DNA of 64,000 bases from Camelus ferus (taxonomy: Eukaryota). A program made the position numbers and the translations under genes. This document shows positions 1 through 64,000 of this stretch, piece after piece; position 1 is the stretch's first letter; the number at the start of each line of letters is the position of its first letter. Location of the stretch: positions 65,102,001 through 65,166,000 of the forward strand of contig NC_045696.1 of NCBI RefSeq assembly GCF_009834535.1. Direction: 5' to 3'. Below the pieces are notes generated by a model that saw nothing but the letters and a program-made list of their open reading frames with translations, was not told the DNA's origin and ran no database searches.

Positions 1-789
1 TTGTGACTGAATCACATAACATTCTTTATGCCTCAGAAAATGTGTTCCAAGCAGTTGTCACTCTAAAATGTAGAAACTTTTCAAGTTGTGGTTTCAAAGT
101 TTTCTATGTAAAAGAAATAATCTCAAATAATTGTATAGGTGTTTGTAGGTATCAAAGAGCTGGCACATACGTAATTTGATCTTTATAGCCTTATGAGTCT
201 GTAGTAAGCGTGGCATCAGTTTTACAGTAGAGGAATTTGAAGTTCAAAGAGGTTAACTGAGGTGCCAAAGGCTGGTGTGGCATTTGGAAAGTTATCAGTG
301 GATAATAATCCAGAAATTTAGAGAATCCAAATGGTTTTCCAGGAAATATTTATTGTGCATTTCTTCATGTGTTGTGGGCAATTCTTTTTTTCTATTCTCT
401 TTATTTTATGTTTTGATGTTATTGTAGGAAATTACAAATAGTTAGTTTTGAATTAGGCAGTTTCACAAGCACTATTTATAAATAAAACACGTAAACATGT
501 GTGTTACATAAGGGACTGTGATAAAAAGTGAGTAGAATGAATGAGTTGGAGAGAAGATGGAAAATATTTTTCTTGAATTAATTATGTGATCCAAAGCATT
601 ATATGTTCAACATGAACCAAATCTGTCTACAACCCATGAATGAATGTCACTGGTATAATATTTTCATTCATCATATGTTAGCTAATTGTGTGGGAAAAAC
701 TTGATTTTGAGAGGACTGATTTTGAGAAGTAGTATTTGTCATTTTACTAAATCTTTCACCACATTTTTTTGCTCTGCTAGTATGGGTTT

Positions 790-1495
790 TTTTATTGACC
801 AATAAAACACATAAAAAAGTATACAAACTGTCATAGAACTCAGTGAATTTTCATCAAGTGAACACACCTGTGTAGCCAGCACCCAGATCCAGAAGTAGAT
901 CATTGCCAGCACCCCGGATTCCTCCCCTTGCTTCATCTCAATCATTTCCCTCCCTAAACAAAGGTATCACTATCCTAAACTCTACCCCAATAGGTTAGTT
1001 TTACCGGCCTCTGAGCTTTATACAATTGAAATCATATAGTATGTAGCTGTCTTTTTTGTTTGGTTTATTTTGCTTCATATTATGTTGGTGAGAATCATCC
1101 ACATTGTTGCGTATAGTTGTAGTTTGTTAATTCCCACTGCTCTATAATATCTTATTAGCAGAATATATTACATACTCATTCTACTCTTGATGGCCCTGTG
1201 GGTTGTCTCCACTTGAGGGCTAATATGAATAGAGCTCCTATTACCATTCTTGTAATGGGGAGATTAGATAGATAAATAAGTTGATTGATAGAGAGGTTTC
1301 ATTTGGGTATAAATCCAGGAGTAGAATTGTTGAATCATGGGATATACTTATTCTTATCAATACTGCCAAACAGTTTTTCAAAGTGGTTTTACCAATCTAT
1401 TTACCATCATTTATGTATGAGAAGTCTGGTTGCTCCATATCCATTTCAACACTTGGCATCATCTATTATCTCATTTCAGCTATACTTGAATGTAA
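790..1495 (-). mobile_element. Old L1 3' region fragment
   Basis: Antisense L1 3'-end phrases (ttgggtataaatccaggagtagaattgttgaatcatggg; ccaaacagtttttcaaagtggtttt). Confidence 0.7.
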
Positions 1496-1507
1496 CCCAT
1501 GATGAAT

Positions 1508-2232
1508 TTTCCCAGCTTTATTGAAGTAGATTTGGCAATTAAAAATTATACATCTTGATGATTTAATATATGTATACATTGTGAAATACTCATTATAATC
1601 AAACTAATTAACATAGCTACCATTTTCTTTCATTTTCTCTCTTGTTTCTCTCTCTCTTTTTTTTTTTTTTTTTGTTATTATACTGTCTTATGATCCAGCA
1701 GTCCCAGTTGGGGATATATCCAAAGGAAATTAAATTAAGATCTTGAAGAAATATCCACACTCTCATATTTATTTCAGCACTGTTCACAGTAGCCAAGATA
1801 TGGAAACACCCTAAGTGCCTGTCAACAGATGATAAAGAAAAAAAATTTTATATATATGTATATGTGTGTGTGTATATATATACATACATACATATATATA
1901 TATATATATTTCAGCCTTAAAAAGAAGAAAATCTTGCCATTTGCTACAGCATGGCAGATATTAGGTTAAGTGAAATAAACAAGATGCAGAAAGATAAATG
2001 TGTTGAATTTAGATTGGAATCTAAAATAGTCAAACTTATAGAAGCAGAGTAGAATGATGGTTACCAGGGGCCAGAGGAGGGGGAAATCAGGGGTGTTGGT
2101 CAAGGAGGACAAAGTTAGTTGTGCAAAATGAAATAGTTCTGGAGAGCTAATGTGCAACAGTGTGACTGTAGTCAACAATATTATATTATATACTTGAAAT
2201 TTGCTAAAGGGCAGATCTTAAGTGTCTTCACA
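1508..2232. mobile_element. L1MA-type 3' end with internal inversion (1508-1673 minus; ~1680-2232 plus)
   Basis: The plus segment runs from tatgatccagcagtccca to gatcttaagtgtcttcac. The minus segment is the terminal part of the same element type, ending cttcaataaagctggg. Confidence 0.7.
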
Positions 2233-4493
2233 AAATTTTTTAATGCAAGAACTATTGTCTCCACTTTATGAATGATAAAACAAAGATTTATCAAAATTAA
2301 ATAGCACATCCAAGATCATACAACTGAAGAGACAGAGTCACTACTGTCACTCACTGCTGTCTTATCACTTGTTGTTGTCTTTGTTGTTTCCTTAAAACAT
2401 TTTTATCATTTACTTCAACCAGAATAAATTGAGTGCTAAACTTCCTAATAGATACTGATGAAGCAAGTGTCTAGGATGGGAGCAAGAAAAGCCATCATGA
2501 TACAAGGCAAAGTGCATTAAATACTAATTTTTTAGTAAACATTAGTATTTAAATACTATGAGAAGCTAAAAGAGGGCAAGTTCACAGTTATCTGCAGTAA
2601 CTGAGAAGAGCATTTGTCATGGCCTGTTAGAGAAGTAGAGAGGACAACTTGAATAAAGTACAATTTGAGGGTTAGGAAGTGTGGGCATGTCTAGGAATTA
2701 GTATGTGATGAAAACTCAGTGATAATCATGGCAAGAAATATAACATTTTATCCGTATAATTATCAAATTCCTTAAATCTCTGTCTCCTTGTTCCTCATGA
2801 TACTTACATCTAAAGGAGAATGTCATTCATATGGGGGTGGGGTGAGCCAAGACTGACACAGTCAGAGGCTGGCTCAGAAAGTAGCATCTCATACTGTGTG
2901 GTGGCAGAGCCTAAGACTGATGGGAGAAGCCAAAACCTGTGTAGGATCTCAGTGGTCTAAGTGCAGAGAGAAGAGCAGGAAGAGATACGGGAGACACATC
3001 AAGGCAGAACACGAAACTATGAAGCTGGGGATCAGAGAGAAGAATTCTAGAGAGAGTAGACTAGAATCAGACGGATGGGGAGAGACTGAAGGGAGTCACG
3101 AGTGGTGGCCTTGGGCTTAAGTGATGTTCCAGCATTCATTTGTCATCTGGAATGAAATGGGCGGGTGTCCTTAACTTTCCAAGACAAGGCTAGGATGAAT
3201 AGGTCTTTGGAATGTGAAGAATTGGTCATATAATGACCTGTACCATGCTAGAAGAACAACAAAAAGTTGTGCAAATGCTGCTTAAAAAGTGAGTGCTCAA
3301 AAATAATTTAAAAGCACTCTCAAAAGTCGTATTCATATTCTATTTAAATCAAGGTCAGTTTAAGTAGAATATATTAAAGATTTAGAAATATGTTAGAGTA
3401 ATAAATGTGAGAAATAAACCTAGCATTTCACATGTCTACCCACATGATGTGCATATGGGGATGTTTCTATTTCATCAACAAATGTTTCTGTAAGCTTTGC
3501 TAAGTACCTACTTTGACCTGAGCGCTCAGGATTACAGCAATAAACAAATACCATTTATGAGATGCAACACAACTGCTAGTTAGTTTTACAAAAGGGAAGA
3601 AATCCCTCCTTATACTAGCTACTTACTCTTTCTTCATTATACACCCTGATTGAGATAGTCTAGGATTTTGTCACCTTGGCTCAAAGCCTGCCCATCTCTA
3701 TTACACATTAGATTTATTGTCAATCTGAGCATACTTTTATAACCTCGGAACCTCTTCTGAATATAGGTGATTGCCCAGGTCTTTGCCAAAAGCTTTAGAT
3801 GATTTTTTAAAATATGTGAGTATCTATTATTTGTTTTGGCTATAGTGGAAGCAGTCTAGGATAGAGCTTAACTTGTGGTATAGGGTCCTGGACCCTGGGG
3901 TAGATGTCATCGTCTGTGACCAAAACACAGAATTCAATGTCTAGTTACATGGTTGATTTTATTTTTCTTGCTATAAGGGAAAAAAATGTAAGAATAATAG
4001 TGTGTTAGAATTTTTTGTAAAGATTCTCTAAGTTTACAATGTATGTCCATAGCCATCATCTTATATTCCTTAAAATAACTTAGTTTACAATTGAAAAATA
4101 GGAAAGTCAAAAAAGCTCAACCACTTACCTAAAGTCCCACAGCCAAAATGTATGGATCCAGAAGCAAACCCCAATTTTCCTACTCCAAGTATAAGACTTG
4201 ACTTCTCACTACACAAATAGAGTGATAACAGCAAATGTACTGTAAATACTTCAATGCCCAACTTTATATTGAAATTGAAATTGTGAAAATATGGTAAAGG
4301 TTGCACTTAGCATGAGTATCCACGCTGGCTCAGTGTTCTTAGGGTTTTCCTCACCATTTCTGGGAGGTTGCCTGTGCCCCGTAGAAGTGCCTACACTAAG
4401 CTCTTGCCGTTTTTCCCTCCTGAAATGTTTTTCCCTTGGTCAGGTGTTACCAGTTGCCTCATTTCTGAATTCAGATCCTGCATAACCCCTTTA

Positions 4494-4687
4494 TTTTTAT
4501 TTTTTTATTTTTAAATGCCTTTGGCTTAAAAATTTTTTTAATTTTTAAATTTAAAAGTTTTCAAAATTTATTTTGGTGGGGGAGGTAGTTAGGCTTGTTT
4601 ATTTATTTGTAATGGTGGTACTGGGGACTGAACCCAGGAATTCATGGATGGTTAGCATGCACTCCACCACTGAGCTACACCCTCCCC
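4494..4687 (-). mobile_element. tRNA-derived SINE (camelid vic-1-like)
   Basis: The reverse complement begins ggggagggtgtagctcagtggtggagtgcatgctaacc...gggttcagtccccagtacc (A and B boxes) and has an AT-rich tail. The TSD tgcata(a/g)ccccttta is at 4479-4493 and 4691-4705. Confidence 0.85.
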
Positions 4688-5244
4688 GCTTGCATAGCCC
4701 CTTTAAAATATTAAATGGAATACTCCATGTGACTTTTTATATCTGATTATGACCTGGATGCTGCATCTGGGATCCCCATTTACCGACTGAGAAGTTCAAG
4801 GCTCCGTCCGTACCTAATGCTGTTCCTGGCGCCTGCCCCCAGGACTACAGTCCCTGCCCAATATTCTGGACCTTTGTTGTTCTAGAGCAGACTTTAAACA
4901 GTCTTGAAACTAAACAGAAACCTAGGATTTCACCAATTTATTAAATAAAAGTAATTATACCTGGTAGATGTGGTTTTTATGATGGTTTACCTCCAATCAA
5001 CAGCGTGGTATCGAAAATAGGCTTGGTTCAACTGTAAGAAAGCATCGTGTGACATGGGAAAAGGTACTGAACCAGCAGCCTGGGGCCGGGGTTCTAGCCC
5101 AGGGTCCGGGTCTCCTCTAACACCCTATGACTCACAAGACAGTTATTTCACTATCATGGGCTTCAGTTACTTTTTAAAATAAAGGCAGCAAACTGAACTG
5201 TCACTAAGCAGCTTTTTATCTATCTCCAAATTTTCATATTTCTG

Positions 5245-5640
5245 TGAAATAATGTTTTTGAGGTTCATCTGTGTTGTCACATGAGTCAGCACGCCATCCT
5301 TTCTTATGGCTAAGTAACATTCCTCTGTATGGCTGTGTCACATTTTTGTTCATCCATTCTTCCATTGACAGATGTCAGAATAACACTGCTCTGAGTGTTT
5401 GTGCACAAGTTTATGTGTGGACATGTGTTTTCACTCTCATAGGTGTATATCTAGAAGTAGAATCGCTGGACCGTATGGTAACTGTACGTTTAACCCTTTG
5501 TGGAACTGCCAAACTATTTCCCACAGCTGCTGCATCATTTACATTTTCACCAGCAAGATATGAGGGTTTAAAGAAACTACTTACTATTATCCATCCTTTT
5601 TGGTATGGCCATCGTAGCAGATGTGAAATGTTACTGCAAA
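5245..5640 (-). mobile_element. Old L1 3' fragment
   Basis: Antisense L1 phrases such as ttttgaggttcatc and ctagaagtagaatcgctggaccgtatggtaac. Confidence 0.65.
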
Positions 5641-6963
5641 GTCATTTGTTTCTTTGATTCCTAAGGCCACTAAGTTTACTTAAACTGAGAGTACTCTGTG
5701 ACATCATACTTTTATTATCAAAATTATTATTATTATTGAAATACCATCACTACTATTATTATTTTAATGTCTACAACCACCTTTCCATTTCCTTTCCTTT
5801 CCCATTTTTTAAGCCTCTTTTTTTTTTTTTTTTTTTTTGCCTATAATTTTTGAGCCATTTAAAATCAACGGAGTCCTTCCAGTAGTGCCTTGTATCCTTG
5901 AAGCCCTTCATCAGTTCCTGCAGATGCATCCCTGTAGCTCTCTGCAAGTGAAGCCAAGGGATTAGTTTGGAAGAATCACCTCCAAGGACATGGTTTCAAC
6001 AGCTTTAGTTCCATGTAACTTAATCCCAGGTGTAACTGCATTAAATCGCTGGGGCCTTTCATTGAAAGGGTTACAAGGAAGAGATTCTCCCATTACGTGG
6101 TGAAGATGACTGTGACTCTCATGAATATGTTTGACGTGTAGGATTCTTACTTGTAGCTGAAGAAGATGCTGTCACATTTGCTTTTCTTCTGCTCCTCTTG
6201 GAATGGGAGGAATTTCTTCTTTCCATGAAATACATTTTGTTCATTTGACATGTTAGGATTTGATTTGATTGTGTTGATTATAAAATCTTATTGTAAGTCA
6301 CTAAACAAGACTCAGGCAGAAGAGGTGAACTTGAGGCAGTGATTGTGAAACAATAAATGTGAGTTCTGGCATTGACGCTGTAATTTGGTGGTTGTTTAAC
6401 TTATAATCATCTCACCATTTGGTTGTCTCACTTATCAAATGATGGAGGCGAGGTAGAGGATTTTTGAGGTTCTTTCTTGAACTAAAACTCTCATGCTGTG
6501 TTTCATTGGAGATCATACAATGTAATGGTAATATTCTTTTTTCTACTATCCTTTTACCGGGTATTTTTGCCTGAAATTTTCGTTACTAATTAAAAAAAGA
6601 TTTCAGAGAAATTAACAGGGAAAGTTACTAACATTAAGCAAAATAGTATATTGGTGATTGCATAGAACAAGCTTTGGCTGCTTAATAGATTTGTGAGCAT
6701 AGAGGGTAGCCCCTTCAAAAGCATCTGCTGAGCCTGTGTGTGCTGCACTGTGTTATATTTTGATTCCCAGGGGTACATTTTGTATGCTACGGCCCACTAA
6801 AATGCACAATGGCCGTTCTCTTAAATCTTATAAAGCATTATACTGAGATCAGAGTTTGGACCTGGGCACAGTCTCGAATGATATTAGCCCAAGGTGTGAT
6901 TCAACCCTGAGCAGTTGGTTCTGTGGAGTAAAGTTTGTTTAGAAAGGAAATCTTGTTTCTTGA

Positions 6964-7365
<402 letters not shown>

Positions 7366-8859
7366 TGATGCCAGTTCTGTCCCTTGTCCTGTCACTCAAC
7401 AGAGATTGTAATGCAACAGATGAGAACAAAGAGTCAGAAAACACAGTAGTACTTCTTCCTCTCAAAACAAAAAACAAAAAACCAAAAACCTATATTACGG
7501 ATACTTGGCACTTAGAAAACAACTGATTGAATATACAGGCTAGAGAACTTGTCAAAGCAGAAAAATAGTGATATTGACCATTTGGAATGAATTTCCTTCT
7601 TTATTGAACACAATAATTTAATTTCTCAGGCTACCCTCTTGAAAAACCAATAATACTATTACAGGGCTTTTAAAATTTTCACAAGGCTTTCAGAAATGTT
7701 TATAGTCTAATTGCTACATCTTTATGAATAAATCTGAGAACATAATGAACAAAATAATACATTAATTTTTCTTTGTAGTTTTAAGGAAAGAAAATAATAT
7801 TCTATTTACTGTGATCAATAAATGTTACCATATTAAATTTTATCCTTCTCAACTGAGCCTATAACTTGCCCTCCCTTGGTCACTTAATGTAGTGGCCACT
7901 TATTTAAAATTGATCAGTGGGATAAATAATTTTATGCTGAGGAAACCCATTTTTTTGGCAACTGGTTTTCTAAGTCAGATGAGAATATATCTTTTGGATG
8001 ATCACATTTACTGTATTCAGTCAAGATTTTTAAAACAGGCTAAGAAGGCAGCAGTGGTCTAAACATTAACCAACATAACGCTCTTCTCTGAAAGTCACAT
8101 AAACCATTAGATCAGCTTCCTTGTGGAAAAAATGGGAAAACTGAGACAGCGCATGGCTATTCTGTGACTTAGCCAGTGGATATAAAGATGGAGAAGGACT
8201 ATATGCTCCAGAAAACTTTATAATATTCTTGGAGATATGAAATATGTTTACTAATGACAATAGTGTGACGTAAAAAGTGATGTATTACGTGTTGCCAGAA
8301 ATGAGACTGGGATTTAGGGAAGGAGCTATCACTTCCATCAGAAGGAAGATATTGGAAGGTTGACATTTAAACCTACCTTCAGAGCTAGTCAGGTTCAGAA
8401 CATGTGAAGTGAGAGATGGGGTTTAGGTAGACGCAGACACTCTGGGTGCAGGATGAGTCAGCTACTAAAACTACTGCATCATTTTTATTTGTGCATTTAA
8501 GTGGACTTCTTGTACGTGCTCATTAACAATTTTTAGAAAATTCAGGAAAGTATACAGGAAAAGTAAGAAGTCCACGTGTTTTATTTTATTTATAAAATAA
8601 AATGTTCCTTTTATGAATAATACATTTCATACTGAATCCCACCCCGCCCCCCAAAGAAAAAGAAACACCTTTAACCTACCCTCCTAATCATGACTTCTGT
8701 CACACTTCAGCTAGCCAAACGTTTTGGGTCTGTGTGATCATGTATGCATTTCCAAGAGAAATGTATACAATTACCATGGTCCTAGTTTGAGAGCTGCCTT
8801 AATTCTACGTATTTGCTGCATTTCAGTCCAAATGTGGGAAAAGACAACTAGACATTCCA

Positions 8860-9390
8860 ACTGTATATGGTAGAATTCAGTTTGGTTGCATACAACACAA
8901 AGCCCATGGAAGAACAGCTTAATCATACAAAGTTTTATTGTCTCACAAACCAAATCAAGAAACCCACTGTCCAGGGCTGATTCCATGGCTTCCCAGTTGT
9001 GAGGGACCTCGGCTCTGTCCAGCTTTGAGTGCCACTCTCCCCAGTGTGTTGTACCACTGTGCCCGACACTGTGCCCAGCACAGCCACAGACAGTGGCCCT
9101 GGATCTGCCCTTATCCCCATGATCCAACAGGCATCCCCATCCCAGAGAGCAGAAGAAGGGGTGAAAAAGATGGAGGCAAAAGCTTTGTGCCAGTATTCTC
9201 TTCAAGATGATCCCTGTTCTCCATATGATGTTTACATCCCACTGACCACAACTCAGGCACGTGGTCACACTTAGGTGCAGGGAAGATTAAGACTGTAGTC
9301 TTCCTCCTAGAGGGCCACACCACAGGTAAGTGTCTAGTCATTTGGGGAGAATGGCAGGTTGGGGTTGGGACAGCTAAGAGCCCCTGCTTT
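8860..9390 (-). mobile_element. Ancient MaLR (MLT1-like) LTR
   Basis: Degenerate MLT1-type phrases (ttcagtttggttgcatacaaca...ggcttaa; gtggtcacacttaggtgcaggga). Confidence 0.5.
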
Positions 9391-9749
9391 ACCCTGCCAT
9401 CATCTTTACTTTAGAAGAGCTCTGATTTCCTAATTTTCTTATAGAAAGCTTTTGGTTGATTGTTTTGTTTTCATTTTACTTATTTACTGATGCTTTAGAA
9501 TGATTCTACTTTTGTTCTGGGGGGAAAAATAGTCCGTTCTAAATCAGGTTCACTAATACTTGGATTTACTTCCAAGGCTCGTTGTCTCTTTAGATTGTGG
9601 GAATGAAAGCTTAGGTGTGGAGTTTATAAAATGTGATGAGAAGCACTCCCGAAGATGAAAACAAGAACTTAATTCATTTCAGACCAAAGGCCTTTTAATT
9701 CCCTAGGAATGTCTTTGTGTCTTAGAGAGCAAAGTTAACTTTTCTGAGC

Positions 9750-9995
9750 AATGTTCGCTAACAGCTTTGTAAGTGCTCACTTTGTACAGGTGTTGTGCTA
9801 AGCACGTATCATTTATTGCCCCTTTTATTTTTCAGTCCATTTCTATGAAGTAGATTCTGGTATGATCCCCATTTTACAAATGGAGAAAGTAAAACACAGA
9901 GACATTAAGTAAGTTGTCTCAAATCAAGCAGCTTGTAGTGGCAGAGTGAGAATTCAAGCAGTGACCTTCGGACTTGAGGGATCAAGTGTTTAATC
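9750..9995 (-). mobile_element. MIR SINE
   Basis: MIR core: ccccattttacaaatggagaaagtaaaacacagagacattaagtaagttg. Confidence 0.7.
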
Positions 9996-12900
9996 TCCAG
10001 GAAGACTCCTGAGGTGGTCTGAGGTCTGAGATGTAACTTCAGGGTAGCCTAATAGGACCCTAGTTGATGCTCCTGTCTTCTCTCCTTTTTTAATCCAGAA
10101 TGTACTTGCGCCTTAGAAGAAAAAGTCCTTTCCGGTTCGTGGAGATCTTCAGTTCTCATACTGTAACTGATTTGACATTGATCCGTTCTCTTATATCTCA
10201 TCTGTATTTTGATATCAATATCCTAATATTATAATACGAAAAATATAAGCAATTAAATAGTGATTCTCCATGCAGTTATATTGCTGTCAGTTATTTTAGT
10301 TTTTAAAGGAATTTTTGTAAACCTGTAAGCCCACCTCTGTTACTGTTACCACCAGAGCCCAGTGCTGCAGACAGTACATGTCCCCCCTCCCTGGTGGCAC
10401 TGGCCCCTTATGGAGGAAAAGTCAGAGAAGGGAAGGCTTGTTTTGTTTTTGTTTTTCAAGTAGCTTTGCCTTTTCCCCAGTCCTGATGGTGGCATCATTT
10501 TGAATGTCAGGATGCCCCAAATTAAGCTGTGTCAGTGCGAGGATCTTTAAGTCCTGCACTGGTTCCATGGTAATAACCCACCAGCCCCCTTTCCGACACA
10601 TTTCACCCTCCCTCCCGTGTTTAGAACATAGGTGGGGTTAATAAGGGGTTGCAAGGGCATCTATTCAGACAGATGGATGGACTTGATATTTAAACCCATT
10701 ACCACGTACATCGCACATCAGCCTTTACTCACCCTCCCCTGGAATTGAAGACAACAGCAGTCTTCACTGCTCCCAATTTTACCCTTTCAGAGCATTGTTC
10801 ACACCACAGATAAGCAACTCCCCCTGATTTAAATTGTCTTGATGGGGACCTCCCCCTCTGTCTCCCCAGGCAGCAGCCACATACTTTTTGACAAAGAACA
10901 GGAGTCTCCTCCTTTTCTCCTCCCTCATTGTTCAAGGAGCTCATTGCTTAGCTCCTGCAGGTGGCTGGATATTCAGAATCTAGTTCCATCCCCTCTAAAA
11001 AGAATGTGCTCATTCCCCAAAATTTAAGTTTCAATAACTTAATCCTGGAGAGAGAAATGTATTTTGTCAAGGAAAATTAGGAAATAGCAATTGAGAGCCA
11101 TTGCTACCGAAATCTTAAACTTGGACTAAAGGACCATTTACCAGTTTCTACCAGTTTACTTTCTAGTAGGGAGACGAGACTAACACGCACATGCACGTGC
11201 ACTCCCTCACACACCTGTAGGGCAGTTACAGATTATCCACTCGTCTGTGAGGACTGTTGCTTCAACTTAGTAGAACCTGACTGAAGTCCCAGTAGTATAA
11301 TGTAGATCATTGTTTCCCGAACATCAGTATCAGAACCATCTTGAGTTGTCTTAAAAGCTACCAATTCTCAGATCAAATCTCCAAAGTATTCTGATTTTAT
11401 TGTCCAAGTGATTTTTGATGACAGCCGGGTTTGAGACTCAGTGTTCTAGACTGAATTTGGTGTTTCTTGATTTATTTTGATCAAATCTGTCCATAGGCAG
11501 TTACTTAAATTTATTCAAATTATTGTGATCCATATTTTGGACTAAACCTAATCTAATATAGAGGAAATTGTCACTCTGGCACCGTGGAATTAAATATATT
11601 AAACATGTTACATTTTTTACCTTTTTCCTACTATTGTTGGGATGGTTGTACTTCAGTGCTGGGTTAAATTCCTATATGGAGTTAGTAGAGGTAATACCAA
11701 CTTTGGACCTAATTGATCACTAATAAAAACAAAAAACAAACAAAAAAATTGATCACTAATAAAGAGTAACCTGACAGAAATCAATTAGTCAAAGACAATC
11801 AAATGTCTAATTCTTCTGGTAAAATTTCTTTTCAGTGAGTTGCTAAGTAATTTTGAGAAAATAGTTTATTTCTTCAATCTAAGTGATCTCTGGAAATGCA
11901 GTTGCTTATAAATTCCATCTATTTCACAGGAATAATATGAAGATTAGACATTGTAAGGAAGTTGGATTTCTCAAATCTGTCAGTCAATGCAAGGTGCCTT
12001 TTTCATTTTCCCTTGGATATTTGACATTGTGTTATTGTGTTACGTCCTGGAGAAAGGCTATGAGGTGTGGTATTGAATAAGGCATTAGAGACAATGAATA
12101 TTGAATTTGGAAGGAAAATAATAATCTCTTCAAAAACTATGTAATGAGACACCAAAGAAGTGAACAAATCAGGGGTCCTGATTTTGTAAAGCTCCTGTTG
12201 GGAGGATACTATGGCAAATTATTTTGATTTTTTATTTCGATTAACCGAAATGAGAACTAGATGGTTTGTTTTCCAGCATCCTCTTTTGGACCCAACCACA
12301 CTAAAAGACAAAAACAGAAAGATCGGGGGGAAAGGTACCTTTGCTGTCCCTCATTGTCTTCATTATAGAAAAGATAATAGTAACTCTCTCTCTCTCTCTC
12401 TCTCTCCATCTTTTGAGTTTGGGATCTCCACCAGCCTGTGACACCTTCTTTTCCTCAAACCAGTGTAACTCATTTAAGGTAGCTTTTTCCTGGCTTTGAA
12501 TTTAGTCTTTAATAAATCCCCCCTACCTTCCCCTGACACATTGTCCTTCCATGTCTGTCTCTCTCTTGCACACAAATACTGCTTCTGATCTCTCTCTAAA
12601 TGAAGATACAGATCTTTTTGCTCACAATGTCCCTTAACTCTTTTAATATTTACAGCATACTGGGTGCATTCTTTTGGCAATACATTGCTTCTGAACCAGC
12701 ACTTAATGTTCTCCTGCAGTTCTAAAGAGATTCCATGTGACATTAATTAAGGTGTGAAATTGCTTCCTGTTAATTGCCCACACCCTTCTATGATCTGCTA
12801 TTAAGACAATTAAATTTCTTTAACGGTACATTAACTAGCAGAGCTATCTAACCCTTCCTCTTCTTGGGAATTACAGAAGGCCAAGGAAAATTTGATTAAA

Positions 12901-13179
12901 TTGGTAATAATAAAAAAGATTAGTCATATTTTATTCTTCTTGGGCGGAAACTGATATAGGATGGGAGTTCTTTATAACATGTCAGTTATGAACTTTATCA
13001 GAAACTGGAGTTATCTTGCCTCCATTTGGAAACTATCTGTCAGCCCTCCTCTCAAGTTTCCCAATTCTCCATTCCAGAATAATGTTGACACTCAAAGCTT
13101 TACGCTTAGGTCCTTCACAGCTATCAAGACTTCCCATTTTTTAATGATTTATAAGAATCCAGCAGTGGTATAAAAATAA

Positions 13180-13400
13180 TAATTAGTAGCAGTTGTACTA
13201 CTTGACATTTGCATGATATGTTATTATTTTCAACATTCCTCCCTAACAGGAGTATCACTTGATAGTCAGCTGACACTTTGGGAGAATACAGATTAAGGTT
13301 ATCATTTCAGTTTTAAATATGAAGAAACTGAGTTTAAGAGAGGTGATGTAACTCACTCAGGTCCATACAGCTAGAAAGACGCAAAACTAAGACCAGAGTT
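13180..13400 (-). mobile_element. MIR SINE
   Basis: MIR core: tatgaagaaactgagtttaagagaggtgatgtaactcactcaggtccatacagctag. Confidence 0.65.
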
Positions 13401-13404
13401 ATCT

Positions 13405-13990
13405 TTATCGAAAATGCTGGTAGAGCGTCCAATGAGTTGCTGAATGAGGCTCGACTATTAGGGTTGGAACGTACATTCAATAGTGACTTGACAGGAGTGA
13501 TTTCAGTGGAGTAGTGGGAGTAAGACTAACTGGAGTGGATCCAAATTACAACAGGAGATAAAGAAAAGAAGAAAATAACATTAAATGACCCTTCTGAGGA
13601 GTCCCGTTACAAAAGGAAAGTAGAGAAATGGGGAGCAAGTTGGAGAGAAACATGGCAGTTGCACGGTGGGGCTGGTTTGTTTAAAGCTACTACAGCATGT
13701 TTCTAGACTGATGGGGAAAAAGTGAAGATTGGCATTATAGCAGAGAGGGTCCCTGAGTAACACTGACTACAGGGGATGGGATCAAATACACAGGTGGCAA
13801 GTGGAGGGTGAGGTTTAGATGGGGACAGGAAGAGGTCAAGTATTGTAACAAGCAGGGAGCCAGAACACGTGCGAGCAGATGTGGGCAGGTTGTAACTTTT
13901 GTGGTGGAAATGTGAAGACCTTGTCTTCTGCATCTCTTTTCTAAGTGAAATACAAAGGTGGAAGCTTATTGACAAAAAGGAAGGATGGGC
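13405..13990 (-). mobile_element. L2 fragment
   Basis: Degenerate purine-rich L2-like sequence (gtgacttgacaggagtgatttcagtggagtagtggg). Confidence 0.45.
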
Positions 13991-14427
13991 AGGAAGGATA
14001 AAAGGGGAGGGAGAAAAAGAAAAGAAGGAAAGAAGGCAAGCCTGTTACCCAAGTCTGAGGAGGGTCTGAGGCCGTTTTCAAAGTGTGAGGAGGAAAGAGG
14101 TACCGAATAGTCACTTGGGAAGAATGGGAGAGGGAAGTGGCTAGAGGAATGAAGTAGGATTCCAGAAAGTGTTGAGTGCCCCCAGGAGGTTTGGGGGTCA
14201 AGATTTTGACTGAGACCAGGCAATGAAGTTTTGTTTTTCTCCAGACACATTAAACCATTAAACAGGAACCCTGGAGCTAATGACACCTGAATTTGAATGC
14301 TGATTCTACCCTGTGTCAGTGCACTACTTTGAACAAACTATCCTTTTTGTTCTTCAGTTTCCTTACTTGCCAGAGGGATCAATAAAAGTATCTACCTTTT
14401 AGGGTCATTTAAAATAATCTTAATATG

Positions 14428-14950
14428 TACAATAGCCAAGACATGGAAACAACCTAAATGTCTATTGACAGATGACTGGATAAGAAGATGTGGTATATAT
14501 ATTACAATGGAATATAACCCAGCCATAAAAAAGAATGAAATAGTGCCATTTGCAGCAACACAGATGGACCTAGAGATTATCATATTTAGTGAAGTAAATC
14601 AGAGAAAGACAAATATCATTTATATGTAGAATCTTAAAAAAAAAGATACAAATTTTATTTACAAACCAAAAATAGACTCATGAACAAACAAACTATGGTT
14701 ACCAAAAGGGAAGGGCAGGGGAGGGATAAATTAGGAATTTGGGATAAACAGATACACATTACTATATATAAAATAGATAAACAATAAGGACCTACTGTGT
14801 AGCACAGGGAACTATATTCAGTTTCTTGTAATAACATGTAATGGAAAAAAATCTGAAAATAGTATGTATATATGTATAACTGAATCACTTTGCTGTACAT
14901 CTGAAACTAACACTGTAAATCAACTACACTTCAATAAAAAATAAAAGAAA
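14428..14950 (+). mobile_element. L1 3' end (artiodactyl-type) with A-tail
   Basis: caatagccaagacatggaaacaacctaaatgtc...tatagcacagggaactatattca-like...caactacacttcaataaaaaataaaa. Confidence 0.85.
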
Positions 14951-17316
14951 ATATTAGTATATATAAAGTGCAGATATATAATAAGTGCTGAATTAACATT
15001 AGCTGTGGTTATGAGGACAGTGGCTACTGAGACAAACAATACTCATGCGATGGTACCTGGAACCTGGTTTATTATAGTTGTTTAATTTATAAATAACAGC
15101 AACTCCTGAGATTTCACTTTTTTAGACTTTTAAGAAAGGCATTATTTTAGTTTAAGTTTTCCAAGAGGAATTCATGACACTTAAAATAAAAGCGGTTATT
15201 GAATATTAAAAGTTGCAAACAGGGTCTCCGAGCTATTATAATAGCAAGAAATGCCTGCATATTCTGGTAACTGCATTTGCAACAGAGGTACCAGTGAAAA
15301 GAATGTAATAGAAAAATATTAAATGGAAAGCCTGCCCTGGAAAGACCCGTACCTAACCTTACAAAGAAAGGATGGATTTATTTTTAATAAGACTTCAAAG
15401 CCCAGTTATATATATTTGGTCTTTTTCTTTTCTAATGGCACAATCTTGCATTTAAAAATAAAGCAAAAAAAAGAAATAGAGCAAATACTGTATCTTATTA
15501 CAAAGTTGGTAGCTTATGGTCATGTTATGAGCAAGCGGAGCATTTTATTTGTGATAAAATAATATACAGGACTGCAGGGCTTTCTACAGAAATATGAGCC
15601 GTGCATCTCAGGCAGCTGTTAAAATGACAGCCTTCACTGTGTCAAGTCACTCAGTGACTAGTGTCCATCGTATGGGTGTGTTCTGTTCACATTAACGCGT
15701 TGAACTGGGGATGCCAAGTGAATGCTACGCCTTAAAGTAACACATAATATGGGCTATGTTATTAGGAACTTGCACTTGTCCTTGTGTCTGTGAATGAAGA
15801 AGAATATGCTCTCATCAAATCTCTACCTCACTTTTACTTTGAAAGCTGGGATAAATCCCTCTGCTTCAGTGTGCTATAGATCAAGAAGTGTCAAAACATG
15901 AATAAAAGGAAACATCCAGAAGCAGAAGTGGAGGAAGAAGAGGGGAGAGGGAGGGTGAAGGGGACAAAAAGGAAGAAATTGAAACATATATCAGAATAGA
16001 GGGAAAACAGAAAACTGATTTGAAGAAAGAGTACTAACAAATCATACAGAAATACTGCTCTGTTCAGAGCATGATTTCCTTTGACCATTTATCCAAAACT
16101 ATTATGGTATCGCACATGTTAGAGGAGCAATAGTATTTATTTAAAAAATATCCTGTGGGTGAAAAAAGAGCAAGTTTTTATTTTTTAATACTCTAAAGAG
16201 GAAAGAGCATAAGAATGATCAGGGCAACCCAGAAGAGCCAGATGAAAAAGTAACGTTGTTGATCATGAGGGTATGGCATCATCAAGACACTGAACATTCT
16301 TGAAATCTGGATATTGAAACTTTCTTGGAAAAAACAGTGTAAGATTAAATCGGAAAGAAAGAGAAATCAGTTCCATATCAACAGCTGGCCATTAAATCAC
16401 GCCCCCTGAAAACGATGCCTGTATCACAAGCACAGCCCACAAGGTCCTGAATGAGACAGTTAGATAGTATCATCCCAAATTGCAGTCCGAGGATTTGTTT
16501 CCAGTTGTTGAATCTGAGTTTCTGTGAAACAGTTCTGGGGAGCTGGGAGGACACAAAAGATAGGACATTGGATTTTTTTGTCTGTTTTTTTCACTTTATT
16601 CTCAATCTGGAAATTACTCCTCATCGAAATAACTAGATTGTCAACTTTGCTCTTATAACTGTAATGGGCCAGAATGCATAAAACAGAGTTCTTGGGAAGG
16701 AAATACTAAACCACAAAGAGATTTTTTTTTAATTCTTAAGCCTAGAATAATAAATCTATTTTCTAATGAAATGATAGCTTATTGTAACAGAAAGTGGTGG
16801 AAAAGCCCCTCTGTAAATATCATTTTAGTTCTTTGAACTACTGCAAATCGAGAGACTGGGGTTCTTTGCAAGTGCTAATAAGGAACTGATTATTAGAAAG
16901 AAAAAAAACTTAATCTTGCATGGAATAGGAATAATTTGAGAAACACAGTTTTGGTGCTACGGAATTTATGTAACTATTGAAGATCAGAATCTGGACAGTT
17001 CCCTAGAAATGTTTCTTAAAGGTTTTTCAAAATTGCTTAATGGTATATGATTGGAAATTAATACCAGAACTCCAAATTCTAGTAGTGGCAGCTGTAAAAA
17101 ATGCAATTAATTTTTACTGTACATTAAAGTATATAGGATTCTCATATGTGGGATTAGTAATTCTTGTTGTTTGTTTAGTCTTCTGAAGTTGTTAAATTAA
17201 GCTCCCCACAAAAGGATAGCCCTTCTCAACATGTTAGTTAGCTTAACCAAGGGAGCTTAACCACCTTTCAATTGCAGTCAAAATAATGATACTTGAAATA
17301 TGTTAGATATTGACTA

Positions 17317-17633
17317 CAGTTGTCCCTCAGTGTCTGCAGGGAATTTGTTCCAGGAATCCCTGCAGATACTAAAATCTGCAGATACTCAAGTCCCTTATAA
17401 AATGACATAGGAGTATTTGCAAATAATCTATGCACATCCTCCTGTATACTTTAAATCATCTCTAGGTTACTTATAATACCCAATGCAATGTGAATGCTAT
17501 GTAAATAGTTGCCAGAGCAGGGCAAATTCAAGTTTTCCTTGTTGGAACTTTCTGGAATTTTTTATTGACTAATTTCCATCCACAGTTGGTTGACTCTGAG
17601 GATGCAGAACTCACAGGTACAGAAAGCCAGCTG
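17317..17633 (+). mobile_element. MER2-like (TcMar-Tigger) non-autonomous DNA transposon
   Basis: Begins TA|cagttgtccctcagtgtctgcagg and ends cagaaagccagctg (terminal inverted repeats). Contains the internal MER2 phrase tatactttaaatcatctctaggttacttataatacc. Confidence 0.8.
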
Positions 17634-18698
17634 CATATTAGGGAAGCAGCAGGTCTCATACATAATGGTGCTTCAGCCAGGTTTGTTCCGAAGGAATTAA
17701 GACGGTGTTTGCAAGGCATCAGAACAACTCATAAAAGTTTGAAACGCTGCCAACCATTTCTTATGTAATCTGTGCAGTACAACTCAGTTTGACTGATTCT
17801 TCTTGACTAACCTGACTGGCTGTATTCATGTCATGTAAACATAGTTAGACATTTTTCCAGGTAAAGAGATTGAATAATACATTTTTCCCTAGACACTCAT
17901 ATACTTGATGGGCATACTATTAACTATTCATTCACTGTCAGATTAAGACTGATATATATCATGATCATGATTTAAATCCTCTGGCCTGGAATTCAGGAGG
18001 TCTGACACAGGTTAGCCTGTCAGTCTCATCCCTCACCACCTCTCAGTTTTACCCCATTCTGCCAACAATCACTGTTTCTCTTATACGACCTGAACTTCAT
18101 CTCTTCATTCTTATCAGCGCATCCATTTCTCTGAACCCTCTGCATCCTTCAAGACCAAATCAACATCAAAGAGCTACTTTACGTATCGTTTCTATTTAGT
18201 TCTTCTGTGGCCCCGTCTACCCTGTGATTTGTGTGCACGTGTGTGCTCTCTTTCTTAGCATTGAGCTCCGTGAGGGCAGGAATACAGAGGTCATTTCTCG
18301 CAGTTGCCAGAGAATCTAGCAGAGCACCTGACACAGAGTAAATATGTACCTGTTCAGAGAATAAATGAACAAGTTATTGTTGAAAGAAATTCATCTTTGG
18401 ATATTAGTCTGCAAAAGAGTAATTGGCATTTGGGGAGAGAAAAAAATGAAAAAAAAAAAAGAATCAGAATGATACAGTATTAGTTAAGCCATATTAAAAG
18501 GATCCATAAATGTTTTGTGAACCAGTTCATCCCATCAAAGAAGTCCAGGATACTCTGCCTCTCCTAAGTCTACATATGGAGGTCAGGTCCATTCAGTTCA
18601 GGAAGTTTTCTCAACTCTCCTCCCCATCATTTAGTAATTGATAGCTTTAGCTCTAATCAAGACACTTCTCTTCCAGAGAACAACAAATCCTTCTAAAA

Positions 18699-18990
18699 CA
18701 GCACTGTGTATGGAAAAATAATATGAACTACATATGTAATTTGAAATTTCCTGGTAATCGTATTTCAAAAATAAAAACAAGCATGAAAGAAATGTTACTA
18801 ACATATTCAACTTAGTATATTCAAAAGATTGTCATTTCAGTATGTAATCAATGTAAACGTTATTACTGTGATACTTAATTTTTTGTGTGGTCTTTAAAAT
18901 TCAATGTTTATTTTATACTTATAGCACACCCGAATCAGGACTAGCCACATTTTAAGTGCTCAGTGACCATGTATGGCAAAATGGATGCTG
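18699..18990 (+). mobile_element. MER33/MER3-like hAT-Charlie element
   Basis: cagcactg...tatgtaatttgaaatttcctgg...ggactagccacattttaagtgctca. Confidence 0.65.
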
Positions 18991-19244
18991 TAGGAGGTAG
19001 CTCAGTCCTAGGATGCTCTCATCAGATTTTCCTATCCTCTCACCAACGCTGTCTATACCTCTTCAATATAAGCCAATTCTCTCTTAGTACAGTCCTAAGA
19101 CTAGTATTTCTGACTGTTGGGGAATTGGTGGCTCTTCCCATGCAAATAAGATATCTGGCTTTAATAGTTACTTCCTTGTTTATAGTTTACACTCAGGGTA
19201 TTTGTTCCTGTAATCACACACACAGAATTATGTGTAATTGTTAT

Positions 19245-19925
19245 GTTGTATAAAATACACACAACATAAAATGTACCATTTTAACCAATTTGAGAGTACA
19301 TTTTGGTGCCATTAAGATGTTCATGATGTAGTGCAACCATCACCACCCATCCATCCCTGAAACTTTTTCATCCCCAACTGAAGCGCTGTACCCGTTAAGT
19401 TTCTACTCCCATTCTCCCTTCCCTCAGCCTCTGGCAACCACCGTTCAACTTTCTGTTTCTATGAATTTGACTACTCCTGAATGGAATCATAAAATATTTG
19501 TCCTTTTATGCCTAGCTTATTTCACTTAGCCTTAGGTCCTCAGGGTTCATCCATGCTTGTGCCAGAATTTCCTTCCCTTTAAGGGTCAAACAATATTTCA
19601 TTGTATGTATATATGTACCACATTTTGCTTATCTGTTCATTGGTTGATAGAGATCTTGGTTGCTTTCACGTTTTAGCTTTGAACACGGGTATGCAAATAT
19701 CTGTTTACATCCCTGCTTTCATTCCTCTTGGGTATACACCAACAGTATGATTTCTGGATCATATGGCAATTTTACGCTTGATTTTTTGAGGAAATCATCA
19801 TATTACTTTTCACAGTGGCTGTCCATTTTTAAATTCCCACCAGCGATGTACAGTGATTCCAGTTTCTCCACATACTTGCCAACACTTGTTGTTTAATTAT
19901 TTATTTTTATAATAGGCATCCTGAA
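19245..19925 (-). mobile_element. L1MB-like 3' fragment
   Basis: Antisense L1 3' end (acataaaatgtaccattttaacc...gtgcaaccatcacc...attcccaccagcgatgtac). Confidence 0.8.
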
Positions 19926-22058
19926 TTTGTTTTCATTACCATTTGTGGATGACCTTAGGAATATGTTGTAGAGGTGAGTCCAACTTGGATCTAGATTAAT
20001 ATATGGAGAGAACTTAAACATTGTCTGGAATAAGGCGATCACTGGTACCATTTATGTGATGAACTGTTCTTCTGCTTTTATTAGGAGCTTTTGACTAGGC
20101 CCTGGAGTCCTGTGCCCCATCTGTCTCCGCCGCTACTCACCCGCTGACTTTAGGGCAGTTGCTTAGTTTCTTTTATATTTAAAAAGTGGCAATAAAAATT
20201 TCTTACCTACTTTATTCACCGAGTTATTCTAATTATCAAATGAGTTTAAAATGGCTTTGAACTTCCATTTGGGCAGGTTTTGTCATTCCTCAACAGGATC
20301 CAGGAAAATCTCCACAGTCAAATGCCAGCCTGGGTTCTGTACTAAAATCTTGTCCCTCTGATCATTCAGTGCCTGAGAAGAAGTCCAAGTCCCAGTTAGG
20401 GTTAAATGTAAAATCCTGTCTGCTGGTACAAATCATTAAAAGACAATTTGCCTATAAGAATAAAAAATAAAATGACTTTGAATACTCTGAAGTAAGAGCC
20501 TTTTTGGAGGAATGAAAAGTTTGTTTAAGACATTATCGTTGTGGTTATCATACACATCACAGTGATTTGGGTTTACACTTTGGACTTACAGTGCACCGTA
20601 TAGAACACTTACGCCTTCTGTTTTCTACTTGTATTTTGTGTCAGTGTTTTATATGTGCCATTCTGAACAGCATAGTTTCAGAGCGTTAATGCAACTATCA
20701 AAGGAATTTATATTACTTGAAGGGAAGTGTTTTGTCCTTCCTTTCTTTGCTTTCTAATTGGATCAGGCTTTTTAAATTACATTTTAACTCTAAAATTTGA
20801 TTGAGATTCACAGCCCTTGATTGGTCAGCTTCTCAATTTAGATGGTGTTACTGACATCCCAGAGCCTGTAAGTAACAATGAAAATTAAAGCCCTAGAAAT
20901 CAAATTGAATCCATTGATCTTATTACACTTAATTTTCCAGCTAAGGTAGATAAGCTAGTTTTTTTTTCCAAAACCCAGAATTTTATTACTCCATTTAATG
21001 AAATATTAGAAGATTAGTGAATGAATTGTCCCAGAAGAAGAGCAAAGGGCACACTTTGCTCTGACACTAGTGGCTTTTGTTCTTTTTCAAAGACTGAAAA
21101 TTTTTTAGATGCCAATTTGGAAAACTCTCTGGGGGCTTGATATTAGGATGGCCAGTAAGGTTAAGTTATTAGAAAAGTTATCTGCAATGATAATTATAAT
21201 GGCAACATTGTGTGTTATCATAACTTAAGTATTTTATGTGTAAGTGAGAAACAGCAAAAAAGAGATAAAAGTTAAAAGCAAATGTCTTGGGTAGAATCCA
21301 CAACATAAGGAAACTCAAAAAGAAATTGCAACAATAAGAAATTCAGATACAAAAATAATAAAATATGTTATTTAATGGAAATTAAAAATAGTCTTCAATT
21401 ACCTCTAAGTTAAAGTTTAAGAAATTTGCAGGTCAAAATCTATTGCATTTTTTTAAGGTTTTTGTTTTGTTTTGTTTTTTCATTCTTTGAGACTGATTTA
21501 GCAGTCCATAGTCTGGTCTGAGGATGTATGGGTTTTCACAGTCAATTAGGTGGTGGAGTAGGGAAAAACTGCTTTATGGCATCATATAAATAGCTTTCCA
21601 ATGGAATCACTTCATTACATCTTCTGAGTTCCCCTGTGCACTAACCAGTTATAAATAAATGGCTGGCCAGACTTTGTACATATAAACTTATTCTTTAATT
21701 TGGGAGATTTTAGACTCTTTGCCCATAACAGAAATACAGGTAAGAGACATTAGACTTGAGGAACTTCAAGATTTCAATAGGGTCTTACATTAGGATCTTC
21801 TGTCTCTTGTAAAAGAAAGGCAAAAACTTGAATGACCTACTGGCATCATCTGAAAATTACAGGATCAATTTTTCTGAACTAGTTTCCTCTGTACACTTTG
21901 TTAGTTAGGCGAAAGGCAGTTAGTCCTTTCGGGATATTGGAGGGGCCACTCAGTGCAAGAATTGAACTATTTAAAAAAATCTCATTTAAAAATATGTATG
22001 TATGATTGTGCATGCAATACTTAACAAACATGCTTTTATATATATTTTGTATGAGCCG

Positions 22059-22222
22059 CAGTGTGGTTTGGGTTTTGCCAGCATCAGCATCTCGTTAAAA
22101 AAAAAGGCACTTATTAAAAGTGTAGAATCTCAAGCCCACTATAGACCTTCTGAATCAGAATCTGCATTTTAACAATGTCTCTAGGTGACAGAAATGCACA
22201 TTAACATTTAAGAAGCTCTACT
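22059..22222 (+). mobile_element. MER5A-like hAT-Charlie element
   Basis: agaatctcaagccc...gaccttctgaatcagaatctgcattttaacaa...tgcacattaacatttaagaagc. Confidence 0.7.
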
Positions 22223-23601
22223 ACTGAGATGTGGGAGAGACCTATTTCCTCATCACTGAACTAGTCTGAGGAGAAGCTTACTTGTATCTTAACTCTCTTA
22301 ATCCAGTTTTGGATTTAGAATGTACCTTCAGCCAAAACAGTTGATCACACAGTGTTCTCTGAAATCTTTTATTCAAAATTCTCGTAAAGAGATCAGCTCC
22401 TTCATTTTTCTTATACATCTTTGGATGCTTACTGTATGCCAGACATTTACTCCTCATGAAAATGCTGTTTTTCAATTATGAAAGTGTATCCAATTTGACC
22501 AAGCTAGAAAGTGGCTGGATCAGGATGTGGACCCAGGCAGCGTGGCTCCAAATTGATGTTCTTAACCACCATACGACGTCTATTCAGTCATAGCCATGCT
22601 TGGGTCCCCAGCACCAGGGCAAAGCCCAAAAGAGGAAACAATTTGATTGGAAATAACATTTCAGATTGCCAAGGCATCGTACTGTTGGTTCAATAGATGG
22701 AGGTACGTAACTGTCCCTAAGTCAAGGGTGAAAATACATGCTGATATTTAAGTAAATATTTCGTATGCTCATATAGTCACATTTGTCTCCCAACAGGAAA
22801 ATGAATCTGTTTTAATGTACTCAATATGCTAATAGATCCTATCTTACAAGAATAACTATGAATTGAAAATCATCGCTCTTTCTATGCAGTAATCTAGCAA
22901 GAGCCGCCATAATTCACAGATGACTGAGCTTTAGAGCCAGACAAAACAACAGGAAGAAAAAGAACTGTTTATATAGATGTGAACTGAAATCTCACGGTTG
23001 CATAATCACATTTCCTATTGATGAATAACTAAGAAGCCACAGAGAATGTTACTACCTTTGGTGAAGGAAATTTGGAGAAATTGAGGAGACTGCATCTTCT
23101 CTGCCCTCCTTCCCATGATCATTTCTTATGTAGGATACCCTGAAAGTTGACGGTAAATATTTGTCAACTTGATGCAACATGTCATATTCCTTATAGCAGG
23201 GTAAATATTAGAATCATGTCAATAAGGATTTTTTTCCTACCCAAACTAGACTGCGGGCTAAAGACTGAAAAACACAATATCTCTTTCTGTCCTATAAATG
23301 TTATCCTCCCAGTGTCTTCTCTAACTCTAGATGAAATCCTGTTCTGTAGGTCAGTAGACAGTAAAGACTTAAGCCTTATCTATGACGGAACAGAAGCCAT
23401 CCATATGTCTATAGTTCAAGAAGACTTAAAAGGTTGTGACTGCCAGAACTGGAAGAGAATGATGTGTGTCCATTAAATATTTTAAGCTAAAAGTCATTTT
23501 TACGATGGGAAGAAAAGCTAGTGATGAGATGGAAAATACTATAAAATCAAATTTGAGATGTTTATTGAGGCCAAATTGATGTCCATTATTGTAATAAGTA
23601 A

Positions 23602-23742
<141 letters not shown>

Positions 23743-26700
23743 CTGAGAACTCTTCCCTTCGACCCTCTCTCATTCCTTCCCTTTCTCCCTCTGCCCTTTA
23801 CCCATTTCCTTCCAATAAATCCACCCAAGGAGAAGAAAATAAAATGGCAACCCAGGACCTAGTGGCTAAGATTCTGCACTCAAAATCTTCCTTTGTGTAG
23901 GACCAGAAAAATTGAACCAAAGCTAGCCTGTTGCAATGTGGTAGAAAATGCACATGCACAAAGATTAGCACACATAAAAGCAGAAGAAAAAATAAATCAA
24001 GACTCCACAAGCATTAAAATAAACTGTGTTGTTATTAACAGAGGGCTAATTGTAATGAAGACTTTACTGTAATAAAGATGAAATAAAGTTATTACCTTAA
24101 AGCAAAGGGTTTTGGAGAATTGAACTTACAAATAGATGTAATACCCCAAATAGTTTAAACTCTGGATAATGCTGTGATGTGTGCTTTGTTCTGAATTTGT
24201 ATTTTCTTTGGGCATCTGGAATTGAGACATAATTACATTATGTTTCCAGGATTTTTTTTTTTTACCATGATATTGAACATGTATGAATTATAGATTCTCC
24301 TAATGCCTGTAAGGTATGTAGCCAGGAATCATTTAACACCAAGAAAAGCTTAAAATTCTATTCTTGAAATTGATATTTAAGATTGTTTTAGGCAAAGGAT
24401 AGTCTTATGTTGAATTTAATGCTATTAGCTGATTTCATTCCTTCCTAAAAATGTGTTCCTAGGAGAGTATCATTTTTTTTCAAAGGTATTAATTCAGGAT
24501 CTCACCTTTTTTCTTTAGCCATTTAGAAAAAAAAAAAATCTTGCTCTAAGGCTGAATTAACTTTTAGGAATTCTTTATCATTGCCATGCCTTGGGCAGTG
24601 ATAAGTTATGGGTTCTTACCATTTGGCCTGATTTTTTACTTTGTAGACACTTTTGAGATTATAGGCACCATGTCTAGCTGTCTTAAGAGAGTTTTATACC
24701 ATCTCTTGCAGCAGGAAGGACAGAAGAGGGGTTTTACAAAAGGAAATAAGTCCCAAGAAATTGGTGAAAACAAATTGTATTTGCCTTTGTACCTTACCAG
24801 AGTTTTCTGTCTAGCATTTTCCAAACTTCACTGAGACATTGGGGGGCATGACTGTGAAATTTCTAACTCACTACCTTATGAAGCCAGTGGATTGCTTGTT
24901 ACTGTATATCCTCTTTTATAAATCTAGTTGACAATAAGTCTGTCTCCTGGAACACAGAAGGGAACTTGTACTACACTGAATTTTCAAGGGACGTAGAGAA
25001 ACAACATGGAATTAATAGCTATGGCTCCAACAGACGGCTGTGTGAGTGACTTAAAGTAGTTAAAAACAAAACAAAAACTCAGTGTAAGACTAGCCAAATT
25101 GCATATTTAGGGATACTAAAGTATTAGGAAAATGTTAGGGAAGAAACGAACTTTATACAATTGCCTTGGGAAAAAATAGATCTACTTAGTCCTACAAATC
25201 AGGAATGGTGTAGAGACATCCAAATCAAACAAAACAAAACAGAATGTTTAAAAACGTATGCAGATTTCTGGATATTATCAGTGAGAAGACTTAGCATGTT
25301 ACTTCTCCTCTAGCTCTACCGTCCAGCATGTATTGTTCCAAATACTCCCTAAAATATATACACTTTGCAGAAGCTCTAGGCCCTCACTTCAATGACCTTG
25401 CCGGTGGTTGCTGTATTCTTTCAAAGTCAGTGTAGTTTTCCCTCACTCTACACAATCATTATTCTTCAGCAGTGGTCCATGTCCTTCACCAAGTATTCTG
25501 TTTATGTTATCAGGAGGTTAGCAGAAAATGAAATGGAGGGATTTCTCTAATTGGTGACAAAGAAGAAAAGCTATGCATCTAGGCAAGGATTTTGAACACA
25601 CATTTGCAAGAGATATTTGTTTAACCAAAATATTTGGAAAGTAATGAATAAAGACATTTAAATTAAAGAGAAAAAAAGGAATGTTACTCTTCTAGGCAAA
25701 GAAAACCCTGATAAAAAGAAATACAGAAATCCAAATCTGGTGGTATTTCTCCTTGTCACTCGATTCAACTTGATTATCAATGCACCTGTCACTTCCAGGA
25801 CCAAACAAATCCCAGGCACAAAGCCTTATTTCCCTTGAAAAAATAAAAAAGAGGCTTCTACAAAATGGGTCATAGGCTCATTTAGCATAAAATGACTTGA
25901 GCTTTCTGATGATACACAGATAAACAAACACACATCACAAGCTCGTGAGTGACACAACTGACAGTTTTACAAAATGTTATCCATTACACTGATGATTTCA
26001 TGACAGAACATATTTAGTAGAGTTAACTATTATGAAAAATATGATAGCGATGAATCCCCAACAAAATTCTTCCCTCTATTTTCAATGGCTGTTCATCCTT
26101 TAGCATTTAGACATTTGTCCCCATCTTGGTAGAAGTGAAGAAACAATTCTAACTACCCAATTTGTCTATTGTTTTTTCTCCATATCATTTAAGCAAATGT
26201 TCACCACAGTAAGATGTTTTGGAAATTAGCTTTGTTTAAGTTAGAATTAATTTCAGAGAATAATTAGAAACCTGATGTTCTTTTACATGTGAACCTGACA
26301 GAAACTATGGTTTAAGCACAGGGTGAACATTCGCTTAACTGCTGCTTGCTTTTTAAGTACATAAAACCTTTAATAGAAAAAGTCAGTATTCACCATCTAG
26401 GTTCTGAAAACATTACCATATATACACATGTAAGTATCCTATTTCCTCAAAGAATCTGGGTCAGTTTAAATAGTTTGTTTTTCCAGCTTATTCCAAGTAA
26501 AATAATTCCTTGATTTTCATCATTCCAACTTCTGGGTCTCAATTCATTCATCACTTTTCTTCTATAAGTGAAGTGTGCTTTTTTTAATGCATTGGGATAG
26601 TCTCAGGAAAAATGTGATTTTAGTAAAGCTTTGTAATTGACTGTGTACATATAAGGTAAAGTATGTTTATTCTATGAGTCCTTATTGTAACATGTTTCAG

Positions 26701-28310
26701 AGTCAATGGGCTTAAGAATGAAAACAAAACTTTTGAGACTCTCACAAAATAGTTTTTTGGTCAATATACCTTACTTGATGTTTAAGCTAGAAGCTTGAGG
26801 TATAGAAACAAAATGGTGCTCAAGTTCCATCTGCTAATTTTTGTGCTTCGAGTAACTGGAGGACAGCAAGCCAACCTATTGATCATAGTAATAGTTTGGG
26901 TTTTGAATTTTACATACGAATTTCATAGCACATCTTTAGCCATTAAGGACTGACACAATAAAGAGACGTGGATTTGATGCAAATCATGATGCTTTACGGG
27001 CCTCATTCTAATCCAGATAGCTTGTTAGAATTCTTCTGTTTAAGAAAATGGCAATGCTATCGCTAGGTATTATGTGTAGGTTGGTGGTCCTGTGGTGCCA
27101 CTAGCAAGAGAAAAGAGTATTAAGACAAAAGTAAAGGATGAAGAATGGCTTATTGTGTATTGAAAAGTTTGGAGGTCCTGATTTGGGACCACTAATCCCC
27201 CGGTGAAGAAGCATGACTACATTAAGAGTAATTTTTTTTAAACATGGACCCAGAAATAGCAAATCTGCTCTTCCACCTTCATGGCTTTGTCAACAAGGCC
27301 ATGCTCTGAGAAGGTTTTCCATGGTGTTGCTTAATTTCATCTACACAAGGTGAAACACGTTCAAACATAAAAATCCCCCTGCTCATTTTAATATCATAAA
27401 AAGGCTGAGATTATTTCTCTGTCATGGAATTGTAAATAGCATTTTTTAAATCAGAATCACATTTAAAATAGTGGATTGTTCTACAAATATATATGTGTAT
27501 ATATACATATGCTTCTGAAATAAGGATATATAGAGTTTTTATTTGATTTGTGGTCTTTAGTCCTAGGTAATCAAAAATAAAGAGATTTGAATGCAAAACT
27601 TTATATATAAATGTATATTTCTAATGATAGTATAAATTGTCACTTTATAATAAAAAGAGAAACAGGTGAGAACAGTCATCAAAGCACATGCTCCTTCAGA
27701 ATGTCAGTGATTCTGAATCCCCTCTTATGCAGAGGTAGTTATTTTTTATTTCTAAAGAGTTATCTGAAAAAGCTGTACTTCCACAAATTCTATTATGTCA
27801 TGTCAGACTGAAGTATATAACTGAGGGCAAGGAAAAAAAAATCCTAAATGCAGATTTTTATTTTTCAGAATTTTTCCTGGAGTCCAAGTTAAAAATTCAA
27901 TATTTAAAATCTAAATTAAGTGAAAATAGTTAGTGTCCAGAGATGATATATTGAGCTTCAGTAACAAATGGAAGTAAACATACATTTAACACTACGATAA
28001 TAACATTAAAATAATGTCATAATAGAAATTGCATCATTAGGTCTTTTATTAGTTGGAAAGAATGAGTTGATGTTTGTCTTTGCTCCAAGCACAACCTAAA
28101 GACAGTGGCATTAATTTCACTTAAAGTTGTTCAAAAATCCAAAATATACTCCCATGACTAGAACTGGTTTTAGCTCCATTACAAGGTTAAATGTTCCAGT
28201 CTTAAGAAATTATTGAGACCGAAATGTTTAATAAACACGCTGTATGAGAAATTGAACAAATTAATGTTTCGTTTTTACATTAAAGCACAGATTATTCAAA
28301 TCATTGTTTT
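23743..28310 (+). other. FGF12: Probable long FGF12 3' UTR (3' end approximate)
   Basis: Follows the stop codon, is AT-rich and has no recognisable interspersed repeats for ~4.5 kb. Proximal AATAAA signals lie at 24018, 24071 and 24082. Distal AATAAA (28230) and ATTAAA (28279) are followed by a T-rich tract. Confidence 0.6.
28230..28284 (+). terminator. Candidate distal polyadenylation signals of FGF12
   Basis: AATAAA at 28230-28235 and ATTAAA at 28279-28284, with downstream tgtttttt. They sit at the end of the repeat-free tract. Confidence 0.45.
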
Positions 28311-31300
28311 TTGAGATCAGATTTGTAAAATGTTTATACATCACAACCTTCCTGAAGTAAAAAATCAATTAAAATCTTGAGATGCTCATGCATGCAGACA
28401 AAATACTTGCACCTTCTGTTAAACATTAAATTCCTTTGGGAAGTCTCTTTCCTTTCTAAAATGTGTTTATCACTGAAAAAGTGCCGTGTCTTATGAAAAA
28501 GATCAAAGCTGGATTTATGGATGGAGAAGAAGTCAAAGTTTTGTGGTGAAAAGTAAAAGCTACTTTCTAAATATGAAGCTACTACTTGTGGTAAACCTAA
28601 TATTTTGCTTTTGAGGATTAAGAACTAGAGGGCACTCATTCATTTATTCATAATTTGCTAAGTAAAGACTTGGTTGAGTGTAGGGATCCTCAACAAAAAT
28701 CCGAGAAAGTCAGACACGTACATAAATAATGTAATACCCCAAATACAAGTGCTACAGGAGATGTGTGACTAAGATTCTATACACAACCGATGAGGAAACA
28801 ATGACGCCTAGAGAAGGACCGGGACTGAAAAGAAAATAGATACTGAGCAATGAAAGATAACAAGGGGCCCCCCAGAAGAGAAAATCATTCAGAGAAAAGT
28901 TATGGAGAAACACAGACTACTACTTACCTCGAGATACTTGGAATGAAGCAAGGAATGAGTGTTCAGAGGAGGAGATGGGGAAAAAGCCTGAGTTGAGATG
29001 AACAAAAATGAGAAGTCGGTCAGTTTTGTCACTGTACTCTTCCGCTGTGTTTTAGCCTCCGTATCTGTTAGGATGCTTCTGCGTTTTCATAACAGAATCC
29101 TCAGACCAGACTGGCCCTTCCTGCAGGGGGTCCCAACGTTATCACCACGGAGGCTTCACTTGTCTGTAGGTCTCTCAGCTTGCCCACTCCATGTACAATT
29201 TCCTGTTGGAGTTTGGAATTCTTTTACAAGTTGCAAGATATCACATGTTTATACCATCTATTCTCTCTTAACAACTCCCTGGAAAACATCTCCAATCTCA
29301 TTGGCCCTGTTTGGGTCATGTCCCATACTTAAATGAACCACACTGTGGCTGGGAATTTGAGATGTGTTAACTAGTTTAAATTAACCAGGGACTTTTCCTA
29401 GACTTTGAGGTTGGATGTGCCTCCCCAAAGATACAGGGCTGCATAGATGAGGGGTGAATATCTGAATGAAATTCAGAGTCCATTTAACAAGAGGAAATAG
29501 AAATGAATGCTAAGGAGCAAAAAAAAAAAAAAAAAAAAAAGCAAATTTCCATTATCTAATAATGAATATATTTCCTATCACAGCTCATTGGCTATTCTTA
29601 AAACTGGCAGAGAAATGCAAGTACTGATGAATTAAAGCTACAGCCATAAACCATGGGGGACCAACAAAGGCAGTGAGGCTTCAATTCCCGAAGCACTATT
29701 AAATGCTTGCTATGCAAAAGGCACTGTGTGGGTCACTAATGAAGATGTAAAGAGCTACAGTTTTAAAAAAGAGTGGCGTCCTTGACAGTAACTCAATCTA
29801 TCTTGTATGCCCAGTGCTTTCCACTGACGGTCAGAGGACTGGAACGCGCAGCTTGGCTGTTCTAAACCAGAGATCTGTATCATGTCTACTTTGTCACACC
29901 TGTAAAGACACTGCTGGGATTAGACCATCACAAAACTTGACTCAAAATACCACTCAATTGTCATTCCAGGTCTTAAATTCAGGGCTGTTTGGTGCTTCAT
30001 AATCACCTGAGACGGCCATTCATGGCATTCTTGAATCCTCTTATATGCATTTATAGCGTATGTTTGAACACTTTGAATGATGGCAAATACATAAATCTCC
30101 CAAGCAGCCTCTTCCAATTGGGGGCAGTACTAATTTTGCACCGTTCTTCCTTATATGTAGTAACTTGTTCTGTACCATGGGCCACTGTTTCAAATTTCAC
30201 TCCCTAGAGCTATTCCAAGTCAATTTAATTCTCCACCTATAAGAAAGCCATACAGATTTCTGAAGATCATTGTCATTCCTCATTCTTCAAGTATTCTCTA
30301 CTCGTGCGAAAGAATTTCAGAGATTTTTAAATATTTTGTTTCTTTACCATTCTGTTTGTTTCACTCAGAAAAAGTTTTTATACTTTGGAGTGCATAATCC
30401 AATATGATATTCCTGATAAAGTCGACTTGGTCAGGAGGCAGTCCCTCATTCTTGATATTGTAACAACAGTGTGTTAAGACTGCATTCACTTTTTGACAAC
30501 CTAATCAAAAAATTTTAACATTCCAGTTCATTTCTATCAAAACATCTAAATATTATTTCACCTTTTCATCTCCCTGACTTAAACGGAGATGGAGGTTTGT
30601 TAATACACTAAGAATAATTCTAATCTGATTAAGTCTTTGAGAAGCATAAACTTACAAAGATGCATGCTCAGAATTTTCCAGATATACTACAAAATTCCCA
30701 TTCAATGGTTAGTCATGAATCCTCTACTTAACTTTGTGTGATCACACCTCGCTTCATGTGATCAGATCGGTCTGTTTTCAGTAATTAACCACAATGCACT
30801 TCATTTTATCACCTCACCTAGGGTGAAGCTTTAGAGCTGATCATCCTGATAGAAGGTCTGTATCTTGGGAAGCACCTGCTATTATAGAAGATAAGTGGTT
30901 TTGCTCTTTTAAATTCTCTCTCCTCTCTTTAGTCTTCATTAATTTAATTATCAATCCCCCCAATAATTACATTAGATTTATCAGAATCATTCCTTAGCTT
31001 CTCACTGATGTTATTATTTTATTCTGTAATTTTTAATCTTTACTTACTCATTTCAGCAATAACTTCCAGTATTCCTCAAATTCCTATCCAAAGTTTTCTT
31101 ATCTGAGTCAACTTGCAGTGTTGTGATACACACTTTCAAAAGTTTCTGAGCTGGTAAACTTCTGAGGCTTTAAGGACCAGAGAATGCTTTTTGCTTGCCT
31201 TTGCCTGAGGGTGACAGTTGGGTGTGGATCAAATCCTTGTGTTGCCTTCTTTCATAAAATTCTCCTGCTCTTCCTCCTACTTCCAGCTTTGTTTTTTGCA

Positions 31301-34109
31301 GAGGAGATAATATACTATATTCGAAAATAATATGCATTTTTTGAGCATGGGCTCTCACAGTAATTTTTCTTGGGAATTTAAAGTATTACAATATTGTCAT
31401 CATTTTTCTAACCCTTTTTGACAATCTTATTTAGAAGATAATATATCTTCATCACTGTACTATGTCTCTTGTAAATATATATATATATATTCATGTATTA
31501 GCCTTGTCTTTCCATTGCAATTTACTGTCTTCAAAAATATGTCCCTGGCCCAGGGAAGCACACACAGACATACACGAGAGCACCATTACGAGGAGGAGGT
31601 CTCTACTCTATGAATTACACACCAGTCCATCTATGCTTTGGCTTATGTCTATCAATTGCATTTTTATCCCTTATCTCATTTTCCTCCTTCTGTCCATTTC
31701 CAGAGTGTCTTGCCACTTGGATGACTACCTTAGCTCTGATCTAGTTTACATTTTTTTACTTAATTTTTGAGTTGTTAATTTCCTTCGTCGGGTGACCCTG
31801 GGATGCACTGATTCTGCTGGCTCAGTGTATCTGGCTAAATAGGAGAACGGCCATCATAATACGCCCATTTAATGGTCTTACTGAGGCACAGCCCCACTCA
31901 CACTGTTATTAGAGAGCCTGCGCTGGCACATAGCACACACACAAACTAAGCATGACATTATGGACAAAGGTGACACTGACCTGCTTCACTAACCTGCTCT
32001 CCATCTTAAAGGCTGGAATTATTTCTAACCTGGCTGGAAACGAATGACTGTGGTCTGTTAGAATACAGACAATATCATTGTCTGTGCACTTGCAGGCGGC
32101 TATTTCTCTGATGCACAAGATGCAGTTATCCGGAACTCGGTTCTAAAAGTAGGAACTGGAGGGGTCAGCTCTCCCCTCTTCCTGCTTACCCCATCCATTG
32201 TCTCTACAATTAGACCTAAGTTCTGGTCAAATGCAGGTATCGGTCTTCCAGCAGATTTTACTGCAACAATTTTATCATCAATCAGAAAATATAAGGTGAC
32301 TAATTTTCAGGTCTTTTCCATTTATTTAAGAAAACAAAAGGACTTGCTCAGTTCCTATTATAGGGCCTATTCCGTGGTTCTTTCATCTTGATTTCATATT
32401 AGAATCACTAGGCTCACCACTCTTAACAACCCTGATGTAACTGATTTGGAGTGAAGACAGGTGATTCTCATCTGTAGGAGCTGGGATCCACTCTACTAAA
32501 TAAACTCTTTAAAAAGCATAGTTAATTAAGTGCCTATTCAAGGCCGGATGAATCTGGGTTTCTAGGTAAATTGTAAGGCATAAATCTCCAAGAGTGCTAT
32601 GCACAGAATCTGTTTTTGATGAGGCTTAGACAGTTTGAAATGTGGGTGCTATCAGATGCCAAGCTATTAGATGCTATGTTCCTGCCATATTCTGGCACTG
32701 CCTAAACTCCTAGAGATGGTGTAGTGGTATATTTAGAGATTCCTTATATTAAGTGCTTGTCAATATATTTGGAGTTGACTCAAGGACCATTAGTTCTGAG
32801 TTCAGAGAGATGCTTGCTTGAACAGCCCCATTTAATGGGTGCTTACTTTCTACACGAGATACTTGGATCTGGATGAGGTCAATAAGTGTGGCTGCTGTCT
32901 TGAAATAGTAGCCCCCAAGGACATCCATGAACTATCTGGACCTTTATAAAAAACTGCTTTTACTTCTTGCCTCTCCTGTCAGAGTTCGCAATGCCATTTT
33001 GTTTAGGGTGAACATCCTAGGACAGGCTTCGCTGTAACTTGGAAAGAAATTCACTTTTCTCTGACAGAACAGTCCTAGTTACGAGATGTCTCATAGGACC
33101 ACGCTCTGCCTTCACTGGCTCAGACCATCAATTCCAAGGACAGAATTGAGTTACAGTATCTTTTCCCATGCTTTCAACCAGAGCCCTCTGTCCTCTGGGG
33201 GTGGGGGAGGAAATGTCAGCCCTGATACTTTCTTCTCTCCCCAGCACTGCACTCTAGAAAAAAAGAGGCAACATCTGACCCTTTCTCTACTACATGCACA
33301 CTGACTGATCCTATCACAAGCAAGAATACTCTGTGTCTGTTCCAGAAAGCGAAGTAATTCAGTGTCTGTTTCTCTATGTTACTATGTAGCCCATCCACCC
33401 TGAATTTCACCAGTTCTTGCCCTTACTTTTCAATCAGAAACACAGCTTGTCAAGGCTCATAATCCTCCTTGCTTTTGCCCCAGTGATCAGAAGGGGACAG
33501 TTAGACATTTGCTTCAGGCTGTCCTGAGTTCCAGTACTTAGAACCTCCTGCATGCAAGGAGTGTGCATCAAAAGATACACCTGGGAACCAGCTCACTTTC
33601 TTTCCGCCTCTGTCAGAGTGCCAGCCAGCTCTTTTCAGGAAGAGCCTGGGAAAACTTGGTTCTTTATTTTCCAACAGAAGGAGACTTGGAAATTGGGTCA
33701 GACCTAGTATGATCACTACAAAGCTTAATGCCAGTTCATCCATCCTGGCCTCTTTCCTAGTATGGCTATTGGTTTTTCCAGTGGATCTCCAAGTCACAAC
33801 CTCCCACAGGATGTGGCACCCGCTCAGTATCCTCATCCCAGCGAACTCTGAATTTAGTCCTGACAGGATACAGCATAGTTGTCCCCATTTCTCTCTCTCT
33901 CTCTCTCAGCAGTACCCTAGAGGGCTGGAATAGAGTATTTGGTAAAGTAGTAGGTGATATACCTAGAAACTTGGAAAAACTCTCATCTAAATCTAATTGC
34001 TGTAGGATCTTGAACAAGTTCATTCCCCTCTAAATCTGTTTCCTTGTTGTAAAATGGAGATAGCTCGCAGAGCAGGGATTAACCTGATTGTCTAATATTC
34101 CTTGTCTGT

Positions 34110-36670
34110 CCTGAAAATCCACGTCTTTTGTAGGTATATTTTGAACATTTGAAAATAACATAATTATTGATATATTTGGATTTGGGTCAACTGTTGTATT
34201 ACTTGCTCCCTGTTTTTTCCCTCTGCCAGTTCCCTCCACTTTGCATTTTTCTGATTTCACTTTTCTGACTTCTTTTGGATTATTTGGTGGTTTCTCTAGG
34301 GCTTACAATATACACATTTTAACTCTTTACAGTCTACTTAGAATATTAATTTTATCACTTTGGGTGGAATGGAGAAAACGTACCACCATATAGGTCCCTT
34401 TATATTATGATCACCTATACATATTGGAATCCCTATCAGACAATGTTAATTTCTGCTTTCAACTCACAAACATTTTTAAAAAACTCAAGAACAGAATTAT
34501 TAAGTATATTTACCCAAATGTTTGCCATTTTGTTGTTTTCTTCATTTTTCATGTTTTAAGCTTCCTTGTGCTATTATTTCCCTTGAGTCTGAACTTCCTT
34601 TAACAATGCATTTAGAGCAGACCTTCATCTGAAAGTGTTTTTTATTTTGCCTGCATTCCTGAAGCATACGTCCCTTGGGAATAGCATTCTGGGTTGACAG
34701 TTCCTTTCTTTCTTCCCTTTAAAACTGCAACGCCAAGTCTTTCTGGCCTCTACGGTTGTTCTTCTAGTGATAACACATCATTTTTCTCTGGGTGCTTTCA
34801 GAATTTTTTCTTTCTCTTAAATTTTCAACAATTTGATTATGATCTGGAAGTGGATTTGTTTGTGTTTATCCTGTTTGGAATTCACTGAGCTTCTCGTATC
34901 TACAGGTACAGTTCTTTTGTCAAATTTGGGACATTTTCAGCCATTATTTCTTCAAATACTCTTCCCTGTGCTGCACTTTTTCTCTTCTCCTTCTGAGGCT
35001 CCGATGACATAAATGCTGGATTTTTTTGTTACTCTCCCACAGATCTCTAAGTCTCTTTTCACTTTCCCAATCTTTTTTTTTTTTTTTCTCTCTCTAATGT
35101 TCAGATTGAATCACTTTTGTTGATTTATCCTCAAGCTCATTGACTGCTTCCTCTGTCACCTCTCTTCTACTACCGAGCTGGTCAATGGAGGTTTTGTTTT
35201 TGGCTATTGTGTTTATAGTTCTAAAATTTCCATTTGGTTTTTGTTTTTAATCTTCTATTTATTTGGTACCTTTTCTATTTTAGCTTTTGTTTCAAGTCTC
35301 AGATAATTCCAATATTTTGTCATCTCACCATTTGTGTCTTGATTGCCTTTCCCCACACAAGTTGAGATTTTCCTGGTAGTTTATATGCCAAGTAACCTTT
35401 TAAATTATATATTGGAGATTTTGAATATTATATTATGAGATTCTGCATCTATTTTTAATCCTATGGAGAATATTGACATTTTAATTTTTTTTAAGCATTT
35501 CAGTTAAAAAAACTTTTAATTGAAGTATAGTCAGTTTACAACGTGTCAACAACATAATGTTTCAGTCATATTATACATACATATACTCATTTTCATATTC
35601 TTTTTCACTATAGGATATTGAATATAGCTCCCTGTGCTATACAGAGGAAACTTGTTGTTTACCTATTTTATATATAGTAGTTAATTAATATTTACAAATC
35701 TTGAACTTCCAATTTATCCCTTTCCACCTCATTCCCCCTAGTAACCGTAAGTTTGTTTACTATTGACATTTTAATTTTTGTAGTCAGTCAAACTGATTAG
35801 ATTCAGACCTTAAGGTTCCAACCAGCCTCCTACATTCCTGGTTCCAAAACAGTGAACTTTTCAAAGCATTCACATGCTATTTGGATCTGTCCAGTGTATA
35901 TGCCATCTAGTGGCCAGTCTTGGACATGGACAGTGATGTGTCTGTTTAGTTCTCAAAGTCTCTTGTTCGCTAAATAGTTATCAGATCCACGTGTGCACAG
36001 TTTGGGAATGAGTCCAATGCTTATAAACAATTATTTGGGGTTGATTTCCTGAATCCCTTCCTCTCCATTAACCTCCCCACACTTCCTGGTTCTTTGGGGG
36101 TCTTCTAGTTCACTTTTCATTTTAGAAAGCTAGGATTTTAGTCATCTTGTTCTGCAGTGCACTTCTGAAGTGTGCCCACCTCTCCAGTTAAACAATGGAA
36201 GGACACATAAGACAAAAAAACCAAACCAAAACAAAAAACACAATGGTTGGTCCCACCTTCTTGGAACTATAACTCGTCTGATGAAGGAAGAGGAAGTCTC
36301 TCCTGCTCGAGCTTTGGCTCCTGTGGGCTCCTTACACCAGGGGCCAGACCACGGGGGCACAGGAGAGAGGACTGCAGCAGGTGTTCCCACACTCTCTCGG
36401 AATAGTGTGAGTTCCTGCTCCTTGAGCGGTACTATAGGGCTTCTCCTGAACTCTGTCTACTCCTTTATGCCCACTTCAGTGTTGGTTGAGGGAAACTGGA
36501 GGAAAAATGGGTGAAGTCACCAGTGATTCATCATTAAATTGGAACCCTCTTCCCCAACTTGCCCGCTGTTTTTCAGAGTCCTTACAGAGCTGTTCTGTGA
36601 ATCCTGTCCACGTTTACTCAGTGCAAAACACAAAATAACTGGTACTTACTCCATCATATCCAGACTAGAC
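34110..36670 (-). mobile_element. Old, deleted L1 (ORF2 start through ORF1/5' region)
   Basis: T-rich antisense L1 phrases (tttgtcaaatttgggacattttcagccattatttcttcaaata; atagcattctgggttgacag). Confidence 0.6.
35490..35760 (-). mobile_element. Younger L1 3'-end fragment nested in the old L1
   Basis: ttaattgaagtatagtcagtttacaa...ccctgtgctatacag. Flanked by the 19-bp direct repeat tattgacattttaattttt (35471-35489 and 35761-35779). Confidence 0.85.
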
Positions 36671-38326
36671 ATCTGATATTCTTTAAAACTCCAAAATTTT
36701 AATGATGCTTACTTATATGTTAATTATCCTATCTCATCAGTTTACTGAATGAAAGTCTTCCCCTTTCCCCTCAAAGTCCATGCACCAAATAAAAATGTAA
36801 AACCCGGGAGAAATGAAAATCAAATATAAAATATTCCACCACTCTACCAATCTTGTATGATTTGAAGAAAAGCGAAATGTCCCCATCCATCTCAGTTGCC
36901 ACCTGAATATAAAATGTGACATTGTATGACCTTCAAAAGATGATTTTTGAAATAATATTTTTAAAAGCAAGAAGATTGCTAATTTCAGCTTTTCTGTCTA
37001 GCCCACTGATTCGGGTTTGGAATTTTGGAGGGGAAATGGTCCTTATTTTGACATTTTTAAAGATTACATAGGGCCATCCTACAAGCCATAGTTATAGCTT
37101 AGTGCTTCAAAAGGAATGTAAAAGCTGATCACCTGTACAAAATGCACAGAGTCAAAACGGCTGGCCTCCTTTTCCCCAGGAGAAGCTACAACATGGCTTA
37201 GAGTAGGTGGGCACTGAAGGGTTACACCTGCAGTGTCTGCCACTCATGGTGCATTTCTTCCCTCAGTCAATAACACTCTTCATACTTGATCATTCGGATC
37301 CACAGTGACTAAGGAAGTCTGCAAAATTCATTTACAGAAGACTCAGAAAGATTGGAAAAAATATTACTTCTCTGATACCTACATAATAAATGCAAAATAT
37401 AAAATGTCAGTAAAAACATACATGCACTATATCATTCTTGACAGATCCTCCAAAAAAAATATTAATTTGTCAGTTAAGGCTCAGTTTCCATATTCAGCTC
37501 ATGTGAGACAGTTTTTGAAAGTACCTAAAGGTTTTCTGGACTATAAGCAGTCATCTGGCTTTTAAGAAAAAATATAGACAGTATAGGTAAATAATATGCT
37601 TTCTCTCAGGCAGACTCCTATTACACTTGTACCTTTAGATGTAATTTGATTATTCAACATTTTACACTATTTTATTCCTTTGTGGTCCAATTTCTTCTAT
37701 TGGACTATGAGATCTTTGAAGGCCAGAATGAAGTTTGTTTAGCTATGTTGGCCGAAGAAGAATTTAATAAACATTCTTCCAATTGTTTCAAATGTGCAAA
37801 AGATCAATCATAGAATTTCAATGGAAGTAATGGGTTTTTCAAGCTAGTCATATCAAAGAAACAAATCCTGGCAAGACATTTTTTAAAGAACATTCATGAA
37901 AAAGTCATTTTCTGTAAAACAGTCCTTGCCATTTAACTACAGTATGTGGCAGTCACTGTACTACTGCTGGCTTTTTTTTCCACCTTTATTCAAAGTCACT
38001 TTATTGGTGGAAAAATTTAAACCAGTATTCTAAGTGGTGTGTGGGAGTCTTCTCTGAGCACATGCCTTGTTGATACATAACGGGATGTGTGCCTGTATTT
38101 CAACTCCCACATAATCTTCTAAACTGCTCTCCTGAAGTCCGTACAGCGTATAATCTATTTAGATGGTTTCTGCCTGAGATTCTGCTTAAAATCTACCTGA
38201 CCTAAATACAACCTTCTGTAGGTTTTAGATTTAATACAAAGACAATCCCCTTTTCAGTCAGCAAAATTTTCACTCTAGATGAGTCTTCAGCATTCTATGG
38301 TTACCCAGGAAGCAAATGATTCACAG

Positions 38327-38754
38327 CAGCATTGTCCAACAGATAAATTAGACTTGTATATGTAATTTTAAATTTCCTAGTAGCTACATTAAAAAGATAA
38401 AAAGAAATAGGTGAAATTAATTTTTATAATACTATATATAACCCAATATATCTAAAACATTATCCTCTCAACATAGAGTCAACATAAAAATTAACAAGAT
38501 ATTTACATTTTTATACTAAGGCTTTGCAATCTGGTGTATATTTTATACTTCAGCACATCTCAGTTCAGACCAGCTACATTAAGAATGCTCAGTAGCCCCA
38601 TGTGTAATTTGAACTCAAAAAGCCTCTGATTTTTTTTTTTTCTGAGTCAGCTTGACAAAGCTAGAACTACATTTTCTAGGATTCACTTCCTGTAAGCTTC
38701 CAAGTCAAAGCTGACCAAAGTCAAAGATAGTAGGTTATCTTATTAGAAGCACAG
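38327..38754 (+). mobile_element. MER33/MER3-like hAT-Charlie element interrupted by a 121-bp insertion
   Basis: Starts cagcattgtccaac and runs to cagaccagctacatt...gctcagtagccccatgtgt. It resumes after 38726 as tagtaggttatcttattagaagcacag, similar to the family's right terminus. Confidence 0.7.
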
Positions 38755-39529
38755 TAGAAGGAGCAGCATAAAAGGGCTAGAAGCGCTCACTGGCCTTCTC
38801 ACCCTGCCTCTTACCTTACATTTGAATATTTCCATACTGTCTGTAGGAATTTGTCTCTAATCCAAAATACCTCTCAAGTCCTGCAGTTTCTTACATGATC
38901 AGACACCACCTTCCTGCTTCTCTGAGCCTCCTGCTAATGCCACTGTCTCTTTCTTTGCTCTATGACATCTCTTTCCATTACTGGATCCCAGCTGGGGGGA
39001 CACTTCCCAGTGTCTCTTGCATTCATTGATTCCTCCATGCAAAAAAATTTTTTTTTTTTGCCATTCTCAACTCAGTAATTATCTTTTTCCCTGAGTTTCT
39101 GTCCCTTCTTTTTTGACTAACCCATTCATTTCAGGGTTTAATTCTCAAATTAAATAAATTAAATTTATTAAATTTAATTTCTCAAATTAATTTTATCTTT
39201 CTCAAGGGAGAATTCCCTGAATCTCCAAGAGCTCTCTGGGAGTAAGGATGGCTCAACACATTGACTGACATCTTCACAGCACTTACTCTGGAGGTTCCCT
39301 TTCTAGCGAAGAAACTACATTAGAAGATACAGTCAAAAACTAAGTACACAGTTGGTGCCCAATCACTACTGCTTGAATGAATGCATAACTGTTAAATGAA
39401 AGAAGAATGGGAAGATCAGAAAGTGACATTTAAAGAGATTACTGCTAAAATGAGATGCAGTCACTGCAGTGTCGACAGTAGAGTTACAAATACTTATTTG
39501 TTCAGAAATTTTTTGGTCAAGGTAAATTT

Positions 39530-40060
39530 CTCATTTCTAAAGACATTATGACATATAAACTGCTGTTGGGAGAGTAGATATTCTGGAAAATAATATGTCA
39601 ATACCAAGACGTACCTATGATCTAGTCAAGCCACCTTTGGGTATGTGTCTCAAAGTCTAACACATGTTCATAAGGAGAAATGGTGTCCATCTCAGCGTTA
39701 TCTGTGTTGGCAAAGAATTGTGGACATTCTAGGTATCCTTCACTGGGGGCCAGGGTGGTGGGCAAAATATAGTGGACACTCACCAGAGTATACCTCACAG
39801 AAGTTAGAAGCAGATTAGATGTACACACAGTGACAACAGTGATCTTAAAAACAACACTAATGAAAAAGCAACAAACAGAATAAGGATGTTTATGTAAGGC
39901 ATCATTCATATAATTTAATAATACACATATATACACAAAAACACTTTAAAAGAAAATATAAATATAAGGATATGCATTAAATATGTCAAAATATTAAAAT
40001 TATTACCTATAGATAGAGGGTATGAGGGAAATAGGACAAAAGAAAATAAAACATATGTCT
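39530..40060 (+). mobile_element. Old L1ME-like 3' fragment
   Basis: Degenerate L1 3' phrases (tataaactgctgttgggagagtaga; tacctatgatctag). Confidence 0.5.
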
Positions 40061-42249
40061 TATACAGGTCATTGATAATGTGTCAGGAATTTAAAAGTGT
40101 GATTAATTTAACCCTCAGAAATTGAGATCAAAAATTAGAAGCAGAATTACAAAGTAATATAAAATATTATATAGATATTTAAAATATGAACCTTGTCTAA
40201 ATTATCTAATTTGTCAAAATTGTCTAAATTGCTCATACTCATTTTGAGATGTACCTCATTTAAAATATTTCTCTCTTCTCTTCTACCTTTACTCTGCTCC
40301 TCCCCTCATCTCCTTTCATTTGCCATTCCTCTTCCCCGTCCCTTCTCTGCCTTTGTCTGTCCTCCTCTCTCCAAGCCTCCACCCACGCTCCCCTCACATT
40401 TTTTTCTGTCTGTCTATTTCGCTTTCCTCTCTTGTTTCATCTTTAGCTAATTTGAAGTGGTCATTTTAGAGAAAAACAACTGCTTGAGATGCTCAAGAGG
40501 GCTCTATATCATTCTGCCAATCATCTAGTTAATAGAACAGCATGTTAAGTGGACACCACAATCATGTTTTATACATAAATAACTTGGCCTGGCTATCCCC
40601 TAACAAAAATTGCCCATGCCTTCCCCAGCTCTTCCTCTTCCTTCACTCAACTCTCAGTACTGTGTTATCAATTTTTTTCCAGTGTTTATTTTAATCCCAT
40701 TTCATTAGATGCTCTGGGCATAAGCATTCAATGAGCAAACCAAAATAGTCACTATAAACTAAGATTTATAGACTTGGTTAAATGATATGCTGATCCAGTT
40801 ATTTTGACATAAACCATTTTGACTATAAAGTTAATTTTTCATATACTGGGGTTCAATTTCTAGCCAAAGGTCAAATAGCAAAGAGTTAAGAACAGAAGAC
40901 CATCACCAAGGACTCTTAAAAAGAGTGTCATTTGTATACTGTGTTATCAAGATGAAGGGGGAAAACATTAAGACACTACCTCACCTTTATTGAGAAAAAT
41001 ATCTAGTAAAAGTTAAGAACATATCTAAAAATAATGAAAATACAAGACAAAGGCAAAAAAAAGTAACTTATCCCTGCCACTAATGATCTACTATGTTGGT
41101 CCAAAATAGATGGGCATTTTGTTTGGTTAGACAGGATTAGAAACTGTTCATTGAGAAGTGGTATTTGAATTAGAAAGGCAAGATTGGTAAAAACAAAATG
41201 AAACGAAACAAAAATAAATAAACAAAACACCAGGGCAACATGCACAGTAGCCCAGAAACCAGGATGTAAATGATGTTCATGAAAAATAGTAGAGAGAGAC
41301 ACAGTGACTAAGAGAAGATGTGTGAAGGACAGTATTGAGCCTGTAGAAATAAGCTAGAGACAGATCTTGCAAGGACATTAATGACAGAATGGATAACAGA
41401 GATCCACAACAGATTTAATACAGATGATGGTAGGTTTAATATGACTAACAAGAATATATGAATGTTGCTTAATTTATAACTGATTGACACACCTCAACAT
41501 AGCATTGGTAAAAAGGGATACTGGAAATGGTGACTGTGTAAATCACATGTAATCATTGTGTTTTACAGCATTTTGATACTGACTAAAGCCTCCTCTAGGT
41601 TATATTATATAGTTGAGGCTTGTTGCCATACCCTTATCCCCTTTCCATGGGAAGAAAGAATGATTAGTGTTCTTTTTTGTGTGTCAGTCAAGCTGCTTGA
41701 AGTTCCCCTTTTGCAAAACCCTTCCTGTGTTCACTGTTCTTGAGTGTTCTTGCTCATTTTCCTCAATCAAACTGTCCTTTTAGTGTTTTTCTATTCAGAG
41801 CCCTGAGGACTGGCTTAAAGAGCATTTTAATTCATCCAAGTTGAGATAGTAGAGAATAAAAATGGCTCAGTACGTGGTATTAATCCAGACAAAATGACAT
41901 TGCCACTCACTGCTTTTGGGTAAGTTTCATCTTGCAATTCTGGCTATTTTGAGGACAATTTGTGTCCAGTTTCCATGGTGAAAACTCAGAAATCTTCTCT
42001 CTGGTGAAAACTGATCTTTGGTTATGGGTAAATTGAACTGTAAGTTACGATTAGTCCAAATGTGACAAACTGAGAAAGTCAACATATGATGTGATTCAAA
42101 CCATTGTTTTTCTATTACCATGGTGTCTTACTTAATATGGATTTTTGTTATACCAATATAAATGTGAGATCTTGGAATCAGTCTTCCTCTCTGATTACTA
42201 AATATTGTCAATTATATTCTATGTTTAGTTAAAATTTCTCCTGACTTTA

Positions 42250-42332
42250 TTTTTTATTTAAAATTTTTTTGATAAACTAAGTGCCATTGATTGATTGATT
42301 GATTGGAGTTCCTGGGGATTGAAGCCAGGACC
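42250..42332 (-). mobile_element. 5'-truncated SINE of the same family
   Basis: The reverse complement ggtcctggcttcaatccccagg is a B-box remnant followed by (TCAA)n and an A-rich tail. A perfect 13-bp TSD tctcctgacttta is at 42237-42249 and 42333-42345. Confidence 0.8.
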
Positions 42333-42459
42333 TCTCCTGACTTTAGAAAGTAGATTACTTCCAAAGTATTTTAGAATCAAATCTCTCTGGAACACACATT
42401 CGATTCACTTGACGACTTTGATACACTAATGCTTCAAAGGAATTTGAACTCAGAAAGCC

Positions 42460-43038
42460 TGTGATTTTTTTTTTTTTCTGAGTCAACTTGACAAAGCTAG
42501 AACTACATTTTCTAGGATTCATTTCCTGTAAGCTTCCAAGTCAAAGCTGACCAAAGTCAAAGTTTCACAAGATGTGGGAGGTAGGAGTGAAGCAGGAGTC
42601 ACTTCACTCTGAAGGTCTTTGCTGTTGGATGGACCTTGAAGTGTTTGCTGGTGGGTGTCAGTCAGTGTGTCCTCATGACCCCATGCTTTTTGTCCAGTTC
42701 TTTCAGACTGCTGGTGCTGCTGACCAGCTGCAACCTTAGACTCACCATGAGAAACAGAAGCAAAATCATTTCAGAGTCTTTCCCATCATCTTCTTGTCGT
42801 GGTCACACACCAACAGATGGATTTGACTGGCTTCCCAGATTCCCATGCAAGCCCTAACATTTCCATCACTGTCAGTGCTTCAGGAGAGCTGATCCCTAAC
42901 TTTATTCTGATCCTCTAGCATCTTCATTCTAGACCTTAATTTCTAGCTTATCCCACAGTTCGGATCCAGCTGCTATAATAAAACCTTTATACCATAGTTC
43001 TCCTAGTGTTTCTACTTTCTGGACTGAACTTTGATACA
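42460..43038 (+). mobile_element. ERVL-type solo LTR (LTR33/LTR16-like)
   Basis: tgtg...gtcaacttgacaaagctagaactacattt at the start, and aataaaacc...ggactgaactttgataca at the end (TG...CA). Confidence 0.6.
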
Positions 43039-46000
43039 TTACTCAAAAGTAATTTCATTCTAGCTTTTAGCAAAGAAAAGGCAATAGTTTTTTTTGTTTT
43101 TTTCTGAGAACTTTCCTTTCAAACTAATGGAGTCTCTCTTTGACTCATGATCTTCTTGACAGTTTTGGCTTAAGCGAAACTTATTCAATTCCATGAAAAC
43201 TTACTTCATCTATGCAGCATAGAAAAAAAAGAAAGACTATTACATACATATGCTATGAAATGTCCTGTAAATTTTCTTCACTAACTAGCTTTGAAAAAAA
43301 AAAAGTAGACATTAATATATATAAGTGCTTAGAATTAGTCTTTAGTCCTCAAAATAATTTTCCAGCTCATATCCAAATCTGTTTATTAAAGGGGATATGC
43401 ATACATAATGTGTGTGTAATTTAAATGCATATCTAAAGTAGATAATTTTAAAACTAACTTTGAACCAATTTTAAAAATCAGTTTCCTCTATGAATTACAT
43501 AAATGTTTAGCCCAGTGGAAGCTCTGATGGGACATCTTTATGAATAAAGATGTGTAAGACTGGTCTTCATCATGATATAAAGTTTGACCTACATAGTTAC
43601 GACTTGTGAGTTAAGAAGAAAATAACATAAAAAGTGAAAATCCACAAAATAAAGAAGACAGGAAGGCAGGAAGGCAGGAAGGCAGGTTGTTACTTTACTT
43701 TCATTTTCATTTGTGTCACTTCAGTGAAATAGGAGAATTGTAATAATAATCCCACTACCAATAATAGTAATAGCTATCACATGGATAAAATGATCTAGAG
43801 GCGAAGAAAGTGTAAGGAAGTGGTAAAATCCTAAACAAATGACCATCATGATTATGACGCTTTCCCTTTCCTTTTTTTCTCTCTTTTTCTTTCCCATACT
43901 CATAGGGGTTTCTTGCTGATATGAGCTAACCTGATAAGATAACACATAAAACCGCCTGTGGGATTTGCTCTGTTCCCAGGCAACAGATTGCTTACTTTAA
44001 ATATGGTCTTTCAGAAGCCATGATTCATTGCTGCTGTCTAAGTCTGAAGTGACATTTAACAATGGAGACCTGAGGGAGCTGGACCTTTCAGGGTAGTCGA
44101 ACCAATTCAATTCAGCAAATAGTGACTAAATGCCCACGTTGCACTTTCACATCCATTTGCTCATTGGGAAGTGCGAGCCAGGCCCTCTGCTCAGAACAGA
44201 CTACCGGCAATACAGCCCATGCAAGCCTTCCTCTCGTGGAGGTCCCAGCCCTGCAGGGATGACAACTACAGCAAAAATTATTATAATATGTAATAGAGTA
44301 TATCCAACGTGCTATAATAAAAATGTAAACTACATATTGGAAAAGGAGGGGATAGTTGAGTAAAGAAAAACAGCATTCTGGACAGAAGAAACGGCCTGAG
44401 GAAAGACACAGGGCTATGAAAATCCAAAATATGATCAAGGTTTCTTGAAGTGTTATCAGGTGTTGTTTGACGGTGAATATCTTAGGACTATCGATTACAA
44501 TGGCCTTTTCCAAAATTCGGTGATTTAATAACATGCACATCTTTGCTCTATCCAAACATTCTGCCAAATATACCAACATACCATTATTTGCTTTTTATTT
44601 AAAACTCCACATTGATTTTTATTTTTTAGCTAAAATTGTTCTAAGCATTTGAGCTTGATATACTAGTGACATTTTTTTCCTAATGGACTTTAAATATTTT
44701 TAAAACTATTAACATTAAAAATGTCTATCGATCTAAAATAATCTTGAACATCCACAGTGGTATGTTACTGTACATTGAGAAACCTCGTGGTGGAAGATGA
44801 GGCAGGAACAGGAAGGCAGTGTATCGATGGCTTTGGATTCCATAGTATGGACTGGGCTTCACGTTTAGGTACTAAAGAGTAGACATGTTTACAATCATCA
44901 GAACTGTATCTTGAGAACTTAATTCTAGGAGCGCTGTTGTTAAGAGGTGAAAAAGACAGATTGGATAAAACAAGGTCTGAACTTCACTTCGGTTTCCCTC
45001 TTCAAGAGCTGACTCAAATGTTACCTTTTTATGAAACTTGTCCTGACTCCTCCAGGAGCTTAGTGACTTGTATGTGAGACTTCCTTATTAAGCATTCTAT
45101 CTATAGTAACCTCTGCTGCATTGAATCTGTTTCTTTACATATATCTCCTGCTCCTCCATGAATATTCTGAAGATTTGTGTTTTTCATAACTGAGTCTCTA
45201 AAGGCCCAGAGTGTGTGAAAGCTACAGAGGGGTAAAATTTTGTAGAATGAAAGAAATAAAGAGATTAAATAAAAGCTGTTTAATAATTCAAAAATTACTT
45301 AATAGGGATCTAAACTATGAGGGAATCAATTCCAGAAATTCTTATAATTAATGTGATTGGAGGCCAGATTTAGTCAAAGACAGTTCTGAAATTTCAGTCT
45401 GGTTGAAGATCATGACAGGAAACGTATCTCAAATACAAATCCATCCACTGGGAAATGGTGGTCTCTGTGTAGCTTCACTCCTCCAAGATAAAACTAAAAT
45501 ATTTTTATACATTTGTGAGATCAATTACATACTTATGTTGACTGAAATAAAATCACACAATGTGAGCGCTGGAGTTAAGTTTTATTTGGGGTCTGTGCAC
45601 AGAGCTTAATGTATATGGCAGCTGATTGGATGAATGTATGCTGGTTGCCTGCTGAAATACAGCCGTGTTGTAGTGGGGGAACCAACATACTCTTCCCTAG
45701 CTCTGGCTCTGTCCCTAGTGAGTTTGTATCCATAACTAAACGCTCTATCTCAGCAAATTTCAATAAGAGAATGAGTCCAATAGCACCTCCTTGCCTTCTT
45801 GGCGTGTTCCAACGGCACAGTGATTGTAGAAATGGTTTTGGAATTTCTTTCACTCTTGTATCCACAATAATCCATTAAGGATAAAACAAATCAGAGTGTG
45901 AGTTTTAGAAAACATAAACCAAATTATGTTACATTCCTGTTGAAAATTTTCAGTGATTTCCTCTCTTAGGTTAAAATTCGACCAGTTTATCAGGACCATA

Positions 46001-46079
46001 AGTGGAGTCCTTGCACGTAGTTGTTTGTTTACACTGTTATCGCTAGCTCAGTGCCCACAACATACTATATGCTCATAAG

Positions 46080-46615
46080 TGCCAATGAAAAATTGGCACT
46101 TGCCATCTGCCTCTACAAGGTCTGAATCACACTGGCACTTGCCATCTACCTCTGCTGAATTAAATCACAAGCCCCTGCAGCCGCTGACCTCCAACACTCC
46201 CTGAAAGGTGTTCAGGGTGGAGATCAGGAATGAAGCGCTCTGTGCTCTGGGAAAAACTGGCAGAACAGGCCTTCAGATAGATAGATATTTTTAGGAGAAG
46301 ATTTTATAAGCCCAAATTCTTGCATCTCATATCTAGAAAAGCACTAACGGTGACATCTGTTCCTAGCAACTAGCAGCAAGCCTCTGTCTAAATGTGTGCT
46401 TGACTACATGTGCAGTCATATATAATATGACTGAAATCATATATAATATTGACCTTCACTGAAATCATATATAATATTGACCTTCCCCACTATCTCTTCG
46501 GAGCAGTTGCTCAGAGCTATCTGAAGTGCTGCCTCCCTGGCTACAGTCCTCAGTTGGCCCCCAAATAAAACTTAACTCACAGTTCTCACATTGTGTGATT
46601 TTATTTCAGTCAAAG
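46080..46615 (+). mobile_element. ERV1-type solo LTR inserted into an L2 3' end
   Basis: ctgaaaggtgttcagggtggagatcagg...ccccaaataaaacttaactcacag...ttcagtc. Flanked by taag at 46076-46079 and 46616-46619. L2 tail phrases lie on both sides. Confidence 0.7.
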
Positions 46616-46811
46616 TAAGTATGTAATGAGTATATGAATGCATGATAGAATAAGTAAATGAAGGAGTTAACTGTGACTTCCCAGCTAGTTAGTGGTGGAA
46701 TCAGGGCTGGAAGGTAGGTGTCTTGATTCCAAAGCTCTTTATTTCCATTGTCCCCAAATTGTTCTAACTCATGAAATTCTATTCTTTGACCACCTATGGA
46801 AAAGGCATTAA

Positions 46812-46876
46812 TTTTTTTGTATATATATATAAAATTTTAATTGAAGTATAGTCAGTTTACAATATTGTGTCAATTG
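46812..46876 (-). mobile_element. Extremely 5'-truncated L1 tail (65 bp)
   Basis: ttaattgaagtatagtcagtttacaatattgtgtcaat, with the TSD aaaggcattaa at 46801-46811 and 46877-46887. Confidence 0.8.
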
Positions 46877-48024
46877 AAAGGCATTAAGTTTTGAGGTGTG
46901 TGCCTAAAGTTAAATCTGTGGTCCCTGGCTAGGGATCAAGTTACAACAGAATTTACCATGCCCTAGGGCTTACAATCACAGCTTTTTGACCTTGTGTGTT
47001 TACCAGCTGATGTAGTTCACAGAAGCTGTTCCCATATTTTCATTCCATAATGTAGCAATGTGCATTCATCTGCTTCTTATTCAGACTTTTTGTGAGATAC
47101 CTTCATTTCAAATTTATTTTGACAAAGTGTGATCCCATTCCATTTTACAAATGATAAAGAGAAAAATGGAAGAAGCATTGGATTCATCATGTGAAGGTTG
47201 AATAATTCTGATTTTGAGCAATGAATATCGATTGCTCTTTTAAGATGTATTTGAAGAGTTCTTGTCATTGAGGAAAACATTTATCAAGGGTTTCTTGAAA
47301 TCCATTCAAGTGCAAAGAGAAGGATAAGAAGCTATGGTAAACAGATGACTACTTTGCTTATTAAGTTGTTTTGAAATGCACTTTCTTGCTGTAGGAATAA
47401 TGGATATCGCTGAGAAATACTATAATCAGGTATTCTTGCAAAATTGTAGCATAGCTTTGTGTTAGCCTGTAATAAGCAGAAAATGGATTGTTGAAAAGGG
47501 GAAACAGTTGATCCTTTGTCCTAATGAATTTCTTTTTGCTAGCTCTCAAACTTGGATATGTCCCAATGCAAAATTAAAAGCATACGAAGAAATTCATAAA
47601 ATTGTTAATTGGGTTAATTGTAAGCTCAAGCTATTATATTATAGCTGTTTTCCCAAAGTCCCTTTTTTTCTCCAGTTGACCCTCTAATCATGGAAAATTA
47701 TTTTCCACTTTCGTAAGAGTCTTATTGCTGTCCCTACATTTATGTACAAATGAATGTCTCTCTCTGTTAGGGAAAGTGCAAGGCAATTGGAACTTATTTT
47801 AGTTATCTCTTCTTTCCATTATGTTTTGTACATATTTTTATACACCCATTAAGTTTTTTCCCCCTATCTTGAGAAGAAAAACACACCTATATTTGGGATT
47901 TTTTCTCCCTCTACTTTTAAAAAAATTTTCCTTGTAACTGTTTTCACTCACAATCCCTTAACCTATTGAAATGTTTATGTCCTTAACAGTCTTAAATAAA
48001 CAAATGCACAAAAACCTTTGTCAC

Positions 48025-48612
48025 TGTTGACTAGGTCCTTTTCCCCTCACAGAAAGAATTCAGAGACAGAAGCGGGGATTTATTAAGAGATGGCTAGTAC
48101 ACTCTCAAGGGGAGAGCAGGCAGGCTCAGGTGAGCACTTGCCCTGAGTTTGTTTGGCAAGTTGGTTACATAGAGTGTAAAAATGAATGGCTGGAATACTA
48201 ATTGGGGAGGGAAGAGTTTGGGGTTATATTCACTGATTTTCATCCCAATTCTACCTTCCCAAAGGGAGGAGGGATTTTTTTCCTTATTTAGTCTGGATCA
48301 GAATTGTCATGGCCTTGATGGGTACTTCTAATCTGCACGGCTAATTTTATTGAAATGAGGGGACAATGAGCAAAAGAGGACATTTGGACACTACAGATTC
48401 CTGCCTTTTCCCATCTTTCTTTGTTGGCCTCTAAGCCACTCCTCACCCCAAAATGTATGATCGCTTATCCACCCAGAGGTTCCTTCTTTTCTTTCTCTGC
48501 CCAAGGACTACATGACGCATTTGGCCTATGCCCCTCGTTTTTGCCCAACCCGTGCCATTTGGTCTGTGTCCCCCTTTCTCTGCTCATATCTAGCTACCTC
48601 CCTGCTCTAACA
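48025..48612 (-). mobile_element. ERV1-type solo LTR
   Basis: tgttgactagg...agaattcagagac...tttatt near the left end and ctctaaca at the right end (TGTT...AACA termini). Confidence 0.65.
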
Positions 48613-50714
48613 TCTTTATCCTTCATAGATGCTCACGCTATTACAGCATCTCTTTATTTTCCTTACTAAACAATTTAGAAGGACATTGAAGACTTCTTGT
48701 CTCCAAGACCTCAGCTCACACTCAAGCCTTCTCTTGCATCTTGCCTTCCTCACTTGTTACAGCAGATACCTAGAATGGATTTTAAGAGTTAGATAATATG
48801 ATTTGATTCAGTTTGTCTATAGTCCTCCAAGACATTTTTGCCACGTGCTTGGCGACTATGACTGAACTTGCTCTTGCCAAGCACAGTACGTACAGTTAAA
48901 TTAATCGTTTTTCAATCTTCATCTTAAAAATTCCTTGTAATGTTTACCAGTTGACTGTTATACAATTTTCAATTTTTAAATATTCCATTTCCTTTGGCTT
49001 CCATGACCCCTCCTTGTCTTTATAGGCCCCTGACTCTGTCTTTTCCCCAGAACACTTTGTTTTGGATTTACTTGAACCTGTGTCTCTCCAAGTGCAATTT
49101 TTAAGATTTCCAAAAAACTCTTTTCTTATTTGCAGCCTCCTGCATTATTTTTTGCTTGACACTCCTTGCTCCTTCAAGCTATCCTGTGTATCATCCCAAA
49201 TAAACCTCACTAAACATAACCTTCCTCGACTCAGAAAATTTTAGTGGTTTCTTATTATTTAGTGAGTGAAGTTCAAACCCTTTAATTGATGTGCAAAACT
49301 AGCAATCCTTCCAATTTTATCTTTGCACCAGATAGTCGCTTTTTCTTTCATTTGCTTTCAATTATCTCTAGTCTTTGTAGGTTTCCATTTAACTGCCACA
49401 TCTATCTTTCTATCGCCATTTATTAAAATAAATCTAGTATTCAAATCCTATTTTAAATGTTATTTTTGTCATAAATTTGGCCACAGATAGTCTCTCTGAA
49501 GTTTGAGTTTTGACAGCACTTAATCTTTTATAATATTTCCCACTTTTTAACTTACTTGGAGTTTTCCCACTTAGTAACACATTCTACTCAAGAGCTTCTT
49601 TAAGAGCAGGAATCATAGCTTAATTATGCTTATACCCATCCCCAAGTGGCTATCATGGCTGCCTACCATGACAAGTGCTCAAAATTATTTATTGTGTAAG
49701 TAAACATGTAAATGAATTAATGAGTAATGATACAATCATGCTTTCTAAAATGAAAAATTTCTTTTGGAAAATTTCCTTTCTATAGCAGTAATGAACCAAG
49801 TTTTAAGTTATTGCCTTATTTTTTTTCTTTTAATTTACTATGCAAATCACTGACTTTAGCAAAACAAGTATTTCATTTGCTGGTGAAAATGCTTAAGACG
49901 ACAAAAAAGAGGGCATATTAAGAATCAATGGAAGCCGCTACATCTGTATCTTTTTAACACCATCTGTCTCTCAAGTTGTTAGATGAATCCAAAACCCATC
50001 CAAGTTTTGCTGGTCTGCAGCAGTAAAATGCTTCAATGGCAATTTCAGACAGATTGAACATATTTCAATTAGACAATTTAGTTGTAAGAGCATTGCTTTG
50101 GTGGATAACCCTCCAGGGATTATAATGAATAGAGCTTAATTGGTTTATTAAGTAAAATTTACAAAAGCCAGGAGCTTTAGTTTGAAAAAACTTTTAGACA
50201 TCAGTGAGGCACGGCTTTGCATATAATAAATGTGATGGGCACTTGCTATTGCAGAGGGGTTGGCAAATGGTTGTACAAGTTAGATGACTACTCTAGCTAA
50301 CTGAGAAGTAGCCTCTAAAACCACAAGCATATATTTAAATATTTAAAAATATTTAAATAATTGAGAAACAATAAAGATGCACCTAGCACTGAAGCTAAAA
50401 ATTAAACCTCAGTGTGGTAACTTGTCAAGAGAGTCTGGCCTGAGGGTCAGAATTCTGAGATTCTAGACCTAAAATTATAAAATATAATTAAATTTCTATA
50501 TTCGGAAAGTTCATCATCATAAATATCGTTGCCATTACACAACCTTGAAAAATAAGCCTTCATATTTGCATATATTAGTAGGCATACAAAACAAGATCTG
50601 GAGTTTAATCTTTACATAATTATGCCTGTATTCATATAATTTAAGGTTTAAGAATATCTGGAGTTAGTTGTAAATATATATGTTCCTAATATGTGTTAAG
50701 ATCACATATGTAGT

Positions 50715-50867
50715 GGGAGGAAGGTATAGCTCAAGTGGCAGAGCACATGCTTAGCATGCATGAAGTCCTAGGTTCAATCCCCAGTATCTCCATTAAAAAA
50801 AAAACAAAACAAATAATAAATTAGTAAATAGACCTAATGATCTCCCCAACAAAAATAAATTTTAAAA
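50715..50867 (+). mobile_element. tRNA-derived SINE (camelid vic-1-like)
   Basis: tagctcaagtggcagagc (A box), ggttcaatccc (B box) and an A-rich tail. A degenerate TSD aa(g/t)atcaca(t/g)atgta is at 50698-50712 and 50868-50882. Confidence 0.88.
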
Positions 50868-51599
50868 AATATCACAGATGTAAGGTTATGTGATGGCATG
50901 GATGCATCAAAAAAGCATAAATCACTTCCAGTTGGAAAGAAAATTTTATATCATTTATTTCTAAATTTGTCATTTAACAAATGGGGAACAAGAGGGTCAG
51001 AAAGGGCAAGAAAATCCACCATGAAGATAGTTCTCCAAAGCCGGACCTCTAGACAGTTGGCCACAATTGCTTCGAAACTCATGTAATCGGCTTCCCAGCT
51101 GGCTACTTAGGTGCCTTTTTACAAGTAACTGGTGAACTCTTGCTTCCACGGCTGTGACACAGTGAAGAAAAATCAACAGAGCCTCTAAAGGTGAAACAGT
51201 GATTTGGGAAACTGAAGAAAAACGCAGAAGAATACAGTCTAGAATTTCCTGACTCCAAAAATGTACGCTCAATTTAACAGGAAATTAACCATGATTCCCA
51301 GAAAAATCCCTTTTATCCCACTAGGATAACCTATAGTCATACTAGGATCAGATCTCTTTTTTAACTTAGAGCGTTATTCTATAGCGTTAGCAAAGAAAAA
51401 TATTGTAGCTTATGTAACCATGGGGATAAAATGCAATTGAATTCAAATCGAGATGTATTCTAATATCCCCCTATGTTTAAAGCATTATTCTAAGCAGGTT
51501 TGGGAAAGTAGATATGAAAATAATATCTAATATCTGTATTCATAGTATACTTTATAATAAAACAAATCTAATATACATAGTATACTTTATAAAATGTCT

Positions 51600-52045
51600 T
51601 GTTATGGGTTGAATTTTGTCCCCCCAAAGGAAGTGTTGAAGTCTTAACCCCTACTACTTGTGTATGTATCCTTAATTGCAAAGAAGGTCTTTGCAGATGT
51701 AAACAAGTTAAAATGAAGTCATTATGGTGGGTCCTAACTCACTATGTTGGGTGTACTTATAAGAAGAGGAAAATGCCATGTGAAGACATATGACACAGGG
51801 AGAATGCCAGGTGAACACGGGGAGACATAGGAGTATGAGCTGCAAGCCAAGAGATGCCAAGGGTCCTCGGCCACCACTAGAAGCTGCGATAGAGCAAGGG
51901 AGGAGTCTTCCCAGAGTCTCAGATGGCCTGCTGGCTCCTTGATTTTAGACATCTAGCTCCCAGAACTCCGAAAGAATAAACTTCTGTCATCTTAAGCCAC
52001 CCAGATTTTGGTATTTTGTTAATGGTAGTTCTGGAATGCTGATAC
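51600..52045 (+). mobile_element. MLT1 (MaLR) solo LTR
   Basis: tgttatgggttgaattttgtcccc...gaataaacttctgtcatcttaagccacccag...tggtattttgtt. Confidence 0.85.
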
Positions 52046-54508
52046 TTTTTTTTTCTTTCAAATTTTACATTTGTATTAATTACAATTGGACATTTAGTTG
52101 TCAAATTTTAAAACATTAAGGGCTTACCCTAATTTGAGCCTAAATTTTCAAAGACTGTGGTAGGGCATTCCAGAAAAAAGGAACTGACCTGAGGAGCTTC
52201 GCAGGGACAAGGATTAAAGGCTCACGTGGACACAGCTTGGGGTCTGGTTGGTTTTGGCATTGTTCCCAGCGGGAAACTGTGGAAAGTGAACAAGGTACTA
52301 TCAGAATTAAGTATTGCTCTTTCGAAAAATGGACACTAAACCTGAAAACAAATGGGCTGCTTGTTTCCAATTATTTTATTCATCTCCACAGTCCTACAAA
52401 GAGATAGGATGTGTCCATGTTTTATTACTACTATATCTAAAGAGGACGATAAAATCATACAATTCAGGTCACTTACAGCATTGGAAATCTTATTTTTCCC
52501 GCCTCATTAGATCTTAGGAACATTGGAGAGTAGGTGAGAGAAACAGGGAAACCAGTAATTAAATTGGCAATGTGCAGCTCTACAATCACATGGCTCCCTG
52601 GATTTATAAAGAATTGTGGGCAACTCCTGACAGTAGCAAATGTAGGTCATAAAACTCTGTGTACCTGAAGCTTGCCTCCTACTCTTTCCTCTTGGTAACT
52701 CAATTGAAAGTAATTGGAGAAAAATCATTGAGTTTTCTAAGGAGAAAATCAGTCAGAGCCATGACAAAGCCAGAGGTTTGTGTATTACCAAACCTCTAAT
52801 GATAAGATTCTACTTTTACAGTTGTTTTCCAGAAAGTACTTTAACGTTGTCATCTTGATCTTTTTTAAATAATAGGAACTCACACTCATGTGTGCTTTCC
52901 ATGTGCTGGGAATGCAAAACTTTACATGAATTACATTTTAACAACCATCCTCTGAAGCTTCGCTACTGATGAAGCAAATTTAGGATGGAAAAGTTAACAT
53001 GCCCAGATTCACAGACCCTAGAAAAGGCCAATCAAGTTTCCCTAGCAATCAGGCACTGAAGCTCATGGACTAAACCACAATTCCCTTCTGCTTCTGAGAG
53101 CTAAATGTTGTATATGCTAAGTACCAAAATCTTACGTCTGACATCGTCTGACTCCTATTTTTCTGAAGCCAAATATCCATTTTACATACAGAGAGTGTCA
53201 CCTGCAAGAAGCATCGGGTAATGAGCCTATGATCCATTTCCTCTTAACTTTTATCCTTTTCTCCGTAAACTGTAGGTGAAGTCTCCCTGCCTGCTCCGTG
53301 AGTCTTCCTCCATACTCGATTCATAAAATGCACACAGGTGTGGCTCTTACCATCTTGATACAACACATCACCCTTCACCACAATGTAAACTCCTTCATAT
53401 CACGTCCGGCAGGATCATGTCACGTTCACTCCCAACGCTCCCAGAGTGCCAGGTGGAATCGTTTGTTTTTAGTGTATATACTCCTACATTATGCTGTATA
53501 AGCTGAAGAAGCAAAAATAAGAATCAATCATTAGTGCATGAAGAGTTACTCAGATTACCATGTGTAGAATATTTCTGATTGGGAAAGAATCTCTCTCTCC
53601 ATCTTTATGTCTTATAAAATCCATCATCAGTAAGAAGGACCTTATATTATCTGTCCTGACAATATCACACAGATGTGTGTAGATCAAACTCTAAACTGAT
53701 ATATAAATAAATATGAGATGACGTCACTAATGTTTTGCCATTATCTTCTGATGTTTACTTAGTCCTTGTCTATATTTTACTACATTTTTCAACTTCATTC
53801 TTTCTTCTAAGCCAAACGTTAAACAGATTTCACACAGTAACATTTTTCCCTACTTTATTTACTTTCCTATTAGGATTCAAATGTGAATATGCTAATAAAT
53901 GACACTTTCTAGGTAATAGATTTTTTTATTACCCCAATGAAGTGATCACTTGAAAGTTTATGTATATCTCTAGATCTTTTTCCTCTATTTCATCCTTGGA
54001 ATTAAAATATACATTCTCTTGAACTGAAGGAGGTGGTGGCATAAGGAGAATAAACTTGCCCCAGCAAAAGAAAAGGTGGCTTAGCGCAGCTGGTCTGCCT
54101 GAGTGTCAGTAATCCCCTAGGACATCATCGAGCTAATGCTTCTCCCACTATTTCTTCAAAACAGCACCTTAAAACTGAGGGCATCTATTGGTTCACTAAT
54201 TAAAATAAGGGTCTCTCTACTTCATTAAAAAAATACAATTTTTCCAAAATTTTTAATACTACGTTCATGAAGGAGAGAAAATTATACATTTTTAAAAATG
54301 AGGCAATCATTTTTTTCCCACAACCCTCCTAACTCAGCCTGGAAGTTGATTCCTTTTCCATCTTTTCCTTTTCAAAGCTTTAGTGTTCTTGGCAAAAATG
54401 AGATGCCAGGAGGCCCACTAGTGATGATTCTTATGGAGACACTGACTCAAGAGACGGTGTGCCTATGGAAAGTCTCTGAGAAAACGAGATTTGTCCTAAA
54501 GTTCTTGT

Positions 54509-54525
54509 AAAAATGATCCAGTTTT
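54509..54525 (+). repeat. L1 target-site duplication, 5' copy (aaaaatgatccagtttt)
   Basis: An identical 17-mer occurs at 61705-61721. The GT|AAAAA junction resembles the L1 endonuclease TT|AAAA site. Confidence 0.9.
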
Positions 54526-54536
54526 GAGAGACGGAG

Positions 54537-55700
54537 AAGATGGCAGAGTAGAAGGGCGCTCGCAGGTCACCCTCTCCCACAAATACACCAAGACCCACAT
54601 CTACAGACCCACTCAGCCAACCAGAGCACCTGCGGAACTCCTGACAGCACATCACCCTCTTCAAAAGACAAAGACGCCAAAAATCTGGTAGGAGAAAAGG
54701 AGAAAAGAAGGAACAAAAGGCAAAGCAGCGCGGGACGGGTCCCGCGGGGAGGGAGCGGCAAAGGAGGACTGGCGCTCGCTCGCTGGGTCTCCCCTCTCCA
54801 ACTGAGAGGCCAGCGGGACGGAGGGGGAGCCTCCGAGGCTCGGATCTGTACAGAGCAGCCCTTGACTGACAGAACTAAGCTAAACCCGCACAGAGCGTCC
54901 CCCCGACACCCAGCCTGAGACGCGGGCCGGCAGCGGCGGGCAGGGCCAGGCTGCACAAGCCGGGCAGAGGACGGGGGCGGCTGCACGGAAGCAGCCCCGG
55001 GGGAATGCAAGGGGCTGCGCGCCGTGGCTGTGGGTGCACAGGGCAGAACAACCTGGGCCCTCCATAAAACAGCGAGGTTGATGTGCTCTCGGGGGAAGGG
55101 TGCACACCCCCATCTCTGAGTGTTCGGGGGAAGAGAGGCGGGGCTCAGGCACAGCCGCCATATCCTCCGCGCTTAGCACTCAGGCGGGGGCAGGGGCAAA
55201 ACCTGCATCCGCACCGAAGGGCTTAGCAGCCTCAAAGGCCAGACTGAGACTGGCCTGCAACCCGGGGCAGATAGGATCCTTCCATCCTGGTCCCTCAGAG
55301 AACTTGCTCCACAAAGACAAACAAGGAGCTGGGTTTTGGCTCGGAGCAGGGACAGGGCTATCCCTCGGTCTTCCCCGAGCCCACCTGCGGAGCACCGACC
55401 AGGGCAGAGCGTCGACCAGGGCAGAGTGCACAGCCGCACAGAGAGCGGAGCTACAGATGGCGCAGGTAGAGGGAGAGCGCCCCCCCCCCCCCCCGGCCTT
55501 TCGGGCAGGAACACAGCCCCTGACCGAGGTGCTGGGAGGGGGCACGACCCGCCCTCCTACCTGGCCAGTCTGCAACATCTGACTGCGGCATCCGGAGGGG
55601 CAGCGACCCGACCGCGATCTGCTTGCGGACAGGTGCTGGGAGCAGCACAGAAGAGGGCCGCCAACGGAGGGCCTCTGAAAACAGCAAGCTGAGCTTCCAA
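54537..55700 (+). promoter_or_regulatory. L1 internal promoter / CpG island with YY1-like site
   Basis: AAGATGGC at 54537-54544 near the element start. The region is CpG-dense and GC-rich against an AT-rich background. Confidence 0.75.
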
Positions 55701-56163
55701 AACAGGACGAAGACAGAAAGACTTCACATTAAAAGCACACAGACTCCAGGAGAACACCGACAACCCCCCCCCCTTTTTTTAAATCTGTTTTTACCTGTTC
55801 TATTTTCTATTACTCTCTTAATTTTTACTTCTTAATTCATTTCTATTTCTCTCGGGTTTTGATGTCCTGCTATTGATTAGACACAGGTTTCAAATACATC
55901 TATTCATCCCCCCCAATTTTTTGTAAAGGTTTTAAAAGGTCGTCTCAACCCGATTAATACTCTGCTTCAACTCACTCTTCTATTATTCATTATACACTGT
56001 TTTCAAACCCTCTTTCTCCCTTCTTTTAAAGTTCTTTCTCTCTCTCTCTTATTTTTTTTTCTTTTTTCCCTAAGTTCTATTCCTAAATAGGCATCAGATA
56101 GATAAAATCCTTAAGGACCAAAATAAACAACTGATACTCCATACACCACAGTGCCAAAGAGGT

Positions 56164-57066
56164 ATGAGCAAGATGAAGAAGCAGAAAAACCTTTCCCAAA
56201 TAAAAGAACAAGAGAAATCCCCTGAAAGAAAGATCAATGAAATAGACATCGATAGCCTACTAGATCAAGATTTCAAAAAAGGAGTGATCGAATTGCTGAA
56301 GGAATTAAAAGAGATAGTGTTTAGAGATATAAAATATGTCAAAAATGAAATTGAAGCTATAAAGAAGAGCCAAGTAGAATGGGTAAACTCACTGACAGAG
56401 ATGAGGAATGATCTAATAGCTGTGCAAAGCCGACTAGATAATGCAGAGGAACGAATTAGTGATCTAGAAGACAGGGCAATAGAAAGCACCCATTCAGAAG
56501 AACTACAAGAGAAGCAAATAAAAAATAATGAAAATAGCATAAGGGACCTATGGGATAATATAAAGCATCCCAATCTTCACATAATAAGGGTCCCAGAAGG
56601 AGAAGAAAGATCAAAGGGGATTGAAAAGGTTTTTGAAGAAATCATGACTGAAAACTTCCCAAACTTAAAGAAGGAATCAGATATCCAAGTACAGGAAGCT
56701 CAGAGGGTCCCAAACAGGAAGAACCCAAATAGACCCACACCAAGACATATCATAATCAAGATGGCCAGAGTCAAGGATAAAGAAATGATTCTAAAGGCAG
56801 CAAGAGAAAAGCAAAGAGTAAGTTACAAGGGAACCCCCATAAGGCTCTCAGCTGATTTCTCTACACAAACACTACAGGCCAGAAGGGAGTGGCAAGATAT
56901 ATTCAAAGCCCTGAATGAAAAAAAGATGCAGCCTAGGATCCTTTATCCAGCAAGGCTATCCTTGAGGATAGAAGGAGAAATAAAGAATTTCACAGACAAA
57001 AAAAAGCAGCAGGAGTTTAGCAACACTAAACCCATGCTAAAAGAAATATTGAAAGGGCTATTCTAA
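56164..57066 (+). CDS. L1 ORF1p (RNA-binding chaperone), intact, 300 aa
   Basis: Uninterrupted ATG-to-TAA ORF with a coiled-coil region and typical ORF1p motifs (LWDNIK, ENFPNL, PTPRHIIIKM, IRLSADFS, ARREW, YPARLS). Confidence 0.95.
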   Translation: MSKMKKQKNLSQIKEQEKSPERKINEIDIDSLLDQDFKKGVIELLKELKEIVFRDIKYVKNEIEAIKKSQVEWVNSLTEMRNDLIAVQSRLDNAEERISDLEDRAIESTHSEELQEKQIKNNENSIRDLWDNIKHPNLHIIRVPEGEERSKGIEKVFEEIMTENFPNLKKESDIQVQEAQRVPNRKNPNRPTPRHIIIKMARVKDKEMILKAAREKQRVSYKGTPIRLSADFSTQTLQARREWQDIFKALNEKKMQPRILYPARLSLRIEGEIKNFTDKKKQQEFSNTKPMLKEILKGLF

Positions 57067-57471
57067 ATAGAAAAGCAGCAGGATGCTACAGAAATGAGAA
57101 ACACACAACTGGAAAGGTGATAACTCATGAATTACAAATAAAGTAAACATGAAATTATAAAAGAAGACATACAAATCACTGAGAGTGGGAGAGGGAGGCA
57201 GGGAAATATAGAATATTTTTTTCTTTCTTTTTAAAATTTTTTTAACAGTAGGATGGGTTTGAGATCATGTTACTATCAGTTTAATAAAGACAGTTATAGT
57301 AATGGGTTGATAGATTTACAAAAAAGGGTAACCACAAGCCAAAAATTTACAAAGGAGTCACAAAAATTAAATAAAATCCATCGATAATACAAAGGAAAAT
57401 TACCAAACCACAAAAGGAAGAAGAAAGGAACAAAGAGGATATACCAATTCAACTGCAAAGATAAGTTCAAA

Positions 57472-60400
57472 ATGGCAATAAACACACATCTATCATTAAT
57501 TACTGTAAATGTTAATGGACTAAATGCTCCAGTCAAAAGACACAGAGTGGCAGACTGGATAATAAAGCAAGAACCTTCAATATGCTGCATACAAGAGACC
57601 CACTTTAGGGAGAAGGACACATATAGATTTAGAGTGAAAGGATGGAAAAGGATATTCCATGCAAATGGAAAAGCCAAAAAAGCAGGTGTTGCAGTACTGA
57701 TTTCAGACAAAATAAACTTTAAAACAAAGGCCATAAAGAAAGGTAAAGAAGGACATTTTATAATGATTAAAGGAGTGATATTAAAGATGAGGATATTACA
57801 CTCGTTAATATATATGCACCCAATATAGGAGCACCTAAGTACATACAAGAATTACTAACAGAGATAAAGGGGGATATTGATGGGAATACAATCATAGTTG
57901 GAGATTTTAACACTGCATTAACATCACTAGACAGATCTTCCAGACAGAAAATAAACAAGGCAACAGAGAAATTAAATACTACAATAGAAAAACTAGATTT
58001 GGTGGATATTTTCAGAGCATTACACCCCCCAAAAATAGGATATACATTCTTTTCAAGTGCACATGGAACATTTTCCAGGATCGATCATGTACTTGGGCAC
58101 AAAAGAAACCTCAACAATTTTAAGAAGATAGAAATTATCTCAAGCATCTTTACTGACCACAATGCCATGAAACTGGAAATCAACAACAGAGAAACAAAGG
58201 AGAAAAAAAGGAAAGCATGGAGATTAAACAATATGTTATTGAAAAAACAATGGATCAATGAGGAAATCAAAGCTGAAATTAAAAAATACCTTGAGACAAA
58301 TGATAATGAAAGCACAACCACTCAAAACCTATGGGACACAGCAAAGGCAGTGCTAAGAGGGAAGTTTATAGCGATACAGGCCTTCCTCAAAAAAGAAGAA
58401 CAATCTCAAATAAACAATTTAACCCACCACCTGAATGAATTAGAAAAAGAAGAACAAAAAGCCCCAAAAAGCAGCAGAAGGAAGGAAATAATAAAGATCA
58501 GAGAGGAATTAAATACAATAGAGATTAACAAGACCATAGAAAAAATCAACCAAACCAAAAGCTGGTTTTTTGAAAAAGTAAATAAAATCGACAGACCTCT
58601 GGCCAAACTCACAAAGAAGAAAAAAGAGAGAGCACAAATTAGCAAAATAAGAAAGGAAAATGGAGAAATTACAACAAACAAAATAGAAATACAGAATATC
58701 AAACGAGAATATTATGAAAAACTATATGGAACCAAACTGGATAACCTAGAGGAGATGGACAAGTTTCTGGAAACATACTGTCCACCAAAACTGAATCAAG
58801 AAGAATCTGAACACTTGAACATTCTGATCACTAGAAAGGAAATAGAAATAGCAATTAAAAACCTCCCTACAAATAAAAGTCCAGGACCGGACGGCTTCAC
58901 CGGGGAATTCTACCAAACATACAAAGAAGAACTCATACCAGTCCTTCTCAAACTCTTCCAGATGATTGAAAAGGAGGGGATACTCCCAAACTCATTCTAT
59001 GAAGCCACCATCACCCTGATACCAAAACCAGGCAAAGACACTACAAAAAAAGAGAATTATAGGCCAATATCACTGATGAACATAGACGCCAAAATCCTCA
59101 CCAAAATTTTAGCAAATAGAATCCAACAACACATAAAAAAGATTATATACATCATGACCAAGTGGGGTTCATCCCAGGGACACAAGGCTGGTTCAACATA
59201 TGCAAATCAATCAGTGTAATACATCACATCAACAAGAGAAAGGACAAAAACCACATGATCATCTCAATCGATGCAGAAAAAGCATTTGATAAAATTCAAC
59301 ACCCATTTATGATAAAAACTCTCACCAAAGTGGGTATAGAGGGAACATATCTCAACATAATAAAAGCTATATATGACAAACCTACAGCCAGCATAGTACT
59401 CAATGGTGAAAAACTCAAAAGCTTCCCACTAAAATCTGGGACAAGACAAGGATGCCCACTATCACCACTCCTATTCAACATAGTCCTGGAAGTCCTAGCC
59501 ACAGCAGTCAGGCAAGAGAAAGAAATAAAAGGGATCCAAATTGGAAAAGAAGAGGTAAAAGTGTCATTATATGCTGATGACATGTTACTATATATAGAAA
59601 ACCCTAAAAGGTCCACACAAAAGCTACTAGAGCTGATTGAAGAATTCAGCAAGGTAGCAGGTTACAAAATTAACGTTCAAAAATCAGTTGCATTTCTTTA
59701 CACTAATGATAAATCAACAGAAGAAGAAAGTAAAGAAACAATCCCCTTTAAAATAGCACCCAAAGTAATAAAATATCTGGGAATAAATCTAACCAAGGAG
59801 GTGAAAGAATTATACACAGGAAACTATAAACCACTGATGAAGGAAATTAAAGAAGACTTTAAAAAATGGAAAGATATTCCCATGCTCTTGGATTGGAAGA
59901 ATCAATATTGTTAAAATGGTCACACTGCCCAAGGCAATCTACAGATTTAATGCAATCCCTATCCAATTACCCAGGACATATTTCACAGAACTAGAAAAAA
60001 TCATAATAAAATTCATATGGAACCATCAAAGACCTAGAATTGCCAAAGCATTACTGAAGAGAAAGAAAGAGGCTGGAGGAATAACTCTCCCAGACTTCAG
60101 ACAATACTATAGAGCTACAGTCATCAAGACAGCATGGTATTGGTACCAAAACAGACATATAGACCAATGGAACAGAATAGAGAGCCCAGAAACGAACCCA
60201 CAAACTTTTGGTCAACTCATCTTTGACAAAGGAGGCAAGAATATACAATGGAATAAAGACAGTCTCTTCAGCAAATGGTGTTGGGAAAACTGGACAGCAG
60301 CATGTAAAACAATGAAGCTAGAACACTCCCTTACACCATATACAAAAATCAACTCAAAATGGATTAAAGACTTAAACATAAGACAAGATACAATAAACCT

Positions 60401-61273
60401 CCTAGAGGAAAACATAGGCAAAACATTATCTGACATACATTTAAAAAATTTTCTCCTAGAAGAAATAAAAGCAAGAATAAACAAATGGGACCTAATGAAA
60501 CTTACAAGCTTCTGCACAGCAAAGGAAACCAGAAATAAAACAAGAAGAAAACCTATGGAATGGGAGAAAATTTTGCAAGTGAAACTGACAAAGGCTTGAT
60601 CTCCAGAATATATAAGCAGCTCATATGACTCAATAAGAAAAAAATAAACAACCCAATCCAAAAATGGGCAGAAGACCTAAACAAGCAATTCTCCAAGGAA
60701 GACATACAAATGATCAAAAAGCACATGAAAAAATGCTCAATATCACTAATTATCAGAGAAATGCAAATCAAAACTACAATGAGGTATCACCTCACACCAG
60801 TCAGAATGGCCGTCATTCAAAAATCCACAAATGACAAATGCTGGAGAGGCTGTGAAGAAAGGGGAACCCTCCTACACTGCTGGTGGGAATGCAGTTTGGT
60901 GCAGCCACTATGGAAAACAGTGTGGAGATTCCTCAAAAGACTAGGAATAGACTTACCATATGACCTAGGAATCCCACTCCTGGGCTTGTATCCAGAAGGA
61001 AATCTACTTCAGGATGACACCTGCACCCCAATGTTCATAGCAGCACTATTTACAATAGCCAAAACATGGAAACAGCCTAAATGTCCATCAACAGGTGACT
61101 GGATAAAGAAGAGGTGGTATATTTATACAATGGAATACTACTCAGCCATAAAAACCGACAACATAATGCCATTTGCAGCAACATGGATGCTCCTGGAGAA
61201 TGTCATTCTAAGTGAAGTAAGCCAGAAAGAGAAAGAAAAATACCATATGAGATTGCTCATATGTGGAATCTAA
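57472..61273 (+). pseudogene. L1 ORF2 (APE endonuclease, reverse transcriptase, Cys-rich domain), disabled
   Basis: Motifs: NVNGLN, CCIQETH, GDFN and TDHN (endonuclease); QGCPLSP and YADD (RT); [18 protein letters not shown]. Frameshifts occur near 57780, 59146, 59880 and 60572, and there is an in-frame TGA at 60626-60628. Confidence 0.95.
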
Positions 61274-61704
61274 AAAACAAAAACAGAAACAAACAAACAA
61301 ACAAAAACAAAGCGTAAATAAAGGACAGAAATAGACTCACAGACAGAGAATACAGACTTGTGGTTATCAGGGGGGTGGAGGATGGGAAGGGATAGACTGG
61401 GATTTCAAAATTGTAGAATAGACTACACTGTACAGCACAGGGAAATATACACAAAATGTTATGATAACTTCATAGAGAAAAAAATGTGACAATGAGTGTG
61501 TATATGTCCATGAATAACTGAAAAATTGTGCTGAACACTGGAATTTGACACAGCATTGTAAAATGATTATAAATCAATAAAAAATGTTAAAAAAAAAGCA
61601 TGTGATAAAAAATTCAAACACATGCAAAAGTAGAGATATTTTAAAATTAACTCCCACATTTTTCTTTTTAATTGAAGGCAAAAAAATTAAATAAACATGG
61701 CAAA

Positions 61705-61721
61705 AAAAATGATCCAGTTTT
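61705..61721 (+). repeat. L1 target-site duplication, 3' copy
   Basis: Identical to 54509-54525 and overlaps the second A-run (61702-61709). Confidence 0.9.
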
Positions 61722-63145
61722 CTCTCTGTAGTTCTGTGTACATATTGTATTCTGCTAGAGATAAAGTCACCTTTCCTCCCTATTCTGAAGGAATTCACTG
61801 TGGAATTTATGTCCTCTTGAGCTCCTGGAAATCCCCACATTAGAAAGGTACCTGGATACCCTCAGTTTCTTGGCTCCTGAAGACTTTAACTGAAGTGGAG
61901 CAACTAGAAGTTCTCGCTAGAGGTGCACAGAAGAGGCAGCTTTAATCAAGGAGAGTGACTTGGAGCACAGGCAGATATAATCCACTTTCCCTGTGTCAGT
62001 CTTTCTTAGGAGTGTCGCTCAGAAGTTCGGCTCTGCTTACGTCATTTGAGGGGTTGAAGACACACACTCACTTCCTCAGCATGGATGCTGTACAAACTAC
62101 CAAAATGAAGATTTTGGTTTTACTTTCCATTTTTCTGGTGTCTAAAATTCCAGAATTCAAGCCAGAGAGCAGAGATGTGACAGTTGCTTCACTTAATTAC
62201 AGAAGCTGATCATGTAGCCTACTTTCTGTCTGTTTCCTAGTCCTTTTCATGAACTGGCAGATAATCTCATAATTATGCAGACAGTTCTGGTACTGCACAT
62301 ACAACTGGCACACCGTGCTTCAGCAGTTCCACAGTCATTTATTATCAAGATTAGAGATTGCCAGGAAAATCACATTTTAGCTAATTTTACTTTGCGGATT
62401 CAGTAGGGAGGGGAGGAGGACACAGAACAAGGCAAATTATATTTTTAAAACTCTTGTGCTTTCCATTATTGAGGTAATAGTGAGGAATGTATTGCATGAG
62501 GAAGGAATATAGCATTTAAACATTTTTTAGCAAAAACATACATAATTAAGCCTGAAGTTTACTTATGGTTGGATAAAAGGCAAGTGGCTTTTTTCCAGCT
62601 AGTCTCCATGAGACTACACAATGGTGTGCACAGTGTAATATAATGGAACATGGGTACTAATATTAATATAACAAAGTAAGTGTGATCCTATTAAAACTTG
62701 GTTTTAACATTGCTATGGTAAAAACACAATGTCTTCTACTGTCTTCTTCAGCCAAGCACCAAATGAGTTTGCTCTCAGATTTCAAATTCCTCCACCCAGG
62801 AAGGGCTGAAAGCTGAGTAAATGTAATTAAATATCTAAATATTTTGGCGGGACATAACACTGCTGAGATATTTCTTAGAGCAAAACTGGTAGTGAGATGC
62901 AGGTGGAAGAGCCCTAAACCTGGACCTAAATTCGCTGGGTTCAAGTTTTGGATCCCATAGTTAAGAACTGCAACGTTAGCCAAGAATTAATTTCTATGAA
63001 TATTTGGTTCATTTTCTTGAACACAGGGATATTAATTCGGTCTTACAGTGCTACATTAATACACTAGATCAAAACCACTTTGCCAGCTGAAATGCACTGC
63101 ATGATTGTGCGTTATTACAGCACATAAGTAGTATGTGTGCGTAGG

Positions 63146-63835
63146 TTGATCAAGAAAAATTGCACCGGATACTGGTTAAAATGGCAAGAAAGACTTTATT
63201 TGAGACTATTGAAGTAGGGGTCAAGGTTATGGCAATGGGGGAGAGAGACTGAACTCAATTTCACTGAAACAAAAGGCAAGAGGATTTTTAAATGCTGGGG
63301 TGCATTAATGGAAAAGTACCGGAGGACTTCAGAGGGGAGATTGGTCAATGTGATTAGGCTATCTGTGTTTGCTAATTGCTGCTTATTGAAGTTAGGTTTC
63401 TATCTTCCCCACAGAGACTGGCAGACCAAGGTCCTAGCTTTCTTGAAGATTATATCTAGAAGGGAAGAGAGCAGAAAATTTCCATCTTAAAGAGGCAGAG
63501 AAAGACATTACAATGGTAAGTTTTCAAAAGGCACTAACCACTGCATTAAAATAGATAAACAACAGGATCCTACTGTAGAGCACAGGGAACTACATTCAAT
63601 ATCTTATAATAGCTTATGATGAAAAAGGATATGAAAAGGAATATATATATATAAATCTGAATCAGTATGCTGTAAAGCAGAAATTAACCCAACATTGTAA
63701 ACTGACTATACTTCAACTAAAAAAAAAAACAAACTAAATGCTCTAAGAAAAAGGAGGTTAGGGGTCTATAGTCAGGAAGAAGCTTGCCTAAAGTTTAGTC
63801 ACACTGAGGGGAACTTGAAGGATGCCTTGGTCAAT
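63146..63835 (-). mobile_element. ERV1-type solo LTR containing a nested L1 tail
   Basis: gttgatcaagaaaaa...gactttatt...ccttggtcaa. Interrupted by the L1 tail at ~63535-63730. Confidence 0.6.
63535..63730 (+). mobile_element. L1 3'-end fragment with A-tail
   Basis: aaaatagataaacaacaggatcctactgtagagcacagggaactac...gtaaactgactatacttcaactaaaaaaaaaaa. Confidence 0.85.
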
Positions 63836-64000
63836 GGGTGCCAAAATCCGGTAATTCCATAGGCAAAACCAAACGGCCTAATCAGCAGTCACAGATCTGC
63901 CTTTCATTCCTTGTTTCTGTTCACTGCTGACTGACATTCAGCCATCATCAGTTACATCCTGAAATTTATTTCTTAGTGTTGAAGGTGTAAATGCACACTC

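Follow-up and report, generated by a model that had tools for sequence, protein, structure and literature searches.

The locus analysed here raises the question of why the target-site duplication (TSD) of an L1 element does not close at the end of that element. The element lies on the forward strand of a 64,000-nucleotide stretch of Camelus ferus DNA, the whole of which is called the window below, and its 17-bp TSD encloses the full-length L1 (54526-61597) together with 104 bases that are not L1. The original prediction had interpreted these bases as a 3' transduction, the downstream flank of a source L1 carried along by read-through of its poly(A) signal. The features on which the argument depends were as follows.

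54509-54525, + strand: 5' copy of the TSD, beginning with five A after ...TTGT and adjoining the L1 start at 54526
54526-56163, + strand: L1 5' UTR, 1.64 kb, GC 0.56, CpG observed/expected 0.59 versus 0.19-0.28 in the flanks
56164-57066, + strand: ORF1, open, 300 amino acids, with PF02994, PF17489 and PF17490
57067-57471, + strand: spacer between the ORFs, 405 bp
57472-61273, + strand: ORF2, broken, with endonuclease and reverse transcriptase domains present
61274-61588, + strand: L1 3' UTR, in which a separate AATAAA signal lies at 61576-61581
61589-61597, + strand: first A-tail, 9 A, the usual end of the copies of the subfamily
61598-61703, + strand: probable transduced segment, 104 bases (61598-61701) and two donor-matched A
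61686-61695, + strand: overlapping poly(A) hexamers, ATTAAA at 61686-61691 and AATAAA at 61690-61695
61702-61709, + strand: second A-run, 8 A, of which five are in the TSD, two are donor-matched and about one is unaccounted for
61705-61721, + strand: 3' copy of the TSD, an exact 17-bp match

The L1 was classed as full-length on the basis of its 5' UTR, the ORF1 domains, the endonuclease and reverse transcriptase domains of ORF2, the 3' UTR and the A-tail. Its start at 54526 was placed by the contact with the duplication and by an L1 start motif. Of the 300 residues of the ORF1 product, 7 were not the same as in P0001, the nearest database copy, and a cluster look-up for three close ORF1 proteins gave no names. 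The best named relatives of the ORF2 C-terminal piece were ORF2 pieces of Camelus dromedarius (85-93% identity), with pig lower at 78-79%, which identifies the host as a camelid. Retrotransposition competence demands that both ORFs be intact, and ORF2 was interrupted by four frameshifts (near 57780, 59150, 59880 and 60575) as well as by a single in-frame stop close to 60627. Being broken five times in ORF2, this copy of L1 is unable to retrotranspose on its own. A 14-bp direct repeat with copies 17 bp apart was also observed inside the 5' UTR (55396-55426).

The outer boundaries of the insertion were analysed by exact matching. As predicted, the 17-mer was flush with the 5' end of the L1 and its partner lay 107 bp past the A-tail. 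These two copies (54509-54525 and 61705-61721) were the only exact ones in the window, no third match was found there at up to two mismatches, and none of the 100 shuffled controls contained two matches. The 5' copy was also the longest suffix of the upstream flank recurring in 61560-62600, and an exact repeat within 500 bp would arise by chance with a probability of about 2e-7 at the local composition. The target site was of the endonuclease type: the bottom strand reads TTTTT/AC (GT/AAAAA on the top strand), one base from the L1 endonuclease consensus TTTT/AA given in the available part of PMC7980453. Nested independent insertions were considered as well and rejected, since the L1 alone was not enclosed by any second duplication. 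The place of insertion is intergenic; the stop codon of the preceding gene, FGF12, is about 31 kb away, and the last two coding exons of this gene were located at 7126-7324 and 23624-23742 (+ strand; best PDB matches FHF1/FGF12, E 5e-42).

Public sequencing runs were searched with 61598-62600, and 19 of 23 runs, from 7 studies and two organisms, contained 0.89-0.93 of the sampled words; the shortfall was partly due to a one-base gap near 61970 that was common to X1, X9 and X14. Four of the 23 runs were aligned to 61450-62600 at 88% likeness, namely the raw reads X23 and three contig sets, of which X1 came from organism A and X9 and X14 from organism B. One of these four could be the source of the window itself, and all results on individual pieces refer to the pieces and loose ends listed, among a larger set. 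The depth of X23 was recorded in only 8 of 30 bins, with none over 61645-62502, so that this run is uninformative on the unique locus itself. One window base near 61970-61972 was missing from all three contig runs, which may reflect an assembly error or a private variant, and X14 showed an additional substitution at 62154.

At the end of the L1 (61528-61566), the raw depth of X23 was 3645+3865 (about 7,500) versus 0.28+0.28 (0.56) just beyond it (61606-61644), a ratio of about 13,000. Among those listed, the loose ends clustered at 61594-61598 and consisted of A-runs followed by mixed sequence. This collapse of depth shows that the 104 bp between the A-tail and the TSD are not how copies of the subfamily normally end.

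Within the last 148 letters of the L1, those at 61469, 61473 and 61553 differed from at least 86% of the raw reads, which suggests a private divergence of 1-2%. At the camel mutation rate of 2.5e-8 per five-year generation, as quoted in an accessible section of PMC8605555, this divergence would correspond, as a rough estimate, to an insertion about 2-4 million years old. In the 3' UTR the raw reads were split about 40:60 at 61496, 61498, 61500, 61508, 61513, 61533 and 61534, which suggests that two or more young L1 subfamilies are abundant in this genome.

The 104-base segment (61598-61701) was 25% GC. No second copy was found in the window, where self-BLAST gave only short A/T-rich matches (best 26 bp, E 0.005), and the segment was absent after the older L1-type 3' ends of the window in the six stretches read. 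Rfam gave no match at the segment. Exact 24-base scans of metagenome, prokaryotic and viral collections with the segment and the L1 3' UTR gave 0 matches, a result that is uninformative for a mammalian locus. Over its first 60 bases, the segment may resemble ancient L1M-type elements as read from their antisense end. The overlapping ATTAAA and AATAAA were present at 61686-61695 just as had been described, with spacings to the segment end of 10-12 nt for ATTAAA and only 6-8 nt for AATAAA. The former falls inside the 10-30 nt that usually separate a poly(A) signal from the end, according to the part of PMC13009371 available to us. A hexamer at such spacing occurred by chance at 4.7% of window positions and at 13% of AT-rich ones.

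Several other repeats were recorded in the window. Older 5'-truncated L1-type 3' ends, which shared about 69-82% identity with the young L1, were located at 14424-14953 (+), 63547-63736 (+), 35510-35756 (-) and 46831-46875 (-), and the minus-strand one near 35490-35760 was flanked by a 19-bp direct repeat (35471, 35761). The stretch 50720-50870 (+) began with a tRNA-Ala(AGC)-like head (Rfam 49.6 bits; ARAGORN) and continued into an A-rich tail; it looks like a camelid tRNA-derived SINE, perhaps Vic-1. Further, a 122-bp direct duplication of 96% identity, with copies 3.8 kb apart (38606-38726 and 42441-42562), showed no obvious repeat hallmarks, and a 69-bp inverted repeat of 93% identity had arms about 1 kb apart (45524-45591 and 46559-46627), between which a 28-bp exact tandem duplication was present (46430-46485).

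A second locus of the segment, for which a BLAST search had been proposed with the original prediction, was present in all three contig runs, where the same 793-bp contig carried the segment elsewhere. The last 110 letters of this contig (684-793) fitted 61594-61703 with two other letters and no gaps. The tag had been expected to identify the locus of the source L1 and any sibling insertions. The donor site was indeed found, but no sibling was demonstrated and no source L1 was seen there: in all three contig runs, the 683 letters that precede the donor segment gave no fit to the 3' end of this L1 at 88% likeness. These letters formed one unbroken run, and the other L1-tail contigs listed reached at most 90 letters into the L1 end. 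An old, diverged L1 or another repeat is possible upstream of the donor segment. Since the three sets are short-read contigs from three animals, their lack of a source L1 directly upstream is compatible with a rare, lost or heterozygous allele. The donor alignment without an adjoining L1 fitting at 88% corresponds to what has been termed 'parentless' in dogs.

The contigs of the downstream flank started within the segment, at 61680 in X1, 61680 in X9 and 61674 in X14, and hence the filled 3' junction is present in all three contig runs and under both organism labels. The flank contig of X14 overlapped the donor contig, which ends at 61703, by exactly 30 letters, as would result from a 31-mer graph if donor and daughter diverged right after the segment. 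No differing donor letter was listed in 61600-61703, and the two differing letters probably lie at 61595-61599. If they do, a simple empty endonuclease site would not match cleanly at the junction, and this imperfection is the main loose end. The junction from L1 tail to segment was absent among the listed pieces of any run, probably because it was short or removed in assembly.

The fit of the donor contig also affected the second A-run. The eight A were confirmed, but five of them belong to the TSD and, as the donor fit extends through 61703, two are donor-matched, which leaves about one added A. The run is thus weak evidence for an added poly(A) tail.

Beyond the listed pieces, a depth of about 1.5-2 single-copy units remained over 61645-61722, and X1 and X14, unlike X9, had a short piece extending to about 61735. 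A contig of an empty allele would end at about 61735, yet the flank contig was unsplit at 61705. The residual depth and this piece could represent siblings, an empty allele or chance fits of A/T-rich sequence. Another unexplained short piece was recorded at 62425-62463 in X14.

Based on these data, we consider it probable that the segment arose by partnered 3' transduction through read-through, from a parent L1 that never became fixed or is absent from these animals; when all transduction readings are combined, transduction becomes highly probable. We propose that a parent L1 once lay just upstream of the donor segment on some chromosomes, and that RNA polymerase II ignored its AATAAA, continued through its encoded A-tail and transcribed about 104 nt of the flanking sequence. 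Cleavage of this transcript 10-12 nt after ATTAAA and its polyadenylation would have followed, by an established mechanism. A nick by ORF2p at the present site past FGF12 and priming near the start of the tail would have allowed target-primed reverse transcription of the whole 7.2-kb RNA, in agreement with the 17-bp duplication around the composite structure. The daughter presumably then spread, as its 3' junction occurs in all contig runs under both labels, and decayed over roughly 2-4 million years, while the parent allele may have been lost or become rare, leaving the donor site without the L1 that the contigs lack there.

This explanation is favoured by the single TSD around both parts, the endonuclease-type site, the non-consensus nature of the segment and its second locus, where no young L1 was seen alongside. 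Further support comes from the overlap of exactly 30 letters between donor and flank contigs, the usual spacing of ATTAAA, and the prevalence of parentless cases in dogs and of short tags in general. Counting against the parentless reading are the unseen parent L1, the two of 110 donor letters that differ, the addition of about one A only, the chance frequency of hexamers (4.7-13%), the unlisted junction of tail and segment, and the orthologous empty site, which was not seen.

It was also considered that the transduction took place from a parent L1 that is still there but hidden, the 793-bp contig representing either an orphan or 'proxy' sibling insertion or, at a heterozygous donor site, the allele that lacks the L1, and the short links to the parent having been removed by the assembler. 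The 1.5-2 units of residual depth would fit such an arrangement, as would the flank contigs of X1 and X9, which begin only at 61680 and thereby imply that the graph branches once more at the A-run; the available portion of PMC13009371 describes proxy elements. However, the depth of the 793-bp contig was about single-copy in X1 (12.2 versus 11 for the flank) and X14 (8.1 versus 7.9) and was below the flank in X9 (12.1 versus 19.8), X14 had no branch in the A-run, and the chance short piece on AT-rich sequence elsewhere in X14 (62425-62463) means that the residual depth may be noise. A hidden parent was judged unlikely.

That no L1 was seen upstream of the donor segment in the three contig runs would also be expected if the two parts had been joined at the RNA level. 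Reverse transcription would then have started on a short, polyadenylated non-L1 RNA end from the donor locus and jumped to an L1 RNA at its poly(A), or both RNAs would have been ligated, before the full L1 was copied. The donor fit reaches the A-rich 61594-61597, which offers possible microhomology, and the accessible text of PMC13174262 documents L1 chimeras formed by template switching as well as by RNA ligation. In the U6 and mRNA chimeras presented in that text, however, the foreign RNA is 5' of L1, and this order is reversed here. Moreover, the parentless state is common in dogs, where it was once resolved as a dimorphic parent, and none of the 19 runs containing 61598-62600 was RNA, although the search was aimed at DNA. 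Such a chimera appears improbable.

Even less probable is a later patch of DNA repair, in which a break in the A-tail of an ordinary L1 was filled with 104 bp from the donor by means of A microhomology at both ends, as in a class 2 templated sequence insertion. Such patches are described in the part of PMC5110952 that was available, and A on both sides of the segment with almost no added tail would be consistent with one. No difference between segment and donor was listed despite the decayed body of the L1, and at 1-1.5% per branch the probability of zero differences is 0.04-0.13. This apparent identity is nevertheless weak evidence, because bubble removal by the assembler can mask differences. 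The segment begins exactly at the L1 tail, is in sense orientation and ends 10-12 nt past a poly(A) hexamer, none of which favours a patch, and a patch that happened to fall in one 12-base tail would be far less likely a priori than transduction.

The least credible reading, that the segment is part of the normal 3' end of the subfamily or belongs to the pre-insertion site, is open to argument only in that the empty site was not directly seen, and it is opposed by the heterogeneous loose ends, by the recurrence beyond the segment of the repeat that abuts the L1 5' end, by the separate locus of the segment and by the roughly 13,000-fold fall of depth at the tail, which refuted the normal-end part outright and with it the possibility, named beforehand as fatal to the original prediction, that the segment is the usual 3' UTR of the subfamily.

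Taken as a read-through transduction with a parent that did not persist, the single locus is of little weight, being a textbook by-product of L1 activity in an element that is now dead. It does provide an example from a camelid in which the donor site can be traced, and if the parent is truly gone, it is a record of an active L1 allele that never fixed. The presence or absence of the insertion could also be used as a marker among camelids. The locus would gain importance only if the donor had never held an L1: were the RNA chimera true, some 'parentless' transductions would never have had a parent, and counts of hidden active L1s based on tags would be inflated.

Partnered 3' transduction by L1 is said to have been described by Moran in 1999, by Goodier and Pickeral in 2000 and by Szak in 2003. 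Its mechanism is treated in PMC7980453, PMC13141329 and PMC13009371, so far as the accessible parts of these papers go, and in the latter, a long-read study of cancer, 248 of 349 tags were shorter than 100 bp. The camelid locus resembles such transductions in that the L1, the A-tail, a unique flank, a hexamer and an A-run are contained in one TSD at an endonuclease-type site, and in the presence of a second locus. It differs from the usual ones in its camelid host, in the very short added tail and in being an old, broken element rather than a recent polymorphism. No report of camelid L1 transductions was found by title or start of abstract, in a thin search that is no proof of absence, and the accessible part of a camel repeat survey mentioned transduction once, in generic terms.

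Two of the mechanisms weighed above have counterparts in the same literature. The locus is like the template-switch and ligation chimeras of PMC13174262 in that L1 and non-L1 sequence share one orientation and one duplication; unlike those chimeras, in which the available text places the U6 or mRNA partner 5' of L1, the foreign piece here is 3' of a full-length L1. With the class 2 templated insertions in the available part of PMC5110952 it shares a short copy of a distant locus, but it differs from them in lying inside an L1 duplication, right after the tail, and in ending past a poly(A) hexamer.

The closest likeness is to the canine transductions, in which the transduced sequence also maps to a site without an adjacent L1; only canine papers on 'parentless' transductions were found in our thin literature search. 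According to the available parts of the respective papers, 17 of 18 canine transductions were parentless (PMC7980453), only 3 of 27 canine donor sites were within 50 bp of an L1 (PMC13141329), and one parentless case was traced to a dimorphic intact parent (PMC13103737); the supplements of the canine studies may describe similar donor junctions. In dogs the insertions are young and dimorphic, and their parents may still be segregating, whereas the camelid daughter is decayed and occurs under two organism labels, so that its parent is more likely to have been lost long ago. With the transduction reading well supported, the camelid locus is probably a further example of the known class of parentless 3' transductions.
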